From Escherichia coli (GTDB taxonomy: Bacteria > Pseudomonadota > Gammaproteobacteria > Enterobacterales > Enterobacteriaceae): DNA of 64,000 bases. The notes beneath the pieces were generated by a model. That model saw nothing but the letters and a program-made list of their open reading frames with translations. It was not told the DNA's origin and made no database searches. Positions 1 through 64,000 of the stretch are shown in pieces. Positions within the stretch are counted from its first letter, which is position 1, and each line of letters opens with the position of its first letter. The translations under genes and the position numbers were made by a program. The stretch is from assembly GCF_001677475.2 (NCBI RefSeq), contig NZ_CP015229.1. One strand, 5' to 3'.

Positions 1-200
1 ACCACAAATCCCGAACAGTCCACACCGCGCCGCGTCATGCCACCATAACGATACGGCGTGCCATGCCAGCTCTGTAGCTGGTCGTTCAAACCGGCAATAA
101 CGGTAATCGAATCAGAAAGTCTGGCATTTGGCGGCGGTGCTTTATGGTGGCTACACCCGGCCAGAAACAGTGCTGTGATCAAAATAAGGCAGAAACGCAT
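1..200 (-). CDS. nlpC: NlpC/P60-family lipoprotein, N-terminal 66 codons (gene runs off window start)
   Basis: Minus-strand ATG at 200; translation MRFCLILITALFLAGCSHHK... has a lipobox (LAGC); position downstream of btuD as in E. coli. Confidence 0.8.
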   Translation of the reverse strand, partial: MRFCLILITALFLAGCSHHKAPPPNARLSDSITVIAGLNDQLQSWHGTPYRYGGMTRRGVDCSGFV

Positions 201-277
201 TCCGTACGGTTCCTCTGTTTTTTATTCTTGCATTAATTTAGCGTCGTAATTACCCGATTTTCAAGATACTAATGAAA

Positions 278-1027
278 TCAGATGGTCGAAATCAGCATTC
301 TGTGACCTTCGATATCCAGACGGCGAAAATTCATCCCATAGGCCTGCGCCAGATTTGGCGGCGTGAGCACCTCTTCTCTGCGTCCACTGGCCAGCATTTT
401 TCCACCTTTTAGCAACCACGCCCGATGCGCATGACGCAATGTGTGGTTGAGATCGTGACTGCTCATCACAATCGCCAGTCCTTGCTGACACAGCGCGCTC
501 AGAATTTTGTCTAACGCACTTTGTTGCGCAACATCAAGACTGTTCATCGGCTCATCAAGAAGCAGCAATTGGCCTGCGGGATTGGCTTGTGGTGTGATTT
601 GCAGCACCACCGCAGCAAGACGTACGCGTTGCCATTCACCGCCGGAAAGTTGATTGGTGCTACGTCCGAGTTTGTCATCAAGAGCCAGCGCCCCTGCGAC
701 ATCATTCAGTAGTTCGGTACGCGTTTTATCGTGCTGATGCAATGTCAGGTAGTGCCAGACCGGCATTGCAAACGGCGGCGTCTGCTGTTGTGAAAGATAG
801 GCGCGATGCAGCGCGAGTTTTGTTGCGGACCATGCTTCCAGTGGTTGCCCCGCGAACTGAATGCTTCCCTTACCGCTGGTCATTCCGGCCATTCGCGCCA
901 GTAAGGTACTCTTACCCGCGCCATTCGGCCCCACCAGGTGCAGGATCTCCCCAGCCCGAACCTCGCCAGAAAGCGGCCCCAGGCGGGTAGATTCCGCAAC
1001 ATCCTGTAACTGCATCACAATAGACAT
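278..1027 (-). CDS. btuD: vitamin B12 ABC transporter ATP-binding protein
   Basis: 249-aa ORF with Walker [10 protein letters not shown] and ABC signature LSGGE; btuCED synteny. Confidence 0.95.
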
Positions 1028-1578
1028 TATTTTGCCAACGCCAGTTTAATGCTTTCCATCACAATGGGATCTTCCGGCGTCATATCCGGGGAAAAACGCT
1101 GGATGACCAATCCGTCCCTGCCAACTAAAAATTTCTCAAAATTCCATAAAATATCATCAGGGTACAGCGGTGCACGACCTTTGCTGACCATACGGGCATA
1201 GAATCCGCTCTCTTCCGGCGCGACTGCGGTCGGCGCTGCGGCAATCAATTTTTGATACAGCGGATGGCGTCCTTCGCCATTAACTTCAATCTTACTGAAC
1301 ATCGGAAACGTCACCCCCCATGTGGTGGTACAGTAAGTTTTAATCTCTTCATCGCTGCCCGGTTCTTGTTCCAGAAACTGGTTGCACGGGAATCCCAGCA
1401 CCACAAAACCACGATCGGCCCAGGCTTTCTGAATATTCTCCAACTGCTCATATTGCGGCGTTAAGCCACACTTTGAGGCGACATTGACAATCAACAGCAC
1501 ATTACCAGCGTACTTCTCCAGCGTGGTCACTTCACCGTCGATATCTTTCACTACGGTCGTCAGAATGGAATCTTGCAT
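1027..1578 (-). CDS. btuE: glutathione peroxidase-like thioredoxin peroxidase
   Basis: 183-aa ORF, GPx-family sequence, overlaps btuD start (operon). Confidence 0.95.
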
Positions 1579-1640
1579 CGTTTCTCCTGGGTGTGGTCAG
1601 TAAAAATCTTAGCTTTTAATCATAGACCGTCTTTTTGCGG

Positions 1641-2621
1641 CTAACGTCCTGCTTTTAACAATAACCAGATAAACACCGGCGCACCTAACGTTGCGGTGAC
1701 CACGCCAATAGGCAGCTCTGCGGCAGCTAATGCCAGGCGCGCTACAACATCGGCCAGCAGCAATGCGCTCGCCCCTGCCAGCGCGCAGCCTGGAAGTAAT
1801 ACGCGATGATCGGTTAAACCACACAGCCGGAGAATATGTGGGATCACCAGACCAATAAAGCCGATAGCACCCGCCAGCGCCACACTGACGCCAACCATCC
1901 AGCCGGTCACTGCGACCAACACATTGCGCCAGAACCACAGGGGTAAACCCAGTTGCCGCGCCGAGATCTCGCCAAGTGCTAACATATTCATCGGCCTGGA
2001 CTGACAACAGATCCACAACAACACGGGGATCAATGCCAGCATCAGCCAGCTTTGCCGCCAGTCTACGCCGCCAAAACCGCCCATCATCCAGTACATCAGC
2101 TGACGCAAATCAACAGAGGTGGAAAAGTAGATAGCCCACGTCATTAGTGCGCTACAGATAATCCCTAATGCAACGCCAGCCAGCAATAACCGACTGGTCG
2201 AAAGATGACGACGGGCGAAACGTAAGAGTATTAAAGTGATGATAAGCGCGCCAGCAATCGCACACAGCCCCAGCGCCCAGTTGGGGAGTTGCCCTTGCCC
2301 AAGCAATACCGCGGCGATAAGCCCCACGCCTGCGCCATTAGAGACGCCAAGTAGTCCAGGTTCTGCCAGAGGATTTTCAAACAACGCCTGCATTACTGCG
2401 CCGGATATAGCCAGCGCCGCACCAACCAGCAATACAGCCAGCGTACGTGGCAGGCGAATTTGCCAGACGAACAGTTCGCCACGAGGAGTAAACCAGTCAC
2501 CTGGCGAGATCCATTGTTCACCGGCGCAAAGGCTTAAGAGAAGCGCCAGCAGCATCAAAACTGACAGGCATAATAACCAGCGAATATTTTGTCGCTGTTG
2601 TTGGCGGGCAAGTGTCAGCAT
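1641..2621 (-). CDS. btuC: vitamin B12 ABC transporter permease
   Basis: 326-aa polytopic membrane ORF; FecCD-type permease; synteny. Confidence 0.95.
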
Positions 2622-2679
2622 GGTATCCGTTCTGCTGAAGTGTCATGGCGTTGATTTTACGGTGACTCTTCGACAGTGA

Positions 2680-2704
2680 AAAGAAAAAAGGCCGCAGAGC
2701 GGCC
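2680..2704. repeat. attL core: 25-bp direct repeat aaagaaaaaaggccgcagagcggcc (copy of the ihfA terminator stem)
   Basis: Exact 25-bp identity with 39479-39503. Confidence 0.85.
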
Positions 2705-2793
2705 ATAAACACAAACAAAAATCAATAAGTTAGATAATTATCAAAGACTTACAGACACACAAAAACACAGCAAACCACAACAAATAACATAGA

Positions 2794-2813
2794 TGTGGTC
2801 AATTTGTGGATCA
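2794..2813. promoter_or_regulatory. putative integrase arm-type binding sites (tgtggtca / tgtggatca direct repeats)
   Basis: TGTGGNCA-like repeats adjacent to att core, matching tgtggaca near attR (39423-39430). Confidence 0.4.
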
Positions 2814-3344
2814 TCATCCAACAAATTTAGCAACAAATACAGCAACCGCCGCCGTGAAAATGGTTGTGCATACTGGCACAATAATGCCACTCCAACGCCA
2901 CTTCGTATTATCATCAACCTTGTCAAACCGCCGATTCATCTCATCCATAATCTTGTCAAAGCGTTTATCCATCGCTTCGGTAAGCTCACCCTTCAGGCTG
3001 TTAATGTCTGATTTGAGCTGCTCTTTCAGGTTAGCTGTATCAGATTTAAGCTCACCTTTCAGATTCGCAATATCGCATTTAAGATCACCTTTCAGATTCG
3101 CAATGTCTGCTTTGAGCTCACCTTTAACCTCACCAACATCGGCTTTGGTTGAGAGGTTTGTAGTGCGTTCAGCAAGCGTCGCAAGGTCGTTTCTTGTTAG
3201 CGATAAATCACCTTCGAGCCGCTCAATTCGCCTTTCAAGTTTATCTGACATTCCGCCTCCACTATCACCGCCTCCCCCACCGAAAGAGTTGCCAATGTCC
3301 TCACGAATAAGGGTTATGCCATGCTCACTTTTAGCATATGCCAC
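2814..3344 (-). CDS. hypothetical tail-anchored membrane protein with Gly-rich linker and five 11-residue coiled-coil repeats (prophage cargo)
   Basis: 176-aa ORF; repeats KADIANLKGDL/KCDIANLKGEL...; C-terminal hydrophobic helix IIVPVCTTIFTAAVAVFVAKFV; start abuts stop of upstream ORF. Confidence 0.6.
   Translation of the reverse strand: MAYAKSEHGITLIREDIGNSFGGGGGDSGGGMSDKLERRIERLEGDLSLTRNDLATLAERTTNLSTKADVGEVKGELKADIANLKGDLKCDIANLKGELKSDTANLKEQLKSDINSLKGELTEAMDKRFDKIMDEMNRRFDKVDDNTKWRWSGIIVPVCTTIFTAAVAVFVAKFVG
3000..3135. repeat. tandem ~33-bp coding repeats (about 4 copies) inside the cargo membrane-protein gene
   Basis: Repeated ...agctcacctttcagattcgcaat... units visible in the sequence. 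Confidence 0.7.
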
Positions 3345-3758
3345 TCAGATTCCCTCCCAAACTATATATCCTTTGTCTCTTGCCCAACAAACAACTGTGT
3401 GGGCTGTATATGTGGATGTGAAGCCGCAATAAGAACATGACACTTCATACCGAGTATTGTAGATGTTAATGGGCTCGTTCTCCTTGTGTATGGGAGTGAC
3501 ATATTCCCAATCATTTGAATCATCATAATCATCAAGTTCAGGGTCTGTGCCGTGAACAACCGTATGTGGAATAAACAAATCTAGGCGCCCACACGAGAGA
3601 CAAGAGGTTCTGGCTCCTCTATCTTTAAGGAATTGAATAAATAATTTGGGCGAAATCTGTTGCAGAACCTGCAAATGCCCACGTTCATTATCATTAAGAG
3701 ACCTGTCTGCATATGGAAAATCATCAAATTTAAGAGGCTTCATATAAGGCATCTCCAA
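3345..3758 (-). CDS. hypothetical Cys-rich protein (two CxxC motifs, possible zinc ribbon), prophage cargo
   Basis: 137-aa ORF immediately downstream of int, overlapping the int 3' end and followed without gap by the 176-aa ORF; start may be an internal Met (about 3743). Confidence 0.55.
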   Translation of the reverse strand: MEMPYMKPLKFDDFPYADRSLNDNERGHLQVLQQISPKLFIQFLKDRGARTSCLSCGRLDLFIPHTVVHGTDPELDDYDDSNDWEYVTPIHKENEPINIYNTRYEVSCSYCGFTSTYTAHTVVCWARDKGYIVWEGI

Positions 3759-4722
3759 GGGGATTAAATCTCACCGCATCCTGCAGGTAATCCGGCGCAA
3801 GATGGGCATAAATCATCGTTGTCTGAATCTTTGCGTGCCCCAGAATTTTCTGGAGCGTCAGAATATTGCCGCCGTTCATCATGAAATGACTGGCGAAGGT
3901 GTGGCGCAGCGCATGAACAGCCTGGCCGTCAGGAACATCAGGTGCGACCGTTTTGATGACATCGCGAACCAATGGATAATCCAGCGTCGGAAACACCAGT
4001 TTCCCGCCCCGTTTTTTGATCTTTTCAAACAGGCTTTCAGAAATAGGAACGGTACGGTTTTTGCTGTTCTTCGTTTTTGAAAAAGTGATTCGACAATGAA
4101 GAACACGGCGCTGCTCCAGTGCCGCTACCTCGCCCCATCGCGCCCCGGTCGACAGAAGGATTTCGACAGCCAGCCGTTCATCGGGATTTTCAGCCAGTGC
4201 ATCCAGCAACTGAACACATTCAGACTTACTCAGATATCCCATTTCGCGCTCGTTAACCTTCATTCCTTTAAGGCCTTGAACGGGGTTATCGTTAAGAAAA
4301 TGGCCGGATGAGATGAGTGCGGTAAACATCGCGCTTAACGCCCCAATCTCTCGATTTATGGTGCTGGGCTGTATCCCCTGCTCTATCCTGGACACACGTA
4401 GCTCGGTGAGCATCGTTGTATTAAGTTTATGCACGCACGGGTCATCCATTGCCTCACTCAAGCGCAGCAATTTAAGGCGCGTGTTATGCCCTGACTTCAT
4501 TAGCTGGCCGTGGTATTTCCACCACAAGTCAATAAGCACCGACAGCGGACGGCGATCAATGGAGTTTCCTTTCCACTCATTGTTATGCTGTTGCGCCAGC
4601 ACCCACCGCTCATATAAAACTGCATCCGATTTCGTTTTAAATTTTTTGCGAATGCGTTTGCCTTTACGCCCCTCCGGGCGCATGTCAAGAAGATACCCTC
4701 CCGGAATTGATTTTATGCTCAT
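3730..4722 (-). CDS. int: tyrosine integrase, P2 Int-like
   Basis: N-terminus MSIKSIPGGYLLDMRPEGRKGKRIRKKF... resembles P2 Int; C-terminal HxxR...Y catalytic region (HALRHTFASH...MIYAHL); start chosen at Met 51 of the longer ORF. Confidence 0.9.
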   Translation of the reverse strand: MSIKSIPGGYLLDMRPEGRKGKRIRKKFKTKSDAVLYERWVLAQQHNNEWKGNSIDRRPLSVLIDLWWKYHGQLMKSGHNTRLKLLRLSEAMDDPCVHKLNTTMLTELRVSRIEQGIQPSTINREIGALSAMFTALISSGHFLNDNPVQGLKGMKVNEREMGYLSKSECVQLLDALAENPDERLAVEILLSTGARWGEVAALEQRRVLHCRITFSKTKNSKNRTVPISESLFEKIKKRGGKLVFPTLDYPLVRDVIKTVAPDVPDGQAVHALRHTFASHFMMNGGNILTLQKILGHAKIQTTMIYAHLAPDYLQDAVRFNPLGDALYEAS

Positions 4723-4771
4723 TCGTGAAACCCCAGCGTTACAAGACCACCATGCCCCCAGCGCTCCATGA

Positions 4772-5083
4772 TTAGCCGGGCTGTGTGCCAGTCTTGCGGG
4801 GTTTTTGAGAAGGCGATGTGCTTTTTGGCCCATCAGGGGAGAGAGACGGACTGATCTGCCCAGCAGCCTCATTTGTTTCGTTACTCATCAACCACGTGGT
4901 GTATTTTTTAAAGTTCGGATGCATTGTGATTTTCAGTAAAACCTCCGTCCCCACACCTCTAATACCAGTCTCATATTGCTTAACTGTACCAACCGCAATA
5001 CCTATTGAATCCGCGAACTTTGCCTGGCTAAGTCCCTCAGATTCTCGAATTGCTTTTAGCTTCTTTGATATCTCTATTGACAT
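4772..5083 (-). CDS. C: immunity repressor, P2 C-like (HTH)
   Basis: 103-aa ORF upstream of int, divergent from cox; HTH and C-terminal tail resemble P2 C. Confidence 0.8.
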   Translation of the reverse strand: MSIEISKKLKAIRESEGLSQAKFADSIGIAVGTVKQYETGIRGVGTEVLLKITMHPNFKKYTTWLMSNETNEAAGQISPSLSPDGPKSTSPSQKPRKTGTQPG

Positions 5084-5178
5084 GGTGTGCACCTGAATAC
5101 TATATTGGTTATCAGTTGAGTACCACTTGACGCCACAAAAAGCCACAAATAGCACCAGATTGAATAGGTTATCACATC
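5084..5178. promoter_or_regulatory. lysis-lysogeny switch region (divergent Pc/Pe promoters and operator repeats)
   Basis: 95-bp gap between divergent C and cox; ggttatca direct repeats and a TTGACG -35-like hexamer. Confidence 0.5.
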
Positions 5179-5457
5179 ATGGCAAAAGTCCTGAACACAT
5201 ACGAACAAGCGGATTTTGAGCGTTTGGCGGCGTTCTACCCATACCGTGATGAGCATGGGTTACCTGTGCTTGAAGAAAGCCTGGAAGATTACGCGAAACG
5301 CACGAATCAAAGCATTCTTGCGGTAAGAAGGCAGGCCGACAGATCAGTAATCCCCGTCACCCAAGAAGGAAGAAACACAAAACGCAAAGTAAACCTTTTC
5401 GCAATATTCCTGAAAACCATCAGGAGCGCAGAGAAATACGTGCAGATGACAAAATAA
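5179..5457 (+). CDS. cox: Cox/Apl-like excisionase and transcriptional regulator
   Basis: 92-aa first gene of the early operon, divergent from C; size and position as P2 Cox. Confidence 0.7.
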   Translation: MAKVLNTYEQADFERLAAFYPYRDEHGLPVLEESLEDYAKRTNQSILAVRRQADRSVIPVTQEGRNTKRKVNLFAIFLKTIRSAEKYVQMTK

Positions 5458-5471
5458 CGAGGTGTAATTTT

Positions 5472-5810
5472 ATGCTGAAGCAACGCCATAATTTTCGTAC
5501 CGGAACGGAACGCCACGCTAACCGTTTCGCTACCAGTGCATCACGTAGTAACTCCCGCTACAGCCTGAGCGAAACACACGCTACACCTGATGGCCATCCC
5601 GTAAAACAAATTGGTGAACACACCTGGCTGATTGAGAAAGCTGGAATCGTGGTTCACAGATGCCAACGCAACCCATTTACCGGAAACCGCATTTTTGCTC
5701 TGAGCAACGGCGACACTCAGTTTGGACAGGATTTCACATTGTACGAAGCACTTCGCACGGTTGATCGTCTGCTTCGCGGGCAAAGTTTTATTAAACAGAC
5801 TGATTTATAA
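5472..5810 (+). CDS. hypothetical early protein
   Basis: 112-aa ORF in early operon. Confidence 0.5.
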   Translation: MLKQRHNFRTGTERHANRFATSASRSNSRYSLSETHATPDGHPVKQIGEHTWLIEKAGIVVHRCQRNPFTGNRIFALSNGDTQFGQDFTLYEALRTVDRLLRGQSFIKQTDL

Positions 5811-5820
5811 CAGGTGCGTT

Positions 5821-6099
5821 ATGACCAAAGAGCATGCACAAGGTGTATTTATCCGTTTTATTGATTTTCGCGGTGAACTGTTATTGCGCGCATCAGCTAT
5901 TGATGGAGTTGTCCCATCAGAAAAAAATGCAGCTACTTACGTTTATCTGAACGGCACGCGCCTGACCGTAGAACTTCCGTACCAGACTGTACACGGAATC
6001 ATTAGCGAAGCTGAAAAGGCACGTCAGGTTAATGGCAATGAACCCTATATCGAAATTATTTGCATGGATTCAGAAGCTGAAATCCAGAAAGCAGATTAA
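5821..6099 (+). CDS. hypothetical early protein
   Basis: 92-aa ORF with aggtg RBS upstream of ATG 5821. Confidence 0.5.
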   Translation: MTKEHAQGVFIRFIDFRGELLLRASAIDGVVPSEKNAATYVYLNGTRLTVELPYQTVHGIISEAEKARQVNGNEPYIEIICMDSEAEIQKAD

Positions 6100-6110
6100 A
6101 GGGTGTTGCA

Positions 6111-6353
6111 ATGGACAAAGAATATAAAACACTCATCAACAAAGCACTTGAGCGTTTTTATTTTCGCTTAAGCGCATCAGGCGTTCATGCTGAACGTGCA
6201 GCCCGTGACTCATTGACCAGGGCAATCCGGAGTCTGTATGACGTGGCTTTTTACGCTGATGATCTGGATGCACTTAACGAACTTTCCGAGCTGATCTGTG
6301 CCGCAGAATGCGGAGAACATATTGAACCGTATAAGCTGGGGAATATCGCATGA
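6111..6353 (+). CDS. hypothetical early protein
   Basis: 80-aa ORF, tightly spaced in early operon. Confidence 0.5.
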   Translation: MDKEYKTLINKALERFYFRLSASGVHAERAARDSLTRAIRSLYDVAFYADDLDALNELSELICAAECGEHIEPYKLGNIA

Positions 6354-6467
6354 GTATATTTATCTCATGGCTTGTTCTGATTATTTCGGTGGCCTGCGCC
6401 ATTGGGATTATGCGAATTATTAATTCAGTGAAAAAGATCGAGCGTTTTTTCTCTGATGAATAACGAT
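6351..6467 (+). CDS. possible small membrane peptide (38 aa, MSIFISWLVLIISVACAIGIMRII...)
   Basis: Short ORF overlapping the previous stop (ATGA); single hydrophobic helix; below the ORF-track size cut-off. Confidence 0.35.
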
Positions 6468-6556
6468 ACAAATAAAACATCAAATTAAATAAGAAAACGT
6501 GAAAACCATCCGTATTAACGGAGGTATTCGCACACGCAAATAACGGAGATACAAAA

Positions 6557-6967
6557 ATGCACGCAAAAGAAGAAGGTATCATCAGAGCACTGAAAGAAAT
6601 TTCAAAGATGGAAAGCGAAGTAGCGAAAAAAGCCGTGGCCAATGCTCACATGGACGTCGCAACCCACACAATGATAGTCGCAAAAGTCACGGCAGAAGCT
6701 GCCAAAATCATCGAAGAACAGGGTGTGGAACTTGCGCTTCTCAAAACTAAACCAGTCACCGGACTGGATTTATCTGACACCGGACGCCTTATTTACACTA
6801 TTGGCTCGGAGTCACAGCGATACACCATTATCGCCGGATTACAGAACAAATACCTGATCACTCCTCATCCCATAAGGGAATCAGCGCTTCTGACAAATCT
6901 CCGCCTGATAGAGCGCTCTCAAGTTGCATTCATTGATGACGCCCGACACACCGTATTTAACGCATAG
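6557..6967 (+). CDS. hypothetical early protein
   Basis: 136-aa ORF preceded by an AT-rich spacer and a ggag RBS. Confidence 0.5.
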   Translation: MHAKEEGIIRALKEISKMESEVAKKAVANAHMDVATHTMIVAKVTAEAAKIIEEQGVELALLKTKPVTGLDLSDTGRLIYTIGSESQRYTIIAGLQNKYLITPHPIRESALLTNLRLIERSQVAFIDDARHTVFNA

Positions 6968-6990
6968 GGTTACTGGACAAAGGGGGTGCA

Positions 6991-7194
6991 ATGGCAATTA
7001 AGCATTTTCCCGTCGTTCGCTTTACCTCCAGAGGGCGCGAATACGAGGTCGACGAACGCCTGATTACCACTATCGACAAACATCGTTCGGAAAAGGATGC
7101 ACACCACATCTACCTCACTGACGGTACTTACTTCTGCGCCACCAACGTGGCGCGGGTGAATCTTATCCGACAGGTACAGGAGCCACGCAGATGA
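6991..7194 (+). CDS. hypothetical early protein
   Basis: 67-aa ORF, overlaps next start. Confidence 0.45.
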   Translation: MAIKHFPVVRFTSRGREYEVDERLITTIDKHRSEKDAHHIYLTDGTYFCATNVARVNLIRQVQEPRR

Positions 7195-7457
7195 CCATTC
7201 TGGACTACATCGCTACTCATCCGGGTTGTAGCGGCGGAGAGATCGCCGCAGCACTGAATACTCCAACCACAGCCATTAATGCTGAGTTACGCCAACTTTG
7301 GCGCGGCGGCTTAGTCATCAGAACAAACCGCAGCACAGGTGGTCGCGCTCGCAAAACTGGAGGCCAGGCTTCTTACCACGTAAACCCGATGCCGTTCGGG
7401 TGCGGCAATCCACTTACCAACATGTTTAACCAGCTACTGAAGGAAGCCAGAACATGA
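7191..7457 (+). CDS. hypothetical early protein, possible winged-helix DNA-binding fold
   Basis: 88-aa ORF, ATGA-coupled to neighbours. Confidence 0.5.
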   Translation: MTILDYIATHPGCSGGEIAAALNTPTTAINAELRQLWRGGLVIRTNRSTGGRARKTGGQASYHVNPMPFGCGNPLTNMFNQLLKEART

Positions 7458-7753
7458 GCACCATCAACCACCAGAAGCTACGCGAACTGGCATTTTCCCT
7501 GCAACGAATGGCAACGCCTCAAAAATTACTGGCGTTTCGCGCAATGCTCTCGCCGTCTGCTGTGCTGGCACTGCTGGATGAGCAGGAGCACGCCAGAACC
7601 ACGGCTCCTGCCATTCGCCTGACACTCCATCATGAAATTGCTGATTTCTGCGCGACGCTGGAGGCACCAGGCGAACCGGAAACGCCGGAAGCAATACAGC
7701 AAGAGCTGCTGCAACGCATTGACAAGGTTTTTGATTTTTTTCTGAACCACTAA
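7454..7753 (+). CDS. hypothetical early protein
   Basis: 99-aa ORF, ATGA-coupled. Confidence 0.5.
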   Translation: MSTINHQKLRELAFSLQRMATPQKLLAFRAMLSPSAVLALLDEQEHARTTAPAIRLTLHHEIADFCATLEAPGEPETPEAIQQELLQRIDKVFDFFLNH

Positions 7754-7875
7754 GAAACCAGAACATGCACACACAAAAAAACCGCTTGCCATGCCGCAAT
7801 CAGTCAGGTTACATTTCCGCTGCACCTCATAAAACGGGTGCCGGGTTTCGCAGCCTGCTAACTACACAAGCGCAC

Positions 7876-7897
7876 AACCGCGCCAGCGGTTTTTTTG
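7876..7897 (+). terminator. putative intrinsic terminator (accgc-gcca-gcggt stem followed by a T run)
   Basis: GC hairpin followed by tttttttg on the plus strand, within the 7754-8075 non-coding gap. Confidence 0.5.
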
Positions 7898-8075
7898 TGC
7901 GTACTGTATTGCCACGTTTTTTTCGCGCCAGAATTATGGCGGGGCGTACGGGGCCGACTTCGGTCGGGCCGGGTTCTTGTGTAGCCGGTACTGCGAACCT
8001 CGTACGTCTCGCCACCCACAGTTTCGCAGCTCTGGATGGTAAGTTTTCACAACTTACTACACAAGAGGCCACACC

Positions 8076-8306
8076 ATGGCAAACCGCAAACAACAGCGCG
8101 CATACGCTGCGCGTCGTCACATCCAGACTGAAATCAACCGCAGACTTTCCCGCGCATTCCGCGTCACTAAAATCATGCACATCAATATGCTGCATGAGCG
8201 TAGCTGCGAACTTTCAAACCTCTATTCATCCGCTGTTTTCAGCTATCTGGCGGATGATCTGCGCGAGCTTCAGCAGCTCATCCAGCAGCAAAACAAACTC
8301 CATTAA
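8076..8306 (+). CDS. hypothetical protein
   Basis: 76-aa basic ORF after the structured gap. Confidence 0.45.
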   Translation: MANRKQQRAYAARRHIQTEINRRLSRAFRVTKIMHINMLHERSCELSNLYSSAVFSYLADDLRELQQLIQQQNKLH

Positions 8307-8378
8307 TTCCTGTTCCGGGCCTTTCCTGCACCTTGCGGCGGGAGGCCTTCGCACATCTGTAGTAAAGAGAATTGCAGC

Positions 8379-8768
8379 ATGATTGACGCTCATGACTTCA
8401 CAAGATGGGTGCGCACACAGGACACCCGTCTGGCTCCCGTTCTTCAGGGATTATTTGATCTTTACATCCGTGGTCGTGACAACAGAGCACGCACTACAAA
8501 ACCGGAGAATGCGGACACCCTTTATTTCACAGTAGACGACTGCTACCGCGTGGACTTCACACCACACGGGCTGGCGTTGCACTGCCTGACACCACACGGC
8601 GAATCACTGCTGGCGTATTACGACTCCCCGGCCTCCGTATTTGCGGCAATGCTGGCGCATCGCACTGCTGGCGGGTGTGCCTCGCTGAGTGAATACACCG
8701 CTGAATTTAACCGCCTTTCCGCCATCTTCTCGCAGGAGTGGCAGCGCGTGACGGGATACCAGCCATGA
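8379..8768 (+). CDS. hypothetical protein; stop overlaps start of gene A
   Basis: 129-aa ORF; ATGA overlap at 8765-8768. Confidence 0.5.
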   Translation: MIDAHDFTRWVRTQDTRLAPVLQGLFDLYIRGRDNRARTTKPENADTLYFTVDDCYRVDFTPHGLALHCLTPHGESLLAYYDSPASVFAAMLAHRTAGGCASLSEYTAEFNRLSAIFSQEWQRVTGYQP

Positions 8769-11605
8769 GTGAGTTTGCATGGAGCTGGAATGAACCACGG
8801 CCAGCCATTGATCCGGCCAGATTTACGGAGCGCAGGCAGGAAACTGAAACCGACCTGCAACGCGCCATCCGTTACTACCTTGAGGCAGACAAAAGGGCAC
8901 AGGAAGAACAGGAAGCGAAGGAAGAAGCCTTTTTCGCACAATCCACCGTGGGTAAAAAACTCATGGCATCCCTTGAGGAAGCCGGACAGCGTGAAAAGCT
9001 GGCACAGAGCATCATCAGTAAGCGCCGGGCAACAGAACAAGACACGGTAGCCCGTGCCTTTGCCACACTAAAGGCACTACCTGTTTATCTGCGTGAACCA
9101 CTGAGCCGCCACCTCTCTTTCCTGCGCAAAAAACAGGAAGCCGATCGCCGGAAAGGCAAAAAGAGCTGGCAGGCGGAACGCTATGCACGCGGAACCCTGC
9201 GCAAAATATTCGAACGTCTGGACCGCACCGACAGCCGCTGGCTGACACCGGGTTATCGCGCCCTTGCCGGACGCGAACGCCTGGACGATTTGCTTTACCT
9301 GCCGCAGCTCAACAAACACCAGATACAGACGCTGGCCACCATGACAGCGGCGATGTTCAGCAGCACCTTCGAAAAACTCTGCGATGGCTTTGGCGCGACT
9401 GATGGCGAGCTGACCATGGATGTAACGCTGAAGGCGTATCAGATGCTGGCCCGCATGGCGTTACACCTGCACGCCATGCCTCCGCATTATGACGTACTGA
9501 CAACAGACAAAGACCGGAGGAACGAACCAGACACAGAACTGCTGCCGGGCGCAATCCTTCGCCTGACCTGTGCGGAATGGTGGAAACGCAAACTGTGGCT
9601 GTTACGTTGCGAGTGGCGGGAAGAACAACTCCGAGCCGCCTGTCTGGTTTCCAGAAAAACATCGCCCTATCTGAGCCAGGACGCGTTAAGCGAGTTTCGC
9701 GCACAGCGCGAGAAAACACGCGATTTCCTGAAAAGTTTCATGCTGGAAAATGAAGACGGGTTCACGATTGATCTCGAGACGGTGTATTACGCGGGAGTAA
9801 GTAACCCGGTTCACCGTAAGGCAGAAATGATGGCCACCATGAAGGGACTGGAACTTCTGGCCGAAGCCCGTGGCGACAGAGCGGTGTTTCTGACCGTCAC
9901 CTGCCCGTCAAAATACCACGCAACAACGGAGAACGGTCATCCGAACCCCAAATGGAACGGGGCCACCATGCGCGACTCCAGCGATTACCTGGTTAACACG
10001 TTTTTTGCGGCGGTCCGCAAAAAACTGAACCGCGACGGCCTGCGCTGGTATGGCATCCGCACGGTGGAGCCTCACCATGACGGCACTGTGCACTGGCATA
10101 TGATGGTCTTTGCACATCCGGACGAGATTGAAACCATCGTGTCCCACGTCTGCGATATTGCCATTCAGGAGGACCGCCACGAGCTGGGCGATGACATAAC
10201 TCCGCGTTTTAAGGCGGAGTATGTCGACGGCTCAAAAGGCACACCAACCAGCTACATCGCCACCTACATCGGAAAGAACTTGGACAGCCGCGCCGTGGAT
10301 GGCATCGACCCGAAAACGGGCAAGCCACGCGTTGACCACGAAACCGGAAAATCAATGGCCGAGAGCGTGGAGCGCGCCATCGGCTGGGCGCGCCTTCACC
10401 GGGTCCGTCAGTTCCAGTTCTTTGGCATCCCCTCCCGTCAGGTGTGGCGTGAACTGCGCCGCCTTGCCAGCCAGATGGCACGCAATCCGGAAGGCCCGCA
10501 ACGGCTGAAAGATGATGCAATGGATGCGGTACTCGCTGCCGCCGATGCCGGGTGTTTTGCCACCTACATTGAAAAACAGGGTGGCGTGCTTGTTCCACGC
10601 AAGGACTACCTGATTCGCACCGCCTACGACCTCGCAGATGAGCTGAACGATTACGGCGAACAGAGCGTACAGATTTACGGGATCTGGTCACCACTCATCG
10701 GGGAATCCTCCCGTGTGTGCACGCATCCGGATAACTGGAAGTTGGTAAGACGTAAACCAGAACCGGAAGACAACGCCCACGAAAATGGTTTTGACCTTCA
10801 GGGCGGCCCTGCCGCCCCTTGGACTCGTGGCAATAACTGTCCCCGTGTACAGGAAACGGACAATAACGGGACAGAACTGCCGGAAGAACGGCCAGCACCG
10901 TGGCCGCAGCTCCCTGACGGCGTTGAAGTGAACGAATGGATGCGCTCACTGAAACAGCACGAACGCCGGGCGCTGATGCGTTCGCTTCGTGACAAACAGG
11001 CAAAAAACAGCAGTGATGAAATGCAGAGCTGGACACAGAGCCGCAAACAGCAGCGGCCTTTGCCTGATAACCACGAATTACTCGCTAAAGAATGGCGGGA
11101 GTCTGCTGAATCTCTCGGCCTGCATATCGGTGAACAACAGATGCAGCACCTGTTACGGGGCGGCAGCCTGTACGTTGACGGCAGCATCATTGCACCGCAG
11201 GGATTTGAAATTGTACGCAAACCGGATACCCGCCCGGACAGCCGAATCACGCAGCTCTGGCAGCGCCTGAGCCGTAATCATGGCGTAAGCAGCACGGAGA
11301 TCCGCCATAACCCGGTCGCCAGCTATCTGGCACAGCTGGGGGCATCAGACCCTGAAGTCGCCGCACGCCTGGCATCCACACTTCAGCAGGACCAGAACAC
11401 CATGAAAACACCCGTTACCGTGCTTTCTGACATGCTGCGCGCCATCCGCGACGCAGAGCACGCACAGAGAATCAGTGAAACCACTGAACGCGCCCGCCGC
11501 AAAGCAGACCTGCTGCGGGGTGGCCTGACCAGTGGAAACAAAAAACAGACAGAAACGGGACTCATGAATCCCGTAAATGAGCAAAAAACGCGCAGCGATA
11601 TATGA
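8765..11605 (+). CDS. A: replication initiation endonuclease, P2 gpA-like (rolling-circle HUH nickase) with long C-terminal extension
   Basis: HUH-type motif in GTVHWHMMVFAHPD; position after early genes; 946 aa from ATG 8765. Confidence 0.85.
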   Translation: MSEFAWSWNEPRPAIDPARFTERRQETETDLQRAIRYYLEADKRAQEEQEAKEEAFFAQSTVGKKLMASLEEAGQREKLAQSIISKRRATEQDTVARAFATLKALPVYLREPLSRHLSFLRKKQEADRRKGKKSWQAERYARGTLRKIFERLDRTDSRWLTPGYRALAGRERLDDLLYLPQLNKHQIQTLATMTAAMFSSTFEKLCDGFGATDGELTMDVTLKAYQMLARMALHLHAMPPHYDVLTTDKDRRNEPDTELLPGAILRLTCAEWWKRKLWLLRCEWREEQLRAACLVSRKTSPYLSQDALSEFRAQREKTRDFLKSFMLENEDGFTIDLETVYYAGVSNPVHRKAEMMATMKGLELLAEARGDRAVFLTVTCPSKYHATTENGHPNPKWNGATMRDSSDYLVNTFFAAVRKKLNRDGLRWYGIRTVEPHHDGTVHWHMMVFAHPDEIETIVSHVCDIAIQEDRHELGDDITPRFKAEYVDGSKGTPTSYIATYIGKNLDSRAVDGIDPKTGKPRVDHETGKSMAESVERAIGWARLHRVRQFQFFGIPSRQVWRELRRLASQMARNPEGPQRLKDDAMDAVLAAADAGCFATYIEKQGGVLVPRKDYLIRTAYDLADELNDYGEQSVQIYGIWSPLIGESSRVCTHPDNWKLVRRKPEPEDNAHENGFDLQGGPAAPWTRGNNCPRVQETDNNGTELPEERPAPWPQLPDGVEVNEWMRSLKQHERRALMRSLRDKQAKNSSDEMQSWTQSRKQQRPLPDNHELLAKEWRESAESLGLHIGEQQMQHLLRGGSLYVDGSIIAPQGFEIVRKPDTRPDSRITQLWQRLSRNHGVSSTEIRHNPVASYLAQLGASDPEVAARLASTLQQDQNTMKTPVTVLSDMLRAIRDAEHAQRISETTERARRKADLLRGGLTSGNKKQTETGLMNPVNEQKTRSDI

Positions 11606-11653
11606 AGCGCGCACAAAACAGGCAAAAACGGGATTTTAGAATCCCGTAAACGA
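11540..11653. repeat. two ~35-bp imperfect direct repeats, each containing the palindrome acggga-N4-6-tcccgt; candidate parC-like centromere/operator
   Basis: Repeat 1 at 11553-11580 (inside the A 3' end), repeat 2 at 11626-11653 (just upstream of parM). Confidence 0.5.
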
Positions 11654-11681
11654 TTAATTAATCAACATAAGGAAAAGCGAC

Positions 11682-12641
11682 ATGAAAATTTGTATCGACG
11701 ACGGCTCCACCAACATCAAGCTGGCATGGACTGAGAACGGCGAACGCCGCAACGCCATCAGCCCGAACAGCTTCAAGTCGGAATGGTCTGCGCCGTTCGG
11801 TGGCACGCAGCCCGCGAACTACATGCTTGATGGCGTGCGCTATGGTTTTGATCCGGTCAGCGATCGCTTTGTCCAGACGACCGACACGCAATACCAGTAC
11901 AGCGATGTGAATGTCATTGCCATTCATCACGCGCTGGTCAAATCAGGCATCACGCCACAGGAGGTGGATGTGGTTGTCACCCTGCCACTGAGCGAGTATT
12001 TCGACACAAACGCACAGCCGGACATGGCCAACATCAACCGCAAAAAAGCGAACGTTATGCGCCCGGTGGAGTACCAGAACGGCGAAGCATTCACTATCCG
12101 TAACGTGCGGGTTATGCCTGAATCCATTCCGGCTGGCTTTAAGGCACTGGCTGACATGAGTCCGTTTGAATCCCTGCTGATTGTAGATTTGGGCGGAACC
12201 ACGCTGGATGTGGCAAAGGTTCAGGGGCAACTGGCAGGTATCAGCCAGGTGTTTTGCGATCCACACGTAGGCGTTTCTCTGATGGCCGATGCCGTACTGT
12301 CGGTGATGGCCACTAACGGTATGCGCACCAGTCACCACATCGCCAATACCATTATCGAACATCGCCATAATGAAGCCTGGCTGCGCCAGCACATCCACAA
12401 TGACGCGCATTACGCCAGCCTGATGGAGGTTATTCGTGAAAAGGAAGAAACACTGAAACAACGCGTGATCCGCGCGCTGGCGGGTTTTTCGGGTTACGGG
12501 CGGGTGATGGTTGTCGGTGGAGGGGCGGAGATTGTGGCACCCGCTATCCGCGAAGCCTGCGGAGTTCATGCGACTTTCATCGCGGACGGGGTGCCACAGT
12601 TTGCTCTGGTTAATGGGCTGTACGCAATGGACAAGGAGTAA
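11682..12641 (+). CDS. parM: actin-like segregation ATPase, ParM/StbA family
   Basis: 319 aa; motifs IDDGSTNIKL, ISPNSFK, VMPESIPAG, DLGGTTLD, GGGAE, VNGLY parallel plasmid R1 ParM as recalled. Confidence 0.8.
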   Translation: MKICIDDGSTNIKLAWTENGERRNAISPNSFKSEWSAPFGGTQPANYMLDGVRYGFDPVSDRFVQTTDTQYQYSDVNVIAIHHALVKSGITPQEVDVVVTLPLSEYFDTNAQPDMANINRKKANVMRPVEYQNGEAFTIRNVRVMPESIPAGFKALADMSPFESLLIVDLGGTTLDVAKVQGQLAGISQVFCDPHVGVSLMADAVLSVMATNGMRTSHHIANTIIEHRHNEAWLRQHIHNDAHYASLMEVIREKEETLKQRVIRALAGFSGYGRVMVVGGGAEIVAPAIREACGVHATFIADGVPQFALVNGLYAMDKE

Positions 12642-12645
12642 ACCA

Positions 12646-12957
12646 ATGACGACACCAACCAGACGGATAAGTTTCTATCTGAAGCCTGCGGCCGTCAAGA
12701 ACGAAAGCGAAGCATGCGCCTGGCTGGACAGCCTTACACCAGAAGCCCGCAAAAGCGGCCAACGCGTGGCTTTTCTGGCCGGGCTGGCACTTCTGAAAAT
12801 GAATCCGGCAGAGGCTTACCGACTGGCTGCATGGGCTGACGATGAGGCGTTATCAGTGACACAAACCAGGACAGAATGCCCCGCGTCACAGCCAGTATCA
12901 ACCGCACAGATAACCAGTCAGATGGCCGGAAATATCCGGGCGTTATTTCCCGAATAA
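12646..12957 (+). CDS. parR: ParR/StbB-like partition adaptor (DNA-binding)
   Basis: 103 aa directly after parM; RRISFYLKP...LDSLTPEARKS...AFLAGLALL and C-terminal NIRALFPE resemble R1 ParR as recalled. Confidence 0.65.
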   Translation: MTTPTRRISFYLKPAAVKNESEACAWLDSLTPEARKSGQRVAFLAGLALLKMNPAEAYRLAAWADDEALSVTQTRTECPASQPVSTAQITSQMAGNIRALFPE

Positions 12958-12962
12958 CACAA

Positions 12963-12986
12963 CATCAGGGCGCATCCGCCCTGATG
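12963..12986 (+). terminator. hairpin after parR (catcagggcg-catc-cgccctgatg)
   Basis: 10-bp perfect stem; weak T tract, so terminator function is uncertain. Confidence 0.35.
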
Positions 12987-13020
12987 ACTTTAATCCGGGA
13001 ACATAAACAAGGGGGACACA

Positions 13021-13356
13021 ATGCAACACATTGACAGAGAAAAAGCGCAGCGACTGATTGAGCGAATGGAAGCGCTGGCGAAAGAAGAAAATGTCAACAT
13101 CCAAAAAATAGCTGAATGTGGCCAGATAGTTCTTCGTCGTGAAAAAGACATCAAGCAACTGATGTCTGGCGAAATCAGCAAAACATGGACTTCAGGCAAG
13201 AAGACGATTTATTGCAGCTTCTGCAATAAATCCCAGCACGAAGTCATAAAGGTGATTGCCGGACCGTCTGTTTACATCTGCAATGAGTGCGTGGATTTGT
13301 GCAATGAAATTATCAGAAGAGAAGTGACAGACCATGAAGAAAAAACGCATGAATGA
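13021..13356 (+). CDS. stand-alone ClpX zinc-binding-domain (ZBD) homologue with unique N-terminal region
   Basis: 111 aa; segment [39 protein letters not shown] closely matches the E. coli ClpX N-terminal C4 zinc-finger as recalled; no AAA+ module follows. Confidence 0.75.
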
Positions 13357-13418
13357 CGAATTTGACGGCTTTTAATTTTATCGGGGCACACTGTCTCCCC
13401 CCGCACGAGGAAAACACG

Positions 13419-13943
13419 ATGAAAAAATACGAATACATGCTAATGAAAGAAGCACTGCGGGCTGGTCTGGCTCCCTGTCCTGTATCCGTAGAAGCTGTTG
13501 TTGGGAACACGATTTTCCGAACGCTGCGAAATCGCGTATCCGTGAAGATGATTCACCAACCACCCAAATCTACCAGCATGATCTATCTGCCGCTGCCCGA
13601 GGCTATCAAACTTATGCGTTCGCTGAAATTTGCGATTTGGATGCAGACACAACTCAACAAAGCGGTGCAAAACACCTTCGTTAAGAAACTGATGCCGGAG
13701 CTTGCTGCCAGATGTGCAAAATGTACCAGACCCGCACTTCAATTTGATCTGTCATTGATTCAACAAGCTACGGAGGCAGAACTGTACCGCCTGTCACCTC
13801 TCCATGATGTTCACACGGAAGCCTCAGAAATGTTCCGGCTCATGTTTCAATTTAATTTTGCCGTTCGACGCACACGCGTTCAGGTCAATCGCATGATGCA
13901 GGCGCAGGAAGAGCTGACGCAACACAAAGGAGGCAACCAGTGA
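13419..13943 (+). CDS. hypothetical protein (cargo, gene A-proximal hotspot)
   Basis: 174-aa ORF from ATG 13419 with RBS; stop overlaps next start. Confidence 0.55.
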   Translation: MKKYEYMLMKEALRAGLAPCPVSVEAVVGNTIFRTLRNRVSVKMIHQPPKSTSMIYLPLPEAIKLMRSLKFAIWMQTQLNKAVQNTFVKKLMPELAARCAKCTRPALQFDLSLIQQATEAELYRLSPLHDVHTEASEMFRLMFQFNFAVRRTRVQVNRMMQAQEELTQHKGGNQ

Positions 13944-14464
13944 GCAAGATTGACTATCAGGCATTACGCGAACGCTATTCACCTGCGCCAGTACCGAAAT
14001 GCCCTATTTGCGGCGAGGAAATGTCAATTCAGCGAATATCTGGAGCACAGGTTGTTTATGCCTGCTCCGGTTATGGTGATGATGGAGATTTCAAAATTGG
14101 TCGAACTCTTGCCGACGAACATTATGAAAAATCGCGCGTAACAGTGTTGGATGTCGGGGATCCTGAAGTATTGGCGCTACTTGATTGGCTGGAAACTAAA
14201 GACAACCGAATCGCTGAACTGGAAAAAATCGCCACTGACTATGCACTTAAATTCCAGAAAGCACAGGACGCATTAAAGCATGCCGCTTTGCTGCATAGCC
14301 GGACGGCGCAACAAACAAATAATTTTGCAGTATCGCTTCCGGACATAAGCGAATATTTCATTAATGACGTATTTCAGCCCTTGCGATACGAGCGGGATGT
14401 TGAAAGAGCCATCATAAAGGCTGGCGGAAAAGCATTGTGGCAGGAGAAACACGACGACAGATAA
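13940..14464 (+). CDS. hypothetical protein with N-terminal CxxC...C zinc-ribbon-like motif
   Basis: 174-aa ORF ATGA-coupled to previous gene; CPICGEEM...YACSGYG. Confidence 0.55.
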   Translation: MSKIDYQALRERYSPAPVPKCPICGEEMSIQRISGAQVVYACSGYGDDGDFKIGRTLADEHYEKSRVTVLDVGDPEVLALLDWLETKDNRIAELEKIATDYALKFQKAQDALKHAALLHSRTAQQTNNFAVSLPDISEYFINDVFQPLRYERDVERAIIKAGGKALWQEKHDDR

Positions 14465-15041
14465 AAATAACACCTGATCTCCCTCAAACCAGGGCGATAA
14501 TCGCGCATCGCCCTGCTGCACAATAGTGCACAAATTTGCACAATTTTTTTGAACGACTTTTTGCCCTTCCGGCCCGCGTGGCGGCTGGATCCGTCAAGGA
14601 TCCGTGCGTGCACAAAAAAACGCGTTTTTTCTGCGCGCAGGTGACGGGGGAACAGCCCGCGTTTCAGGGGGTAAATAGCGTTCCCTTAACGATGTCGCAG
14701 CGACACGACAGAATGGCCGTATCGCTCACGCTGAGCGTGAAAAATACGTGAGGGATTCTGATTTGATGGGGTGAAAGGTAAGGCCGTCAAAATCGCACTG
14801 AGGCGGCGAGAACATGCAGTCAGCGCGGTGGGATTGTGTAGAGTCTGGCCGTCGATGATAGCGATAAGTCGGAAGATGTCGTGAAATTATCTGATTGATA
14901 CGGGAGCTGGAGAGCCGGGGCATAAATTTTTTATGCCCCGGCGAAGCAGCAGACAAGCGAAGCGCGTCAGTGATGCGGCACCTTGCCGACCACACTTCAT
15001 AAGTGCAAAATACGAGCAAAGAAATCAATGGAGGCTGTTTT

Positions 15042-15566
15042 ATGGTCATTAATTACAAGCAGTTACGAGAAAAACGAGAGCAGGTAAAGGAAAGTTTTCG
15101 CCGCAATGAAGATCTGACCCCGCTTGTACACCTTGCCCAGGGAATTGTTGATGCTTATGAAATCTCTCTGGAGCTGCCATCACAGACATGGACGGATAGC
15201 GACGGTAATCGCCAGCATTACGTTTCATGCGGACTGGAAACAACTGAAGGGTTTCGCAGAATGCCTTTATCTCAGATTCCTGCCGCTACCCCCAAAGCAA
15301 GGGGCGGCAATGATGAGCGAAAACTGATTTTCAGCATTGAGACAGTGGTTGACGACACACCTGGCGAAGTCGCGTTCGTGCATACTCCTCTTTCGATCGC
15401 AATGTATAACGATGAAATACAGGTTCGCGTTAATAATAATATCGTGCCACTTAAAGAAGGTAATTCACCATACACCACCGTTTGTGAAGCCATTCAATAT
15501 TACGTTCTCTCTGAAATTGATAATCTCAAGCCTGACGGCACCCAGAAAATGGTTCAACTCTGGTAA
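15042..15566 (+). CDS. hypothetical protein between cos region and portal gene
   Basis: 174-aa ORF convergent with Q; the ORF-track alternative start is 15003. Confidence 0.5.
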   Translation: MVINYKQLREKREQVKESFRRNEDLTPLVHLAQGIVDAYEISLELPSQTWTDSDGNRQHYVSCGLETTEGFRRMPLSQIPAATPKARGGNDERKLIFSIETVVDDTPGEVAFVHTPLSIAMYNDEIQVRVNNNIVPLKEGNSPYTTVCEAIQYYVLSEIDNLKPDGTQKMVQLW

Positions 15567-15580
15567 AAAGGACAGCCCCA

Positions 15581-16627
15581 TCACGGGGCTGTTTTTTCAT
15601 CAAGAAGAGCATAAGAATTAAAACGGATCACCTCTTCGCCAAGCCAGTCATTGATATGCTTCATAGCCTCCATGACGGGCATCAGCTCGTTAATTGCGTA
15701 AACCCGCGCGGCCTTCTCCACATCACCAAACGCACTTTTTTCACCCGGCATCGCCCCCATCAGTTGCGGCGGAACGCGGTGCGCAGCCAGCACATCATCA
15801 CGGGATGCCGCCTTAACATTCATGAACTCATCCTTTGCGGTGATCTGCTGGAACGGCAAAATTTGCACCCCCTCTTTGCCCCCGTTGGGCGCATGAATGA
15901 GCACGTTTTTAAACGCACCACCACCACGCGCACCCTGTAGCGTTTCTTTCAGGGAGTCCATGCTTTCGCGGTTTACCTGCGCTGCACCGATGTAGATGAT
16001 GCACCCGGCGTGGGATCCGTTGTCGTAATACAGTTTTCTGAACATGTCCGCCGAATGAGACAGGCTGGCCGAGAGTAATGCGCCGAGATATTCCGGCATG
16101 CCGTAGATTTCCTGGTTAATGTCAGGATTCATCAGGTGGCACACTTTGCTTGGGCGAAACTGAAACGCGTCCTTGCCATCCTGCACATACCACCATGATT
16201 CAAGATCGCTTCCGCGTCGCATGTATTTCGCCAGGGCGTGCCGTAATTTAAGCGGTTCGCCGAGCATATTGCTTCGAAGCTCAAGGAATGCGTTACCGAA
16301 CACAAACCAGTCCAGCGCCAGCGCCGAGAAATCCTGCCGGGAAAGCAGCGGGTGCGGGATGTAGCAACCGAGTAATACATTGCGCTTAAAGTAAAGCGCA
16401 GACTGATGCCAGGACGTTTGCCGGGCAGCTCTTGCCAGACCGTACCAGTCCACCGGGGTTTCATACCACCGCCCGTTATCAGCACAGTACATATTGTCCA
16501 GCAGGTCATGCCCGGTCAGGCGATAAGGACCATCAAATGTGAATGCACTGAGCGATGATTCTTTCCTGAGCGCATCAGCGAGATCAATGCGTGAACTCAT
16601 GCGCACTTTTTTATTTTTTCTGCTCAT
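15581..16627 (-). CDS. Q: portal protein, P2 gpQ-like
   Basis: 348 aa; position and orientation as P2 Q, overlapping P. Confidence 0.85.
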   Translation of the reverse strand: MSRKNKKVRMSSRIDLADALRKESSLSAFTFDGPYRLTGHDLLDNMYCADNGRWYETPVDWYGLARAARQTSWHQSALYFKRNVLLGCYIPHPLLSRQDFSALALDWFVFGNAFLELRSNMLGEPLKLRHALAKYMRRGSDLESWWYVQDGKDAFQFRPSKVCHLMNPDINQEIYGMPEYLGALLSASLSHSADMFRKLYYDNGSHAGCIIYIGAAQVNRESMDSLKETLQGARGGGAFKNVLIHAPNGGKEGVQILPFQQITAKDEFMNVKAASRDDVLAAHRVPPQLMGAMPGEKSAFGDVEKAARVYAINELMPVMEAMKHINDWLGEEVIRFNSYALLDEKTAP

Positions 16628-18378
16628 CAGAACTCCATAACCGTGAAACGCTCGTTTTCTCCTTCGCCGCCAATCGGTTCGTTAATGACAGCAAGCATGG
16701 TTGCCCACGCAAGGTCGCCGTGGCTGATCCCCCTCGCGCGGTCCGTTTCGTAAGTGATAAAGCCGCCCGGTGTTTTCACCTTACGCACGGCGTTAAAGGC
16801 CGCGACCAGCTCGCGTTCGGCGCGATCGTATTCCCAGCGCCCGGCACGCATTATTTGCAGCATTTTCAGTACCAGCGACCGTTTTGATGACAGCGTGAAG
16901 GTGTACGGAATAGCAGCAGGGAAAAACCGTTTCACTATCTGATAAACAGCCTCCCCGTTCCCGCCCGTCACATCAATGCCGATGTGTTCCACGTTGTAGC
17001 GATACGTGAACTCTTCAATGACTCTGGCCTGTTCTTCAAACTCCAGCCCCTGAACGCGTCGCGTCTCCACCGTTCGAAAACGGCCACCAGGAACAGCCGG
17101 AGGAACCACCACGGACACAGCGCCGCTGTCGCCGTTGCCACTGCTGCCGTTTGCGTCATACCCAATCCATACCAGACGATTCCCCATCGGGCGGGGAGCA
17201 AAAGGTTTCCAGTCTTTCCAGTCGTCGTATCCGTCAACACCGCAGCCAATCAGGATATTCAGGTTAAATGCCGATTCCCCTTCGCGAACAAACTCACACA
17301 TATAGAGATTGAGGAACTCGTCTTCGGTGTTTTCATCACGGATTTCGTCAATATCGGTGTGTTTCCAGCCGTGATTAACCACATCTTCCAGCGTGACAAT
17401 TTGCCGCCACGTCCGGTCAGGGCAGATAAGCCCGTTATGCAGCGTTTTCCAGTCCACAGAAAAACGCTGGCGTTTATGCGAGGCCTTTTTCTCGTTCCAG
17501 CGGTCGCCGTTCCAGTAGGCGTATGCCTCGTGCGTTTCGGTGGATGGCGTGGAGAAGTAGGTGCGCCGCAGTCCGCTGAGGGTTGCCATAGCGCCAGCCA
17601 CCTTGCGCAGTTCAGCAAAGCGACTGACCCAGAAAAATTCATCAAAATAAAAATTGCCCGTATAGGACTGTGCCGACGCAGCAGAAGTGCCGAGAAAATG
17701 CAGCTCTGCGCCGTTGGAGAGGATGATTTTATCGCCCCCTTTCAGCTCCACATCAACTTCAGCCGCGGCCTTCTGAATAATGCTTTTAAACTGGAACGCC
17801 TGACGACGCGACGCAGACAAAAAAATCTGGTTACGCTGGTAAGGTTGCGCCACATCGTCACGCAGCGCCATCAGCAGCGCTTCCTGTGCAAAATACCAGG
17901 TTGCCCCAATCTGTCGGGATTTCAGGATCATCCTGTTACGTATCCCGGCTTCCCTGCAAAGGGTCAGGGAGTCAAACCAGCCCCGCTGATGCCACTCCAG
18001 CCTGCTGATGATTTTTTCCCGCAGTGCGGCAATCTGTTCCGGCGTGAAATGATTTTTGAGTTTTTTCGCCCGGCCTTTCTTTCCTGCGGCCATCACATCC
18101 GGCTGGCCATCATGCAGCTTTTTAAGCTGCCGGGTCAGCAGGTCTATTTCCTTAAAGTCACCGCCTGTTTTATTCTGTTTTTCAGTAAGCTGGATGAGGC
18201 GCGCATCGATGGACTGCGTGACACGCTGCACGGGTGGCGCTTCATCCCACTGGTCGCGTTTTTTCCACGCATAAATCGTGTTCGGGTTTATTCCCATCAG
18301 ACGTGATATTTCTGCGGGCGGATAACCCTGCCAGTAAAGTTGCCGCGCACGCTGGCGCACAAAAGCGTCCTGAATCAT
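16627..18378 (-). CDS. P: terminase large (ATPase) subunit, P2 gpP-like
   Basis: 583 aa; synteny with Q; divergent from O. Confidence 0.85.
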   Translation of the reverse strand: MIQDAFVRQRARQLYWQGYPPAEISRLMGINPNTIYAWKKRDQWDEAPPVQRVTQSIDARLIQLTEKQNKTGGDFKEIDLLTRQLKKLHDGQPDVMAAGKKGRAKKLKNHFTPEQIAALREKIISRLEWHQRGWFDSLTLCREAGIRNRMILKSRQIGATWYFAQEALLMALRDDVAQPYQRNQIFLSASRRQAFQFKSIIQKAAAEVDVELKGGDKIILSNGAELHFLGTSAASAQSYTGNFYFDEFFWVSRFAELRKVAGAMATLSGLRRTYFSTPSTETHEAYAYWNGDRWNEKKASHKRQRFSVDWKTLHNGLICPDRTWRQIVTLEDVVNHGWKHTDIDEIRDENTEDEFLNLYMCEFVREGESAFNLNILIGCGVDGYDDWKDWKPFAPRPMGNRLVWIGYDANGSSGNGDSGAVSVVVPPAVPGGRFRTVETRRVQGLEFEEQARVIEEFTYRYNVEHIGIDVTGGNGEAVYQIVKRFFPAAIPYTFTLSSKRSLVLKMLQIMRAGRWEYDRAERELVAAFNAVRKVKTPGGFITYETDRARGISHGDLAWATMLAVINEPIGGEGENERFTVMEF

Positions 18379-18532
18379 TGCTCCCCCTGAGTAATTACAG
18401 GAAGATTACCCGCGCGCGAAACCGTTCTCCTTAACCCCCTGTTCTGGCCGTTTTCTTACAACAAAAGCCCTTTGTATCAGCCTGTTACGCTTTGCCATCA
18501 TGACTGAAGAACCAGTCAGAGGGGCAAAAACT

Positions 18533-19369
18533 ATGGCTAATGAAAAAAAGACATCCCGCAAAAAGTTTCGCGTGGCTGTCTCCGGATCAACTGTTGATGG
18601 CCGTGAAATCAGCCCGGTACATCTGCGTGAAGCCGCCGAGAACTTCAACCCGGATGTTTACGCTGCCCGCGTGAACGTTGAGCACTATCTCTCGCCATGC
18701 CCGTCAAGCGAATTTTCCGCAATGGGCGATGTCACCGCGCTGAGTACGGAAGATATTACGGAAGGCCCGCTGGCCGGACGTACTGCGCTGTATGCAGAAA
18801 TCGAACCGACCGAGCGCATGAAGCAGCTTGTCGCTGACGGCAAGAAAATCTATTCCAGTATCGAACTGCACCCGCAGTTCTCCGTTAACGGGCGCGCCTA
18901 TCTGGTCGGGCTGGCGATGACCGACACCCCGGCAAGCCTGGGCACTGAGCGCCTGAAATTCACGGCACAGCAGCGTCAGGCGGTGATGACGTTCAACAGT
19001 ATCCAGGGTGAAGCACCGCTTATCTCCGAAGCCATCGAGTCTGAAATCATCGAAATGGCAGAACAACGCCAGGAAGAAGGCAGCCAGTGGTTTAACCGCG
19101 TAATGGGGATTATTGGTCGTGGGCGCAAAGCGGATGACGCCAGTTTCTCCCGTATTCAGGAAGCGGTGGAAGGCGTCGCAACGTCACAGGCCGACATTAT
19201 CGACCGTTTTAATGTGCTGGAAACCCGCCATCAGCAGGACCGCCAGAAAATCACGTCACTGACCACAGAGCTGGCAGCACTGAAGGAAAAACTGCGCACG
19301 CAGGACGGCGATCCGCAGAACCGGTTCACCGCAACGGGCGCAGCCTCCGACCAGCTGGCTGACTTCTGA
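18533..19369 (+). CDS. O: capsid scaffolding protein, P2 gpO-like
   Basis: Start MANEKKTSRKKFRVAVSGSTVDGREIS aligns with recalled P2 gpO N-terminus. Confidence 0.8.
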   Translation: MANEKKTSRKKFRVAVSGSTVDGREISPVHLREAAENFNPDVYAARVNVEHYLSPCPSSEFSAMGDVTALSTEDITEGPLAGRTALYAEIEPTERMKQLVADGKKIYSSIELHPQFSVNGRAYLVGLAMTDTPASLGTERLKFTAQQRQAVMTFNSIQGEAPLISEAIESEIIEMAEQRQEEGSQWFNRVMGIIGRGRKADDASFSRIQEAVEGVATSQADIIDRFNVLETRHQQDRQKITSLTTELAALKEKLRTQDGDPQNRFTATGAASDQLADF

Positions 19370-19391
19370 TAAGACAAAGGAGCAAATTTTT

Positions 19392-20444
19392 ATGAATCTG
19401 GTGATGTCAGATATTACCCGCAACAAGCTGGGTTGCTATATGGCGCAGCAGGCGTCGCTTAACAATATCCCGGTATCTGCACTGGTATCGCGATTTACCG
19501 TAGAACCCTCGGTGCAGCAGCGTTTTGAAAACGCAGTAAAGGAGAGCACTGAATTTACAAAAAAAATTAACGTGTTCGGTGTGACCGACCAGAAAGGCGA
19601 AAAAATCCTCCTGGACACCACCGGGCCGATTGCGCGCACGAATACCAGTTATGACGGCACAAAACGCCGTAACCCGAATAACGTGGTTGATCTGAAAAAC
19701 CGCAAATATCAGTGCGAACAGGTGAACTACGACACGTTTATTTCGTATCCGAAGCTTGATGCCTGGGCGGCACACCCTGATTTTCAGTCACGCGTCAGCA
19801 CACGGATTGCCCGGCAGGTGGCGCTTGACCGCATCATGATCGGTTTCAACGGCACGTCTCACGCAGATGAGTCCAACTTCAGCACCAACAATCTGCTTCA
19901 GGACGTTAACGTGGGATGGCTGGAGCACATCAGAACCGACGCCAGCGAGCGCGTAATGAATGACGTGACGCTGACCTCCCGCAACATGGACAACACTGTG
20001 GCGCACGCGGGTAAGTATGCGAACGCTGATGCACTGGTACAGGACGCGCGCTCATCCCTGCTGGATGAATGGCACAAGGAAGCTGACGACCTCGTGGTGA
20101 TTATGGGGCGCAACCTGTTTAACTCGCTGCGTCTGCCCGTACTGAACAGCATCAGCGGCCAGAATCCCAATGCGGAATTACTTGCCGGACAGCTCATCCT
20201 GTCATCGCGCGCCATTGGCGGGCTGGATGTATTCCTTGCGCCGTTCTTCCCGGATGCAACGATGCTGATCACCTCGTTCAACAACCTGTCGATTTACTGG
20301 CAGAAAGGAACAATGCGTCGCCTGATGAAAGACGAGCCGGAATACAACCGCATCGCCACCTACCAGTCCATCAATGACGCTTATGTCGTTGAAGACTATG
20401 GCAAGTGCGCGATGGTCACTGGCCTGAAGTTCGCCGACAGCTAA
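19392..20444 (+). CDS. N: major capsid protein, P2 gpN-like
   Basis: 350 aa; FTVEPSV... and C-terminal YVVEDY motifs as in P2 gpN. Confidence 0.85.
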   Translation: MNLVMSDITRNKLGCYMAQQASLNNIPVSALVSRFTVEPSVQQRFENAVKESTEFTKKINVFGVTDQKGEKILLDTTGPIARTNTSYDGTKRRNPNNVVDLKNRKYQCEQVNYDTFISYPKLDAWAAHPDFQSRVSTRIARQVALDRIMIGFNGTSHADESNFSTNNLLQDVNVGWLEHIRTDASERVMNDVTLTSRNMDNTVAHAGKYANADALVQDARSSLLDEWHKEADDLVVIMGRNLFNSLRLPVLNSISGQNPNAELLAGQLILSSRAIGGLDVFLAPFFPDATMLITSFNNLSIYWQKGTMRRLMKDEPEYNRIATYQSINDAYVVEDYGKCAMVTGLKFADS

Positions 20445-20489
20445 TCAACTCACGGCGGGCATCATACCCGCCTGTAACGGAGAGAAAAA

Positions 20490-21290
20490 ATGATTACTCC
20501 TGCACAGCAACACTGGCAGAACGTGATGGCACAGCGCGCAGGCCGGGCGAATGAAGGCGTGGACCACGCCGCGCGTACCGCGCATGAAGAGGTGCTGTAT
20601 CGTCTGCGTCTGGCACAGGCCCGGCTTAAGGGCGTACAGGCCAGAAGCGCGAAAGCCGCCATCAAAAAAGAGTTGTTGCCGGATTTTTCCGGCTGGATTG
20701 AGGGAACGCTGGAGGCTGACGGCGGGCAGCAGGATGAAGTGATTGCCACGCTGATGGTGTGGGCGATTGACTGCGGCGATCTTCCGCTGGCGTTGCGTAT
20801 TGGTGCGTATGTGGTCCGTCATAACCTCATTATGCCGGATAACTTTGGCCGTACTGCTGCCACGGTACTGACCGAAGAAATCTGCAACCCGGTACTGACG
20901 CAGGCCGGGACGGATGCCGACGCGGATTTATCCGCCTTTATCGAACCACTGGATACCCTCCGGGAGATTGTCACCGACCAGGACATGCCGGACGAAGTGC
21001 GCGCCAAATTATGCAAGGCGTGCGCCTTTGCCCGTCGTGGTCTGAGTGATGCGGACAGCATGGCCCTGTCACTGAAGCTGCTGCGCGAAGCAATGCACCT
21101 GAACCCGAACGCAGGTGTGAAACGCGAGATTGCAACCCTTTCCCGCGCCCTGAAAAAAGCCGATTCCGCAGCCGCACCAGAAGACGCCAGCGCACAGCAA
21201 ACGCAGGACGAAAGCAGCAAAAGTAAAAAGACAACGCGGAAGCCTGCAACACGAAAAACCACCGCGACGCAGAAGGCGAAGCGCGGTTAA
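20490..21290 (+). CDS. M: terminase small (endonuclease) subunit, P2 gpM-like
   Basis: 266 aa; MPDEVRAKL and AGVKKEI-like motifs shared with P2 gpM as recalled. Confidence 0.8.
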   Translation: MITPAQQHWQNVMAQRAGRANEGVDHAARTAHEEVLYRLRLAQARLKGVQARSAKAAIKKELLPDFSGWIEGTLEADGGQQDEVIATLMVWAIDCGDLPLALRIGAYVVRHNLIMPDNFGRTAATVLTEEICNPVLTQAGTDADADLSAFIEPLDTLREIVTDQDMPDEVRAKLCKACAFARRGLSDADSMALSLKLLREAMHLNPNAGVKREIATLSRALKKADSAAAPEDASAQQTQDESSKSKKTTRKPATRKTTATQKAKRG

Positions 21291-21383
21291 CGACTGACCC
21301 CGTCAGCGGGCGGCGTGCGCGGTGTTCCGGTTTGACTCCGTGACCGTTTACACCGCGCACCCACCGCCCGATTTTTTTCAGGA

Positions 21384-21887
21384 GTGAACCCCATGAGTAT
21401 GGTTGCCAGAAATGAACCCAGACCCGCAGAGGACGACATCACCGATACCGATGATGGCGATACCCGCATTTCAGCGGGTGCATTCTGGCCGGATATTGTG
21501 CTGCGCGAGCTGCGTCTGGCGGTACGACTGCCGGGCCGCGTGACTACCTCCCGCCTGCTGCATACTGCCACCGGGGCTGTGGCACACGTTACCCGCGAGC
21601 TGGAAGCATGGCAGCAGGAACAGCAGGCAGCTGGCCATCAGACGCTGGCCGATGTTCCGGCACCCGTAATTAACGGAGAAAGCGTCAATCTCTGGCACTG
21701 GCGCAATGCTGTTTATACCGCCACGCGCGCCCTGATTCTGGAGCGTTATCGTGATGCAGACACAACGGACAAGGGCGACCGCCGGGCGGACGCACTGGAT
21801 ATACAGACATCGGATTTGTGGCGTGATGTGAGCTGGGCCATCTCTGACATTCTGTGCCGCCCACGAATCTTTGCGGAGTTGTGCTGA
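21384..21887 (+). CDS. L: head completion/stabilisation protein, P2 gpL-like
   Basis: 167 aa by synteny. Confidence 0.7.
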   Translation: MNPMSMVARNEPRPAEDDITDTDDGDTRISAGAFWPDIVLRELRLAVRLPGRVTTSRLLHTATGAVAHVTRELEAWQQEQQAAGHQTLADVPAPVINGESVNLWHWRNAVYTATRALILERYRDADTTDKGDRRADALDIQTSDLWRDVSWAISDILCRPRIFAELC

Positions 21888-22087
21888 TGAAAGTAAAGGC
21901 ACTGGAAGGCGACACCGTGGATTCGCTCTGTTTCCGGTACTACGGCACGACGCAGGGCGTCACCGAAAAGGTGCTGGATGCCAACCCCGGACTCTGTCAG
22001 CAGGTATTTCTGGACGCCGGGCAGGAAGTGGAGATGCCGGAGCCGGAGAAGAAGAAACGAGAAATGATTCAGTTGTGGGGGGAGTAG
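21887..22087 (+). CDS. X: tail protein X, P2 gpX-like
   Basis: 66 aa; ATG overlaps L stop (ATGA). Confidence 0.7.
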   Translation: MKVKALEGDTVDSLCFRYYGTTQGVTEKVLDANPGLCQQVFLDAGQEVEMPEPEKKKREMIQLWGE

Positions 22088-22089
22088 CA

Positions 22090-22413
22090 GTGAGCACCAT
22101 TCAAACAGGGATCACAGAGCAGGTTATTGCGTGGCTCTTTGACCACCTGCCAACGGTGTATGCAGTAGGCGCGGCGGTCAGCATTTCCGCGCTGATGAGT
22201 CTTTATGACGGACGAACACTGGTTCAGACCGTAACGGGATCGCTGGCGTGCGGCGTTCTTGCCATGGCCGTGGCCGGGTCGTTGCGCTTCTTCGGGTTTC
22301 CTGAAGATGCCGTGACGTTTATCGGCGCATCAATCGGTTTTATGGGGGCAGAGAAAGCACGCGACAAGGTTATTGCGGCCTTTAATCGCAGGGTGAAGGA
22401 GAAGGACGAATGA
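22090..22413 (+). CDS. Y: holin (P2 gpY position)
   Basis: GTG start after RBS; about 107 aa with hydrophobic helices; precedes the endolysin. Confidence 0.6.
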   Translation: MSTIQTGITEQVIAWLFDHLPTVYAVGAAVSISALMSLYDGRTLVQTVTGSLACGVLAMAVAGSLRFFGFPEDAVTFIGASIGFMGAEKARDKVIAAFNRRVKEKDE

Positions 22414-22802
22414 GCAACACATTTAAATTCAGCAGCCGGAGCGAAATGAATTTGCAGGGCGTAAATCCTGATCTGGTGAAAGTGACCCGACGGGCACTGG
22501 AAATCTCGGAAGTGGATTTTGGTATCACCGAAGGGTTGCGCAGCCGTTACCGCCAGAAGCAACTTGTGGCCACAGGTAAGAGCCAGACCATGAACAGCCG
22601 CCACCTTACGGGGCATGCCGTGGATGTTGTGGCTTATATCGGCAGCCAGGTGTCATGGGAATGGCCGCTGTACGAAAAAATCGCAGCAGCATTCAGACAG
22701 GCCAGCCGGGAACTGAATATTCCGGTGGAATGGGGCGGCGACTGGAAGACCCTGAAAGACGGACCGCATTTTCAGTTACCACACGGAGCCTATCCGGCAT
22801 GA
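22410..22802 (+). CDS. endolysin, peptidase M15 (L-Ala-D-Glu endopeptidase) type
   Basis: 130 aa; HLTGHAVD ... GGDW ... DGPH motifs resemble T5-type endolysin rather than P2 lysozyme K. Confidence 0.7.
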   Translation: MSNTFKFSSRSEMNLQGVNPDLVKVTRRALEISEVDFGITEGLRSRYRQKQLVATGKSQTMNSRHLTGHAVDVVAYIGSQVSWEWPLYEKIAAAFRQASRELNIPVEWGGDWKTLKDGPHFQLPHGAYPA

Positions 22803-23206
22803 AGCTCTGGCCCACGCTGGGTGTCGCTTTCCTTCTGATTGCCGCATGGGGAACATCCATGCGTCTGTCGTGGTCGCTGGGCCGGGAGAACGCCAGAAAC
22901 GAAGCGCAGGCCAGCACCCTGAAAAGTACCGCCGACACCCTGAATATCATCAGCGCCGGGGTACAGGATATGCAGCAGGTGCTGGCGCAACTCCGCGTGG
23001 AAAATCAGCAACGCAATCAGGACGGAGAGGTAAGACGTGAACAGCTACGCAACGATATTGCAAAAGATGAATGCGCCCACGCTTTGCCTGACGCTCGTTT
23101 TACTGACAGGCTGCGCAGGCACGCAGAACGCGCCACTGCCAGCGCCGTCAGTCCGGCTTATACCGCAGACGCTGACCATACCGGTAACGCCTCCCCCCTT
23201 CCCTGA
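22799..23206 (+). CDS. lysB: i-spanin (LysB-like)
   Basis: 135 aa with N-terminal TM helix; follows endolysin. Confidence 0.65.
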   Translation: MKLWPTLGVAFLLIAAWGTSMRLSWSLGRENARNEAQASTLKSTADTLNIISAGVQDMQQVLAQLRVENQQRNQDGEVRREQLRNDIAKDECAHALPDARFTDRLRRHAERATASAVSPAYTADADHTGNASPLP

Positions 23207-23357
23207 TACTCCCACATGGGGAAATCTCGGTATATGGGGCGACCGCCTTCTGGATGCACTGGAAACCTGTAACGCGGATAAACGGGCCATTGAATTACTG
23301 GAACAGCGCAGGCTGCAACGACTGAACAACGAGGACAACAACCATGCTGAAAACTGA
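23037..23357 (+). CDS. lysC: o-spanin lipoprotein (LysC-like), embedded/overlapping in lysB
   Basis: Lipobox LLTGC; alternative-frame overlap with lysB; real start may be the internal Met (MNAPTL...). Confidence 0.6.
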   Translation: MNSYATILQKMNAPTLCLTLVLLTGCAGTQNAPLPAPSVRLIPQTLTIPVTPPPFPDTPTWGNLGIWGDRLLDALETCNADKRAIELLEQRRLQRLNNEDNNHAEN

Positions 23358-23811
23358 TTCCCTGCGTGAAGCCATGACCCGTTCATGCCGATGGTGTCAG
23401 GCCAACCCGGAAAAATTCACCATTTTCGTGGAGAGCGGCAACATTGAAACGACAGGAGAAACCCCATCGTTTGTTTACCGCTATCAGATGGTGATGTTTG
23501 TCATGGATTACGCCGGGGAGCTGGACGACCTCACGCTGCCGCTGCTGGCGTGGTTATCCGAAAATCAGCCACAGTTGTTGCTCAACCCGGAGCGTAATCA
23601 GGACATCAAATTCTCCGCCGTTATCAATGACGATGACAGCGCCGATCTCCTGTTTACGCTCCCCCTGCGGGAACGCGTTCGCATCACGCGCAGCAGTCAG
23701 GGCACACCGCAGGCAGAACACCTGCCGGAGCCAAAACCACGCCTGCCATCTTCCGAAGGCGACTGGTCGCATGTATTCCGGGATGTGACGTGGGGTGAAA
23801 GCGATGGATAA
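23344..23811 (+). CDS. R: tail completion protein, P2 gpR-like
   Basis: 155 aa; synteny. Confidence 0.75.
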   Translation: MLKTDSLREAMTRSCRWCQANPEKFTIFVESGNIETTGETPSFVYRYQMVMFVMDYAGELDDLTLPLLAWLSENQPQLLLNPERNQDIKFSAVINDDDSADLLFTLPLRERVRITRSSQGTPQAEHLPEPKPRLPSSEGDWSHVFRDVTWGESDG

Positions 23812-24439
23812 GGCATTCACCCGCGTGGATGAAACCTTTGAGGCCATCCGCGACAGCCTGAATCAGCAGGCCATCAATAACATCGCCAGAAAGCTGGCAC
23901 AGGATTTACGCCGCGCCCAGCAGGCGCGTATCCGGTCACAGAAAGCGCCGGACGGGACCGCGTGGACACCACGCAGACGCCGCGTAACCCGGATACAGGA
24001 ACGCATTCGCTTTATCTGGAATAACGAAGCACGCACGCTGAAAAACTGGCATCACGACACGGGGAAATACGGGCGAACCATTACCGGGTGGGATGAGGAT
24101 AAAAACAATATCCGCACGTTTTACCGGGATGACATCGACCGTTTTCTGGAAATACGCACCCGGCGCATCAACCAGGACAGCACAAAGCGCGTCCCCATGT
24201 TCGTAAAACTGCGCACCGCCCGCTACCTGAAAGCCCGTGCAGATGCTTCCGGTGTGACGGTGGGTTACAGCGGCGTGGCTGCACGTATTGCACGCGTTCA
24301 TCAGTTTGGTGAGCGCGATCAGGTTGCGCCGGGCATTTTCACCGATTACCCGGTACGTGAGCTGTTGGGCATCAGTCAGGCAGATGAACGCCTGATTTAT
24401 AACACGGTGCTGGGCCGGATTGCGGAGGCTGTACGGTGA
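23795..24439 (+). CDS. S: tail completion / virion morphogenesis protein, P2 gpS-like (longer than P2 S)
   Basis: 214 aa by synteny. Confidence 0.65.
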   Translation: MKAMDKAFTRVDETFEAIRDSLNQQAINNIARKLAQDLRRAQQARIRSQKAPDGTAWTPRRRRVTRIQERIRFIWNNEARTLKNWHHDTGKYGRTITGWDEDKNNIRTFYRDDIDRFLEIRTRRINQDSTKRVPMFVKLRTARYLKARADASGVTVGYSGVAARIARVHQFGERDQVAPGIFTDYPVRELLGISQADERLIYNTVLGRIAEAVR

Positions 24440-25017
24440 GCGCAGAACTCATGCGGCTGCTGAGCAACATCATCCGCACCGGGATCATCTCTGAAGTTGA
24501 TGAGGAATCCTGGTGCGTGCGCGTTCGCAGCGGCGAACTGGAAACAGGCTGGCTGCGCTGGAACACCACTCGCGCGGGAGCCTTCAATGTGTGGCTGCCG
24601 CCATCACCAGGCGAACAGGTGGTAATTGCCTGCATCGGCGGCAACCCGGAAACCGCCATGATAATTGGCAGCCTGTGGAGTGATGCCAGTCCGGCCCCCG
24701 GCAAAAGCCTGAAAGAAATCGTGATCAGCGCGCCGGACGGCGCGGTGTTCCGCTACGACGCGGACGCTGGCGCACTGAGCGCCAGCGGCATGAAAACGGC
24801 CACTTTACAGGCATCCGTCAGCGTGACACTGGATACGCCCGTCGTGGAATGCACAAACCTTCTGAGAACGGCGACGCTTGACGTCACAAAAGGAGGAAAG
24901 ATGAGCGGCAATATCACGCACAGCGGCGGCAACTTCACCTCAAACGGCATTACCGTGCATACGCATAAACACGGTGGCGTGAAAGGCGGCAGCGATTCGA
25001 CAGGAGGCCCGCAGTGA
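24436..25017 (+). CDS. V: baseplate spike protein, P2 gpV-like
   Basis: 193 aa; synteny. Confidence 0.8.
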   Translation: MSAELMRLLSNIIRTGIISEVDEESWCVRVRSGELETGWLRWNTTRAGAFNVWLPPSPGEQVVIACIGGNPETAMIIGSLWSDASPAPGKSLKEIVISAPDGAVFRYDADAGALSASGMKTATLQASVSVTLDTPVVECTNLLRTATLDVTKGGKMSGNITHSGGNFTSNGITVHTHKHGGVKGGSDSTGGPQ

Positions 25018-25364
25018 CAACCCGCTACACAGGAATGAACCCGGACGGAACGGGAAACCTGAACGATATGGAGCACCTGAAACAGTCAGTCAGGGACATC
25101 CTGACCACCCCGCTGGCAAGCCGGGTTATGCGACGGGAATATGGCAGCCTTGTGCCTGATTTGATTGACGAACCCATGAATAACACCACGCGTCTGCAAT
25201 GCATGAGTGCTGCCGTGATTGCACTGACACGATGGGAACCCCGCATTGCCCTGGACGCCATCGACGTTGTCTGGAAGGCAGGAGGCCGCGCCGGGGTGAC
25301 GCTGTCGGGCACTGTCATGCAGACCATGCAGAATGTTGAATTAACCATCACGCTGAGGGAGTAA
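25014..25364 (+). CDS. W: baseplate protein, P2 gpW-like
   Basis: 116 aa; synteny. Confidence 0.8.
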   Translation: MTTRYTGMNPDGTGNLNDMEHLKQSVRDILTTPLASRVMRREYGSLVPDLIDEPMNNTTRLQCMSAAVIALTRWEPRIALDAIDVVWKAGGRAGVTLSGTVMQTMQNVELTITLRE

Positions 25365-25367
25365 ATC

Positions 25368-26264
25368 ATGCCTGCCGTTGACCTTTCACAGTTACCGGAA
25401 CCCGCCATCATCGCGGAGCCTGACTTTGAGGCAATTCTGGCTGACACAAAGGCCATGATGATTGCGTCCTATCCCGCCGAACAGCGTGAAGCCGTCTCCG
25501 CCGCGCTGGAGCTGGAATCGGAACCCCTGAACGTTATCGCCCAGACAACAGCGTTTCGTGAAATGCTGTTACGCCAGCGGGTCAATGAGGGGGCACGCGC
25601 CTGCATGTTAAGCCACAGCGCCGGGACAGACCTGGACAACCTCGCGGGCAATATGAACACAAAGCGCCTGACCATCACTCCGGCAACGGATACCACCGAC
25701 GCGGTGATGGAGAGCGACACCTCGCTGAGACTGCGGGCGCAGCGGGCGTATGACGGCCTGAGTGTTGCAGGCCCGTCAGGCGCATACGAGTATTTTGCAC
25801 GCAGCGCCAGCGGTCTGGTGCGTGATGCGCGGGCCATCAGCCCGTCTCCGGCCTGTGTGACGGTTTCCATTCTGTCCACTGAAGGCGACGGCACAGCAAC
25901 GGAGGCGTTGCTTAATACCGTTCGCGCCGTTCTGAATGCAGAGGATACCCGCCCGGTGGCCGACCGCCTTACTGTACAGAGCGCCAGAATCGTGACATGG
26001 CGGCTGAATGCAAAACTGTACTTTTACCCCGGCCCGGAATCCGAACCTATTCTGGCCGCGGCGGAATCGTCATTCAGGAAGTGGCTGGCTGAACAGGGGC
26101 TTATCGGTCAGGACGTGGCGTTGTCCGCCATTGCTGCCGCACTGCATGTGCACGGTGTGCAACGCGTGGAGATAATCGAACCCACACAGAATATGGCCAT
26201 CAGCGACATACAGGCGGCGCGCTGTGAGTCATTCACCATCAGCGAAGGTGGACGCAATGAGTAA
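25368..26264 (+). CDS. J: baseplate protein, P2 gpJ-like
   Basis: 298 aa; synteny. Confidence 0.8.
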   Translation: MPAVDLSQLPEPAIIAEPDFEAILADTKAMMIASYPAEQREAVSAALELESEPLNVIAQTTAFREMLLRQRVNEGARACMLSHSAGTDLDNLAGNMNTKRLTITPATDTTDAVMESDTSLRLRAQRAYDGLSVAGPSGAYEYFARSASGLVRDARAISPSPACVTVSILSTEGDGTATEALLNTVRAVLNAEDTRPVADRLTVQSARIVTWRLNAKLYFYPGPESEPILAAAESSFRKWLAEQGLIGQDVALSAIAAALHVHGVQRVEIIEPTQNMAISDIQAARCESFTISEGGRNE

Positions 26265-26865
26265 TTCGTTGTTACCACCATCAGCCAGCAATTTCATGCG
26301 TTGTGCCGAAGCCGTCGGAACACGCATTACAGACATTCCGGTAGACCTCAACACGCTGTGGTCGCCGGACACCTGCCCGGTGCATCTGCTGCCTTATCTC
26401 GCCTGGGCGTTTTCCGTTGACCGCTGGGATCGCAACTGGCCGGAAGAGACAAAGCGACAGGTGATTCGTGATGCATGGCTGATACACCGACACAAAGGGA
26501 CCATCAGCGCACTGCGAAGAGCCGTGGAGCCTCTCGGCTACCTGATTGAAGTAAAGGAGTGGTGGCAACTCAACGAGGAGCCGGGAACATTTCGCATTGT
26601 TGTCGGAGTACTTGATCAGGGCATCACCGATGAAATGTATCAGGAACTTGAGCGCCTTATTGCGGATGCAAAACCAGTAAGTCGCCATCTGACGGGGCTG
26701 GCGATCAGCCTGAGTGTGAACGGAAAGATTTTCGTTGGTACGGGATGCTATCACGGCGATGCCCTGACGGTTTATCCCTACACCCCGGAGTCCATTATTG
26801 TCGAAGGGGATTATTTCCCTGCCCCGGCCATTCATTTAATTGATAATCTGAGAGTAAACGCATGA
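26257..26865 (+). CDS. I: baseplate/tail protein, P2 gpI-like
   Basis: about 202 aa; start overlaps J stop. Confidence 0.75.
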
Positions 26866-28346
26866 CAGTGAAATACTACGCCATTCTGACTAATCAGGGC
26901 GCGGCACGACTGGCTAACGCGACGATGCTCGGCAGTAAGCTGAATCTGACGCAAATGGCCGTTGGTGATGCAAATGGTGTGTTACCAACACCAGACCCTG
27001 CACAAACAAAACTGATTAACCAGAAACGCATTGCACCGCTGAATCTTCTGAGTATTGACCCGAACAACCAGAACCAGATTATCGCGGAGCAAATCATCCC
27101 TGAGAACGAGGGCGGATTCTGGATCCGTGAGATTGGTCTTTATGATGATGAAGGCGTACTCATTGCGGTGGCAAACTGCCCGGAAACGTACAAACCGCAG
27201 TTGCAGGAAGGCAGTGGACGCACCCAGACTATCCGCATGATTCTGGTTGTCACGAACACCGAAGCCATCACGCTGAAAATCGACCCGTCTGTGGTTCTGG
27301 CAACCCGCAAATATGTGGATGACAAAATCTCAGAGCACGAGCAGTCACGACGTCACCCGGACGCCTCGCTGACTGTAAAAGGTTTTACTCAGTTAAGCAG
27401 CGCAATTAACAGTGAATCAGAAACACTGGCCGCAACACCGAAAGCGGTTAAGGCTGCATATGACCTGGCTAACGGGAAATATACCGCCCAGAACGCCACC
27501 ACAACACAAAAAGGGATTGTTCAGCTCAGTAGCGCCACAAACAGCACGTCTGAAACGCTGGCAGCGACACCAAAAGCTGTTAAGGCGGTAATGGATGAAA
27601 CGAGCAAGAAAGCACCATTAAACAGCCCGGCACTGACCGGAACGCCAACAACACCAACAGCGCCACAGGGGACTAATAGTACCCAGATCGCAAGCACGGC
27701 TTTCGTTATGGCCGCGATTGCCGCACTTGTAGATTCGTCACCTGATGCACTGAACACGCTGAACGAACTGGCTGCGGCGCTGGGCAATGACCCGAATTTT
27801 GCGACCACCATGACTAACGCGCTTGCGGGTAAGCAACCGAAGGATGCCACCCTGACGGCGCTGGCGGAGCTTGCTACATCAGCAGATAAACTCCCATATT
27901 TTACAGGGGCAGATCGTGCCGCGTTAACCGCGTTGACAAGTGTTGGACGTGCCATTCTTGGTAAAACCAGCACTCAGGGAGTTCTTGATTACCTTGGTTT
28001 GGGAGAAGCGGCTAAAAGGAATGTAGGGACAGGGGCGAATCAGATACCTGATATGGGTAGCTTCACGCTTTCTGTTTCAGGTACTGGATATCAAAAATTA
28101 CCATCAGGTTTTATTCTTCAGTGGGGATCAATCGGCGCACCAGGCATTGCACAGGATGTAGTAACCCATTTCCCGATTGCATTTCCAAACAGATGTCTGC
28201 GTGTTTTGGTCTCACAAGACTACACACCAGATAGCGGGGCTGTTGGTTATATTGCCTGTGCAGGTTTTAGTCCCGACCCGGTTAAATTTATATCCAGAGC
28301 CAGTACTCCTGGCCTCGGCGCTTCATTTTTAGCGTTAGGCTGTTAA
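26862..28346 (+). CDS. H: tail fibre protein, P2 gpH-like; C-terminal variable part lies in an invertible segment
   Basis: 494 aa; conserved N-terminus [20 protein letters not shown]; repeated [11 protein letters not shown] motifs. Confidence 0.85.
27982..28007. repeat. hix/gix-like crossover site inside gene H (ttcttgattaccttggtttgggagaa)
   Basis: Resembles recalled hixL; a 15-bp core ttggtttgggagaag recurs inverted at 29815-29840. Confidence 0.6.
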
Positions 28347-28367
28347 TTTAGCTATATGGAGTGAAAA

Positions 28368-28808
28368 ATGAATTACATATATTCCGCGACTACAAACTCT
28401 TTCTATCCGCTGGAGATGAAAGAGGATTACACTCAAGCTGACTCATGGCCAGATGATGCTGTTGAAGTTGATGAGCAAGTGTATATTGAGTTTTCCGGAT
28501 TACCGCCGAAAGGAAAAATCCGTATCGCTGGAGAAAATGGTTTTCCTGCATGGTCTGAAATTCCACCACCAACACATGAGGAACAAATTGCTGCAGCCGA
28601 ATTGGAGAAGCAGCAATTGATTAATCAGGCCAACGATTATATGAACAGTAAACAATGGCCTGGTAAAGCGGCTATTGGTCGTCTGAAAGGTGAGGAACTG
28701 GCGCAATATAATTTGTGGCTGGATTATCTGGACGCACTGGAACTGGTTGATACCTCCAGTGCTCCAGATATTGAATGGCCTACGCCTCCGGCAGTTCAGG
28801 CCAGATGA
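28368..28808 (+). CDS. G: tail fibre assembly chaperone (P2 gpG-like)
   Basis: 146 aa directly after H. Confidence 0.8.
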   Translation: MNYIYSATTNSFYPLEMKEDYTQADSWPDDAVEVDEQVYIEFSGLPPKGKIRIAGENGFPAWSEIPPPTHEEQIAAAELEKQQLINQANDYMNSKQWPGKAAIGRLKGEELAQYNLWLDYLDALELVDTSSAPDIEWPTPPAVQAR

Positions 28809-29376
28809 CATCCGGCGCGGTGCTGGTATCTGTTGCCGTCACCGCGTCAATGTAATCCAGCACAGCGTTAAGTCTGGTTGTTTCTGCCTGCGTCAGTTTA
28901 CGTCCGGCCTGTAATTTCAGCTGAATCAGACTAATGGAAGCCATTGCTGCATCAATCAGTGACTGGCGCTGTGCTTCTGCCGTTTCTACTGCGGCACCGT
29001 GTTGTGCCTCAGTATCTGTCACCCATTTCTCACCATCCCATTTATCATATGGCGTTAACGGTGAAAGCGTGACATAACCGTTTTTGATGGCACCGATATA
29101 ATCCACTGTAACAGCAGCACCATTTTCGATTGAGTAAACAGTCTCATTGCGATGGTCTTCTTCATGGCTCCATCCCTTACCTGTAAATACTGCCACTCTT
29201 CCCGGAATGTTTTTGCCAGGGTCAATTCCAGTGGAACAGGCGGGCATACTTACGCCAGTATTAATATATTCATCAGACCAGCCCGTATACTCAGATGTTT
29301 CAGCATCATAATAAAAACAACGCATATCGCCCGGCACTGTAGCCAGTCCATTTTCATCAAAAATTGGGGTCATCAT
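28780..29376 (-). CDS. alternative tail fibre assembly chaperone (tfa'), convergent with G
   Basis: 198-aa minus-strand ORF; C-terminus ...IWPELPEA parallels G C-terminus ...IEWPTPPA. Confidence 0.75.
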   Translation of the reverse strand: MMTPIFDENGLATVPGDMRCFYYDAETSEYTGWSDEYINTGVSMPACSTGIDPGKNIPGRVAVFTGKGWSHEEDHRNETVYSIENGAAVTVDYIGAIKNGYVTLSPLTPYDKWDGEKWVTDTEAQHGAAVETAEAQRQSLIDAAMASISLIQLKLQAGRKLTQAETTRLNAVLDYIDAVTATDTSTAPDVIWPELPEA

Positions 29377-29832
29377 TTAGCCCTCACCAGAAAGTTAAAT
29401 GCAATATTTCGCGGTCTGACGGCAACAAAATTCACACCATCACCCACAGAGTTACTGGTGAAATTAAATCGTGAAAATCCTGGCTGATTTCCGGCGATAC
29501 CATCATGAAAATTAATTGCGTGGCCCGCACCATCGCCTATATTCCCGGCAAACTGAGAAAAGTTTGTAGCTGCCTGCCAGCTTAATAATTCGCGACCACC
29601 GTCTACACCTCGCCCGTCATCCCAGATACGAATGAAATCACCGCGGGCTTCAGGTAATACCAGCGAAGGAAACACTTTCGCCAGCACAGGGTAATCAGTG
29701 GCAGAAAATTTCGCCCCGTTGAACTTCAAAAACACCATACCGGACCAGCTGTCGATTACAGTATTTGGCATTGCCGCGGAGGGCCAGAAGAACGGAACGC
29801 CAATAGCTGGAGTACCTTCTCCCAAACCAACG
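29373..29832 (-). CDS. alternative tail-fibre C-terminal variable segment (promoterless; fuses to H after inversion)
   Basis: Minus-strand ORF reading ...NVGLGEGTPAI... from the hix-like site, paralleling H ...[11 protein letters not shown]. Confidence 0.65.
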
Positions 29833-29840
29833 TTTAAGAA
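29815..29840. repeat. hix/gix-like crossover site (inverted copy)
   Basis: Reverse complement carries ttggtttgggagaag. Confidence 0.6.
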
Positions 29841-29897
29841 AATGCAGAGATTACGGCTAACTGGCATCATCCCCGGTTTTTATTCAGGGGATCCATC

Positions 29898-30497
29898 ATG
29901 CTTATTGGCTATGTCCGCGTATCAACAAATGACCAGAATACAGAATTGCAGCGTAACGCGCTGGAGTGCGCAGGATGTGAACTGATTTTTGAAGATAAAA
30001 TCAGCGGAACGAAATCAGCCAGACCGGGATTGAAAAAACTACTCAGAACGCTATCAGAAGGAGATACGCTGGTTGTCTGGAAGCTGGACAGACTGGGCAG
30101 AAGTATGAAACACCTGATCACGCTTATTGAGGAATTGCGGGAAAAAGGGGTTAATTTCCGTAGTCTGACGGACAGCATCGACACATCAACACCCATGGGG
30201 CGTTTCTTTTTTCACGTCATGGGGGCTTTAGCCGAAATGGAACGTGAATTAATTGTAGAGCGTACACTGGCCGGACTGGCAGCAGCACGCGCACAAGGAC
30301 GCATTGGCGGACGTCGCCCGAAGTTGACAAAAGAACAACACGAGCAAATAGCGAGGCTGATTAAAAACGGTCATGACAGGAAACAACTGGCGATCATTTA
30401 CGACATCGGCATATCGACGATTTATCGCTATCACCCTGCAGGCGATATACAGGCTGAAGAAACAACCAGGCAGACTCAGGAAAATGAAAACCGCTAA
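29898..30497 (+). CDS. pin: serine DNA invertase, Hin/Gin/Pin/Cin family
   Basis: 199 aa; N-terminal GYVRVSTNDQ catalytic-serine motif and C-terminal HTH; adjacent to invertible tail-fibre segment. Confidence 0.9.
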   Translation: MLIGYVRVSTNDQNTELQRNALECAGCELIFEDKISGTKSARPGLKKLLRTLSEGDTLVVWKLDRLGRSMKHLITLIEELREKGVNFRSLTDSIDTSTPMGRFFFHVMGALAEMERELIVERTLAGLAAARAQGRIGGRRPKLTKEQHEQIARLIKNGHDRKQLAIIYDIGISTIYRYHPAGDIQAEETTRQTQENENR

Positions 30498-30518
30498 TCT
30501 GACCATTAGCGGTTTTGC
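30489..30518 (+). terminator. intrinsic terminator after pin (ccgctaat...attagcgg + tttt)
   Basis: Hairpin followed by T run. Confidence 0.55.
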
Positions 30519-30523
30519 GTTAA

Positions 30524-31018
30524 TCAAAACAGCCCTTTAACGGAGCTGGCCGCGCTGTTAAGGGATGATGTGACCTTATCTTTGAAGCCGGACAGCATAT
30601 CACTGAATGATGAGGATTGCAGGCGCTCCCGCAAATCCTCATCACAGCGTTCAAGAGTCAGTGAAAATTCTATCTTTTTCGCCTTACCGTAGCGATCAAA
30701 CTCGGAACGGGTCGTATTCGTTTCAGTCAGTACATACATGCCGTAAATTTGCCCGACACCATCAATCAGAGGCCAGGGGCGTCCTGTATATGCCTGCGTG
30801 GTCAGCAACGAAAGCGACACTTCGCCACCTGTAATTTCAGGATAAAGCACGCCGGAAAGCACAATGCGATCATCACCTGCACCGATATACTGCCAGCTTG
30901 CTGAACGGTTAACGCGTTCATTTTTCACATGCCGCCAGCTTTTGTTTTGCTGTAACTGCTGATGCGGCAGTGTGCGCAGCTCAAAAACAAACATGCCGTA
31001 GATCATCATCATGACCAT
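30524..31018 (-). CDS. U: tail protein, P2 gpU-like
   Basis: 164 aa; last gene of the minus-strand FI-FII-E-T-U block. Confidence 0.7.
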   Translation of the reverse strand: MVMMMIYGMFVFELRTLPHQQLQQNKSWRHVKNERVNRSASWQYIGAGDDRIVLSGVLYPEITGGEVSLSLLTTQAYTGRPWPLIDGVGQIYGMYVLTETNTTRSEFDRYGKAKKIEFSLTLERCDEDLRERLQSSSFSDMLSGFKDKVTSSLNSAASSVKGLF

Positions 31019-31024
31019 GACTCC

Positions 31025-33868
31025 TCAATCTTTATCGTAAAAACTGCCACGTCCGGCACGGGCGCGCCGTTCCATCTCTGCCCTGACCATTTCACCGACC
31101 AGTTTCGCCAGTTCGCGGGGATTCTGCGTAACAACGTTATGCAGATGAACATGAATTTCACCGCCAAATCCGGAGACAGCAGGCTCCCGATTACGGGAAG
31201 CTGCAGGAACTGATGCCACTGGCGATCGTATGGCCTCCGCCACCGGGCGGGAGCTGGCCGCAACAACAGGGACCAGCGCCGGAGGCAGCGGAGCCGGGAC
31301 TACGGGTGTGATATTAATTGCGGGGGCAGGCTTACTGACCTGCGCAATCTTCCGCTCCTGCCACTCCCCACGAACAGCCAGTGCGCGGGGCAGGTTCTTA
31401 AAGACAATATCGCCGGGGCCAATGCGTTTTTTCGTCTCATCAACCAGCTTACCTGTGTTATCAGCAATTTTGCTGAGTCTGCGTAGCGTCCCGGTATTGC
31501 TGTCTGTGAGCGGTTTGTTGTCTTTGGGTTTATCACCTCCGGTGCCATTGCCATTTTCCACAGGCTTCGGCGGATTGATTTTCGCAAGGTCCCCCTGAAG
31601 CAAGGCAACCTTGTCCTGAAGAATGGCCGCACGCTGTGCGTCTTCGATTTTCTTGCGCGCCTTTTCCGCTTCATCCGGAAGGACGCCAAGTTTTTCAAGT
31701 ATCCACGCCAGCGTATCCAGTAGCATTTTTGCAGGTGTCAGAACAAGCTGTAACGCACCGCCAAGAACGTTACCGAATATCTCGCCAGCACTGGTACATT
31801 TATCCAGCGTTTCCTTGCTGGACTCCATCGGTGACAGCAGCGATTTAAACCAGTTAAACACCTGGCTGATCCCGCTTCCGATTGCGTCAAAAACAGGACC
31901 AAACCGTTCAAAGGTTTCGCGCAACGGGGTCAGCCTTTCCATAATCCCGCTGAACACCCCGGCATAAAACGCCTTGATGGGTTCCCAGTATTTCCAGATG
32001 AGAACCGCCGCAGCCACAAACGCGGCAACAATCAATCCGACCGGACTGAACAGCGCCCCGATAGCGCCACCCAGCAACGAGATGGAACCTGTTACCATTC
32101 CCCATAGTGCTGGCAGCACCCTGACGACATTCATTGATCCGGTCAGGAGAGAAAAACCAAGACGTAACGTGGCCAGTTTCCCGTGAAGCACGCCAATAAC
32201 CAGCGACAACGAGCCAATCGTTGCAGTCATTGCCAGCAACGCACCGCCTGCTATCAGTAGCTGGCGCGTCAGTGCCGGATGGGCCTGCGCCAGCGCCGTC
32301 ACCCTTGATACCACCCGCGTGAGCCACTGCGTGACAGAACGCAGCGGGCCGTCAATCAGATCTGCAATGCGGATGCGCAACCCTTCCCATGCACTGCCGA
32401 GTGATTTCAGATCGCCATCAAGGTTGTTGGCCATAACCTTTGCCGTGCGTTCAGCCTCACCGCGTGCGCCTTCAAGTTCTTTTCTCAGTTTGGGTAAGGA
32501 ACCGTCACCTGCCGCATCAACGAGGGCCATAAACGATGTGAAAGCCTCTTCCCCGGCGATGTCCTTAAAGAAGGATACCCGGTCAACTTCCCCGTATTTG
32601 CGGGTGGCTTTATAAAGGTCGGCCAGCACATCCTCCATCGGGCGCATTTTGCCGTTCGCGTCAGAAACTGCCACACCAAGCTCTTTCAGCGCCTCTGCTG
32701 CTGCCTTTGGCGGTGATGCCAGACGAGCCAGGCTGGCACGCATTGCCGTCCCGGCATCACTCCCTCTGATACCCATATTCGCCAGCACGCCCGCCATCGC
32801 TGCGGCCTGCTCCAGCGATATTCCCAGCTTACCCGCCACCGGACCTGCATATTTCATGGTTTCGCCCAGTGCGCGAAGGTCAGTGTTGGTACGGGTAAAC
32901 GCTGCGGTGAGTGTGTCACCAACCCGGTCCATCTGGTCAGCAGAAAGGCCGAACTGCGTCAGGATATTTGAGCCAATATCCGCCGTCTCGCCGAGATCCA
33001 TACCGCCAGCCGTTGCCATGCTCAACACGCCGGGAAGCGCAGCCTGAATGGCCTGCGGTGTGAAGCCAGCCATTGCAAGAAATGCCTGTCCACTGGCGGC
33101 ATCGCCTGCGGTGAACTGCGTTTCAGAGCCAAGTTTTAACGCCTGCTCACGCAGCGCCTTAAACTGTGGGCTGTTCTGGTCGATTCGCGTCAGTGCCTGA
33201 ACGCGGGACATCTCTTTCCCGAACCCGATCGCAGGCTGCAAAAAACGCCCGGCAGCATAGCCGCCAGCCGCTGCCGCACCAATTGCCAGCGCACCACCTG
33301 TTTTCAGTTTTCCAGCAGTTTCCTGCGCGCGCGAATACCGCTCACGCGCCCGCGTTACACGCGCAAGCGTCTGCCGTTCGCGTTCAAGCTGGTTGTTGTA
33401 CTGTTCGGTGCGTCTGATGGCCTGCTGGATGGTGTTATCGCTGCCTGTCAGGGAAATGCCGTGGCGTTTCAGCTCTCCGCCAAGCTCCCGCATTTTCTGA
33501 ATTTCCCGTGTGCGCGATTCATTCAGGCGTTCAAGCCGGGTGCTTAACTGCTGCATCAGCTTTTGTTGTTTTTCGCTGAGCACTGTACCCGTGCGTTGTA
33601 ACTGATTAAGGGCGTTAAGCTGGCGTCGTGCTTTCACGATGCCCGCATCCGCTTTACTGACAGCGTCACGGGCGCGCTCAAACGAACGCGCCTGACGCTC
33701 GAGATTTTTGATCGCCCCCTGCGTTCGCTGGATGGAGTCACCAAACTGCCCCATCAGGCGGCGGGCGTTTTCGGCAGGCCGGGTCAGCCTGTCAACGGCG
33801 CTGAAAGCGACCCGGATATCAAGAGTCTTCATTGTCTGCATTCCCGCTGCGAAGTGCCGCCCGCTCAC
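31025..33868 (-). CDS. T: tail tape measure protein, P2 gpT-like
   Basis: 947 aa, helical/Gly-Ala-rich; synteny. Confidence 0.85.
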   Translation of the reverse strand: MSGRHFAAGMQTMKTLDIRVAFSAVDRLTRPAENARRLMGQFGDSIQRTQGAIKNLERQARSFERARDAVSKADAGIVKARRQLNALNQLQRTGTVLSEKQQKLMQQLSTRLERLNESRTREIQKMRELGGELKRHGISLTGSDNTIQQAIRRTEQYNNQLERERQTLARVTRARERYSRAQETAGKLKTGGALAIGAAAAGGYAAGRFLQPAIGFGKEMSRVQALTRIDQNSPQFKALREQALKLGSETQFTAGDAASGQAFLAMAGFTPQAIQAALPGVLSMATAGGMDLGETADIGSNILTQFGLSADQMDRVGDTLTAAFTRTNTDLRALGETMKYAGPVAGKLGISLEQAAAMAGVLANMGIRGSDAGTAMRASLARLASPPKAAAEALKELGVAVSDANGKMRPMEDVLADLYKATRKYGEVDRVSFFKDIAGEEAFTSFMALVDAAGDGSLPKLRKELEGARGEAERTAKVMANNLDGDLKSLGSAWEGLRIRIADLIDGPLRSVTQWLTRVVSRVTALAQAHPALTRQLLIAGGALLAMTATIGSLSLVIGVLHGKLATLRLGFSLLTGSMNVVRVLPALWGMVTGSISLLGGAIGALFSPVGLIVAAFVAAAVLIWKYWEPIKAFYAGVFSGIMERLTPLRETFERFGPVFDAIGSGISQVFNWFKSLLSPMESSKETLDKCTSAGEIFGNVLGGALQLVLTPAKMLLDTLAWILEKLGVLPDEAEKARKKIEDAQRAAILQDKVALLQGDLAKINPPKPVENGNGTGGDKPKDNKPLTDSNTGTLRRLSKIADNTGKLVDETKKRIGPGDIVFKNLPRALAVRGEWQERKIAQVSKPAPAINITPVVPAPLPPALVPVVAASSRPVAEAIRSPVASVPAASRNREPAVSGFGGEIHVHLHNVVTQNPRELAKLVGEMVRAEMERRARAGRGSFYDKD

Positions 33869-34357
33869 GCCAGCTAACCACTTCGCCGGGCGTCATCATG
33901 AAGATTTCGGCGGGCGACCAGTTAAAAATGGCGGCGATATCTGCCACCAGATCTTCGATGTGCTCAAAGCACACCAGGGTAATTACGCTGCCGTCTCCTG
34001 CACGCTCTTCGCGCCAGAGTCTGGCTCGCTCATAAAATTTACAGCCACAGCGCACAACTGAATAAAATCGCGTGACGACATTTTTTTAATCATCACTTCA
34101 TCCAGTCGTGGCGAGGTCACGCGAGGCAACAGCGTAAACATGGTATCCGCTTTCAGATTCAGCACATCAGACAGCGACAGACCACGCAGGGATCCAGCCT
34201 GCTCAATAGCCCCGGTGATCTCCACATACGTGATTTTTTCGCCACCACGCTCAATTGGTCGGGTCAGTTTTACGCCACGTTCGACAGCCATATCCTCACC
34301 TGCCGTCACATCATCCGCCACGGTGTTATTCCGGGTTTCAGTATCGATGTCTTTCAT
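33819..34357 (-). CDS. tail assembly chaperone E+E' (predicted -1 programmed frameshift product)
   Basis: A7 slippery run (plus-strand ttttttt at 34081-34087) inside E; the -1 frame stays open to 33819 and overlaps the T start. Confidence 0.55.
33983..34357 (-). CDS. E: tail assembly chaperone, P2 gpE-like
   Basis: 124-aa ORF between tube and tape measure genes. Confidence 0.7.
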   Translation of the reverse strand: MKDIDTETRNNTVADDVTAGEDMAVERGVKLTRPIERGGEKITYVEITGAIEQAGSLRGLSLSDVLNLKADTMFTLLPRVTSPRLDEVMIKKMSSRDFIQLCAVAVNFMSEPDSGAKSVQETAA

Positions 34358-34412
34358 CAGTTGTCTCCTTTTCAGTCAGAGGCGACGCACTGCGCCGCCT
34401 GCATATTACTTA

Positions 34413-34925
34413 TCAGCCAAGCCCAAGCGCGGAACGGATACGGTCAGGCACAATGTCCTTGCCGTCCTTCCGGTAGATGTGGTTCAACAGGTCGATTTCC
34501 CACAGCGGGCGATCGTTAACGCTCAGCTTGTAGTAGGTGTTTTTGACAGCGTAAGTGTGTGATGTGGCTTCGCCCTGTTTGGCTTCCCCCATATCAATTT
34601 CCGTCACACGCCCACGCATCTCGATTTCATACAGATCGCTTTCTGCATCGGTGTAGTATTCACCCGCAAAACGCAGCAGCGTGCCGTCAATCGTGCCGCC
34701 ATATTTAAGGAACAGCGCACGAACAGCTCCCCCCATGACAAAACTCGCATCAAGCGCGGAGTCGTCCAGACCGAGATCAATACTTACCGCCCCCATCATG
34801 CCACCACCACGATAGCTGTCGGTTTTGCGCGTCAGTTTGGGCGGCGTGACGGATGTCACTTTACCCACTTCGTTTTCACCATCCACAAACAACGTAAAAA
34901 AGCGAAGATGTTTTGGTACAGCCAT
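34413..34925 (-). CDS. FII: tail tube protein, P2 gpFII-like
   Basis: 170 aa; synteny. Confidence 0.85.
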   Translation of the reverse strand: MAVPKHLRFFTLFVDGENEVGKVTSVTPPKLTRKTDSYRGGGMMGAVSIDLGLDDSALDASFVMGGAVRALFLKYGGTIDGTLLRFAGEYYTDAESDLYEIEMRGRVTEIDMGEAKQGEATSHTYAVKNTYYKLSVNDRPLWEIDLLNHIYRKDGKDIVPDRIRSALGLG

Positions 34926-36109
34926 CAGGCACCTCCCAGCACCGCAAATGCGGGACCAAAGAATTCATCAGTAAACGTCTGGTAAAGCTCCATGTCTTCC
35001 AGCGGGGGAACAGGCGTATATTTGTAGCGAATACGCACACGTCCCTGACGTAAATTCGTGGTGCCGTTATCCACCACGTCATACCAGCACTCCGCGCCAA
35101 TCAGTTTCCCGGCAGTAACCAGCGAATCCAGTTTTGCCCTGATGGCACTGATAACATCCTTCACGTTCGCAGGCGTCAGTGGACTGTCGATGGTTTCAAA
35201 CTGCGCTTCCGCAATTGAATCAGCCAGCACCTGTGCGGTTCGGGTATACACCTCAAAGATGTAGGCGTTCGTTTCCGGTGTGCGGTTGCCCCAGAAGCGG
35301 AACCCGTTGCGACGAATAATGGTCGTGATTTCTTTGTTGTTGAGGCTGTTGGCATCGCTGTCTTCGGCCTGCAACGACCAGAACACATGCCTCGACATCC
35401 CCAGCACATTTTTAACCGGAACGTTGGACAGTGATTTGTGCCATCCCTGCTCATGGTCAATGTACGCACGAAGGCCGCACGCATAGGCAGGCGCGGGGAA
35501 CGTTTCGTTTTTGCCACTTTTCGGGTTGTAGGCGATGAAGTCTGGCCATAAGAGCATCACCTCACGTTCGTTGAATTTCTGGCGGTAGGTAATTGCCTCG
35601 GCCATCGTGTTACAGCCATGACATGAGGCATACACAAACGCGCGCAGTTTACCCGCAATCACGCACAGGGATTTTGTCACCGCCTCCGTGTCCAGCTCCG
35701 GCGCGGCCAGAATACGCGGACGGTATCCGATGCTTTCATCCTGCTCTGCAACAAGCAGCGCATACATCCCCGTATAGCTGCCGTCAGATTCAGAACCACC
35801 GATAACCAGTTGATCCTGCGTTTTTCCGTCTTCTTCTTTGTGTTCAGCCACGCGAACGACGATCACCTTTGTGCTCACCTGGTCTGCGATGGCCTTAAGC
35901 GCACGATAAAGCGTCCCCGTTGTTCCGCATTTTCCCAGCACGTCATTGACGCGGGTCAGCAGTGTGGGCTTGTTCAGCGGGAACAGCTCCGCGTCCGCAT
36001 CATCTGCCGTTGCCACGATACCGATAACACTGGAATCAACATCATTAATCGCTGTTACCAGGTCGGTACTTTCCGTAACACGGGCACCATGAAAACGAGT
36101 TTCACTCAT
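34925..36109 (-). CDS. FI: contractile tail sheath protein, P2 gpFI-like
   Basis: 394 aa; motifs GWHKSLSNV, IRRNGFRFWGNRT, YTRTAQV, YTPVPPLE match recalled P2 FI. Confidence 0.9.
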   Translation of the reverse strand: MSETRFHGARVTESTDLVTAINDVDSSVIGIVATADDADAELFPLNKPTLLTRVNDVLGKCGTTGTLYRALKAIADQVSTKVIVVRVAEHKEEDGKTQDQLVIGGSESDGSYTGMYALLVAEQDESIGYRPRILAAPELDTEAVTKSLCVIAGKLRAFVYASCHGCNTMAEAITYRQKFNEREVMLLWPDFIAYNPKSGKNETFPAPAYACGLRAYIDHEQGWHKSLSNVPVKNVLGMSRHVFWSLQAEDSDANSLNNKEITTIIRRNGFRFWGNRTPETNAYIFEVYTRTAQVLADSIAEAQFETIDSPLTPANVKDVISAIRAKLDSLVTAGKLIGAECWYDVVDNGTTNLRQGRVRIRYKYTPVPPLEDMELYQTFTDEFFGPAFAVLGGA

Positions 36110-36266
36110 AGCTTCAGCCCCTTGTATCCGTTAAATGATTCGGCAACAATCATCACCCACCACGCGCGTAATCTCACCCCTGCGCCGTTCTCCCGCCACG
36201 GCGACAACAAAAAGCAGTAATCCCCTCCGCACGCACATGCGACCATGCCGCACAGGGAGGGAACAG

Positions 36267-37376
36267 ATGACCGACACCACCATGCAATTGCTCAGTCAGG
36301 GCACAGACCCCGTGAAAATGCCGGATTTTGATATTCTCGCGGAGGGTAAAACGCTGTCAGGCGTGGCAGAGCGCCTGATGAGCCTGTCACTGACCGACAA
36401 CCGGGGATTTGAGGCGGACCAGCTCACCATCACGCTGGATGATGCGGATGGTCAGTTGCAGCTACCGCCACGGGGCGTGCGCCTGACGGTTCTCATTGGC
36501 TGGAAAGGAGAACCGCTGACAGAAAAAGGCACTTACATTGTTGATGAAATCGCTCACGAAGGACCGCCGGACAGGCTGACTGTTTCAGCCAGAAGCGCAG
36601 ATTTTCGGGATGAATTTAACGTTAAACGTGAGGTGTCCTGGCATGATGTGACCGTTGAGCGTGTGGTATCCGCCATCGCTCATCGGTACGGTCTGAAACC
36701 GCAAATCAGCGAAATGCTGATGGATATCGAAATCGACCACGCCGACCAGACCGAAGAAAGCGACATGTCCTTCCTTACGCGCATGGCGGAAATGCTGGGC
36801 GCAATCACCACGGTAAAAAGCGGCAATCTGTTATTCATCATGCCAGGTGGTGGCGTGAACGCACAGGGCCAGCCGTTGCCATCGTTCGCCATCACACGCA
36901 GCAGCGGCGATCGCCATCAGTTCCGCATTGCTGACCGCGAGGCGTATACGGGGGTGCGCGCCTACTGGCTTGATCTTAACTATGGGAAAAAGAAAAAAGT
37001 CAGCGTGAAACGCCGCAAACCACCCAAACCGAAAAAGGAGAAAAGCAGCAGCCGCGAAGGTGACTATATGGAAGGTGCGGAAGGCAACGTGTTTGTGTTA
37101 CGCAAGACTTATCAGAACGAGCAGGCAGCAAGACGCGCAGCGGCGGCAAAGTGGCAGCAGCTACAACGCGGAGCCGCATCATTTTCCATCACGCTGGCAC
37201 GTGGACGCGCAGAACTCTACCCCGAAATGCATGGCACAGTAACAGGATTTAAAAGCGAGATTGATAATCAGGACTGGATTATTGCAAAAGCCGAGCACAC
37301 CATTGATAACAGCGGCTTTACCACGCAGCTTGAGCTTGAGGCAAAAATCCCGGAATGGATAGCAGAAACAGAGTGA
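36267..37376 (+). CDS. D: tail protein / late control protein, P2 gpD-like
   Basis: 369 aa; MSLSLTDNRGFEADQLTITLDD..., DHADQTEESDMSFLTR, GFTTQLELE match recalled P2 gpD. Confidence 0.9.
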   Translation: MTDTTMQLLSQGTDPVKMPDFDILAEGKTLSGVAERLMSLSLTDNRGFEADQLTITLDDADGQLQLPPRGVRLTVLIGWKGEPLTEKGTYIVDEIAHEGPPDRLTVSARSADFRDEFNVKREVSWHDVTVERVVSAIAHRYGLKPQISEMLMDIEIDHADQTEESDMSFLTRMAEMLGAITTVKSGNLLFIMPGGGVNAQGQPLPSFAITRSSGDRHQFRIADREAYTGVRAYWLDLNYGKKKKVSVKRRKPPKPKKEKSSSREGDYMEGAEGNVFVLRKTYQNEQAARRAAAAKWQQLQRGAASFSITLARGRAELYPEMHGTVTGFKSEIDNQDWIIAKAEHTIDNSGFTTQLELEAKIPEWIAETE

Positions 37377-37502
37377 ACAACCTCGACGTTTTATTTAATA
37401 TACAAAAGCCTTCTGGACACGGTAAGGCAAGAACAAGGATAGAAGATCCTTTACAGTCAGAGTTACAGGTTATACCTGTAAGCAAAAACAAAGGCATATA
37501 TT

Positions 37503-38261
37503 ATGTTCAGTTTGTTTTCGTTAACTGCCGGAGCAAATGTGCGCTGGCATGATTTACCTGGTCAGGGTATTCCTGTTGTTTTTATTCATGGACTTGGCTG
37601 TTCCTCTTCTTATGAATATCCACGGGTTGTTGCAGATCCTGTATTTGGTGGACAACGAGCGATATTGATAGATCTCCCTGGATATGGATTCAGTGATAAG
37701 CCTAAAGGATTCGATTACAGCATATCCCATCAAGCTAAGGTTGTTATTGAAGTAGTAGAAACCTTAAATCTCTCACAGTTCCATATTTATGGTCACAGTA
37801 TGGGGGGAAGTATTGCGATTGAAGTAGCCAGACAACTACATGAGAGAACAAGAAAGCTTGTGGTTTCTGAGCCTAATTTTCACTCTGGTGGAGGTACCTA
37901 TAGCCGTAAGATAATAGAGAAGCCAGAAGCAGAGTTTATTTCGCATATATATAATGAATTACTGGAGTGTGAAACATCCCCATGGAAAGGTGAACTCCAG
38001 AATGCAGCCCCATGGGCAATATGGCGAGGAGCCAAAAGTCTGGTTGATGGAACCACTCCATCATGGCGAGATATATTCCTTAATCTGTCCTGTTCACGAA
38101 CACTAATTTTTGGCGAACAATCATTGCCAGATAATGATTTCCAGTATATAAAAGAATCAGGAATATCTGTTGCAATAGTGCCAAACGCCGGACACTCCAT
38201 GTCATGGGAAAACCCATCAGCACTGGCCGAAATTTTACACACAGAATTTTATAAAGAGTAA
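37503..38261 (+). CDS. alpha/beta-hydrolase fold protein (esterase/lipase-type), prophage cargo
   Basis: 252 aa; oxyanion HGLG, nucleophile elbow GHSMGG, C-terminal His (NAGHS); AT-rich island between D and ogr. Confidence 0.7.
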   Translation: MFSLFSLTAGANVRWHDLPGQGIPVVFIHGLGCSSSYEYPRVVADPVFGGQRAILIDLPGYGFSDKPKGFDYSISHQAKVVIEVVETLNLSQFHIYGHSMGGSIAIEVARQLHERTRKLVVSEPNFHSGGGTYSRKIIEKPEAEFISHIYNELLECETSPWKGELQNAAPWAIWRGAKSLVDGTTPSWRDIFLNLSCSRTLIFGEQSLPDNDFQYIKESGISVAIVPNAGHSMSWENPSALAEILHTEFYKE

Positions 38262-38621
38262 AATTGCTCATATATAAATGTTGTTCCATCAGTATCATAT
38301 TATCAAAGGGCAGGAGGTAAATTTATCTTCTGCCATTTCACTCAAATCAGGCGATTTGATAGCACGCATTTTATGAGATGCTTGAAACTTATAAATATAT
38401 AAGAACGTCTTGTTATCAAAATATATAAGCACAGAAAGCAAACACTTTCCCATAATTACTTTGTTAATTTTTTGCCTGATAATAAATGGCATAATAAACA
38501 GTATCAGAGAGTATTTTTATTAATAATTAAACACACATTCCTCAATCTGACATGACTGTTAGTTGGCATATTTACAAATACAATTTAAAATAACGACAGC
38601 AAAACGTTAAGGGAGGTCGCT

Positions 38622-38882
38622 ATGTTCCGTTGTCCGCTTTGTGGCGCATCTGCCCGTATCCGCACCAGTCGTCCAGAAAATGATTCAAACACCGTACGGC
38701 AAAAGTATTACCAATGTAACAACCTGGAATGCGGCGTATGCTTCTCAACACTGGAAGCTTTCCATAAATTCACATCGAAACACGCCTCCGGCGCTCACTC
38801 TTCAGAAAGTATCCCGTGGCATGAACTGCCAGCTTCCCACAGAGGAAACAATCAGATGAGTTTGCCCTTACCTCAAAATTAA
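38622..38882 (+). CDS. ogr: late gene transcription activator, Ogr/Delta zinc-finger family
   Basis: MFRCPLCGASARIRTSR...YYQCNNLECGVCF resembles recalled P2 Ogr (CPLC...C..C). Confidence 0.85.
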   Translation: MFRCPLCGASARIRTSRPENDSNTVRQKYYQCNNLECGVCFSTLEAFHKFTSKHASGAHSSESIPWHELPASHRGNNQMSLPLPQN

Positions 38883-38942
38883 CAGGCAGAATTGCCGGAG
38901 TAACAAAAAAGCGATAGATTACGCGCGGGTGCCTTTCGGCTG

Positions 38943-64000: not shown

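Follow-up and report, generated by a model that had tools for sequence, protein, structure and literature searches.

A Conserved Two-Gene Module between the Integrase Gene and attL of an Escherichia coli P2-like Prophage, a Possible Membrane-Tethered Exclusion System

Introduction

It is well established that the lysogeny operons of prophages harbor phage-exclusion systems, as exemplified by rexAB and by the P2 and K139-type hotspots. In the K139-like relatives of P2, defense genes accumulate in a repressor-integrase hotspot (PMC9122126), providing a precedent for the exclusion reading proposed below. The hotspots described in P2-like coliphages are tin/old and Z/fun, and the position between the integrase gene and the attachment site is not among them. 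The 64,000-nucleotide stretch of E. coli DNA analyzed here (contig NZ_CP015229.1, hereafter the window) contains a P2-like prophage in which two small minus-strand genes, encoding OrfA and OrfB, are located precisely there, between int and attL. What do these genes encode, would they be expressed in the lysogen, and could they form an exclusion system?

Locus Organization and Expression

The 36.8 kb prophage sits in the terminator of ihfA (39521-39820), with btuC adjoining. An exact repeat search assigned the attL core to positions 2680-2704, a 25-bp direct repeat, AAAGAAAAAAGGCCGCAGAGCGGCC, the second copy of which is attR (39479-39503). The att arm region (2705-2813), comprising a short 10-bp tandem motif (2762-2784), spans from this core to the OrfB stop. 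It is followed by four minus-strand genes, those of OrfB (2814-3344), OrfA (3345-3743), the P2-type tyrosine integrase (int, 3730-4722) and a C-type helix-turn-helix immunity repressor (4772-5080), the latter being the first gene of a leftward lysogeny operon C-int-OrfA-OrfB. The two-gene cargo cassette that a sequence-only reading had placed at the int-att junction is real, its open reading frames covering 2814-3344 and 3345-3758 on the minus strand. That reading had also called the cassette unannotated, which holds in part for OrfA, a "hypothetical protein" in some RefSeq records and uncalled in others, and does not hold for OrfB, which RefSeq names a "DUF1640 domain-containing/CCDC90 family protein".

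The genes are as tightly arranged as had been claimed: the stop of int overlaps the OrfA ATG by 14 nt, and the OrfB GTG, preceded 8 nt upstream by GGGAGGG, abuts the OrfA TGA. OrfA and OrfB are thus translationally coupled. On the minus strand the pair lacks a promoter-like site of its own, and a terminator scan returned no G+C-rich terminator-like site from the repressor gene down to the att core, a weak site with three G-C pairs being located inside the OrfB 3' end (2855-2839). Co-transcription with the lysogeny operon, as had been proposed, is therefore the simplest reading. On the minus strand, the same scan reports that the att core itself is an intrinsic terminator, a hairpin followed by a T-run, GGCCGCTCTGCGGCC TTTTTTCTTT (2704-2690), which is a copy of the ihfA terminator and lies 110 nt 3' of the OrfB stop. 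The operon most likely ends there, and the pair would therefore be transcribed and produced in the lysogen.

OrfA, a Predicted Zinc-Ribbon Protein

The OrfA reading frame is open from a TTG at 3758, and the protein had been described as 137 residues long with two CxxC motifs. The motifs (CLSC and CSYC) are present, whereas the length needs correction: every close homolog has 132 residues, so the start is likely the ATG at 3743 (MKPLKF), yielding a 132-residue protein. OrfA is soluble and acidic, and contains an invariant tryptophan. Its family, the uncharacterized PHROG 4293, comprises 126 representative clusters with invariant cysteines, and C48, C51, C103, and C106 are invariant across the 65 family members aligned. 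Pfam and NCBIfam scans returned nothing significant, including any specific zinc-ribbon Pfam family; the PADLOC-DB 2.0 scan matched none of its families, no fold match was obtained in the PDB, no recognizable DNA-binding domain was detected, and a search of a one-genome-per-species collection with an alignment of close OrfA sequences did not identify any relative. The AlphaFold2 model of OrfA is confident (pLDDT 83, and above 90 in a fusion) and puts both CxxC motifs at the ends of β-strands. Two CxxC knuckles joined on a β-hairpin scaffold, with invariant cysteines, correspond to the generic definition of a zinc ribbon, and OrfA is accordingly predicted from its model to be a zinc-ribbon protein.

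OrfB Architecture and Its Internal Start

OrfB comprises 176 residues from the GTG at 3344 and is a tail-anchored coiled-coil membrane protein resembling the DUF1640 and XhlA families. It starts with a variable N-terminal peptide (residues 1-21) followed by a Gly-rich linker (residues 22-31, GGGGGDSGGG), a conserved RxxxLE helix (R39/L43/E44), a β-layer-like motif (LSTKAD, residues 63-68; FATKAD, YATKAD, or FASKGD in other lineages), a coiled-coil stalk, and a C-terminal transmembrane helix (about residues 154-172; mean Kyte-Doolittle hydropathy over 19 residues of 2.43 at residue 154) with four residues beyond it. Among OrfB-type proteins, 0-27 residues, usually no more than nine, follow this hydrophobic helix. 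The stalk contains about five 11-residue (hendecad-length) units encoded by 4.4 copies of a 33-nt tandem repeat (2981-3125, minus strand). The poly-Gly linker, the approximately five repeats, and the C-terminal anchor noted in the sequence-only reading are thus all found where it had placed them. The region before the stalk is predicted to be disordered except for one short β-strand, formed by residues 6-12.

The view that neither protein belongs to a known family does not survive for OrfB, which returns weak DUF1640/CCDC90-like and XhlA-like matches; OrfA falls in the uncharacterized PHROG 4293. The hit of OrfB with Pfam PF07798 is weak (23.8 bits, with an i-Evalue of 4.4e-5) and partial (positions 68-171 of a 175-position model), and this model is matched at E <= 1e-3 in just two of 15 OrfB partner lineages; the comparison with PDB entry 6h9l gives an E-value of 0.66. 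XhlA (PF10779) is matched at the same threshold in four of the 15 lineages (best 3.8e-6), while the OrfB of the window does not match this model at E <= 10. PHROG searches report weak holin and spanin matches. Both the XhlA and the DUF1640 matches are weak, and a shared composition of coiled coil plus transmembrane helix could account for them. Against PADLOC-DB 2.0, OrfB obtains low-scoring matches only (<= 21.6 bits), with long helical defense proteins such as ZorA and LmuB, and an identity of this type was set aside given these scores and the helical nature of the proteins matched.

PGAP starts OrfB at an internal in-frame ATG, Met32 (3249-3251, minus strand), as RefSeq records usually do. 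This codon is preceded, 4 nt upstream, by a GGAGG embedded in the codons of the Gly linker. Each of the 17 loci examined has an in-frame ATG (GTG in locus L011) immediately after the Gly linker, and a GGAGG lies 4-10 nt before this conserved start in ten of 14 independent lineages. GGA shows a position-specific enrichment, being overrepresented at codons -5 to -3 (11/23 versus 2/32, p = 7e-4). A well-spaced GGAGG within the linker together with a conserved in-frame start suggests that two OrfB isoforms are made, Met32 being a probable second translation start that would yield a 145-residue OrfB devoid of its tail. The converse idea, that tail and linker go untranslated and serve only as a spacer bearing a Shine-Dalgarno sequence, was rejected: in every lineage the reading frame stays open from the end of OrfA onward, the glycines are encoded by in-frame GGN triplets that vary at the third base, the linker expands by whole codons (locus L041), and the tail has a dN/dS of about 0.5.

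Distribution and Evolution of the Pair

A survey for homologous pairs, suggested along with the initial description, indicates that they recur at the int-att junctions of P2-like prophages in Klebsiella, Yersinia, and E. coli. Among the 54 loci fetched, 52 encode an OrfA homolog whose gene is followed, at a distance of -17 to +3 nt, by that of an OrfB-type protein. Proteins of this type combine a tail, a Gly/Asp linker, an RxxxLE helix, and a coiled coil with a C-terminal transmembrane helix. In the two exceptions the sequence ends 16 and 331 bases past OrfA. About 19 sequence-distinct lineages of the pair can be counted, including the later-fetched loci L054, L056, SPN3UB, and ST101-KPC2phi6.1. 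A further locus, the short metagenomic contig L055, contains OrfA without an OrfB partner.

The pair is usually found within lysogeny operons. The P2-like order C-int-A-B(-att) is shared by the present prophage and loci L002, L004, L005, and L016, while L007 exhibits the order C-A-B-x-int. In the lambdoid loci ENT1 and L056, the order is cI(S24)-A-B, which corresponds to the rexAB position. Other pairs lie outside lysogeny operons, in accessory regions beside tail genes, as in Photorhabdus and SPN3UB. Finally, a prophage remnant devoid of lysis genes retains an intact pair beside a decayed int fragment (at least 24 contigs). No association with a host gene was seen.

Comparison of the window with an O103 variant is informative regarding the evolution of the module: int and the post-linker part of OrfB are 98-100% identical, whereas neither OrfA nor the OrfB tail is related between the two. 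These two parts are swapped jointly, as one cassette, with a single breakpoint at the Gly linker. Moreover, the repeat copy number, and hence the stalk length, differs among OrfB homologs in steps of 11 residues. The dN/dS values are 0.14-0.34 for OrfA and for the post-linker part of OrfB, as compared with about 0.5 for the tail. Being below 1, they identify OrfA and OrfB as real coding genes, both under purifying selection.

The literature and databases searched did not return any description or characterization of the OrfA/OrfB pair. The family name of OrfB was already known; from the sequence comparisons, what appears to be new is the pairing itself, the joint cassette exchange, the 11-residue stalk steps, and the candidate dual start.

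Proposed Function

We favor, at somewhat less than an even chance, the view that OrfA and OrfB constitute an exclusion or abortive-infection module expressed in the lysogen from the operon C-int-OrfA-OrfB. The two genes form a conserved and horizontally mobile accessory module, or moron, at the distal end of this operon. The C-terminal helix of OrfB would insert in the inner membrane, and its hendecad-type coiled-coil stalk, probably trimeric, would reach into the cytoplasm and expose at its tip the Gly-rich tether bearing the short variable peptide. This peptide may dock the predicted zinc ribbon of OrfA through β-strand addition, a contact proposed with moderate confidence from a single-chain AlphaFold model (pLDDT about 62-65). 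The internal start just past the tether would probably provide a tail-less OrfB as well. OrfA might then act as an exchangeable sensor or regulator, and OrfB, which is XhlA/holin-accessory-like, as the membrane-acting effector, its timing being set by the ratio of long to short isoforms and by OrfA binding. A bolder proposal, which we consider possible but doubtful, is that the pair defines a new class of prophage-borne, membrane-tethered sensor-effector immunity, in which an exchangeable zinc-ribbon sensor, OrfA, glycine-tethered at the tip of a trimeric stalk of variable length, would control a two-isoform, tail-anchored, holin-accessory-like effector, and which would be mobile among P2-like, lambdoid, and Mu-like phages of Enterobacterales, Aeromonas, and Pseudomonas.

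The genomic position and the architecture make a defense, exclusion, or toxin role plausible. As in lambda rexA-rexB, two genes in the same orientation immediately follow the immunity repressor (or repressor and integrase) and encode one soluble and one membrane component, and the lambdoid ENT1 and L056 hold the pair exactly at the position downstream of cI. RexB is a polytopic membrane protein, whereas OrfB possesses a single C-terminal transmembrane helix and a long coiled coil. Homology of OrfA or OrfB to a known defense, exclusion, or toxin protein was not detected, nor was any similarity in sequence or fold to known defense proteins, a comparison in which Rex itself was not directly included. 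This lack of homology counts against exclusion, and further observations do so as well. A tail-anchored OrfB would be mostly cytoplasmic, which fits poorly with the periplasmic entry blocks exerted by other Sie proteins, and some pairs occur outside lysogeny operons, for example in the tail-gene neighborhoods of Photorhabdus and SPN3UB.

If the pair is indeed a defense or toxin system, the int-att junction would be a third cargo site beside the two known P2 hotspots, and bacterial DUF1640/XhlA-like proteins would gain a first function. Otherwise, the analysis still corrects the RefSeq annotation, which frequently overlooks OrfA and truncates OrfB at its start. The proposed docking peptide, the putative sensor cassette with its breakpoint in the Gly linker, the 11-residue stalk steps, and the probable start within glycine codons are all testable features.

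Alternative Explanations

The exclusion reading has first to be weighed against addiction of the toxin-antitoxin type, in which OrfB would be a membrane toxin and OrfA its co-translated upstream neutralizer, stabilizing the prophage or its remnant with no need for an anti-phage role. We regard this as unlikely, notwithstanding the overlap of two small genes, of which the first would encode the neutralizer, the persistence of an intact pair beside the decayed integrase fragment after loss of the remaining prophage, and the co-variation of OrfA with the OrfB tail, as expected from a cognate binding pair. Indeed, neither protein resembles known toxin-antitoxin families in Pfam, NCBIfam, or PADLOC, and OrfA is acidic and lacks a recognizable DNA-binding domain for autoregulation. 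Furthermore, many toxin-antitoxin systems double as abortive-infection systems, and addiction therefore overlaps the exclusion reading instead of excluding it.

Rather less likely again, OrfB might be a scaffold for lysogenic conversion that, similarly to its distant eukaryotic relatives MCUR1/CCDC90B, tethers OrfA and a host factor at the membrane and thereby alters host physiology, not phage sensitivity. The weak PF07798 match speaks for this reading, and OrfB shares the LSTKAD/FATKAD motif at the stalk start and the C-terminal transmembrane helix with the DUF1640/CCDC90-like proteins (PF07798; MCUR1, CCDC90B, and prokaryotic homologs), which have a C-terminal membrane anchor and a stalk starting with an [aliphatic]-A-T-K-[polar]-[D/E] β-layer motif (PMC4786415). 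The ruler-like variation of the stalk length in 11-residue steps is also consistent with a scaffold. However, no host-gene association was seen, the module travels with phages, and the cassette-like exchange of OrfA is typical of arms-race loci. In MCUR1 and CCDC90B, an N-terminal globular head domain precedes the stalk, whereas OrfB is devoid of this head, the first ~67 positions of the Pfam model being unmatched and replaced by the 21-residue peptide and the Gly tether. OrfB is, besides, obligatorily paired with a predicted zinc-ribbon protein, a pairing undescribed for this family.

An accessory lysis function in the lytic cycle of the phage itself, with OrfB as an XhlA-type holin partner with a dual start and OrfA tuning the timing, appears improbable. 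Lambda S107/S105 is the holin/antiholin pair produced from a dual-start gene, which the conserved internal Shine-Dalgarno sequence and start of OrfB recall. OrfB would likewise be a membrane-protein gene with two in-frame starts and isoforms that differ by an N-terminal extension, but this extension amounts to about 30 residues plus the tether, as compared with two residues, and the single transmembrane helix of OrfB is C-terminal. The XhlA matches in four of 15 lineages and the weak PHROG holin and spanin matches point in the same direction as the dual start. XhlA of the Bacillus PBSX lysis cassette is small and, as OrfB, has its coiled coil at the N-terminal side and its transmembrane helix at the C terminus; lysis and vesicle release induced by PBSX depend on XhlA together with the holin XhlB and the endolysin XlyA (PMC5589764). 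Yet XhlA resides in a lysis cassette, while the Gram-negative OrfB is partnered with OrfA rather than with a holin or endolysin, and its neighbors are the repressor, integrase, att, or other accessory genes; the pair also persists in the remnant that has no lysis genes.

Lastly, a role of the pair as integration or excision accessory factors (binding to the att arms or controlling directionality), suggested by its location next to int and att and by the predicted zinc ribbon of OrfA, is scarcely credible and was rejected, as OrfA is acidic and the pair is also found away from int and att, in the lambdoid cI-A-B order and in tail-gene neighborhoods, and the equally remote alternative of spurious reading frames is refuted by the dN/dS values, including that of the tail, and by the invariant cysteines of the 126 OrfA clusters.

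Insertion site and lysogeny operon of the prophage

At its left end, the window carries the minus-strand btuD-btuE-btuC operon of E. coli (278-2621). Exact repeat search reports a 25-bp direct repeat, AAAGAAAAAAGGCCGCAGAGCGGCC, at 2680-2704 and 39479-39503, and the 36.8 kb between the two copies form a P2-like prophage encoding a replication endonuclease, gpD, ogr, and tail genes. Beyond the right-hand copy lie ihfA (39521-39820) and pheT. According to a terminator scan, the repeat read on the minus strand forms an intrinsic terminator, with GGCCGCTCTGCGGCC ahead of a T-run. The phage therefore integrates into the ihfA terminator and restores it at both ends. The att core is the ihfA intrinsic terminator itself, duplicated upon integration: one copy closes ihfA and the other closes the prophage C-int-OrfA-OrfB operon, thereby insulating btuC from prophage transcription.

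Reading leftward, the first prophage gene is the C-type repressor (4772-5080), followed by the integrase (3730-4722), OrfA (3345-3743), and OrfB (2814-3344), all on the minus strand; about 110 bp of arm DNA then separate OrfB from the core/terminator. The sequence-only reading described two tightly coupled genes overlapping the int 3' end, and the detailed layout bears this out: OrfA, starting at ATG 3743, shares 14 nt with int up to the int stop, and GGAG lies 9 nt upstream of this ATG; OrfB starts with a GTG immediately after the OrfA TGA, with GGGAGGG upstream. ATG 3743 is the likely OrfA start, rather than TTG 3758, because the close OrfA homologues are all 132 residues long. Scanning found no promoter-like site inside the cassette on the minus strand, and no G+C-rich terminator-like site between C and the att-core hairpin; a weak terminator-like site (3 G-C pairs) occurs at 2855-2839, within the OrfB 3' end. 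Expression of the pair in lysogens would thus start from Pc, the promoter of the leftward operon. Short tandem motifs (AAAACACAAC and CAACAAATACAG, 2.3 copies each) at 2762-2784 and 2819-2846 flank or overlap the OrfB 3' end near the att core and may be Int arm-binding or IHF sites.

Nei-Gojobori comparison with three E. coli variants yields dN/dS values of 0.16-0.32 for OrfA, 0.20-0.34 for OrfB past its glycine linker, and 0.47-0.55 for the OrfB N-terminal peptide (tail) and linker. With a Klebsiella homologue, only OrfB past the linker escapes saturation of its synonymous sites, at a ratio of 0.14. OrfA and OrfB are both real genes. Annotation of OrfA is uneven: PGAP leaves it uncalled in some genomes, such as NZ_CP135706.1 (L001, 6652-7131) and other RefSeq records, which display an 'empty' gap of ~480 bp between int and the DUF1640 gene, and contig-end fragments of 69-83 residues clustering with OrfA are sometimes named 'tyrosine-type recombinase/integrase'.

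The OrfA and OrfB proteins

The features described from the sequence are all present, with small corrections such as the 132-residue length of OrfA. OrfA contains the motifs CLSC and CSYC. It matches phrog_4293 (8e-30), a family of unknown function, whereas Pfam, NCBIfam, and PADLOC return no match. Searched by profile, 1.84 billion representatives yield 126 OrfA clusters of 49-180 residues, mostly 100-170, in which the four cysteines and one tryptophan are invariant and whose source names are nearly all 'hypothetical protein'. Close relatives are common in E. coli and in Salmonella enterica (577 contigs, with serovar names including Enteritidis and Blegdam). The AlphaFold model is confident (pLDDT 83, and >90 with a deeper alignment) and comprises two N-terminal helices, a four-stranded sheet carrying both CxxC motifs at strand ends, and a C-terminal helix. 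Its AFDB50 neighbours, from Enterobacterales, Aeromonas, Pseudomonas, Halomonas, and Cupriavidus, are nearly all 'uncharacterized protein'.

OrfB possesses a GGGGGDSGGG linker and about five 11-residue units encoded by a 33-nt tandem repeat (4.4 copies, 2981-3125), and its C-terminal helix, which is strongly hydrophobic, stops four residues short of the end; it would be tail-anchored, with its stalk in the cytoplasm. Neither protein had been recognized as a known family, which stands for OrfA, assigned only to its uncharacterized phrog, but not for OrfB: it is a member of phrog_9415, RefSeq names it a 'DUF1640 domain-containing' or 'CCDC90 family' protein, and Pfam CCDC90-like/DUF1640 returns a weak, partial match (E = 4.4e-5). 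The LSTKAD motif opening the stalk fits the beta-layer signature [aliphatic]-A-T-K-[polar]-[D/E] of DUF1640 membrane proteins reported by Hartmann et al. (PMC4786415). Among 15 divergent partner proteins scanned singly, four match Pfam XhlA (best 3.8e-6) and two match CCDC90-like; the family therefore lies between the two, both of them groups of tail-anchored coiled-coil proteins. XhlA itself is a membrane protein that, along with the holin XhlB and the endolysin XlyA, is required for lysis and vesicle release upon PBSX induction (PMC5589764).

Distribution of the pair

The gene following OrfA homologues was examined in phage records, RefSeq E. coli, IMG/VR, and metagenome or genome contigs. 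Of 54 fetched loci, 52 have an ORF of 98-193 residues beginning -17 to +3 nt from the OrfA stop; the other two have just 16 and 331 bases past OrfA. The partner comprises a variable N-terminal peptide (~20-35 residues), a Gly/Asp-rich linker, a helix with invariant R, L, and E (RxxxLE), a coiled coil often bearing an ATK(A)D motif, and a C-terminal transmembrane helix. Three partners depart from this layout: L054 is devoid of linker and RxxxLE, L018 of the linker, and L050 of the transmembrane helix. The latter, an O103-type IMG/VR sequence whose C-terminus differs and is not hydrophobic, probably represents an inactivated allele. L054, L056, and the phages SPN3UB and ST101-KPC2phi6.1, fetched later, bring the sequence-distinct lineages to ~19; on L055, a short metagenomic contig, the OrfA partner is absent.

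The survey of int-att junctions envisaged by the sequence-only reading returns the C-int-A-B-att order in P2-like prophages of Klebsiella (51% and 40% identity), Yersinia, and E. coli. The pair also faces ogr/D across attP, and another E. coli P2/186-like prophage has the order C-A-B-x-int. Two unrelated lambdoid elements carry it after a cI of the S24 peptidase type, the position of rexAB in lambda. A Photorhabdus phage and Salmonella phage SPN3UB (L058, NC_019545.1) carry it next to tail genes, within accessory regions; in SPN3UB, the pair is gp24/gp25 (3459-4128), which adjoins an Arc/Ant immunity-like region and lies upstream of the gene for the tape measure. In the Photorhabdus locus (L009), a 149-residue protein directly upstream of the pair (2421-2870), with N-terminal hydrophobic segments and no Pfam match on record, may represent a third accessory gene. 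Klebsiella phage ST101-KPC2phi6.1 (L059) carries the pair at 3486-4137; its OrfB is annotated from the internal Met only, yet no stop interrupts the frame between the OrfA end and that Met, a stretch that includes a G7 run.

Another enterobacterium (L012/L013, 3300-4228) has a remnant prophage between btuC and ihfA in which OrfA (120 residues) and OrfB (122 residues) are intact, inverted relative to ihfA as compared with the window; of int, only a decayed 3' fragment is left, as seen in L012. This OrfA is found on 24 contigs, with the same gene neighbourhood in 11 places. Window-type OrfB is detected at the DNA level in 38 of 5,426 complete E. coli genomes and adjoins btuC in every record inspected among them. 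OrfA-OrfB is a coupled, conserved, mobile two-gene module of lysogeny operons. The match to window 2600-5200 is broken into two pieces in E. coli NZ_CP025903.1 and NZ_CP097198.1, both with an IS3-family element annotated under it, IS1203-like in one.

Modular exchange and a probable second start in OrfB

The OrfA-OrfB query is covered to 80% or more in 14 of the 38 genomes, with an identity of at least 89% in 13; the remaining 24, which include several O157:H7, O145, O103, and O26 strains, match the OrfB part only. In O103:H2 strain 12009, the OrfB-only record inspected, the int-proximal gene encodes a 166-residue OrfA paralogue. The aligned DNA is ~100% identical to the window on both flanks, namely in int (3760 and above) and at 3264 and below, and unrelated at 3755-3265, which covers OrfA and the OrfB tail and linker; protein identities are 27% for OrfA, 24% for the tail, and 98% for the remaining OrfB. 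OrfA and the tail are therefore inherited and exchanged as one cassette-like unit, with a single breakpoint at the Gly linker, which we take as evidence that the two interact. In a single-chain OrfA-linker-OrfB AlphaFold model (19 paired and 52 OrfA-only alignment rows), OrfB residues 6-12 (SEHGITL) are predicted to form a β-strand (pLDDT ~62-65 vs ~43 for linkers) and one OrfA strand is lengthened, compatible with docking by strand addition. The stalk varies in length, the repeat regions of homologues differing by exact multiples of 11 residues. The Gly linker grows by whole codons, as in L041, an O103-type IMG/VR sequence with three additional GGD units (GGDGGDGGDGGDGGSSGGG).

PGAP usually starts OrfB at Met32, right after the linker. 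An in-frame ATG follows the linker directly in 17/17 loci examined (GTG in the Aeromonas-type L011), and 10 of 14 independent lineages have an exact GGAGG upstream of this codon, at a distance of 4, 7, or 10 nt. GGA is enriched at codons -5 to -3 (11/23 Gly-Gly pairs, vs 2/32 elsewhere in linkers; Fisher p = 7e-4). The orfB reading frame thus contains a conserved internal Shine-Dalgarno sequence and start codon. Between the OrfA stop and this codon, the frame is nevertheless free of stops in every case, the glycines are encoded in frame by GGN triplets that vary in their third base, and purifying selection on the tail is weak. Most economically, OrfB would be made as a long form, with tail and tether, and a short tail-less form, resembling the dual-start arrangement of holins.

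Possible function

The sequence-only interpretation is upheld in part: the reading of the pair as a two-gene, lysogen-expressed accessory module is much strengthened, and we rate it as a lysogeny-operon accessory cassette. Hotspots described in P2 and related phages comprise tin/old and Z/fun, psu-int in P4, and the repressor-integrase interval of K139-like phages; these papers do not describe the int-att interval or the OrfA-OrfB pair (PMC9122126; PMC9519451), and literature searches returned no mention of the two proteins in searchable papers. PADLOC reports no link of either protein to a known defence system. Our working hypothesis is a defence, exclusion, or toxin function, in which the OrfB stalk tip would tether OrfA as a sensor or regulator, and OrfB would act on the membrane, excluding or aborting infection by other phages. 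An addiction module of the toxin-antitoxin type, a membrane scaffold altering host physiology, and an accessory lysis function are the live alternatives, the last of them disfavoured by the genomic context.

Near attR, a gene at 37503-38261 (plus strand) encodes a 252-residue alpha/beta-fold hydrolase, for which PADLOC returns no match and the NCBIfam alpha/beta hydrolase matches all fall below cut-off. It lies between gpD (36135-37376) and ogr (38622-38882) and, because these two genes are adjacent in P2, is probably a second cargo gene.

Follow-up and report, generated by a model that had tools for sequence, protein, structure and literature searches.

A 33-bp coding repeat that varies by whole units in the predicted stalk of a DUF1640-like protein of P2-like Escherichia coli prophages

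The CCDC90-like family PF07798, formerly DUF1640, includes human MCUR1, which is mitochondrial, CCDC90B, the yeast proteins Put6 and Put7, and many small prokaryotic proteins; those of the MCUR1/CCDC90B type have a head-neck-stalk-anchor architecture and form trimers. Coiled-coil surface proteins with size-variable in-frame repeats are familiar from the streptococcal M proteins and the stalks of trimeric autotransporter adhesins, which gain or lose whole units by misalignment with the helical register kept, and in which exposure at the cell surface goes with a variation in length or sequence that is tied to immune evasion or reach. An 11-residue amphipathic periodicity arising from 33-bp tandem units is also found in the exchangeable apolipoproteins, alpha-synuclein and LEA proteins. 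In DUF1640 membrane proteins, the beta-layer motif [aliphatic]-A-T-K-[polar]-[DE] is present 'prominently at the beginning of the C-terminal stalk' (Hartmann et al., PMC4786415). For the accessory ('moron') loci of P2-like phages, the classical hotspot lies between gpA and the portal gene (PMC9122126), and the interval between int and att is a minor one that holds 3% of the defence systems of P2 elements (preprint 10.64898/2026.02.27.708500).

Here we describe a two-gene cassette that, like such accessory loci, occupies the int-att interval of a P2-like prophage, found in a 64,000-nucleotide stretch of E. coli DNA that was analysed as a whole (the window). The product of its repeat-bearing gene has in common with the DUF1640/CCDC90-like proteins a neck of the ATKxD type, a helical stalk with an 11-residue period and a transmembrane anchor at the C terminus, the last two as predicted; it differs from them in having a Gly-linked disordered tail and a single helix instead of the head, and in being encoded by a prophage and paired with a zinc-ribbon gene. 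Unlike M proteins and autotransporter stalks, this small protein probably lies on the cytoplasmic side, is not known to bind a ligand and occurs overwhelmingly in a single length. From the apolipoproteins, alpha-synuclein and LEA proteins, with which it has no above-threshold homology, it is set apart by a narrow seam of the coiled-coil type, a neck motif and a membrane anchor. The reading that we favour, with a probability of roughly 0.8, is that the array is the stalk repeat of a tail-anchored prophage protein, encoding one hendecad per unit, that sporadically gains or loses whole units by misalignment and serves a DUF1640-like role.

A zinc-ribbon and stalk gene cassette next to attL

An exact 25-bp direct repeat, with copies at 2680-2704 (attL core) and 39479-39503 (attR core), forms the two ends of a P2-like prophage of ~36.8 kb. 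The prophage is inserted between ihfA, whose start is at ~39820, and btuC, which lies with btuD and btuE at 278-2621 on the minus strand, and the att core is the ihfA terminator: the attL core contains an ihfA-type intrinsic terminator (terminator-like site at 2704-2690, minus strand), which on that strand follows the stalk gene at a distance of 110 bp. Other prophage genes include an HTH C-like repressor, an ORF where relatives have the replication endonuclease (gpA), and portal-, terminase- and tail-sized ORFs. The tyrosine integrase (3730-4872, minus strand), recognized by Pfam Int_N and Phage_integrase and by the RefSeq annotation of relatives, overlaps at its 3' end the start of the following gene; its true start is probably internal, with a product of ~330 aa.

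Downstream of int are a 132-aa ORF (3345-3743, minus strand) and then, as the last gene before attL, the repeat-bearing stalk gene (2814-3344, minus strand), which reads 176 aa from a GTG at 3344. The 132-aa protein is zinc-ribbon-like, with a CxxCG...CxxCG pattern, and has a homologue in every related locus; these partner proteins share 24-67% identity across loci, with CxxCG...CxxCG invariant, and the model of the window's partner, which is of fair confidence (pLDDT 81), has no likeness to solved structures beyond the zinc ribbon. The stop codon of the partner gene abuts the GTG of the stalk gene which, judged from this arrangement of the sequence, is translationally coupled to it, and the two products probably act together. 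A simple promoter scan of the minus strand yielded no convincing candidate for the cassette, so it is only the gene overlap that points to co-transcription with C and int; the cassette would thereby be co-expressed from the lysogenic C-int transcript.

In a circular Klebsiella P2-like record the genes follow the same order (repressor, int, small gene, stalk gene, gpD end), with 40% identity, which indicates that the cassette is part of the phage genome. No near relative of the locus turned up in the phage collection, which yielded only this Klebsiella record and the DUF1640 proteins of the Liberibacter phages SC1 and SC2; the idea that the latter are known hypervariable repeat genes of those prophages was checked and found no support. 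Neither cassette protein had an above-threshold match among the curated families of Pfam, NCBIfam and PADLOC, which returned coiled-coil-type noise only, and a PHROGs search with both led to two families of unknown function, phrog_9415 and phrog_4293. In PADLOC-DB 2.0 the stalk protein gave only coiled-coil-type matches (ZorA and LmuB tails, 21 bits), neither the zinc-ribbon partner nor any variant of it gave a meaningful one, and a scan of the ORFs in the gpA-portal hotspot was also empty; in lacking a PADLOC match beyond coiled-coil noise, the cassette proteins are unlike those of defence morons. An RNA-element reading of the region was dropped, as an Rfam scan of 2000-6000 gave nothing at or near gathering score.

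The RefSeq relatives of the stalk gene are mostly annotated from the ATG at 3251, which gives a product of 145 aa. The frame 5' of this ATG is, however, open in every version examined, among which are five or more divergent N-terminal sequences 31-37 residues long. It opens with a GTG or an ATG that directly adjoins or overlaps the stop codon of the preceding gene; the window's GTG at 3344 is preceded, at a distance of 7 nt, by GGGAGGG. The N-terminal tails either carry a K-x-E-x-G-[IV]-T-[PL]-I-R motif or are of a second, 'MGNAA.N' type, and all finish in a GGGG-x-S-GGG linker; Gly-rich N termini recur in the more distant relatives from Klebsiella and Salmonella. Because the open frame is conserved and its start abuts the upstream stop, the real product is probably the 176-aa protein, which suggests that the 145-aa gene models of RefSeq cut off a conserved N-terminal tail. 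As a separate observation, the type of tail tracks the type of partner gene and not that of the stalk and anchor, which places a mosaic joint at the Gly linker.

The repeat array and the predicted stalk

The first-pass annotation had noticed about four tandem 33-bp coding units at 3000-3135. The repeats are real, with coordinates and count drawn slightly too narrow: there are five in-frame units at 2973-3137 on the minus strand, which encode residues 70-124 of the 176-aa product. The units read VGEVKGELKAD (unit 1, 3105-3137), IANLKGDLKCD (unit 2, 3072-3104), IANLKGELKSD (unit 3, 3039-3071), TANLKEQLKSD (unit 4, 3006-3038) and INSLKGELTEA (unit 5, 2973-3005). Tandem Repeats Finder reported a single array at 2981-3125 with a period of 33, 4.4 copies, 73% matches, 0 indels and a score of 129. 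Units 2 and 3 are the best pair, identical at 30 of 33 nt, and the more diverged outer units match at 15-23 of 33. At a lag of 33 the array is 0.68 identical to itself, a value that drops to 0.17-0.28 for lags of 30-32 and 34-36, and when the codons were shuffled (n = 5000) the best lag of each shuffle averaged 0.37 (sd 0.024) and never reached 0.68 (0/5000). The exact 176-aa product is present on 23 contigs, one of them of 5.29 Mb, so the array is not confined to this assembly. Alignment of homologues revealed a second pair of 11-residue units, MDKRFDKIMDE and MNRRFDKVDDN, at 2907-2972 (minus strand), which is cut to one unit in a sister sub-lineage, where L004-type proteins have an 11-residue gap exactly there.

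An AlphaFold2 monomer model of the stalk protein, with 24 homologues as input, predicts a disordered stretch over residues 1-30, a helix at 33-63, a break at 64-66, a continuous helix at 67-142 and a terminal helix at 145-175. The N-terminal tail and Gly-rich linker (residues 1-31; 3252-3344, minus strand) correspond to the disordered stretch, where pLDDT is <50 over 1-30, and the N-terminal helix (residues 32-63, MSDKLERRIERLEG...; 3156-3251, minus strand) occupies the place of the DUF1640 head. The neck motif, L-S-T-K-A-D (residues 64-69; 3138-3155, minus strand), begins at the break in the helix and is a near match to the beta-layer motif, with S for A and A at the polar position. Across the repeats pLDDT is 80-91, and a hydrophobic run within the terminal helix is predicted to be the transmembrane anchor (residues 151-172; 2829-2894, minus strand), with 4 residues beyond it. 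In the family alignment, L36, E37, R39 and E44 of the N-terminal helix, T66 and K67 of the neck, and P157 and V158 of the anchor are invariant.

Each 11-residue unit has hydrophobic residues at positions 1, 4 and 8, and hydrophobicity along the stalk is most strongly periodic at 3.69 residues, or ~11/3, with a power of 3.96 at 3.667 compared with 0.28 at the heptad value of 3.5. The outcome is a narrow hydrophobic seam (3 of 11 positions) with Lys to one side and Asp/Glu to the other. This period, the modelled helix over 67-142, the C-terminal transmembrane helix and the location in a P2-like prophage all agree with the earlier description of 11-residue helical repeats in a cargo membrane protein. 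On these predictions, the protein would have a coiled-coil stalk followed by a single C-terminal transmembrane anchor. The coiled coil is probably oligomeric, and the protein, with a DUF1640-like arrangement of neck, stalk and anchor, probably sits on the inner membrane and faces the cytoplasm; the stalk would act as a spacer of defined length between the membrane and the N-terminal helix with its flexible, Gly-linked peptide.

The relation to DUF1640 is partial. PF07798 matches the window protein with 25.8 bits (E 1.1e-5) over profile positions 68-171 of 175, below its gathering cut-off of 33.5 bits; the match begins after the N-terminal helix, and the canonical head (profile positions ~1-67) is absent. 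The same family is found at E <0.01 in 17 of 24 close family members, and precomputed matches, for those members that were looked up, are weak or faint, whereas true PF07798 members (P0108, P0117-P0119) match from position 1 and have the 'DT..L..LE..GF...QAE' head segment. A search with a profile of the stalk family found 1,789 representatives at E <=0.001, mostly of 110-250 aa, and among the 140 small remote relatives listed, a hydrophobic tail at the C terminus is seen in 89 and an [AS]TKx[DE] motif in 88; several of the relatives found by this search pass the PF07798 cut-off from position 1 and carry, after the ATKxD motif, ELKxDIAxLRx 11-mers, the number of which varies widely. In RefSeq the E. 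coli relatives go under the names 'DUF1640 domain-containing' or 'CCDC90 family'. The window protein is a DUF1640-type neck, stalk and anchor joined to a different N-terminal module, and by its score and its lack of a head it falls outside the family proper.

Sequence searches against solved structures gave weak matches (E 0.02 or worse) to coiled coils, designed or natural, with ATK-type repeats (7o92, 6h9l) and to apolipoprotein A-IV; none of the papers searched mentions 6H9L or 7O92. Overall, the profile matches to other families and solved structures are weak and of the kind given by coiled-coil composition.

The 11-mers could instead form an amphipathic helix lying on the membrane surface, of the apolipoprotein, alpha-synuclein, perilipin or LEA type, with no projecting coiled coil. 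By E-value the best Pfam match is the Apolipoprotein A1/A4/E domain (E 7.5e-6), which is matched by 15 of 24 family members, and apolipoprotein A-IV is the top sequence match among solved structures. The apolipoprotein score is, however, 26 bits against a 90-bit cut-off, the narrow 1/4/8 seam is the core pattern of a coiled coil and not a broad lipid-binding face, and the units are placed between an ATKxD-type neck and a membrane anchor, exactly as in DUF1640 proteins. We therefore consider a surface-lying helix unlikely.

Unit number among homologues and the origin of its variation

Homologues in a large protein collection have core proteins of 112, 123, 134, 145 and 156 aa, and the segment from the neck to MDKRFD measures exactly 22, 33, 44, 55, 66 or 77 residues in all close relatives, such that homologues at one locus (int / zinc-ribbon gene / stalk gene / btuC) have 2, 3, 4, 5, 6 or 7 units. 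The DNA of representative 2-, 3-, 4-, 5-, 6- and 7-unit alleles was compared in register. All differences in length are multiples of 33 bp, the chimeric units at the junctions are clean, and the junctions, which occupy several distinct positions, lie within 4-28 nt of sequence shared by the units. In four pairs of alleles the core gene has 0 other differences: L002 (5 units) and L009 (4 units), separated by a gap of 33 nt with 13 nt of microhomology; L001 (5 units) and L011 (3 units), by 66 nt with 13 nt; L001 and L013 (2 units), by 99 nt with 8 nt; and L015 (7 units) and L004 (5 units), by 66 nt with 28 nt. Three different junctions were seen among the 4-unit alleles, two that fuse units 2 and 3 at separate points and one that fuses units 1 and 2, which indicates that 4-unit alleles arose independently, in different allelic backgrounds. 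The 6-unit allele (L007) has one extra unit, IANLKGELKCD. Assemblies reported to carry variant alleles include GCA_018336235.1 (3 units, core gene of 372 nt), GCA_019212645.1 (4 units, core gene of 405 nt) and GCA_025788615.2 (7 units). Since unit number differs between near-identical alleles of the same locus, the array is a variable-number tandem repeat, or coding minisatellite. The expectation that copy number may differ between strains was thus borne out, with 2-7 units at the same locus in otherwise near-identical sequence; the comparison of homologues that had been proposed as its test did not find an identical number everywhere.

Slipped-strand misalignment had been suggested as the cause, with an array prone to expansion and contraction. 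The multiples of 33 bp, the junctions in microhomology and the four pairs that differ by an indel only all fit slippage between units, which we hold to be the probable cause of the change in copy number; one qualification is that the variation is uncommon, as five units dominate. We propose that the short identical tracts (4-28 nt) of neighbouring units allow occasional misalignment in replication, or unequal recombination, by which whole units would be gained or lost to give the natural 2-7-unit alleles, and that such events are sporadic or counter-selected and do not amount to a programmed switch. Gain and loss of units by misalignment agrees with the general behaviour of short tandem direct repeats in E. 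coli. As the unit of 33 bp is one hendecad, each event leaves the frame intact and the hydrophobic seam in place; one unit, being 11 residues or three helical turns, would change the length of the stalk by a step of ~1.6 nm in the same helical register.

A stronger form of this idea is that the array is a contingency locus, switching at high frequency within a clone such that a lysogen population would hold several stalk lengths as adaptive bet-hedging. The four pairs that differ by an indel without a point change mean that indels are not much rarer than substitutions, and in the sister sub-lineage, where neighbouring units are perfectly identical in DNA, the spread of 3-7 units is flatter, on few contigs, a pattern that fits instability rising with unit identity. 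Nevertheless, all clustered members with a counted repeat segment have five units, and the contigs listed for this 5-unit form number well over 1,700, compared with ~45 for the 2-, 3-, 4- and 6-unit alleles of the window's sub-lineage together; five units are also kept across diverged backgrounds, serotypes and N-tail types. No two units of the window agree at more than 30 of 33 nt, their perfect tracts do not exceed 20 nt, and a unit length that is a multiple of three allows no on/off switching of expression. Close relatives do not have the wide scatter of repeat number that marks a contingency locus, and the dominance of five units means that the array is polymorphic and not hypervariable; programmed switching thus appears quite improbable.

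The differences in copy number might also be artefacts, caused by short-read collapse or expansion of an array that always has five units. The gene is present in only 38 of 5,426 complete E. coli genomes, where all 35 intact copies have five units with no change in length (H38 has five units of different composition), and the non-5 alleles of the window's sub-lineage all come from draft or metagenome assemblies, the 2-unit allele from one 951-bp Logan contig and the 6-unit allele from two metagenome contigs. Against this, the units are non-identical and can be told apart, and the junctions of the 33-, 66- and 99-nt deletions share 4-13 nt, a length exceeded by the k-mer sizes of assemblers, so a de Bruijn graph could not join there. 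Moreover, 3- and 4-unit alleles recur on 10 (P0015) and 8 (P0007) independent contigs from different assemblies, the changes always involve whole units with clean units at the junctions, and the whole 165-bp array fits inside one read pair. An artefact is accordingly very unlikely as a general explanation, with the 2-unit allele (one contig) and the 6-unit allele (two contigs) less secure.

It is hardly credible that the repeats act mainly at the level of DNA, for instance as arm-type integrase sites or accessory-factor sites of attP, with coding secondary: the gene does adjoin the att core and a phage arm does hold short direct repeats, but the array begins ~270 bp from the 25-bp core and inside an ORF, arm-like paired sequences unrelated to the 33-mer lie elsewhere (ATGTGGTCAATTTGTGGATCA at 2793-2813 and AATGTGGACACATCGTGGAATG at 39421-39442), remote relatives encoded away from any att site have the 11-residue unit in their proteins too, and unit number varies without loss of the prophage.

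Possible role and wider meaning

A more specific reading of the locus is that the zinc-ribbon and stalk genes form a two-gene lysogenic-conversion or anti-phage module of P2-like prophages, carried on the repressor-integrase transcript, in which the number of hendecads sets the distance from the membrane to an N-terminal effector peptide. We offer it tentatively and consider it doubtful. If it were true, the gain or loss of units would retune the activity or specificity of the module, and the co-variation of N-terminal tail and zinc ribbon would reflect a physical interaction of the two proteins.

In conclusion, the repeat polymorphism is real but fairly ordinary in kind; variable tandem coding repeats are already well known, and current ideas are not overturned. 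The nearest parallels are the DUF1640/CCDC90-like family for the protein and, for the polymorphism, in-frame repeats that vary in size within coiled-coil rods. Many pathogenic E. coli carry the cassette: records come from E. coli O157:H7, O145, O26, O103 and O55:H7, with proteins named from Shigella sonnei, and the array could be used as a minor typing marker. It is a clean natural example of a coiled-coil stalk, as predicted, that changes its length in exact hendecad steps, and the natural series of 2-7 units would provide a ready allelic set for tests of stalk length in DUF1640-type proteins, the family that includes MCUR1.

Start of the stalk gene and its zinc-ribbon partner

Most RefSeq models of relatives of the stalk gene place the start at the ATG at 3251, giving a protein of 145 aa. 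Upstream of this codon, however, the frame continues through an N-terminal extension (3252-3344, minus strand in the window) of 31-37 codons that is open in all diverged versions, and which encodes a conserved motif, K-x-E-x-G-[IV]-T-[PL]-I-R, together with a Gly-rich linker. The extension begins with GTG or ATG abutting the stop codon of the upstream gene, and GGGAGGG lies 7 nt before this upstream start. Given the open frame, the conserved motif and linker, the abutting start and the GGGAGGG, the RefSeq models are probably 5'-truncated.

The upstream gene, here termed the partner gene (3345-3743, minus strand), has homologues in three related loci (L002:4539-5039, L007:2026-2508 and, from the sister sub-lineage, L004:4413-4811), and the two genes are translationally coupled. 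Its product is conserved among related loci at 132-166 aa with an invariant CxxCG...CxxCG, a zinc-ribbon pattern; a search for a known family or structural relative of this protein found none. The type of N-terminal tail on the stalk protein tracks the type of partner gene rather than the remainder of the stalk protein, a co-variation that places a mosaic joint at the Gly linker.

Phage arms and replication-portal hotspot

The 25-bp att core, present at 2680-2704 (attL) and 39479-39503 (attR), is the intrinsic terminator of ihfA: on the minus strand, GGCCGCTCTGCGGCC leads into a T run. In the prophage, the attL copy would thus act as the stalk gene's terminator. The enterobacterial sRNA STnc540 gives a weak Rfam match below threshold (2622-2745, minus strand; 22.5 bits vs a gathering score of 38) that extends across the att core and the region upstream of btuC. 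Each phage arm carries one of a pair of TGTGG-containing direct repeats, ATGTGGTCAATTTGTGGATCA (2793-2813), which adjoins the stalk-gene stop codon, and AATGTGGACACATCGTGGAATG (39421-39442), close to attR; these resemble arm-type integrase binding sites. Between the stalk-gene stop codon and the att core, the arm also contains an A/C-rich 10-bp tandem repeat (2762-2784).

The classical P2 hotspot, from the replication gene to the portal gene (11682-15566), contains five or six ORFs, with lengths of 319, 148, 111, 196, 174 and 187 aa, none of which matched a PADLOC defence model.

Further repeats and insertions in the stalk gene

The main array is adjoined by a further pair of units of 11 residues each (2907-2972, minus strand), with the sequences MDKRFDKIMDE and MNRRFDKVDDN. 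In the sister sub-lineage this pair is reduced to a single unit, such that the sub-lineage differs by 11 residues outside the main array. A 12-bp tandem repeat, CAACAAATACAG (2819-2846, 2.3 copies), supplies codons for the membrane-anchor end (AVFV/AKFV).

Two complete genomes, those of E. coli M1/5 (L003:4346-5515) and 300709 (L005:2719-3932), carry an IS3-family element in or adjoining the stalk gene. One insertion shortens the N-terminus of the stalk protein, while the other substitutes for its membrane anchor. The stalk gene is therefore not needed by the host in M1/5 and 300709.

Follow-up and report, generated by a model that had tools for sequence, protein, structure and literature searches.

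The 64,000-nucleotide stretch of Escherichia coli DNA that was analysed (the window) carries a P88-like prophage of the Xuanwuvirus type (Peduoviridae), and the region described here is part of its early lytic operon. The Peduoviridae phages 569R5 and 705R2 and the phage Shae_phiSM showed 92-94% DNA identity to the window prophage. The gene neighbourhood included an integrase, an HTH repressor (with an HTH_3 domain in its product), a cox-like gene, DUF4761 and DUF4754 genes, a MarR-type wHTH gene, an Ead/Ea22-like gene, and a GpA-type replication endonuclease. The ORF map followed a P2-like layout, with the integrase and immunity repressor lying leftward and the Cox-type gene and early operon rightward, up to the GpA rolling-circle replication endonuclease; a 955-aa protein aligned in position with the annotated GpA replication endonucleases of 569R5, P88, and EDL933. 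The genes for DUF4761, DUF4754, and a 37-aa peptide, which are early genes specific to the P88-like (Xuanwuvirus) group, were all present in the window prophage and had tblastn matches in 14 P88-like phage records only. The features of the locus are as follows.

4772-5155, minus strand: HTH repressor gene, divergent, left of the early promoter
5077-5106, plus strand: probable early promoter Pe, TTGACA-18-TATATT, 11 of 12 consensus matches
5179-5457, plus strand: cox-like gene, right of Pe
6111-6353, plus strand: DUF4754 gene, 80 aa, backbone (PF15946, E 4.9e-54; phrog_2549)
6350-6463, plus strand: gene of the 37-aa single-pass membrane peptide (38 codons with the stop), ATGA-coupled to DUF4754, conserved backbone
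6464-6556, plus strand: intercistronic spacer; the first 74 bp (to 6537) are backbone and the last 19 bp are the cassette leader
6509-6532, plus strand: hairpin TCCGT-ATTA-ACGGA followed by GGTATTCGCA, stems at 6509-6513 and 6518-6522, the last backbone element before the slot
6538-6977, plus strand: optional single-gene cassette of 440 bp, with a 19-bp leader containing the SD, the ORF, and a 10-bp trailer, from alignment with P88, Chuche, and 569R5
6557-6967, plus strand: 136-aa ORF of the phrog_9338 family, with GGAG at 6545-6548, 8 nt before the ATG
6991-7194, plus strand: 67-aa backbone gene (phrog_3459), right flank of the slot
8738-11605, plus strand: replication gene A, towards which the early operon runs rightward from Pe

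Upstream of the peptide gene, Pe was the sole strong sigma-70-like site on the plus strand, and the next plus-strand promoter-like site was at 7786. The scan used a simple consensus, and a promoter in the AT-rich spacer could have escaped it if weak or dependent on an activator. For most genes between cox and A, the Pfam and PHROG-type family libraries that we scanned gave no function, and our search of the literature on DUF4754, the accessions of the proteins, the diversity of P2-like phages, and small membrane proteins turned up nothing about these genes.

The DUF4754 gene is well constrained among relatives (pN/pS 0.15), and its TGA (6351-6353) is overlapped as ATGA by the ATG at 6350 of an ORF whose product is MSIFISWLVLIISVACAIGIMRIINSVKKIERFFSDE. 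An SD-like GGGGA lies 7 nt upstream of this start. The Kyte-Doolittle mean of 2.2-2.7 (19-residue windows) across the first ~20 residues fits one transmembrane helix, which is followed by a charged tail. The original prediction of a 38-codon ORF with a single transmembrane helix overlapping the preceding stop was therefore accurate, with coordinates within one base (6350 versus 6351). Besides the translation signal given by the coupled start and the GGGGA motif, the ORF behaved like coding sequence in comparisons: pN/pS was 0.32 in frame but 1.11 and 0.91 when the frame was shifted, and third-codon positions varied about twice as often. It was intact in 122 of 124 related loci (chosen via the hairpin motif described below), and divergent transmembrane homologues of 46-47 aa were found at the same position in loci L008 and L213. 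Homologues of the peptide formed 108 protein clusters, and every cluster with a named source came from Escherichia. Profile searches of the peptide in Pfam, NCBIfam, PADLOC, and PDB returned nothing meaningful. These comparisons show the 37-aa ORF to be a true gene of the backbone, under purifying selection and with its start coupled to the DUF4754 stop. The peptide would insert N-out/C-in in the inner membrane and would have a host-directed early function.

We considered whether the 37-aa ORF might instead be a type I toxin-like or kil-like membrane peptide, or no functional gene at all, its conservation coming from overlapping RNA or DNA signals. Toxins of the Hok, Ldr, and TisB type are small, strongly hydrophobic peptides that carry a charged tail, and the peptide resembles this class in its 37-aa size, its one hydrophobic helix, and its charged C-terminal tail. 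In addition, weak minus-strand promoter-like sites run from 6434 to 6407 and from 6605 to 6578, a terminator-like hairpin on the same strand runs from 6522 to 6509, and no family library recognised the peptide. However, the frame-specific purifying selection points to a translated product, and the minus-strand promoter-like sites were at chance level (5 found versus 4.3 expected), one of them inside the optional cassette. Rfam gave no significant match (best E 1.4). Unlike genes of the Hok/Ldr/TisB class, the peptide gene lacks its own promoter and a long leader, an antisense RNA partner is not supported, the sequence resembles no library family, and translation is coupled to DUF4754 inside a phage operon. 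We regard this alternative as distinctly improbable. A toxic or host-directed role of a translated, operon-coupled peptide agrees with the explanation that we prefer.

Downstream of the peptide gene, the AT-rich spacer predicted at roughly 90 bp was 93 bp long with 33% G+C, versus 43-54% in the neighbouring genes. Among relatives, its 5' half was variable and its 3' half conserved, and the simple consensus scan found no plus-strand promoter-like or terminator-like site in it. The original prediction had placed the peptide and the spacer within a small insertion. Both are conserved in all P88-like phages, also when the slot downstream is empty, and alignment thus places them in the conserved backbone, outside any insertion. 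A helix sequestering the RBS, in which the last peptide codons base-pair with the 136-aa gene's SD and AUG, appeared in the minimum-free-energy fold of the window sequence (z -4.4) but was absent from RNAalifold predictions across occupied or empty loci, and we rejected it.

A 5-bp hairpin with GGAGG(TATTCGC) behind it closes the backbone part of the spacer. This motif occurred once in the window, against a chance expectation of 0. Covariation was counted in loci anchored on DUF4754 or the peptide, and the first set of 120 loci, picked via the hairpin motif, was excluded from the assessment of hairpin conservation. All loci selected by other criteria contained the hairpin, even L008, L213, and L214, whose spacers do not otherwise align, and 99.2% of stem cells were paired across loci. 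Two pairs showed C-G to U-A double changes, these two pair types being present in 7 of the 25 distinct hairpin sequences, all closely related. The loop was variable. The single-sided variants were two G-U wobbles, which pair only in plus-strand RNA, and the folding energy was -12.1 kcal/mol (z -3.8). The hairpin would act in the sense-strand mRNA, perhaps as a pause, processing, or stability element between the first early block and the downstream block.

Could the inverted repeat serve on the DNA or on the other strand? One possibility is that it acts as an intrinsic terminator of leftward transcripts; another is that Cox or the MarR-type wHTH binds it as a palindromic DNA operator. There is no U-run 3' of the stem on the plus strand, which continues GGUAUUCGCACACGC; on the minus strand, a T-rich run (GGTTTTCACGTTTTCTTATTT) follows the hairpin, and the scanner called it terminator-like on that strand only. 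The form TCCGC-N4-GCGGA is a perfect palindrome, and the wHTH gene lies 0.7 kb downstream. However, the single-sided variants that give G-U pairs on the plus strand would be A-C mismatches on the minus strand, the loop varies freely, and the double changes keep complementarity rather than base identity. No downstream leftward transcription unit is evident, and neither a terminator nor an operator explains the invariant GGAGG(TATTCGC) tail 3' of the plus-strand hairpin. We consider both of these possibilities unlikely and favour an element of the sense-strand mRNA. Three further readings of the hairpin region were rejected. In an extended 13-bp stem, the 5' arm varied with mismatches and the 3' arm was invariant, and pairing did not account for the conserved GGAGGTATTCGC tail. 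A tiny ORF (GTG-MKTIRINGGIRTRK) spanning the hairpin had a start that was not conserved (GTA in P88), and its substitutions fit pairing, not coding. As a target of downstream isrK or C4-like RNAs, the hairpin gave duplex energies no better than the operon average.

Immediately after the hairpin lies a variable slot. In alignments, the slot was empty in P88 and Chuche and occupied in 569R5, a clean presence/absence difference: the flanks join between the hairpin and the RBS of the following gene, close to both, and in phages with an empty slot the 67-aa gene directly follows the hairpin. The cassette boundaries are uncertain by about 3 bp owing to a shared CAA. The cassette was missing from about half of the related prophages. 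Among 80 DUF4754-anchored loci, the slot was empty in 41, held the 136-aa family in 27, a 105-aa gene in five, and an 87-aa gene in four, and was unresolved in three. In complete E. coli genomes, cassette-like DNA was present at 876 places versus 1492 places with the P88-like backbone (~59% occupied). The slot contents were therefore of few kinds: nothing, a member of the 136-138-aa family, or one of two other genes for small helical proteins (87 aa and 105 aa). These alternative occupants belong to phrog_21900 and phrog_26764, each matching its own PHROG. The 87-aa occupant weakly resembled the N-terminal helical hairpin of the 136-aa protein (hhalign E 0.0025, probability 12%); the 105-aa occupant showed no resemblance to it. 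The G+C content was 46.1% in the cassette, 46.1% in DUF4754, and 49.6% in the early operon.

The predicted small insertion in the early operon thus stands in part: there is a discrete 440-bp unit that P88 and Chuche do not have, but the peptide and spacer do not belong to it, and the event may have been a deletion. Proteins of the family sharing about 25-42% identity with the window protein occupied exactly the same slot in backbones with 41-82% identical DUF4754. Given these diverged members in the same slot and the ~59% occupancy, the empty state may be a deletion, i.e., a loss in P88. Under such a history, the 136-aa gene would be ancestral to the slot, P88 and similar phages would have lost it, and no insertion would have taken place in the lineage of the window. 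The shared slot in diverged backbones, the occupied state being the majority in complete E. coli genomes, and an empty junction that is obtained from the occupied sequence by removing what lies between two CAA-containing sites all speak for loss. The presence of the unrelated or barely related phrog_21900 and phrog_26764 genes in the slot implies that replacement and gain also occur. We regard ancestral presence followed by loss as having about an even chance.

The 136-aa ORF in the slot has its own RBS, as had been predicted, in the GGAG 8 nt upstream of its start. Its product matched phrog_9338 over the full length (E 5.9e-68; residues 1-136 versus positions 1-138 of the 138-position profile) and had 73 homologous protein clusters. 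Profile searches in Pfam, NCBIfam, PADLOC, and PDB gave nothing meaningful and no relative of known function. In PADLOC-DB v2, with E values up to 1, no family was matched by the peptide, the 136-aa protein, or the 67-aa protein. The AlphaFold2 model (mean pLDDT 86) showed an N-terminal antiparallel helical hairpin (residues 3-64) and a C-terminal SH3-like small beta-barrel (~78-125), with modelled strands at 78-81, 84-95, 98-103, 116-119, and 123-125 and pLDDT of 77-89 over most of that region. Foldseek matches to the Spt5 KOW, MIA SH3, Tudor, PWWP, Hfq, and designed SH3 barrel folds were weak (E 0.07-2).

The 136-aa gene had a pN/pS of 0.51, and its pN of 0.157 versus 0.03 in the flanking genes corresponds to about fivefold faster change at non-synonymous sites; the tip of the helical hairpin was the most variable part of the protein. 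Fast evolution, as in the slot occupants, is what genes usually show when they take part in conflicts of phages with hosts or with other phages. In no 12-codon window of the gene did pN/pS exceed 1 (maximum 0.88), giving no sign of positive selection, and relaxed constraint accounts for the values equally well. The simple consensus scan found no promoter or terminator belonging to the gene. As the scan found no separate promoter for the peptide or the 136-aa gene, both products would be made only upon derepression of the early operon. Phage P88 has been induced and plated, and its one-step growth curve has been measured (PMC5285337). Since P88, which was induced and grown lytically, has no 136-aa gene, the gene is dispensable. 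The 136-aa protein would be a non-essential accessory factor of the lytic cycle that binds a variable host or competitor target; it would serve in host takeover or in counter-defence, and its specificity would come from the variable hairpin tip. Such a role, accessory to the lytic cycle or directed against defences, is our guess, and the counter-defence idea comes solely from the gene being optional, fast-evolving, and located in the early operon.

An optional gene could also serve in lysogenic conversion, as a moron or defence gene that the lysogen expresses from a spacer promoter and that protects the host from other phages, like tin, old, and fun of P2. The DNA upstream of the 136-aa gene is AT-rich, alternative genes occupy the same slot, and the P2 family carries non-essential lysogenic-conversion genes such as tin (P2 annotation). 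However, the AT-rich spacer belongs to the backbone and accompanies empty and occupied slots alike; the cassette begins only 19 bp before the ATG, its trailer is 10 bp, and its G+C content is like that of the flanks. No plus-strand promoter-like site was found between 5106 and 7786 and no flanking terminator, a weak negative from a simple consensus, and PADLOC gave no match. The orientation and tight packing agree with a gene of the repressed early operon. A moron or lysogen-expressed defence gene is thus very improbable here, and we retain the accessory gene of the lytic operon as our reading.

We compared the early region with those of P2 and 186, as the original prediction had proposed. Both phages lack DUF4754, the peptide, and the 136-aa gene, and this comparison cannot test the insertion; the overall layout is common to all three. 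There is no sequence homology; DUF4761 is also missing from P2 and 186, and none of Fil, Dhr, and Orf78 is a membrane peptide. The layout of the P88-like operon is that of 186 (apl-cII-fil-dhr, tR1, CP79...A) and P2 (cox-orf78-B, a putative terminator, orf80...A). In each, the first block of small early genes closes with two short overlapping ORFs, followed by a gap with a 4-5-bp GC hairpin, GG-N-TTC...GCC, an SD, and the first ORF of a non-essential block leading to A. The two genes before tR1 in 186, fil and dhr, are early functions directed at the host. The P88-like stem (5 bp, with 3-4 G-C pairs) is similar in size to the annotated hairpins of 186 and P2, but it lacks the T-run of 186 tR1 and of the P2 terminator. 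The hairpin seems to occupy the site equivalent to 186 tR1 and the P2 early-operon terminator, a positional resemblance judged by eye.

The slot is also comparable to the variable loci of P2-like phages (tin, old, Z/fun; anti-phage genes), in which optional genes with alternative occupants lie at a fixed backbone position. The tin, old, and Z/fun loci are not part of the early operon, and lysogens express them from promoters that belong to these loci. The P88-like slot, by contrast, falls within the repressed early operon; the scan detected neither a promoter nor a terminator specific to it, and the occupants tested had no PADLOC match. The families phrog_9338, phrog_21900, and phrog_26764 are phage protein families, each of hypothetical function.

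Taken as sequence features, the peptide gene is real and conserved, the hairpin is conserved, and the optional gene evolves fast; the gene products are annotated elsewhere as hypothetical, and the roles given here are predicted. The account as a whole, an early-operon piece with a genuine peptide gene, a backbone spacer and hairpin, a variable slot, and an accessory 136-aa gene, seems to us quite probable. A bolder version holds that the hairpin-GGAGG marks an exchange slot whose occupants are unrecognised counter-defence or host-takeover proteins with the tip setting specificity, and that the hairpin is a new type of mRNA control element derived from a tR1-like terminator; this version is a long shot. 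If an occupant does prove to be a counter-defence protein, it would provide a new family and a search rule, namely to look directly after the hairpin. A hairpin with covariation could control expression across the operon. The tiny membrane peptide, which the comparisons support as a real gene, is labelled a hypothetical or membrane protein in RefSeq and is missing from the annotation of some phage records.

The region is an uncharacterised yet unsurprising part of a temperate phage, an ordinary feature. The genes between cox and A are nevertheless very common in E. coli, as P88-like prophages sit in 1343 of 5426 complete genomes (about a quarter), including UTI89, ST131, and O157:H7 EDL933. 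In a scan of one genome per species, a single locus was found, and the module is thus essentially confined to Escherichia and Citrobacter prophages.

The window carries a P2-family prophage. The features considered here, including the early-operon terminators of the reference phages P2 and 186, are as follows:

3730-4872, leftward, integrase (ORF listing)
4772-5155, leftward, HTH repressor gene (ORF listing)
5077-5106, rightward, strong promoter-like site, the probable early promoter Pe (promoter scan)
6111-6353, rightward, DUF4754 gene, 80 aa (ORF listing, family search)
6350-6463, plus strand, peptide ORF, 37 codons, ATG at 6350 (sequence reading of 5400-7800, ORF listing)
6464-6556, plus strand, 93-bp spacer, 33% G+C against 43-54% in neighbouring genes (sequence reading)
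6509-6532, plus strand, hairpin TCCGY-N4-RCGGA, then GGAGG(TATTCGC), conserved across relatives
~6538-6977, plus strand, cassette, a clean 440-bp difference (alignment)
6557-6967, plus strand, 136-aa ORF, GGAG 8 nt before the ATG (ORF listing)
P2 (L216) 2981-3008, annotated early-operon terminator (putative), compared to window 6509-6540
186 (L217) 2885-2913, annotated early-operon terminator, compared to window 6509-6540

The rightward order is a cox-like gene, DUF4761, a 92-aa gene, DUF4754, the peptide ORF, spacer and 136-aa ORF, a 67-aa gene and a MarR-type wHTH gene, followed by an Ead/Ea22-like gene, a region with two Rfam RNA matches and a 955-aa GpA-type replication endonuclease. From 5106 to 7786, no plus-strand promoter-like site was found in the promoter scan and no convincing plus-strand terminator in the terminator scan, which places the region within the repressed early lytic operon. 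Across a 1084-bp test region, the DNA of vB_EcoM-569R5, 705R2 and Shae_phiSM was 92-94% identical throughout, while that of phage P88 (Xuanwuvirus) reached the same identity within the left 427 bp only. The element is of a known kind, the non-essential genes of the P2-family early operon, and public records already list each of the three ORF-level features as a hypothetical gene. The finding is real but ordinary.

The small hydrophobic ORF predicted to overlap the preceding stop was recovered nearly to the base. Its ATG overlaps the DUF4754 TGA (6351-6353) as ATGA, a translational coupling, with GGGGA 7 nt upstream. The product, MSIFISWLVLIISVACAIGIMRIINSVKKIERFFSDE, is strongly hydrophobic over its first ~20 residues (mean hydropathy 2.2-2.7 in 19-residue windows) and has a charged tail. 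This 114-nt ORF is labelled "membrane protein" or "hypothetical protein" in the RefSeq and GenBank entries for P88, 569R5, EDL933 and further genomes, and some phage records leave it unannotated. It was intact in 122 of 124 related loci, always with the ATGA overlap. Among 46 distinct versions, third-codon positions were about twice as variable as first and second positions, and pooled pN/pS was 0.32 in frame versus 1.11 and 0.91 in the shifted frames. Diverged relatives, whose DUF4754 is ~41% identical to the window's, have at this position a 46-47-aa ORF encoding one hydrophobic helix and a basic tail, which aligns to the peptide with invariant S-W...S...A-I residues. The peptide is a real, conserved gene. 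Its family is restricted to Escherichia prophages (108 clusters; all source names given are "hypothetical"), and it matched no Pfam, PHROG, NCBIfam or PADLOC model. A type I toxin-like role fails on two requirements, its own transcription unit and an antisense RNA, although the peptide may still be toxic. It would be made only once Pe is derepressed and would span the inner membrane, its basic tail facing inwards. By positional analogy to fil and dhr of 186, which precede the terminator tR1 and share no homology with the peptide, a host-directed early function may be suggested.

The AT-rich spacer, predicted at roughly 90 bp, proved to be 93 bp. The alignment showed that peptide and spacer, up to ~6537, are common to P88 and Chuche, both of which lack the 136-aa gene, and the spacer is therefore backbone. 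Its 5' half varies among relatives. The hairpin was kept in every locus chosen independently of it, even in three diverged loci (L008, L213 and L214) whose remaining spacer is unalignable, and its motif occurs once in the window versus zero expected by chance. Across 25 distinct sequences from loci anchored on either DUF4754 or the peptide, 99.2% of cells were paired, with a single unpaired cell, and two of the five pairs showed C-G to U-A double changes. Two further variants are G-U wobbles, which on the opposite strand would be A-C mismatches, and the loop varied (ATTA, ATTC, ATCA, ACTC, ATGC). The double changes, plus-strand wobbles, near-complete pairing and varied loop favour a structure in the sense-strand mRNA, modestly, given the short stem and the close relationship of the sequences. 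The inverted repeat could instead serve as a terminator on the minus strand or as a DNA operator, but strand-specific wobbles and a freely varying loop weigh weakly against both.

Comparison of the early region with the annotated P2 and 186 records, suggested alongside the original prediction, revealed the same design and the same relative position for the hairpin. In both phages, the first early block is followed by a 4-5-bp GC hairpin, GGGC(A/T)TTCTTTT(T)GCC, a Shine-Dalgarno (SD) sequence and the next ATG; the build shared with the P88-like hairpin is a short GC hairpin, GG-N-TTC...GCC, SD and ATG. The 186 hairpin is annotated as terminator tR1, which according to its record is anti-terminated in early lytic transcription, and that of P2 as a putative terminator. 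The P88-like element (GCGGA-GGTATTCGCACACGCC), however, has no T-run, and because of this it failed the definition of a plus-strand intrinsic terminator in the terminator scan. Given its position and build, the sense-strand hairpin would be an element for pausing, processing or stability where two early blocks meet, and may be a decayed or repurposed terminator. The hairpin with covariation at the tR1-equivalent position, together with coding support for the peptide, is new here.

The 136-aa ORF with its own ribosome-binding site was confirmed. It sits in a cassette comprising a 19-bp leader with SD, the ORF and a 10-bp trailer, whose flanks meet just 3' of the hairpin and just 5' of the 67-aa gene's ribosome-binding site. 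Among 80 IMG/VR loci anchored on DUF4754, this slot was empty in 41 and held the 136-aa family in 27, a 105-aa helical protein in five and an 87-aa helical protein in four (three unresolved). The 105-aa protein (phrog_26764; L134 2808-3125), with its end overlapping the 67-aa gene's start, and the 87-aa protein (phrog_21900; L171 ~2943-3206), which abuts that gene, occupy in some P88-like prophages the same slot after the hairpin as window 6538-6977. Complete E. coli genomes contained the backbone at 1492 places (1343 of 5426 genomes) and cassette-like DNA at 876 places (836 genomes). This small variable slot, which has three or more alternative occupants, is newly defined here. The 136-aa gene is dispensable, because P88 lacks it, yet that phage could be induced and plated and gave a one-step growth curve (PMC5285337).

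Only 26 clusters of the 136-aa family came out of an exhaustive profile search covering 1.8 billion representative proteins. Members ~25-42% identical to the window protein occupy the same slot after DUF4754 and the peptide; in L214, DUF4754 is 82% identical to the window's and the slot protein only ~25%. The gene appears to be old in the slot. The predicted "small insertion" is correct only as a description relative to P88; the peptide and spacer are backbone, and an empty slot may reflect loss.

In 45 distinct loci, the 136-aa gene was fast-evolving (pS 0.31, pN 0.157, pN/pS 0.51) compared with the flanking DUF4754 (pN 0.030, pN/pS 0.15) and 67-aa genes (pN 0.032, pN/pS 0.20). An AlphaFold2 model from a 20-sequence alignment (mean pLDDT 86) predicted a pair of long antiparallel helices (residues 3-28 and 32-64) followed by a small barrel of five strands (~78-125). 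By pN/pS, the tip of the helical hairpin (residues 25-42) was least constrained (0.8-0.9), and no window of the gene had a ratio above 1. Alleles are mosaics of N- and C-terminal types, and short relatives of 75-86 aa consist of the helical hairpin alone, which the 87-aa occupant weakly resembles (hhalign E 0.0025, probability 12%). Neither Pfam nor the PDB yielded anything in profile searches, and the confident predicted fold for this orphan, fast-evolving family is new here. Within the ORF, a perfect 6-bp inverted repeat (CCAGTC-ACCG-GACTGG, 6752-6767) was flagged as terminator-like on both strands; it codes for the conserved PVTGLD linker between the two domains, and the match is probably chance.

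We consider this structural and evolutionary account probably correct. The 136-aa protein would be made only after Pe derepression, as an accessory lytic-cycle factor binding a variable host or competitor target in host takeover or counter-defence; a specific counter-defence function is doubtful. A lysogeny-expressed moron or defence gene is unlikely, as the scans found no promoter or terminator for the cassette, its composition equals that of its flanks, the AT-rich DNA is backbone and PADLOC gave no match.

It should be noted that GenBank KP063541.1 (P88) labels the DUF4754 gene at 2692-2934, equivalent to window 6111-6353, "DNA modification methyltransferase", and RefSeq names it DUF4754 family protein. 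The absence of a methyltransferase domain match in this 80-aa protein points to mis-annotation. A 4-kb contig from a "Collinsella sp." MAG (JAIJJM010000267.1) carries a gene for a DUF4754 protein with 96% identity to that of the E. coli prophage and is probably a binning contaminant. In E. coli ST131 strain 4993 (NZ_CP103557.1; locus coordinates 2074-3045), an IS1A element has taken the place of DUF4754 and the peptide ORF, together with the end of the 92-aa gene and the spacer's 5' part. The early operon of this prophage is disrupted; its hairpin and 136-aa gene are still present.

Elsewhere in the window, the stretch 7765-8382 is claimed by one protein family and two RNA families. Gathering-level Rfam matches to the Hfq-binding sRNA isrK (7822-7896, 66.5 bits) and C4 antisense RNA (7932-8019, 83.2 bits) fall within a 205-aa ORF that was called mechanically and is annotated as a protein in some phage records, and Pfam Phage_ASH matches residues 16-108 of it, the same DNA, just under the cut-off (E 1.6e-5). 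The odd composition of this ORF suggests that the genuine features are the RNAs, as part of an immunity module of P1/P7 c4-like or P4 CI-like type that lies upstream of a 129-aa gene and gene A. Past the integrase at the prophage end, two minus-strand genes (2814-3758) encode a coiled-coil protein of 176 aa, hydrophobic near its C-terminus and with weak apolipoprotein/CCDC90-like matches, and a cysteine-containing protein of 137 aa; both may be prophage cargo close to the attachment site. Rfam matches to the Phe leader (43420-43544, minus strand) and sRNA STnc540 (39427-39579, minus strand) identify the window's right part as host chromosome.

Follow-up and report, generated by a model that had tools for sequence, protein, structure and literature searches.

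The early genes of a prophage in a 64,000-nt stretch of Escherichia coli DNA (referred to as the window) are interrupted by a gap at positions 7754-8075, bounded by the stop codon of a 99-aa open reading frame (ORF; 7454-7753) and by the ATG at 8076 of a 76-aa ORF. This raises the question of whether the gap merely separates transcription units or carries a function of its own. The original prediction described a noncoding stretch with a terminator-like hairpin, a UUCG tetraloop hairpin, and a 7-bp inverted repeat, and proposed a transcriptional boundary, a small RNA, or a replication or regulatory site. The gap is almost certainly an IsrK-C4 antisense cassette. As an explanation of the locus as a whole, an RNA immunity cassette of the P4, P1-P7, N15, and Gifsy-1 type is considered very probable.

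The prophage in the 64-kb window is P2-like, extends from approximately 3.7 to 38.3 kb, and adjoins pheST. Its integrase (3730-4872, minus strand) was read from the ORF layout and confirmed by Pfam, the portal and terminase (15581-18378, minus strand) were read from the layout only, and the tail genes reach approximately 37.4 kb, with the tail baseplate hub GPD confirmed by Pfam; the integrase and GPD are the only assignments among these with Pfam confirmation. The host pheT showed a best identity of 98.7% among 5,426 complete E. coli genomes, and no tRNA or tmRNA was identified in the window by ARAGORN. Early genes lie on the plus strand from approximately 5.2 kb onward; the cassette sits in the middle of the early operon, and expression of gene A needs read-through across it. 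Using positions 7700-8400 (701 nt, the cassette with its flanks) as a query, 94 to 96% identity was found to the Xuanwuvirus/P88-type phages PhiR44_2, P884B11, and vB_EcoM-569R5, which are complete phage genomes, and 88% identity to phage P88 itself. By sequence, the host element of the cassette is a P88-type P2-like prophage.

An Rfam scan and a covariation analysis across homologous prophages had been suggested as checks on the original prediction, and both were run. The scan identified two families, isrK and C4, above their gathering scores on the plus strand, each matched over the full length of its model (positions 1-77 of 77 and 1-87 of 87, respectively), and the small RNA reading was right. 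The features of the cassette and of the genes that follow it are as follows.

7769-7789, plus strand: upstream element ACACACAAAAAAACCGCTTGC, found as a repeat, 19/21 complementary to 7882-7902

7786-7815, plus strand: sigma-70-like promoter (TTGCCA, 18-nt spacer, TACATT), predicted start at ~7822

7822-7896, plus strand: IsrK/P4 seqA-like leader RNA (Rfam RF01394, 66.5 bits, gathering score 50, E value 2.4e-13)

7847-7853, plus strand: b1 target site TTCGCAG in the loop of IsrK hairpin 2, exact complement of b'

7862-7870, plus strand: a1 target site CTACACAAG in the single-stranded linker of the IsrK-like RNA, exact complement of a'

7876-7897, plus strand: intrinsic terminator (6-bp stem, GCCA loop, T7)

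7932-8019, plus strand: C4/P4 CI-like antisense RNA (Rfam RF01695, 83.2 bits, gathering score 45, E value 3.5e-16)

7975-7984, plus strand: a' recognition loop TCTTGTGTAG, the loop of the second C4 hairpin, identified from complementarity and covariation

7991-7997, plus strand: b' recognition element CTGCGAA in the single-stranded junction of C4, identified from complementarity and covariation

8023-8029, plus strand: b2 target site TTCGCAG, exact complement of b'

8039-8057, plus strand: spacer hairpin GTAAGTT-TTCAC-AACTTAC between b2 and a2

8057-8066, plus strand: a2 target site CTACACAAGA, complement of a', overlapping the Shine-Dalgarno sequence AAGAGG (8063-8068)

8076-8306, plus strand: homologue (76 aa) of the P4 epsilon (E) anti-repressor (Pfam PF25738 Derepression, 29.7 bits, cutoff 27)

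8379-8768, plus strand: orf129, downstream gene in the same transcription unit

8738-11605, plus strand: longest ORF for the replication endonuclease gpA (Pfam Phage_GPA, 432 bits), whose real start is probably slightly after 8738

The predicted promoter matches the consensus at 9/12 positions, both of its hexamers are invariant in 40 distinct cassettes, and its predicted start coincides with the 5' end of the IsrK-like RNA. In a three-way alignment with the cassettes of P4 and the lambdoid phage ASU11 the same blocks were present, and -35- and -10-like hexamers, read from this alignment by eye with no scan, occupy the matching position upstream of the IsrK-like 5' end in both phages. The IsrK-like RNA comprises two hairpins, a single-stranded linker, and the intrinsic terminator. 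Its predicted fold is that of the family consensus and by itself is thermodynamically ordinary (z = -1.19). The terminator-like hairpin of the original prediction is present, as AACCGC-GCCA-GCGGTT followed by T7, and constitutes the 3' end of this RNA. The Rfam model for the combined target sites, RF03163 (c4-a1b1), scored 20.4 bits here, under its gathering score of 46.7, and P4 itself reached just 44.1 bits; despite this sub-threshold score, the a1 and b1 sites are demonstrated directly by complementarity and covariation. Two further candidates in this region were rejected. A second promoter-like site at 7909-7937 has a -35 sequence that is not conserved and a predicted start inside the C4 outer stem, and was regarded as a chance match. 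A LexA box near 7901-7920 consists of a half-site only and, judged by eye, is variable among homologues.

The C4 RNA has the anatomy of its family: a 17-bp outer stem, a UUCG hairpin at 7954-7967, a second hairpin at 7968-7989 that displays a', and a 3' CCACCC. The UUCG hairpin corresponds to the predicted tetraloop hairpin, found here as CCGAC-TTCG-GTCGG and now identified as the first inner hairpin of C4. The minimum free energy (MFE) of the 88-nt region is -47.7 kcal/mol (z = -4.46), a value that none of 200 shuffled sequences matched, and the MFE fold equals the family consensus. The two halves of the predicted 7-bp inverted repeat, CTGCGAA (7991-7997) and TTCGCAG (8023-8029), are indeed exact complements; they do not form a hairpin and instead are the antisense element b' and its target b2. 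A third copy of this repeat, TTCGCAG at 7847-7853, had been overlooked, as had a stronger repeat set in which TCTTGTGTAG (7975-7984) is complementary to CTACACAAG (7862-7870) and to CTACACAAGA (8057-8066). The original prediction had therefore missed the main recognition pair (a' with a1 and a2) and its link to the downstream ribosome-binding site. The 9-mer of the a repeat set occurs exactly three times in the 64-kb window, always within the gap. Because this 9-mer is confined to the gap, none of 200 shuffles folds as well as C4, and the Rfam gathering scores were passed, the structure of the gap is beyond chance.

Exact complementarity extends over 9 nt for a'-a1, 10 nt for a'-a2, and 7 nt for each of b'-b1 and b'-b2. 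The Shine-Dalgarno sequence AAGAGG, which a2 overlaps, lies 7 nt upstream of the ATG at 8076, and the regulatory-site reading was also right. The putative spacer hairpin would bring b2 and a2 to about the spacing of b1 and a1. Read by eye, cassettes of a divergent class keep pairing potential at the spacer with other sequence (GGTGA...TCACC), and P4 has ATAGC...GCTAT at this position. A possible third C4 target at the start of orf129, consisting of an a-like sequence (8396-8404) and a b-like sequence (8347-8353) with one mismatch each, was also considered. These sites are unchanged in cassettes of other specificity classes and are therefore chance matches.

To examine conservation of the cassette, 80 IMG/VR loci encoding relatives of the 76-aa protein were collected, all of which carry the same approximately 300-nt cassette at 85 to 98% identity, and 40 distinct homologous cassettes were aligned. 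The structures were kept and the changes were compensatory. Little or no variation was seen in the C4 stems, the terminator, and the hexamers of the promoter. C4 RNAs mature from a longer precursor, with RNase P acting at the 5' end; of the features linked to this maturation, the 3' CCACCC and the acceptor-like stem are visible here and are invariant. All C4 stems (helices 4 to 6) are 100% paired in the 40 sequences, with compensatory changes at two pairs of the outer stem and two pairs of hairpin 1. Variation is concentrated in the six a and b blocks, in which 35 of 50 columns are variable versus 80 of 246 elsewhere. Across these blocks, 95.5 to 100% of cells stay paired and the changes are compensatory. 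The nine a1-a' pairs are 100% kept with seven changed on both sides, and the seven b1-b' pairs are all kept with four changed on both sides, such that 11 of the 16 pairs combined have changed on both sides. For the downstream targets, pairing is 95.5% in a'-a2, where six pairs have changes on both sides, and 100% in b'-b2, where four do. The covariation score for a1-a' and b1-b' is 0.692 versus 0.126 in shuffles, with 0/500 shuffles reaching it, and when the registers were slid, pairing dropped to 28 to 52% in all cases.

In these cassettes 13 a' types and 6 b' types reassort into 19 (a', b') specificity classes, with each a' type matched by its own a1 and a2 and each b' type by its own b1 and b2. 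Self-pairing covers 16 or 17 of 17 positions, versus a mean of 11.5 for non-self pairing. Such coordinated variation of the a and b blocks is characteristic of an antisense RNA that acts in trans with hetero-immune specificities.

The epsilon-like gene is the predicted first gene under C4 control. The protein shares 33% identity with P4 epsilon over 51 aa (BLASTP, E value 3e-9), its homologue in phage P88 is annotated as a "derepression protein," and no solved structure was found for it. The gene order epsilon-like gene, orf129, gpA is the same in P88 and its relatives. When the downstream ORFs were examined for icd and ant, matches were to the Derepression family or to none, with no icd or ant identified. 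The divergent repressor of the prophage (4772-5155, minus strand) belongs to the P2 C family (E value 1e-16 to PDB 2L49/2XCJ), with homology beginning at its Met24. P4 epsilon (E), an anti-repressor, binds the C repressor of P2 (PMC2995052), and a repressor of this family, the known target of epsilon, fits the anti-repressor reading of the 76-aa protein. Covariation between the epsilon-like protein and the phage's own C repressor was considered and is unsupported, as the former is 83 to 96% conserved whereas identity among the linked C repressors is anywhere from 30 to 100%; a strictly matched anti-repressor-repressor pair is therefore not evident, although this comparison is not decisive. The C-terminal KYTxW...GQ(I/V)xP motif region is common to P2 C.

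Membership in the two families, the anatomy, the exact complementarity, the overlap with the ribosome-binding site, and the covariation are shown here; from these features and from homologous systems we infer the following mechanism. Transcription from the constitutive promoter at 7786-7815 would begin at ~7822, and most transcripts would end at the terminator (7876-7897), giving a 75-nt IsrK/seqA-like RNA that shows b1 and a1. Transcripts that read through would carry the C4/CI-like RNA (7932-8019), which by analogy to P1 and P4 would be excised from its precursor. Its loop a' and junction b' are predicted to pair with a2 and b2 on the mRNA, and as a2 covers the Shine-Dalgarno sequence of the epsilon-like gene, translation of this anti-repressor gene would be blocked. 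Because the block would uncouple transcription from translation, expression of orf129 and of replication gene A would also be lowered. The b1 and a1 sites in the IsrK-like RNA may compete for the C4 loops, acting as a decoy or termination controller, and through this competition the IsrK:C4 balance would set the switch. The 76-aa protein, when made, would inactivate the C-type repressor. The net role of the cassette would be a second, sequence-specific layer of immunity beside the P2 C-type protein repressor, with the anti-repressor and replication genes kept silent in the lysogen and in a homo-immune superinfecting phage. These downstream steps, namely processing of C4, the translational block with its polarity, the decoy role of IsrK, and anti-repression of the phage's own C repressor by the 76-aa protein, are considered probable.

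The output of the cassette could instead resemble that of P4, with pairing of C4 to b1/a1 and b2/a2 leading mainly to premature termination, whether at the IsrK terminator, at Rho-dependent sites, or at both, and with occlusion of the ribosome-binding site secondary. P4 is the closest relative in layout and gene content and is described as acting through CI RNA-dependent premature termination (PMC4825925). Here, a1 stops only 5 nt short of the terminator stem, and this stem is invariant in 40/40 cassettes. However, the overlap of a2 with the Shine-Dalgarno sequence is found in every class and in P4 and is the hallmark of a P1-type translational block, and a mainly P4-like output is considered unlikely, if plausible. 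In P1, the c4 translational block triggers Rho-dependent termination, and so translational block and premature termination are compatible.

A second alternative is that the cassette is chiefly an inter-element weapon, by which C4 silences P4-like satellites or the CI RNAs of satellites silence epsilon and gene A of this phage. It has been speculated by Barquist et al. that IsrK-C4 systems of prophages might protect against satellites (PMC3632133), and P88-like and P4-like cassettes are built alike, with a' and b' hypervariable in each group. When IMG/VR was scanned with a pattern for the C4 core, 120 cassettes were identified, of which 43 were P88-like (with an epsilon-like gene, plus gpA where the contig was long enough) and approximately 60 were P4-like (with an alpha primase). 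Against the weapon reading, no (a', b') class among these 120 was common to the P88-like and P4-like groups, and every cassette matches its own cis targets (16 or 17 of 17 positions), implying self-regulation and homo-immunity. A role chiefly against other elements therefore appears very improbable.

Even less credence is given to a protein-coding reading, in which the gap encodes an "Ash family" protein, the mechanically called 205-aa ORF at 7765-8382 being equivalent to the historical P4 "cI gene product" and the RNA features being incidental. This ORF spans the gap that had been described as noncoding and is open in 37/40 variants. It matches Pfam Phage_ASH (PF10554) at 25.8 bits, with the old P4 cI ORF scoring 59.7 bits, and in one GenBank record the region carries the label "similar to ash family protein." However, its score is below the PF10554 cutoff of 26, and no NCBIfam match was found. 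The variable columns show no codon-position bias (25/29/26), substitutions in the region are RNA compensatory, conservation across cassettes does not extend to the start codon region, and 3/40 variants are interrupted by stops or frameshifts. The ORF also shares 231 nt with the epsilon-like gene in a different frame, and the immunity factor of P4 is an RNA (PMC4825925). With the lack of codon bias, the unconserved start, the interruptions, the RNA-compensatory changes, and the out-of-frame overlap, the protein-coding reading was rejected. The evidence favors RNA, and we conclude that the "Ash" label is an annotation legacy of an RNA gene.

Weakest of all, and deserving next to no weight, is a plain operon boundary (a terminator with incidental GC-rich hairpins and no trans-acting RNA) or a replication origin: the canonical terminator is present and real, but two Rfam families above their thresholds and a six-way covariation incompatible with incidental hairpins contradict a plain boundary, and the replication-site claim is unsupported, as neither iterons nor an AT-rich unwinding element was found in the gap, the repeats found there are all accounted for by the a/b sites and the terminator-related repeat, and the replication origin of the P2 family is located inside gene A.

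Within the IsrK-C4 cassette, the upstream element at 7769-7789 may add a further level of control. The segment to which it is complementary, 7882-7902, spans the terminator loop, the 3' arm, the U-tract, and 5 further nucleotides. Because transcription from the cassette's own promoter would begin downstream of the element, only transcripts from the early operon would contain it. Its 15- to 16-nt core is found at a constant position in almost all P88-like cassettes examined, three divergent P88-like cassettes (L106, L168, and L204) retain a 10-nt exact core, and the element is missing from every P4-like cassette examined. When long transcripts of the window sequence and of four variants, divergent ones included, were folded, the element was predicted to pair with the 3' arm of the terminator, 5 to 14 kcal/mol better than any fold that keeps the terminator. 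Hypothetically, the element could be an anti-terminator and/or an A-tract UP element. As an anti-terminator it would make the 3' arm and the U-tract unavailable to the IsrK terminator, such that early-operon transcripts would read through to the anti-repressor and replication genes, and transcripts from the cassette's own promoter, which are without the element, would terminate. Two objections to anti-termination are that the local 5' arm is kinetically favored and that the A7 tract by itself could be an UP element; there is also no covariation signal, because both arms are invariant. Only tentatively, then, do we suggest that a P4/P1-type cassette in P88-type phages has adapted to mid-operon life through a terminator dependent on the promoter of origin. 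If true, a helper-type phage with an epsilon homologue behind a CI-type RNA would point to a common origin of the immunity/derepression module of P4 and the induction modules of its helpers.

The cassette was found in 1,282 of 5,426 complete E. coli genomes (approximately a quarter). No annotation was present under the cassette in the dozen best-matching genomes listed, and in phage records the region appears as "hypothetical protein" or "ash family protein." A literature search found no paper describing the cassette in P88, Xuanwuvirus, or P88-type phages. The cassette is unannotated, with a class of mechanism that is textbook for P1, P4, and N15. It reveals no new kind of mechanism, and its practical value is the annotation of an approximately 300-bp cassette. 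Recognition of the cassette offers an explanation of how an anti-repressor and a replication gene could be gated in P88-type P2-like prophages, and predicts at least 19 immunity specificities that are set by the RNA and whose reassortment is independent of the protein repressor.

Among known systems, IsrK and C4 are structural homologues of the seqA and CI RNAs of P4 and have been named the "IsrK-C4 immunity system" (PMC3632133). The anti-immunity system of the phage-plasmid N15, in which a small processed RNA of the C4 type (CB RNA) controls the antA/B/C anti-repressor operon, is likened to the predicted system here by the description cited in PMC3632133; its anti-repressor genes differ. In the Salmonella Gifsy-1 isrK locus (isrK-orf45 [STnc1160]-anrP), terminator read-through, a processed downstream RNA, and control of the anti-repressor at a ribosome-binding site have been described (PMC4825925). 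As is predicted for the cassette, the IsrK RNA of Gifsy-1 has its own promoter and a leaky terminator, the processed downstream RNA has complementarity with IsrK, and the ribosome-binding site of the first downstream ORF controls the anti-repressor. Unlike the prophage studied here, Gifsy-1 is lambdoid, and its anti-repressor, AnrP, is unrelated to epsilon. The short IsrK of Gifsy-1 activates translation in trans, whereas activation here would come about through IsrK acting as a decoy for C4.

With the immI region of P1/P7 (c4 RNA-icd-ant), the cassette shares an antisense RNA of the same Rfam family that is made from the same transcript as its target. Further likenesses are two recognition elements with upstream a1/b1 and downstream a2/b2 sites, a downstream site that covers the ribosome-binding site, a guarded gene that encodes an anti-repressor, and differences in specificity that result in hetero-immunity. 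In P1/P7, c4 RNA blocks anti-repressor synthesis at the ribosome-binding site (PMC12197685). Unlike P1/P7, the cassette lacks homologues of icd and ant, guards an epsilon-like protein, includes a terminated leader of the IsrK type, and is followed by a replication gene.

The comparison with P4 (NC_001609) is the closest, with differences mainly in the host element. The prophage is a full P2-like phage (with an integrase, a C-type repressor, gpA, and capsid and tail genes) and not a satellite; a P4-like satellite has an alpha primase-helicase and no capsid or tail genes of its own, whereas here Phage_GPA matched at 432 bits and apparent portal, terminase, and tail genes are present. Its replication gene encodes the rolling-circle nickase gpA, and that of P4 the alpha primase-helicase. 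The epsilon-like gene directly follows a2, whereas in P4 a leader ORF of approximately 65 codons is coupled to epsilon, and no homology was found between orf129 and P4 orf151. The cassette lies within the early operon and has the upstream element complementary to the terminator that P4-like cassettes lack, and P4 is documented to end transcription prematurely rather than to act purely by blocking translation. The P4 immunity region (PLE promoter-seqA-cI/CI RNA [seqB]-seqC-epsilon-orf151-alpha) nonetheless contains both Rfam families in the same order on one strand, with the isrK match at 8615-8692 (60.8 bits) and the C4 match at 8420-8507 (74.9 bits), both on the minus strand. The layout of b1/a1 and b2/a2 is identical, putative spacer hairpin included, a2 overlaps the Shine-Dalgarno sequence (in P4, AGGAGG plus ATG), and an epsilon-family anti-repressor gene follows downstream, with the replication gene next. 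The cassette in this prophage, in which elements resembling seqA, CI, and seqC precede an epsilon-family gene, is a P4-type immunity/derepression module. The module of satellite P4 is also present in helper-type phages, which bears on the exchange of regulatory modules between satellites and their helpers.

Compared with its relatives (loci L001 and L205), the conserved cassette, which carries the IsrK-like RNA and the C4 antisense RNA, ends sharply on the left, at about position 7772 of the window. The gene 5' of this boundary is Ead/Ea22-like in the window; at this place Citrobacter phage Shae_phiSM has a gene for a DNA-binding protein, and P88 has one for a lipoprotein annotated as a "serine protease." The cassette behaves like a module of a mosaic. 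In the related locus L068 (IMGVR_UViG_2582580934_000004, about 58-396), a 17-nt insertion was found within the hairpin of the cassette that bears a', the C4 recognition loop. This insertion looks like a partial duplication fusing two different a' types (…TCTTTGCTCTCCGGTG + TTCTTGTGTAG…), and the L068 cassette may be an intermediate in recombination between specificity classes.

Just 5' of the cassette promoter, positions 7769-7789 form one arm of a 21-nt inverted repeat (19 of 21 nt complementary), the partner of which, 7882-7902, includes the 3' arm of the terminator and its U-tract. The core of this repeat is present in P88-like cassettes, with only 10 nt left in three divergent ones, and is absent from all P4-like cassettes examined. 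The terminator hairpin is predicted to be lost in long transcripts.

Two reading frames bear on the annotation of the C4 RNA gene:

7765-8382 of the window, plus strand: ORF carrying the Ash reading, overlapping the C4 RNA gene
8168-8584 of the P4 locus (L084), minus strand: P4 counterpart of the Ash reading

The Pfam model PF10554, "Ash protein family," appears to describe a translated C4/CI RNA gene rather than a genuine protein, as do GenBank labels such as "ash family protein" and the P4 "cI gene product, transcriptional repressor." In the repressor ORF (4772-5155, minus strand), homology to P2 C begins at Met24; therefore, an internal ATG, giving a protein of approximately 103 aa, is probably the true start, as opposed to that of the 127-aa GTG-initiated ORF.

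Across 5,426 complete E. coli genomes, the best identity to the host pheT gene (39825-42212) was 98.7%, and none of the cassette matches in these genomes was full length with an identity of at least 99%. The host may not belong to any of the commonly sequenced E. coli lineages. Where the window covers host DNA, Rfam gives two matches, both expected chromosomal features:

43420-43544, minus strand: Phe leader, upstream of pheST (74.4 bits)
39427-39579, minus strand: sRNA STnc540 (42.8 bits)

Directly 3' of the replication gene, the prophage carries partition genes:

11682-12954: genes for ParM (StbA_N, 275 bits; ParM C-terminal domain, 227 bits) and a plasmid-stability StbB-like protein

The same arrangement of partition genes occurs in P88. 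The presence of plasmid partition genes in an integrated P2-like phage is notable because C4-type RNA immunity has otherwise been described in the phage-plasmids P1, P7, N15, and P4.

Follow-up and report, generated by a model that had tools for sequence, protein, structure and literature searches.

Directly after its replication gene A, an integrated P88-like prophage of Escherichia coli carries a type II (actin-like) parMR partition cassette with parC-like repeats that is real, intact and strongly conserved. We propose, with a probability of roughly 0.6, that this is a complete and functional ParMRC cassette of the R1 type, an accessory module of P88-like phages that may segregate transiently extrachromosomal, replicating phage circles. 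Coordinates refer to the window, by which we mean the whole 64-kb stretch of DNA that was analysed; those of the principal features are collected in Table 1.

Table 1 Gene A, the partition cassette and associated sites in the window
Feature	Position	Strand	Basis
Gene A, P2-type replication endonuclease, 955 aa	8738..11605	+	phrog_91, identity to P2 A
Presumed ori nick region	10814..10839	+	Homology only
parC-like repeat 1, palindrome ACGGGACTCATGAATCCCGT at 11555-11574	11539..11580		Repeat and motif scan
parC-like repeat 2, palindrome ACGGGATTTTAGAATCCCGT at 11628-11647	11612..11653		Repeat and motif scan
parM, actin-like segregation ATPase, 319 aa	11682..12641	+	Pfam, PDB, pairwise alignment
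parR, predicted centromere-binding adaptor, 103 aa	12646..12957	+	PF10784, family profile
G+C-rich hairpin, 10-bp stem, right edge of cassette	12963..12986		Hairpin scan, end of homology

The element that carries the cassette is inserted in the E. coli chromosome between btuC and ihfA/pheT and is bounded by att sites in the form of 25-bp direct repeats (2680–2704 and 39479–39503). On its left are the host genes btuD, gpx and btuC, and farther off on the right come pheT, pheS and thrS; a 99-aa ORF that adjoins the right-hand att repeat (39521–39820) is, by eye, presumably ihfA. The prophage is 98.4% identical in DNA to phage P88 and has a P2-type gene A, an integrase (matching phrog_1), ogr and the ORF layout of a P2-like phage (Peduoviridae, Xuanwuvirus), with the portal gene Q and terminase gene P on the opposite strand. 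The att repeats, the host flanks and the identity to P88 thus bear out the integrated P2-like prophage that an earlier note on this DNA had recognised, and the window copy is not a phage-plasmid in the sense of an element that is extrachromosomal in lysogens. The cassette itself is 95–98% identical in DNA to its counterparts in P88 and other Xuanwuvirus members, and in P88, PhiSM, 520873 and P884B11 its genes already bear the names 'plasmid segregation protein ParM' and 'partition protein'. The window prophage, which also has a Hok/Gef toxin gene (Pfam 4.8e-7) with a sok-like match, shares this hok/gef gene near att with the P88-type phages and differs from them only in the cargo downstream of parR and in its ParR linker allele.

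The gene A product was assigned to phrog_91, 'nicking at origin of replication', at 2e-275, and shares 31% identity with P2 A. At the homologous place within A, the sequence GCCCCTTGGACTCGTGGCAATAACTG agrees with the annotated P2 nick site GCGCCTCGGAGTCCTGTCAATAACTG at 21 of 26 bases, and this presumed ori nick region lies ~0.74 kb upstream of palindrome 1. The partition genes do follow directly after A, as had been claimed, and they form the start of the variable slot between A and Q. Their assignment to the position of P2 tin and old holds for this slot as a whole, but not for the exact place: in the P2 annotation tin and old lie on the strand opposite to A and have their own promoter, whereas parMR is co-oriented with A and sits immediately 3' of it, where P2 has orf91. 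Sibling prophages carry an AAA ATPase and an S8 peptidase, or other genes, in the A–Q slot and do without the cassette, which is therefore dispensable; the A genes of siblings that lack parMR part from the window sequence at 11497–11519.

The identity of ParM was established by profile, structure-database and pairwise comparisons. In particular, ParM matches the Pfam profiles for the StbA N-domain (2.5e-82) and the ParM C-domain (1.9e-67), matches the solved structure of R1 ParM over residues 2–316 (PDB 1mwk, E 9.5e-93), and is 47% identical to R1 ParM over its full length. The motifs DDGSTNIK, MPESIPAG, DLGGTTLD and GGGAE, which on established knowledge of ParM we take to be the phosphate 1, catalytic Glu, phosphate 2 and adenosine motifs, are identical to or conserved with those of R1 ParM in alignments, so that the hallmark ParM/StbA motifs, the significant StbA profile match asked for as a check, and the type II assignment of the module all stand. 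A Shine-Dalgarno sequence, AAGGA, precedes parM at 11669–11673. An intact ParM is encoded at 82 of 83 loci, and it is under strong purifying selection (pN/pS 0.06 across 69 alleles).

The small partner, described earlier as ParR/StbB-like, begins at the ATG at 12646 and not at the TTG at 12511. The protein falls in PF10784 (Plasmid_stab_B, 2.2e-24), its family profile matches the solved ParR of pB171 over residues 7–75 (2jd3, E 2.6e-6), and its N-domain is 35% identical to that of R1 ParR, all of which confirms the assignment. Its sequence, and its place downstream of parM, suggest a small adaptor with an N-terminal DNA-binding domain of the ribbon-helix-helix type; an AF2 monomer model of ParR (pLDDT 58.6) did not confirm this fold. 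The N-terminal domain contains an invariant strand, RRISFYLKP; after it come a linker that varies and, at the C terminus, a conserved NIRALFPE motif. Selection differs accordingly among the parts of the protein, with pN/pS of 0.13 in the N-domain, 0.52 in the linker and 0.057 in the C-terminal tail. ParR is intact in 76 of 77 loci; its alleles are mosaic, with ~50–57% identity after codon 18 as against 98% for ParM, and across 45 of them the tail NI(R/Q)xLFPE is conserved after the variable linker. The DNA-reading strand is likewise invariant across ParR alleles, as are the palindromes. A C-terminal N-x-x-x-L motif is common to the ParR proteins of the cassette, IncL/M (KNVQHLFPDDD), D6 and R1; we found no intermediates between the ParR family of the cassette and other ParR families.

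Upstream of parM lie two direct repeats, which the earlier note had put at roughly 35 bp and which prove to be 42 nt long, 81% identical and spaced 73 bp start to start. Each contains the palindrome ACGGGA-N8-TCCCGT that had been noticed; the motif has exactly two exact matches in the 64-kb window, against ~0.01 expected by chance from simple arithmetic. As had also been noticed, one repeat overlaps the 3' end of gene A: repeat 1 lies inside it, and the last ~20 codons of A (ending in QTETGLMNPVNEQKTRSDI and the stop) are encoded by repeat 1 and the DNA between the repeats, whereas repeat 2 ends 29 nt upstream of the parM ATG. Across 81 loci the palindrome arms are conserved and the loops are variable, and this is so even where changes in the loop alter the tail of the A protein. 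The repeats occupy the position of the family-specific repeats in the R1, IncL/M and D6 systems, and together they form a candidate centromere of two conserved palindromes, with only two sites found and an architecture unlike the R1 iterons. A promoter scan found no consensus sigma-70 promoter upstream of parM; by eye, a -10-like TAGAAT is present at the centre of palindrome 2.

The cassette is a discrete transferable unit that spans 11541–12986. At one related locus, homology to the window runs exactly between these two positions, and the different 155-aa ORF that there precedes parM gains the same C-terminal tail as A; at this and several other loci homology ends at 12983–12986. The left edge falls exactly at repeat 1, as expected for a cis site that travels with parMR, and at the right edge the hairpin directly after the parR stop is probably a terminator. 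On the plus strand there is no terminator between A and parMR, which, together with their shared orientation, suggests that parMR is co-transcribed with A.

Among 5426 complete E. coli genomes, parM is present in 1302 (~24%), with up to three copies in some, and occupies 1440 chromosomal and 2 plasmid places. These counts disfavor one option raised by the earlier note, stable plasmid maintenance as the usual state. A second option, recent capture of a plasmid module as cargo, is disfavored by the strong purifying selection and by the divergence of plasmid ParMs, none of which, among the 5000 best hits in 72,556 plasmids, exceeds 53% identity to ParM of the cassette, excepting six records with P88-like DNA. 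(With genes already annotated in GenBank, RefSeq and PHROGs, this divergence, the cassette boundaries, the candidate two-palindrome centromere and the domain-wise selection on ParR are modest additions.) Of the three functional options, segregation of extrachromosomal or replicating phage DNA thus appears, as judged from sequence, to be the best fit.

How might such segregation come about? By homology to R1, ParR dimers would bind the two ACGGGAyT-N4-AATCCCGT palindromes of the candidate parC, whose spacing corresponds to ~7 helical turns and which lie amid phased A-tracts; the NIRALFPE tail of ParR would capture the growing ends of ATP-ParM filaments, and filament growth would push sister phage circles apart. 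Because the copies are nearly all chromosomal and the cassette points the same way as the early replication operon, with no terminator in between, we infer that it would be active in the non-integrated phases, when the phage has infected or excised and its circle is being replicated by gene A from an ori ~0.7 kb away. The circles would be distributed within the cell or to both daughters, and no permanent plasmid would be maintained. Several observations speak against the proposal. Two candidate ParR sites as against the ten iterons of R1 may mean that the centromere is incomplete or differently organised; P2-type rolling-circle replication leads to lysis, and what a cell about to lyse would gain from a bipolar spindle is not obvious; no consensus sigma-70 promoter precedes parM; and sibling prophages lack the cassette. 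A related idea, possible if doubtful, is that P88-like phages have a dual lifestyle in which the ParM spindle segregates the genome either in lytic replication or in a carrier or episomal state that hok/sok would back up. Were the lytic case true, it would provide a phage DNA-positioning machine in the genetically tractable E. coli system; we know of no R1-type ParMRC that serves an integrative phage of a Gram-negative host in this way.

The closest precedent for the parts is ParMRC of R1 and NR1 (parA/stbAB), which has the same order of parC (a candidate site in the cassette), parM and parR, cis repeats directly upstream of parM, a ParR of the same Pfam family and, in its tail, an N-x-x-x-L motif that aligns with that of the cassette. 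R1, however, is a low-copy plasmid and not an integrative P2-like phage, its ParR has 116–117 residues as compared with 103, and its parC consists of two blocks of 11-bp direct iterons (ten iterons) flanking a consensus TTGACA promoter, whereas the cassette has two 20-bp palindromes within 42-nt repeats, the first of them inside gene A, and lacks such a promoter. The P1-like phage-plasmid D6 offers a phage-borne R1-type ParM that is 47.5% identical, with a small ParR downstream and repeats upstream, and the D6 annotation cites similarity to the P88 StbA protein. P1-like phages are kept as plasmid prophages and the role of partition in D6 is thus obvious; P88-like phages, in contrast, integrate. 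For the proposed role, the nearest parallel is srpMRC of the SXT/R391 ICEs, a type II system in a normally chromosomal element that stabilises the excised replicating circle, whose operon is switched on only upon activation and whose centromere, like the candidate one of the cassette, lies upstream of the ATPase gene and is made up of a few repeats, direct and inverted (PMC4489591). R1 ParMR has only distant relatives in SrpM and SrpR, whereas the cassette proteins are clear R1-type homologues; the function of srpMRC in its ICE has been shown experimentally, whereas the phage cassette is known from sequence. AlpAC of the Corynebacterium glutamicum prophage CGP3, reported as required for efficient viral DNA replication (PMC4446434), likewise combines a prophage actin-like protein with a DNA-binding adaptor and cis sites (alpS), but belongs to another actin-like lineage, with another adaptor family and a Gram-positive host.

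P88 has been flagged as possibly episomal (Pfeifer et al. 2021), and the cassette could instead belong to a facultative phage-plasmid, in which a P88-like circle is kept long-term at low copy, for example where attB is absent or occupied, with A and ori replicating it, ParMRC partitioning it and hok/sok killing cells that lose it. With the Hok/Gef gene and sok-like match, the prophage has a counterpart to each of the two R1 stability loci; a related ParM serves D6; and one circular 'plasmid' record of 34,461 bp (strain Z1323PEC0009) is a whole P88-like genome. We consider this unlikely, given that 1440 of the 1442 parM places are chromosomal, that the window copy is integrated between att repeats and an integrase is present, and that A proteins of the P2 type initiate rolling-circle replication linked to lytic growth; moreover, the circular record begins beside int/att and may just as well reflect a population of excised phage, spontaneously induced, that the assembler resolved. 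In another strain, a copy that matches this record at 100% over 24 kb sits integrated, which fits a transient rather than a permanent episome; the status of the record itself is ambiguous.

Quite unlikely, in our estimation, is a role in lysogenic conversion or conflict, whereby prophage ParR, with or without ParM, would act in trans to destabilise or mis-segregate, by incompatibility, incoming plasmids or superinfecting relatives with the same parC, or the cassette would be selfish cargo of the A–Q slot. The slot is indeed a cargo hotspot, in which siblings have the AAA ATPase and S8 peptidase and P2 has the exclusion genes tin and old; the weak -10-like TAGAAT would allow autoregulated expression in the lysogen; and mosaic ParR alleles alongside a nearly uniform ParM could reflect rivalry between co-resident copies. 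Yet neither ParM nor ParR matches any PADLOC model, two to three copies are tolerated per genome, the DNA-reading strand and palindromes are the same in all ParR alleles, and ParM, which incompatibility would not need, is as strongly constrained as the presumed ParM-binding tail of ParR. Finally, it is very unlikely that the palindromes are terminators or RNA hairpins that stop antisense transcription into A or structure the A–parM mRNA, with the ParR sites elsewhere: a consensus scan scores both as minus-strand terminator-like sites with T-rich tails and both strands of the region fold better than shuffled controls (z-scores -4.4 and -4.6), but such z-scores are a trivial outcome of two palindrome copies, the arm deviations are single, uncompensated transitions of inconsistent strand bias (compatible with G.U pairing on the minus strand for palindrome 1 and on the plus strand for palindrome 2), the region is not entered by any minus-strand gene, a separate hairpin already follows parR, there is no match to any Rfam family, and the cassette begins on the left exactly at repeat 1, as for a cis site.

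Although partition systems are regarded as equipment of plasmids, ~24% of complete E. coli genomes have this cassette, under strong purifying selection, in an integrated phage. If it does segregate transiently episomal phage DNA, the blurring of the boundary between integrative elements and plasmids seen with SXT/R391 ICEs would extend to phages, and this would bear on estimates of prophage stability, on the efficiency of lysogenisation and on the classification of phage-plasmids.

Two genes that directly follow the P2-type replication gene A encode a ParM and a ParR, and the cassette that they form with two upstream repeats holds all three parts of a ParMRC system in canonical order (the parC being a candidate), intact and under selection. 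The earlier note had proposed a ParM/StbA-type protein with a small ParR/StbB partner after gene A, and both its observation and its identification of a parMR module were correct. In particular, ParM matches the Pfam StbA_N (2.5e-82) and ParM C-terminal (1.9e-67) domains from end to end, matches the crystal structures of R1 ParM in a PDB sequence search (E 9.5e-93), and is 47% identical to R1 ParM, with DDGSTNIK, MPESIPAG, DLGGTTLD and GGGAE conserved, and 52% identical to the ParM of an IncL/M plasmid. ParR matches Pfam Plasmid_stab_B (StbB/ParR; 2.2e-24) and shares 35% identity with the N-terminal 55 residues of R1 ParR; a single-sequence query of the PDB with ParR gave no match, and the solved pB171 ParR (2jd3) was reached by the family profile only (2.6e-6). 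In PHROGs, each of the two proteins has a 'partition protein' family of its own. The NCBIfam matches of ParM stayed below threshold (PRTRC_D, 26 bits; PRK13917, 19.5 bits with the cutoff at 417), and ParR and gene A had no NCBIfam match; Pfam and PHROGs were decisive for the identification. The AF2 model of the ParR monomer is of low confidence (pLDDT 58.6), and a Foldseek search of it against the PDB found nothing meaningful, so that the RHH fold of ParR stays a prediction.

Features of the partition cassette and of the prophage that carries it
Feature	Position	Strand	Remark
Flanking 25-bp direct repeat, left copy	2680-2704		
Gene A	8738-11605	+	ORF map and sequence
Predicted origin	10814-10839		within gene A
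Direct repeat 1 (candidate parC)	11539-11580		inside gene A 3' end
Direct repeat 2 (candidate parC)	11612-11653		before parM
parM	11682-12641	+	319 aa; 76-nt gap after gene A
parR	12646-12957	+	103 aa; ATG at 12646, four bases after parM
G+C-rich hairpin	12963-12986		after parR; right edge of cassette
Four cargo ORFs	13021-15566	+	between parR and portal gene
Alpha/beta-hydrolase-fold ORF	37503-38261	+	252 aa; between tail gene D and ogr
ogr	38622-38882		
Rfam 'sok' match	38927-39086		just upstream of hok ORF
Hok/Gef-family toxin ORF	39073-39213	+	46 aa; between ogr and right att repeat
Rfam STnc540 match	39427-39579	-	enterobacterial sRNA
Flanking 25-bp direct repeat, right copy	39479-39503		right att repeat
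ORF between right att repeat and pheT	39521-39820		99 aa

Of 83 loci, 82 have an intact ParM, and 76 of 77 have an intact ParR. The pN/pS of parM, over 69 distinct parM alleles, is 0.06. For ParR the value differs by region, as would be expected of an adaptor: 0.13 for the N-terminal domain, 0.52 for linker residues 63-93 and 0.057 for the ten C-terminal residues. The strand RRISFYLKP is invariant, and every allele keeps a tail of the form NI(R/Q)xLFPE; the IncL/M ParR, which is dissimilar elsewhere, has a similar C-terminus (KNVQHLFPDDD), and so have the ParRs of the P1-like phage-plasmid D6 and of R1 (KKNAMKLIN). By analogy with R1 ParR, the tail is most likely a ParM-binding helix. ParR alleles also proved mosaic when 12700-12950 (parR codons 18-100) was compared with related loci: in E. 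coli prophages, DNA homology frequently stops near codon 18 (12700-12790), and between allele types the helical core and linker share only ~50-57% identity, with both ParR ends conserved and ParM 98-99% identical. Avoidance of mixed dimers is one possible cause.

The repeat upstream of parM is a single direct pair, 81% identical and 73 bp apart. Coordinates of 11540-12957 proposed earlier for the module held up, as did the overlap of one repeat with the 3' end of gene A, but the repeats are 42 nt long rather than about 35, and the true parR start is 12646. Each repeat contains ACGGGA-N8-TCCCGT, which has only these two exact matches in the 64-kb window, and A-tracts in 11536-11653 are phased at ~10-11 bp. 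Across 81 loci the palindrome arms are conserved, with ACGGGATT-N4-AATCCCGT the majority form in both copies, and the loops vary, including by changes that alter the protein tail of gene A. Where the arms deviate, they do so by single transitions; there are no compensatory pairs, and neither strand is consistently favoured. This pattern agrees better with duplex DNA bound by a protein than with an RNA hairpin. The rival view that the palindromes are hairpins or terminators rather than parC might draw on RNA folding z-scores, which we rejected as evidence because two palindrome copies produce such scores trivially; Rfam gave no match around the cassette. The R1 centromere consists of 11-bp iterons flanking a consensus promoter, and the IncL/M and D6 centromeres have repeats of yet other kinds than the prophage palindromes; the position upstream of parM is therefore shared, and the repeats in it are particular to each ParR family. 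The DNA-reading strand is invariant within the phage ParR family, and a search for intermediate relatives in which it differs, with which palindrome covariation could be followed, found none: the phage ParR family ends at ~44% identity, and R1-type proteins come next at 33-35%.

The limits of the cassette are marked by relatives that differ around it. In sibling prophages without parMR, homology to gene A of the window ends at 11497-11519, and other cargo follows gene A (L006 4330-7700 and L007 4177-6704), consisting in one of an AAA-family ATPase and an S8 peptidase and in the other of three hypothetical genes on the opposite strand. These siblings mark the A-Q junction as a cargo hotspot and make the cassette an accessory module. 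Among 80 IMG/VR loci carrying a P88-type ParM we found one, L034, in which a shorter gene A is followed by an unrelated 155-aa cysteine-rich ORF (L034 2457-2924) and then by parM, and in which homology to the window spans exactly 11541-12986. The foreign ORF ends in TGFTNPVNEQKTRSDI and a stop, identical to the gene A tail in the window, which is encoded by parC repeat 1. The transferable unit therefore runs from the left edge of repeat 1 to the G+C-rich hairpin after parR, and the cassette moves as a unit. Repeat 1 is thus part of the partition cassette and not of gene A, the upstream ORF just reading into it, and this left edge provides the strongest computational support for the predicted parC. 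Downstream of parR the slot is variable among relatives, with homology to the window stopping between 12790 and >13400. Of the four cargo ORFs there, the 111-aa product carries a ClpX-type C4 zinc finger (NCBIfam clpX N-terminus, 2e-13), the 174-aa product is a zinc-ribbon protein (phrog_368), the 187-aa product belongs to phrog_5091, and the 196-aa product has no matches.

The element is an integrated prophage of P2-like layout (an integrase, a P2-type A, and genes for portal and terminase that are read from the other strand), flanked by a 25-bp direct repeat and by host genes: btuD, a glutathione peroxidase gene and btuC on the left, and pheT, pheS and thrS on the right, with a 99-aa ORF before pheT that we take to resemble ihfA. 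The cassette DNA is 98.4% identical to that of Escherichia phage P88 (Xuanwuvirus, Peduoviridae), in which the two genes are annotated 'plasmid segregation protein ParM' and 'partition protein'. In P2, the gene after A is orf91, which lies on the strand of A, and tin and old come next on the other strand; parMR thus occupies the co-oriented, orf91-like beginning of the variable A-Q slot and is not a convergent unit of the tin/old kind, a refinement of the earlier placement at tin/old. Within gene A, GCCCCTTGGACTCGTGGCAATAACTG shares 21 of 26 bases with the annotated P2 ori nick site at homologous codons, and is the probable origin of the prophage, ~0.74 kb upstream of parC.

Of 5426 complete E. 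coli genomes, 1302 carry parM, at 1440 places on chromosomes and 2 on plasmids; some of these genomes have two or three copies. Among the best 5000 matches in 72,556 plasmids, only six records have a ParM at least 95% identical, all with P88-like DNA, and the others reach at most 53%; among 50,697 phage records, ParM occurs only in P88-like phages and D6 (47.5%). This is therefore a distinct ParM lineage, found here only with P88-like DNA, and the cassette does not appear to be a recent capture from any sequenced plasmid. A Shigella 26.7-kb 'plasmid' match proved to be a linear prophage fragment and was uninformative.

We favour a transient role for the cassette after infection or excision, during genome replication by A. 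ParR would bind the two palindromes, its tail would capture ParM filaments, and the system would act on circular, non-integrated phage DNA. Four considerations lead us to this: copies are almost always chromosomal; parMR comes directly after the early replication operon in the same orientation, without an intervening plus-strand terminator and without a consensus promoter of its own (a sigma-70 scan upstream of parM found no site, and by eye there is a weak AAAACA-N16-TAGAAT overlapping palindrome 2); the presumed ori is close by; and srpMRC of SXT/R391 ICEs operates likewise, stabilising the excised replicating form (PMC4489591). AlpAC of prophage CGP3 has been reported as required for efficient viral DNA replication (PMC4446434).

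A less likely rival is stable plasmid maintenance. Pfeifer et al. 2021 (PMC7969092) took the partition genes of P88 as grounds for scoring it as a putative phage-plasmid. PLSDB record NZ_CP148288.1 (our loci L002 and L090; considered together with NZ_CP148378.1) comes from a cat isolate, and this circular 'plasmid' of 34,461 bp comprises an entire P88-like phage genome. The circle may be a genuine episome, or the assembler may have resolved a population of excised phage; in a human isolate whose strain name is similar, the chromosome contains an integrated copy that is 100% identical over 24 kb. Another rival to the transient role is a trans-acting one in incompatibility, or a role as cargo, the cassette occupying a cargo hotspot. 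PADLOC gave no defence-system match for ParM, ParR or the cargo downstream of parR. The P88 paper does not mention partition, in a paper on C. rodentium prophages the only label given to the PhiSM gene is 'fitness' factor, and we found no functional study of the cassette in the literature. The cassette is a real feature built from ordinary, previously annotated parts, and the presence of partition genes in an integrative phage has drawn comment in print.

Other genes lie near the right end of the prophage. A Hok/Gef-family toxin ORF (Pfam HOK_GEF, 4.8e-7) is preceded by the 'sok' match, whose 48.4 bits (E 1.6e-9) fall short of the gathering score of 59, and the same toxin gene is annotated in P88 and in NZ_CP148288.1; with hok/sok and parMRC, the phage thus has counterparts of both classical R1 stability loci. 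The alpha/beta-hydrolase-fold ORF, with weak NCBIfam matches (~1e-18), is probably a moron at a second P2-type cargo site. The STnc540 match (42.8 bits against a gathering threshold of 38) extends across the right att repeat into the 3' end of the neighbouring host gene.

Follow-up and report, generated by a model that had tools for sequence, protein, structure and literature searches.

The window analysed here, the whole of a 64,000-nucleotide stretch of an Escherichia coli genome (contig NZ_CP015229.1, assembly GCF_001677475.2), carries a small gene whose product joins a helical hairpin, through a linker, to a stand-alone version of the zinc-binding domain (ZBD) found at the N terminus of the ClpX unfoldase (Table 1). 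Its surroundings identify a P2-like (Peduoviridae) prophage, in which the ZBD gene follows the replication gene A and the parM and parR genes, and it precedes a set of small ORFs beyond which lie the portal and terminase genes in convergent orientation. For the equivalent A-type endonuclease, RefSeq uses a start that corresponds to position 8783 (940 aa).

Table 1. Features of the ZBD gene, its product and its neighbours, in window coordinates
Feature	Coordinates	Strand	Description
A-type replication endonuclease	8738-11605	+	ORF from GTG 8738, 955 aa
ParM	11682-12641		ORF after gene A
ParR-like protein	12646-12957		ORF directly before the inverted repeat and the ZBD gene
Perfect inverted repeat (DNA hairpin)	12963-12986		10-bp GC-rich stem, CATCAGGGCG-CATC-CGCCCTGATG; between parR and the ZBD gene
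Shine-Dalgarno AAGGGGG	13009-13015	+	5 nt before the ATG; strong, as read from the sequence
ZBD-gene CDS	13021-13356	+	111 aa, ATG start, stop codon included; helical hairpin, linker and ClpX-type ZBD
Two-helix hairpin	13036-13164	+	residues 6-48 (helices 6-23 and 27-48); family-specific domain
Disordered linker	13165-13206	+	residues 49-62; pLDDT below 50 at 53-59
ClpX-type C4 ZBD	13207-13320	+	residues 63-100; predicted Zn ligands C65, C68, C87, C90
Charged C-terminal tail	13321-13353	+	residues 101-111; alleles end ...TDHEEKTHE or ...TDKKGKNA
174-aa ORF	13419-13943	+	directly downstream of the ZBD gene; own GAGGA ribosome-binding site
ead/Ea22-like gene	13940-14464	+	product starts with a CPICG...C zinc-ribbon-like motif
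187-aa ORF	15003-15566	+	PHROG 5091, function-unknown family; just before the portal gene

A sequence-only reading of this DNA had proposed that the interval encodes a 111-residue protein composed of a unique N-terminal region and a segment nearly identical to the host ClpX ZBD, with no AAA+ module, and each of these proposals is borne out. The ATG-started ORF occupies exactly the interval assigned to it on the plus strand, and residues 64-99 of its product match the Pfam family zf-C4_ClpX (PF06689; E 4.2e-17, model positions 2-38 of 39), while in the PDB residues 59-104 align with the experimentally determined ZBD of E. coli ClpX (1OVX, E 2.3e-20; 2DS5, E 7e-20). When the protein is aligned with the N terminus of E. 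coli ClpX, as that reading had suggested, 31 of the 38 residues of the ZBD core are identical to the K-12 protein (82%), and the CxxC-18-CxxC arrangement of the four predicted zinc ligands reproduces the spacing of ClpX C14, C17, C36 and C39. All four cysteines are invariant in an alignment of 16 full-length family members. The AlphaFold model of the domain superposes on 2DS5/2DS8 with an rmsd of 0.6 A (target-normalised TM-score of 0.89 over 40 columns for 2DS5_A), and the predicted fold is a beta-hairpin followed by a C-terminal helix, as in the ClpX-type family. Residues that form the docking patch of ClpX are retained, F16 as F67 (invariant in the 16 members) and I46 as I97 (isoleucine or valine). 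Additionally, I86, V91 and C94 are invariant in the family ZBDs and positions 97 and 98 are only ever isoleucine or valine; the surface positions that vary within the family include R25, P31, Y34, L42 and R48. An AAA+ module is absent: the protein stops at residue 111, the downstream ORF is unrelated, and the NCBIfam ClpX models TIGR00382 and PRK05342 are matched at positions 3-53 only and give 50.1 and 49.3 bits, where the curated cut-offs stand at 370.75 and 359. These comparisons assign the phage protein to the zf-C4_ClpX domain family but not to ClpX itself.

The N-terminal region proves to be a conserved domain rather than a random extension. AlphaFold assigns pLDDT values of 81-92 across residues 1-40, and a profile of the region run against 1.84 billion representative proteins returned 18 matches, of which all the full-length ones carry the ZBD. 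Among viral loci retrieved from IMG/VR with the same profile, 65 of 65 carry the two-domain gene. Judged from these searches, the hairpin is a family-specific domain that never occurs alone and is always accompanied by the ZBD. Searches of Pfam and the PDB for relatives of the hairpin gave nothing significant, the best PDB match being the L27 domain of LIN-7 (E 0.34). Across the 16 aligned full-length relatives the linker differs in length by up to about 14 residues.

Selection has acted unevenly on these parts. In six P2-type alleles, for which the substitution counts are small, dN/dS is 0.44 over the whole gene and lowest in the ZBD (0.23), with 0.46 in the hairpin and 0.90 in the linker, a pattern that describes, at the level of these alleles, two constrained domains on a free, neutrally evolving tether. 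The DNA is about 67-69% identical to clpX; the core is 67% identical to the K-12 gene, and 20 of the 32 codons for identical residues differ synonymously, which agrees with the statement of the sequence-only reading that the DNA had clearly diverged from the host gene. When eight members are compared with clpX, DNA identity ranges from 59 to 75%, and in each member synonymous changes affect half or more of the codons for identical residues; synonymous sites are nearly saturated, and the protein sequence has nonetheless been retained. This degree of DNA divergence argues that the ZBD is an old capture kept by selection at the protein level. A recent host gene fragment is ruled out by the DNA divergence and the synonymous differences in all eight members, and the gene is likewise not a product of gene conversion.

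Across diverged members the hairpins share a mean identity of 40% and the ZBDs 63%, and the mean identity of a ZBD to E. coli ClpX is 76%. Such values fit ZBDs that descend from a ClpX-like ancestor and have drifted independently, in star-like fashion, under strong constraint. The same figures, 76% to ClpX against 63% among members, give no sign of convergence on the host protein, since star-like divergence fits them, and they do not by themselves show mimicry over and above conservation. The gene is also damaged in places, with frameshifted, truncated or internally deleted alleles (P0010, P0016, P0018 and P0126), which indicates that an optional gene occasionally decays. The allele of O55:H7 strain CB9615 (L010) bears Y85C and C94S.

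Of 5426 complete E. coli genomes, 111 carry the ZBD gene, among them UTI89 and strains of ST131, O55:H7 and O145. The parM-parR region matches about 1306 of the same 5426 genomes, and homology breaks just after parR. The break, together with the disparity between 111 and about 1306 genomes, argues that the gene is cargo and not a partner of the partition cassette; by genome comparison it is the first item of a variable cargo region between gene A and the portal gene. As to conservation across P2-like prophages, which the sequence-only reading had proposed to check, the gene recurs in them, but as optional cargo of about 8% of the parMR-carrying P2-like prophages of E. coli and not as a core P2 gene. 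A role as a third component of a ParMRC system is excluded by the same counts, and relatives of the gene are present, with no parMR alongside, in other P2-like prophages and in phage-plasmids. In P2-like prophages without parMR, diverged members (P0124, P0125, P0131, L050 and L051) again lie between gene A and the portal gene.

Beyond the P2-like prophages, full-length homologues of about 50% identity are carried by some 94 plasmids, mostly of 84-117 kb and mainly non-mobilizable, from Escherichia, Salmonella or Shigella. These include the P1-like phage D6 and a group of about 107-115 kb, which we take to be SSU5-like phage-plasmids. In the annotated D6 sequence and two annotated plasmids, the gene comes immediately behind ead/Ea22-like genes, within a group of small genes that share its strand, and in two annotated phage-plasmid records it belongs to a same-strand run of small genes adjoining ref. 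The family is already catalogued under several names. The RefSeq protein WP_047657269, whose DNA is 100% identical in strain ETEC4090, bears the PGAP name "ClpX C4-type zinc finger protein"; PHROG 6797, a family of unknown function, is matched over its full length (E 7.6e-57, residues 1-105 on positions 5-106 of 107); and gp19 of the isolated phage P88 (NC_026014.1 10195-10527) belongs to the same family, where it is labelled "carboxylate--amine ligase". This last label, which recurs in GenBank, RefSeq phage, TPA and many nr entries, is unsupported by any domain search. Full-text literature searches returned no paper on a stand-alone ClpX ZBD in a phage.

The upstream region offers a hint of how the gene may be expressed. 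No sigma-70-like promoter was found upstream of the ZBD gene on the plus strand, which argues that transcription probably occurs by read-through from the A-parM-parR transcript. In P2-like prophages the ZBD gene and the early replication gene A lie on the same strand, and this orientation, taken with the missing promoter-like site, suggests expression with the early operon. The inverted repeat between parR and the ZBD gene has a T tract on the minus strand only and none on the plus strand; it may serve attenuation or stabilisation of the transcript. It also coincides with the point where prophage homology breaks, at the start of the variable cargo region.

The neighbours of the gene are recurrent without being constant. 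Mosaic ead/Ea22-like genes are the commonest, in P2-like prophages, D6-like elements and larger phage-plasmids (L004, L005, L006, L017), and homologues of the 174-aa ORF (73-79% identical) follow the ZBD subtype of about 50% identity in parMR-carrying P2-like prophages (L065, L068, L083). A constant partner gene is rejected, however, because each of these two also occurs without the ZBD gene. The 174-aa ORF has no match in PHROGs, NCBIfam or PADLOC, and a short match hints that it can directly follow parR where the ZBD gene is missing. The 187-aa ORF before the portal gene recurs as separate cargo in similar prophages (L009, L025, L039). With the PADLOC-DB 2.0 defence models, neither the ZBD protein nor five neighbours gave a match at E <= 0.01.

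One neighbour bears on a possible client. In 18 E. coli genomes a convergent Phd/YefM-Doc pair follows the ZBD gene, and at megablast sensitivity that Phd/Doc allele was never found in E. coli genomes without the ZBD gene. Four IMG/VR loci share the convergent arrangement, and a distant member (P0133, on a contig of 44.7% GC) adjoins a divergently oriented homologous pair, with 58% identity in Doc and 29% in the antitoxin. Loci with such a pair, all outside the window, include L009 (4503-5254), L020, L021 and L011 (301-1106). Within E. coli the linkage could reflect one inherited cassette, and the association as a whole rests on two arrangements, too few for a statistical claim. The antitoxin Phd of P1 is described as a classic substrate of ClpXP (Lehnherr and Yarmolinsky 1995, as cited in PMC10286901); by analogy, the adjacency may reflect a functional link. 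The Phd/Doc neighbour is the only contextual suggestion of a client; otherwise, judging from gene context, the client is not deducible, because the gene has no constant neighbour.

We tentatively favour, at a little less than an even chance, the reading that the phage protein is a trans-acting mimic of the domain by which ClpX docks adaptors and substrates. The comparisons above establish the identity of the domain, the architecture, the selection and the genomic distribution of the gene; binding, inhibition, timing of expression and client are inferences. Temperate enterobacterial phages would make the protein, probably on an early transcript that runs through gene A, and its ZBD would offer ligands the hydrophobic docking surface that they meet on ClpX. 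Adaptors such as SspB or RssB would be captured there, and so would substrates of the type of lambda-O, MuA or UmuD, and the captured ligands would be withheld from ClpXP, such that ZBD-dependent degradation would be selectively reduced and ZBD-independent degradation, as of proteins with ssrA-type C-terminal degrons, would continue. The linker and hairpin would probably add self-association, and with it avidity, or a second binding specificity. A candidate beneficiary would be a ClpXP-labile Phd-type antitoxin, the protection of which would amount to an "anti-death" function like that of lambda RexB.

Several lines of published biochemistry make such a decoy plausible. The ClpX ZBD is needed for RssB-dependent degradation of sigma-S and not for that of ssrA-tagged substrates, and when isolated ZBD is supplied in trans at 5-20 uM, 0.6 uM ClpXP is inhibited in its RssB-dependent turnover of sigma-S (PMC7226468); it is because of this inhibition in vitro that the idea is, by analogy, biochemically plausible. 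Isolated ZBD binds XB-containing peptides with a KD of 35-82 nM (PMC12373786), and the hydrophobic F16/I46 patch, kept in the phage protein as F67 and I97, is common to the docking of lambda-O, SspB, RssB and trigger factor (PMC7804408). Phages are known to encode anti-protease proteins, among them lambda RexB, directed at the ClpP-dependent degradation of antitoxins, and the Lon-directed T7 gp4.5 and T4 PinA (PMC10286901), and T5 Gp00X drives RpoS to ClpXP. ClpX matters in prophage induction and in toxin-antitoxin-type defence, including the P2-borne CmdTAC system. On the other side, the gene is optional and has no constant neighbour. Several of the ClpXP-dependent defence events, moreover, rely on C-terminal AA degrons (CmdTAC; bioRxiv 10.1101/2024.02.24.581848), and a free ZBD should not, by analogy, block degrons that are recognised at the pore, such as that of CmdA.

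Plain competition nonetheless leaves the obligatory N-terminal domain unexplained, and this keeps alive a reading in which the phage ZBD pairs with the ZBD of host ClpX and, as a heterodimerising "Trojan" subunit, attaches the hairpin to the ClpX hexamer. Thus attached, the hairpin would either recruit a target in the manner of an adaptor or, as a poison subunit, block or reposition the N-domain crown, and the specificity of ClpXP would be re-programmed. Such an arrangement, in which a binding module is tied by a flexible linker of variable length to an anchor, resembles that of tethered adaptors and would accommodate a neutral linker between two constrained end domains, one of them never dispensed with. 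ZBDs are moreover obligate dimers whose dimerisation is well documented (PMC7226468), and the core and helix residues of the domain are conserved (I86, V91 and C94 invariant, I97/I98 isoleucine or valine), but these residues also serve ligand docking, such that their conservation does not discriminate between the two models. Against pairing with the host domain, ZBD dimers within ClpX are stable, and Pfam and PDB searches identify no partner for the hairpin. When two copies of the phage protein were modelled by AlphaFold as a GGGGS-linked tandem homodimer with a paired alignment, confidence fell (pLDDT 59.7, pTM 0.39), and the model lent no support to self-association. We consider heterodimerisation unlikely, if still a serious contender. 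Decidedly unlikely, in our estimate, is the bolder proposal that the intruding N-domain enters or competes with the ClpX crown and re-programs ClpXP at induction, whether by shielding an antitoxin (Phd) or through retargeting directed by the hairpin. If this were true, Doc-type toxins, the phage's own or resident ones, would stay silent by virtue of shielded antitoxins, and the protein would represent the first natural example of a virus that edits the degradome of its host by means of a copied unfoldase specificity domain.

Two further readings place the function of the protein elsewhere. It might be an exclusion or fitness factor expressed in the lysogen, which either raises RpoS by titrating RssB, as Ira proteins do, or blocks superinfecting phages that depend on the ClpX N-domain, such as those of the Mu type; growth of Mu requires ClpX. 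The location of the gene would suit such a factor, given that the hypervariable A-to-portal region of P2-like prophages also carries defence systems such as PD-T4-9/CmdTAC (bioRxiv 10.1101/2024.02.24.581848), as would the stabilisation of sigma-S by free ZBD in vitro (PMC7226468). We nevertheless regard a lysogenic role as quite improbable: no promoter-like site lies ahead of the ZBD gene, and PADLOC gives no match for its product or neighbours. Additionally, D6-like phage-plasmids place the gene in the same-strand accessory run adjoining ref, which, by comparison with P1, we presume to consist of repressor-controlled early genes, and this early-gene reading suggests lytic rather than lysogenic expression. 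Very improbable, finally, is the recruitment of the ZBD fold to a task outside ClpX biology, such as binding of a phage or host protein or of nucleic acid, or the alternative that the gene is what is left of a decaying phage clpX. Zinc fingers of the treble-clef type are versatile, the domain does vary at its surface (R25, P31, Y34, L42 and R48 among others), and four alleles (P0010, P0016, P0018, P0126) are frameshifted or truncated; yet the ZBDs keep an average 76% identity to host ClpX where the N-terminal domains share only 40%, neither domain reaches a dN/dS of 1, lineages of about 50% identity in three phage types all preserve the architecture, and no AAA+ remnant follows the ZBD gene.

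Comparison of the proposed docking-domain mimic with known systems helps to define what sets it apart. With the ZBD of ClpX itself (PF06689; 1OVX, 2DS5-2DS8) it has in common the C4 spacing, 82% core identity and the F16/I46 residues, but the phage domain lacks the AAA+ ring, is fused via a flexible linker to the hairpin, and is encoded by temperate phages in DNA long diverged from clpX. The recombinant isolated ClpX ZBD (PMC7226468) is, like the phage protein, a free ZBD without an unfoldase; it is a laboratory truncation, whereas the phage protein is a natural, selected product with an extra domain. RexB, T7 gp4.5, T4 PinA and T5 Gp00X are, likewise, small phage proteins that alter degradation by host AAA+ proteases, and RexB protects antitoxins such as Phd, but none of them copies the protease's own docking domain and all are unrelated in sequence to the phage ZBD protein. 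The host anti-adaptors IraD, IraM and IraP, also small in size, cover the part of RssB that would otherwise meet the ClpX ZBD and in this way stabilise sigma-S (PMC7226468). They differ in being host-encoded stress regulators with unrelated folds that bind RssB only, whereas a phage ZBD mimic is predicted to bind every ZBD ligand. By analogy, then, the closest functional kin would be the laboratory free-ZBD competitor, the Ira anti-adaptors and phage protease inhibitors such as RexB; what distinguishes the phage protein from all of these, as far as sequence can tell, is that it joins a novel domain to a naturally occurring copy of the specificity domain of an unfoldase.

Substrate choice by ClpXP depends largely on docking at the ZBD. 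If the proposed mechanism is true, phages would be able to adjust the part of the degradome that depends on the ZBD (sigma-S, substrates delivered by SspB, UmuD', proteins of replication and transposition, and perhaps antitoxins) and still leave ClpXP otherwise at work, and the protein would provide a genetic tool with which to separate ZBD-dependent from ZBD-independent proteolysis in vivo. The gene is present in well-studied pathogens (UTI89, ST131, O55:H7, O145) and in D6-type and about 108-kb phage-plasmids, such that any effects would bear on the physiology of lysogens, including the stress response, SOS mutagenesis and toxin-antitoxin stability.

The locus also has features that are of interest apart from the ZBD gene. 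The ParM/ParR partition cassette sits, directly after gene A, in a P2-like prophage that is integrated. Just 5' of parM lie two 20-bp palindromes of the form ACGGGAyT-N4-rATCCCGT, at 11555-11574 and 11628-11647, where 0.05 would be expected by chance; these could be a ParR operator or centromere.

Follow-up and report, generated by a model that had tools for sequence, protein, structure and literature searches.

Two adjacent genes of 174 aa each, at the cos-proximal end of a P2-family prophage in Escherichia coli, are separable cassettes and not an obligate pair. The second is an ordinary member of the large known Ead/Ea22-like family in a less usual host phage, and the first, here called orfA, is a real orphan gene under purifying selection. 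Both were found in a window of 64,000 nucleotides (the whole stretch of DNA that was analysed, from contig NZ_CP015229.1 of assembly GCF_001677475.2), and the original prediction had treated them as a translationally coupled pair, neither member of which was recognised, at a site where P2-like phages typically carry anti-phage cargo. The explanation that we prefer, and to which we give an even chance, is that the early transcription unit ends in two accessory cassettes ('morons') that are independent of each other, one encoding an Ea22-like oligomeric scaffold that would tune the choice between lysis and lysogeny and the other an unrelated basic protein. The change to current knowledge is small: a named accessory family gains one member, the other gene is a rare orphan, and their arrangement had already been catalogued.

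The P2 old/tin hotspot is the interval beside cos that is bounded by the gpA-type replication gene and the portal gene gpQ (Rousset et al. 2022, PMC9122126). Its residents include old, tin, retrons, PARIS and other systems, and about one-third of the cloned systems were protective (PMC9122126). Cargo unrelated to defence is also found there, including ParMR and a cytolethal distending toxin, and a partition system occupies the hotspot in about one-quarter of P2-like phages (Rousset et al. 2022, PMC9122126). The exact arrangement and locus described here are already in the published catalogue, in Table S5A of Rousset et al. 2022, which lists StbA, Plasmid_stab_B, zf-C4_ClpX, the hypothetical protein WP_022631071, the Ead_Ea22 protein WP_022631072 and a further hypothetical protein. 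The main text of that paper describes no test of this arrangement and reports no defence phenotype for it. Within the literature that we searched, no paper's main text mentions the accession numbers of the two proteins, and no link was found between Ea22-like proteins and defence.

Setting of the two genes

The surrounding genes identify the setting as a P88-like prophage (Xuanwuvirus, Peduoviridae; P2 family). The gene order begins with a 955-aa GpA-type replication endonuclease (8738-11605) and continues with ParM and ParR (11682-12957) and a gene that encodes only a ClpX zinc-binding domain (ClpX-ZBD, 13021-13356, plus strand). The latter is optional 5' of orfA: in the L012, L013 and L019 locus types it is absent and ParR lies directly upstream. 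orfA (13419-13943) and the Ead/Ea22-like gene (13940-14464) follow, both on the plus strand, and the two predicted reading frames of about 174 aa proved exact and to be real genes. Downstream lies a terminator-like hairpin followed by seven T (14526-14551, plus strand; a consensus match only), which would end the rightward transcription unit. Because the linear record of phage P88_4B11 stops at the equivalent of window position 14561, we place cos there, approximately (14555-14580, around 14561), about 100 nt past the Ea22-like stop codon. A phrog_5091 ORF (15003-15566) lies beyond cos, followed by the portal and large terminase genes on the minus strand.

This layout agrees with the predicted position between the ClpX-ZBD gene and the cos region, with cos itself placed from the end of P88_4B11, and with the proposed equivalence to the P2 tin/old hotspot: the gpA-gpQ gene order is present, the site is adjacent to cos, and its cargo varies among related phages. 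P88, PhiR44_2 and P88_4B11 carry other cargo at the same site. Of 5,426 complete E. coli genomes, 28 have orfA, in every case within the gpA-gpQ hotspot, and 1,306 have the adjacent ParMR genes. GC content is lower in both cassettes (46-49%) than in the phage core (53-57%).

In their position beside cos, variable occupancy and low GC, the two genes thus resemble the known cargo of the P2 old/tin hotspot. They differ from it in that the pair resembles neither Old nor Tin nor any PADLOC model (a search of PADLOC-DB with both proteins and their neighbours returned 0 families at E<=1), and in that it is co-oriented with the early operon and its own promoter is undetected. A simple consensus scan upstream of the pair, of a kind that can miss real promoters, found none; like P2 tin and old, the pair may be expressed in the lysogen despite this empty scan.

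The second gene encodes an Ead/Ea22-like protein

The product of the second gene matches PF13935 (Ead_Ea22) with an E value of 1.3e-32 over residues 2-140, covering model positions 1-134 of 139, and matches phrog_368 with an E value of 7.6e-31. Identical copies carry the RefSeq label 'ead/Ea22-like family protein'. The statement that neither protein could be recognised therefore holds for orfA only, for which no family or fold match was obtained.

Homologues of the second protein form more than 500 clusters, in Escherichia, Shigella and Salmonella, and are modular: an invariant tag, MS[KE]I[DN]YQALRE, is followed by an N-domain, a hinge (LALLD.LE), a coiled coil and a C-terminal domain. The N-domains are of at least four unrelated types and the C-terminal domains of dozens. 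In the protein studied here the N-domain covers aa 1-72, the coiled coil aa 75-123 (14162-14308) and the C-terminal domain aa ~130-174. The AF2 model (pLDDT 67) predicts, in order, an N-domain that contains a beta-hairpin (aa 6-70), one helix spanning residues 75-123 and, at 136-160, a small alpha/beta C-terminal domain; this predicted three-part architecture fits the published plan of lambda Ea22, which is likewise three-part and is tetrameric (PMC10834534).

The N-terminal cysteine motif that had been described as zinc-ribbon-like is present, as C21-x2-C24 and C42, and is accompanied by H61. A Cys/His N-domain with the pattern C-x2-C-G-[DEK]-E-M is found in 83 of 120 homologues among the matches listed; C21, C24, C42 and H61 are conserved in these 83, and some relatives have a fourth cysteine. 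All Pfam zinc-ribbon models score below threshold (E 0.02-0.44) and the AF2 model of the N-domain is of low confidence. Zinc binding is thus a plausible, putative property of this domain.

The C-terminal domain, FINDVFQPLRYERDVERAIIKAGGK, gives only noise at E<=10 against PDB sequences, with no match to the C-terminal domain of lambda Ea22, and a Foldseek search of the PDB with the model returns nothing significant. Since C-terminal domains are known from the literature to differ between members, the absence of a lambda-type domain is still compatible with family membership.

Lambda and Phi24B supply the studied members of the family, which are expressed early and act as pro-lysogenic modulators, not as exclusion genes (PMC7093339, PMC10834534). 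In both phages ea22 is an early gene of the pL operon; mutants that lack it have a shorter latency and a larger burst, and give lower host survival and fewer lysogens (PMC7093339). The Ea22 phenotype is known from lambdoid phages with C-terminal domains other than the one found here. With lambda Ea22 and P22 Ead the second gene shares the tag, the LALLD hinge, the coiled coil and an exchangeable C-terminal domain, as well as the status of non-essential accessory cargo of a temperate phage. It differs from lambda Ea22 in lying at a cos-proximal P2-family hotspot instead of the exo-xis region of a lambdoid phage, in having a Cys/His zinc-ribbon-like insert as its N-domain, and in a C-terminal domain that is unrelated by sequence to the lambda domain solved by NMR. 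Unlike many members of the Ead/Ea22 family, it is also without the common ...AGIRIKGE C-terminus.

The first gene is an orphan

Homologues of orfA are of conserved length and show 45-98% identity; pairwise dN/dS values are 0.2-0.4. Its ATG at 13419 is preceded by an AGGA Shine-Dalgarno sequence 8 nt upstream. An ATG at 13353, which forms an ATGA overlap with the ClpX-ZBD stop codon, is in frame with orfA in the window and would give an ORF of 196 aa; in close relatives a 2-nt indel breaks this frame. Because the frame from ATG 13353 is not conserved in relatives, we take ATG 13419 as the start of orfA and 13351-13418 (plus strand) as its non-coding leader.

The protein has no match in Pfam (searched with the single sequence and with every family member), PHROGs, NCBIfam, PADLOC or the PDB. 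Only 8 clusters of homologues were found among 5.8 billion, and an exhaustive profile search returned 3 representatives among 1.84 billion. A set of 100,044 species, each represented by one genome, contains none, and neither do 50,697 phage records; among plasmids, a single Salmonella record carries the gene. In an AF2 model (pLDDT 72.8) helices predominate and a long helical hairpin lies at the C-terminus; fold searches with this model recover only generic helical hairpins from the PDB and only orfA itself from AFDB50. We also considered that orfA could be a diverged Ea22 paralogue, and rejected this at an hhalign probability of only 0.3%.

The first 36 nt of the leader (13351-13386) carry 0-2 mismatches across the 30 orfA loci fetched, whatever the upstream gene, and are near-invariant even at loci where the orfA protein falls to 45% identity. 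The leader as a whole (13351-13418) has no promoter-like site, no Rfam hit, no stable RNA fold (z = +1.4) and no covariation. Four further contigs retain the leader and the initial ~20 orfA codons, and nothing more of the gene.

The genes are joined by a recurrent junction

The Ea22-like gene starts at GTG 13940, seven bases past a GGAGG (13929-13933), and the orfA stop codon overlaps this start. The predicted stop-start overlap is thus real and is 4 nt long, but it reads GTGA (13940-13943) and not ATGA. The module junction (13925-13972, plus strand) consists of the five codons (KGGNQ) at the end of orfA, in which the GGAGG lies, then GTGA, and then the Ea22 N-terminal tag SKIDYQALRE.

This junction, AAAGGAGGCAACCAGTGAGCAAGATTGACTATCAGGC, is 93.8% identical to about 160 records of Stx and lambdoid phages. 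In phage P13374 (ORF15/ORF14) the same junction joins two tandem Ea22-like genes, the upstream one of which also ends in KGGNQ and a stop. The tandem Ea22-like arrays of Stx and lambdoid phages, represented by P13374, resemble the locus in this junction, in which the KGGNQ end overlaps the next GTG start, and in that DNA methyltransferase cassettes also occur in them. They differ in the upstream gene, which here is orfA, a gene unrelated to Ea22 and absent from the phage records searched.

Because the junction recurs in Stx and lambdoid phages, the coupling is a property of the Ea22 5' end and is no evidence of joint function. Judged from the sequence, it belongs to the Ea22 5' module, and the junction is the boundary at which cassettes swap. 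The Ea22 5' end would bring its own GGAGG and start codon, such that any upstream gene would read through to a stop and produce the GTGA coupling. The wider point is that cassettes appear to be exchanged via the same short junction that gives the coupling; since swapping uses this junction, adjacency and overlap in such arrays are not evidence for a functional system.

The two genes are separable

The same pair does recur in other P2-like prophages, and in some of them it is broken; strains ETEC4090 and CFS3292 have the locus at 99.8-99.9% identity. Full-length Ea22-like genes, with either of two N-domain types, accompany orfA in 22 of the 28 orfA-bearing E. coli genomes; the remaining six carry a 28-codon Ea22 stump, followed by a gene for a 197-aa protein and a gene for a YafO-family toxin. 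In IMG/VR (n = 20 loci), 12 loci have a full-length Ea22-like partner, with three N-domain types, two have an Ea22 stump and one is cut by the contig end. Four more (L031-33 and L038) carry orfA beside unrelated genes of 79 aa and 61 aa with no Ea22 gene. In the last, L024, a DNA methyltransferase cassette (phrog_954) stands between orfA and the Ea22-like gene; this cassette ends in ...EGNQ and a stop, with the GTGA overlap and the same junction at both of its ends. An intact orfA accompanies the 28-aa stump in L012, L021 and L030 and, in total, in six E. coli genomes; the most distant orfA (L006, 45% identity) has a TAATG overlap to an Ea22 stump of 38 aa.

The separation is also seen from the other side. 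Matches to a query spanning both genes occur in 892 E. coli genomes, versus 28 for orfA alone, and P88_4B11 has an Ea22-like gene without orfA at the same site. Because orfA occurs without a full Ea22-like gene and Ea22-like genes occur mostly without orfA, the two do not form an obligate unit. The obligate co-occurrence by which a type II toxin-antitoxin pair is judged is likewise absent, given L006, L012, L021, L030, L031-33 and L038 on one side and Ea22-like genes without orfA in hundreds of genomes on the other.

The association is not entirely loose. A full-length partner is found at 22 of 28 E. coli loci and at 12 of 19 informative IMG/VR loci and, when present, it is always of the same subtype of coiled coil and C-terminal domain. 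This pairing of orfA with one Ea22 subtype exceeds what random assortment would give and may reflect some functional link. The pairing of a basic orfA product (pI 10.0) with an acidic Ea22-like protein (pI 5.3) would suit a complex.

Function and alternative explanations

The preferred explanation places both cassettes last in the rightward early/replication transcription unit, just before the terminator-like site and cos. We read them as early-operon accessory genes because there is no promoter-like site upstream, a terminator-like site downstream, no PADLOC hit and a low cassette GC. The Ea22-like protein, with its conserved tag, exchangeable Cys/His N-domain, a coiled coil that is probably oligomerising and an exchangeable C-terminal domain, would, by analogy with lambda and Phi24B, most likely act early after infection or induction and slow lytic development, and this slowing would favour host survival and lysogeny. 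The orfA product would be a separate small basic helical protein, carried as a passenger in the same array. The explanation builds on the observed family membership, modular anatomy, separability and common junction; the timing of expression, the oligomerisation and the pro-lysogenic effect of the Ea22-like protein are inferred.

An unlikely alternative is that both are counter-defence or host-takeover genes that aid lytic growth of the P88-like phage, with the Ea22 scaffold presenting an exchangeable inhibitor domain and orfA acting as a further inhibitor, aimed at an immunity protein of the host or of a prophage. An orphan DNA methyltransferase, which is classic anti-restriction cargo, is spliced into the same array with identical junctions, the location is in an early operon with no promoter detected, and the N- and C-domains are highly exchangeable, as an arms race would predict. 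A 2026 preprint (10.64898/2026.07.10.737580) reports that fusions between the anti-OLD protein Oad2/EaE and EaD/Ea22 proteins can occur, and modular early loci are proposed there as reservoirs of anti-immunity genes. However, neither protein has homology to known anti-defence proteins, and the measured Ea22 phenotype dampens lytic growth rather than promoting it.

The anti-phage function suggested by the location would be that of a two-gene system for superinfection exclusion or abortive infection, in which one protein senses phage and the other is the effector. We find this improbable. The hotspot hosts old, tin, retrons and PARIS, and about one-third of the systems cloned from it protected (PMC9122126); rare and patchy occupancy, low GC and tight coupling would all fit, and a YafO-toxin module is among the neighbouring cargo in relatives. 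Against this, no PADLOC model matches, no enzymatic or effector domain can be recognised in either protein, each gene is found without the other, and their own promoter is undetected. The studied Ea22 members are early developmental modulators, and the hotspot also holds ParMR and a cytolethal distending toxin (PMC9122126).

A more specific form, in which orfA and this Ea22 subtype make up a new two-component module for abortive infection or exclusion at the cos hotspot of P2-family phages and the partner-less loci are its decay products, is highly improbable. If true, it would be the first defence-related role for the large Ea22 family.

A possible link to a YafO-associated family

In L012 the gene after the Ea22 stump encodes a 197-aa protein (WP_000095653.1 and relatives). 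This protein belongs to an unannotated family with a signal-peptide-like N-terminus, and has in common with orfA the motif YLP[LI]xEA. Its gene is always directly 5' of a PF13957 YafO toxin gene, at prophage cargo sites in E. coli, Buttiauxella, Erwinia and Serratia. An hhalign comparison of the orfA family with the 197-aa family gives a probability of 90-91% and an E value of 1e-6 over 60 collinear columns, covering orfA residues 2-75. The score is 46.1, compared with a maximum of 24.6 in 100 column shuffles; for the YLP[LI]xEA region without the first 25 residues it is 32, compared with a maximum of 18.5. A shared N-terminal domain is possible on this similarity, and is not evidence that orfA is an antitoxin.

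That the two genes form a toxin-antitoxin-like module, with orfA as upstream antitoxin or regulator and the Ea22-like protein as the growth-slowing component, is very improbable indeed: the resemblance of the N-terminal ~75 residues of orfA to a family found upstream of YafO toxins, the retention of orfA where the downstream gene is lost (tolerable for an antitoxin) and the slowing of phage and host events by Ea22 would agree with it, but the similarity is short and the alignments shallow, the signal-peptide-like N-terminus of the 197-aa protein means that the match may partly reflect composition, any antitoxin role of that protein would itself be putative, the charge pattern, with a basic product upstream and an acidic one downstream, is the reverse of what is usual, Ea22-like genes are plentiful in genomes that lack orfA, as a toxin gene could not be, and no Pfam or NCBIfam toxin-antitoxin family matches either protein.

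Independently of such a role, the 197-aa family resembles orfA in its occurrence at the same hotspot in related prophages, its similar size and its helical C-terminal part. It differs in that the C-terminal two-thirds are unrelated, the partner is a YafO toxin and not Ea22, and the N-terminus is signal-peptide-like. The possible common N-terminal domain offers a testable handle on two uncharacterised families of the hotspot.

Cassette insertion at the GGAGG/GTGA junction, the stop/start overlap at which orfA (13419-13943, plus strand) meets the downstream Ea22-like gene (13940-14464, plus strand; GTGA at 13940-13943), is clearly illustrated by the related locus L024. Here a 161-aa DNA methyltransferase cassette (phrog_954; L024 2794-3279) lies between orfA and the Ea22-like gene, its product ends in ...EGNQ*, and an identical GGAGG/GTGA junction is found on either side of it. 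Among the 120 listed homologues of the window's Ea22-like protein (P0010-P0129), most lambdoid members end in ...AGIRIKGE*, whichever C-terminal domain they carry, and this end is a second conserved cassette boundary, on the 3' side. In contrast to most lambdoid Ea22-like proteins, the window's protein lacks it. In phages P88 (L003 3351-3689) and PhiR44_2 (L004 3349-3663), the cargo gene that follows the ClpX-ZBD gene encodes a product of 105-113 aa whose C-terminal part (…AWKDAVDWVLKEACQ.VN.GIKGE) matches a C-terminal domain that some Ea22-like proteins carry. This cargo protein represents a C-terminal domain of the Ea22 type that has neither the N-terminus nor the coiled coil of Ea22.

Upstream, orfA has a non-coding leader of 36 nt (13351-13386; GAATGACGAATTTGACGGCTTTTAATTTTATCGGGG), which contains TGACG twice, the copies being 9 nt apart. 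It is present with 0-2 mismatches in all 30 of 30 orfA loci, despite identities of the orfA protein down to 45% and irrespective of the upstream gene. Searches of the leader found no promoter-like site, Rfam match, stable fold or covariation. An ATG at 13353 forms an ATGA overlap with the stop codon of the ClpX-ZBD gene (13354-13356) and, in the orfA frame, opens a 196-aa ORF within the window. The matching start was chosen by one gene caller for a relative (P0003, 195 aa), and a 2-nt indel in loci L012 and L013 breaks the frame between this ATG and orfA.

A conserved two-gene module, in which an unannotated protein of 197 aa precedes a YafO-family toxin (PF13957), was observed in L012 (3198-4181; E. 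coli DSM 103246) and further in L014, L015/L016 and L018, at prophage cargo sites of E. coli, Buttiauxella, Erwinia and Serratia. Within the module, the 197-aa protein holds the position of the antitoxin at twice the usual size, has a signal-peptide-like N-terminus, and resembles orfA over its first ~72 residues (hhalign probability ~90%).

The window's chromosomally integrated P2-family prophage carries a ParM/ParR plasmid-partition pair (11682-12957), with matches in approximately 1,300 of 5,426 complete E. coli genomes. The reason for its retention in a phage that integrates is a puzzle also raised by Rousset et al. 2022 (PMC9122126). The adjacent gene (13021-13356), found in some hotspot variants and missing from others, encodes a 111-aa protein made up of an N-terminal helical part and, from ClpX, the C4 zinc-binding domain alone (phrog_6797; TIGR00382 residues 6-53); it could act by titrating adaptors or substrates of ClpX. 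A 187-aa ORF (phrog_5091; 15003-15566) separates cos from the portal gene. The segment comprising cos and this ORF occurs in approximately 400 E. coli genomes, whereas the annotation of the otherwise near-identical ETEC4090 locus shows no phrog_5091 gene and a gap ~600 nt shorter.
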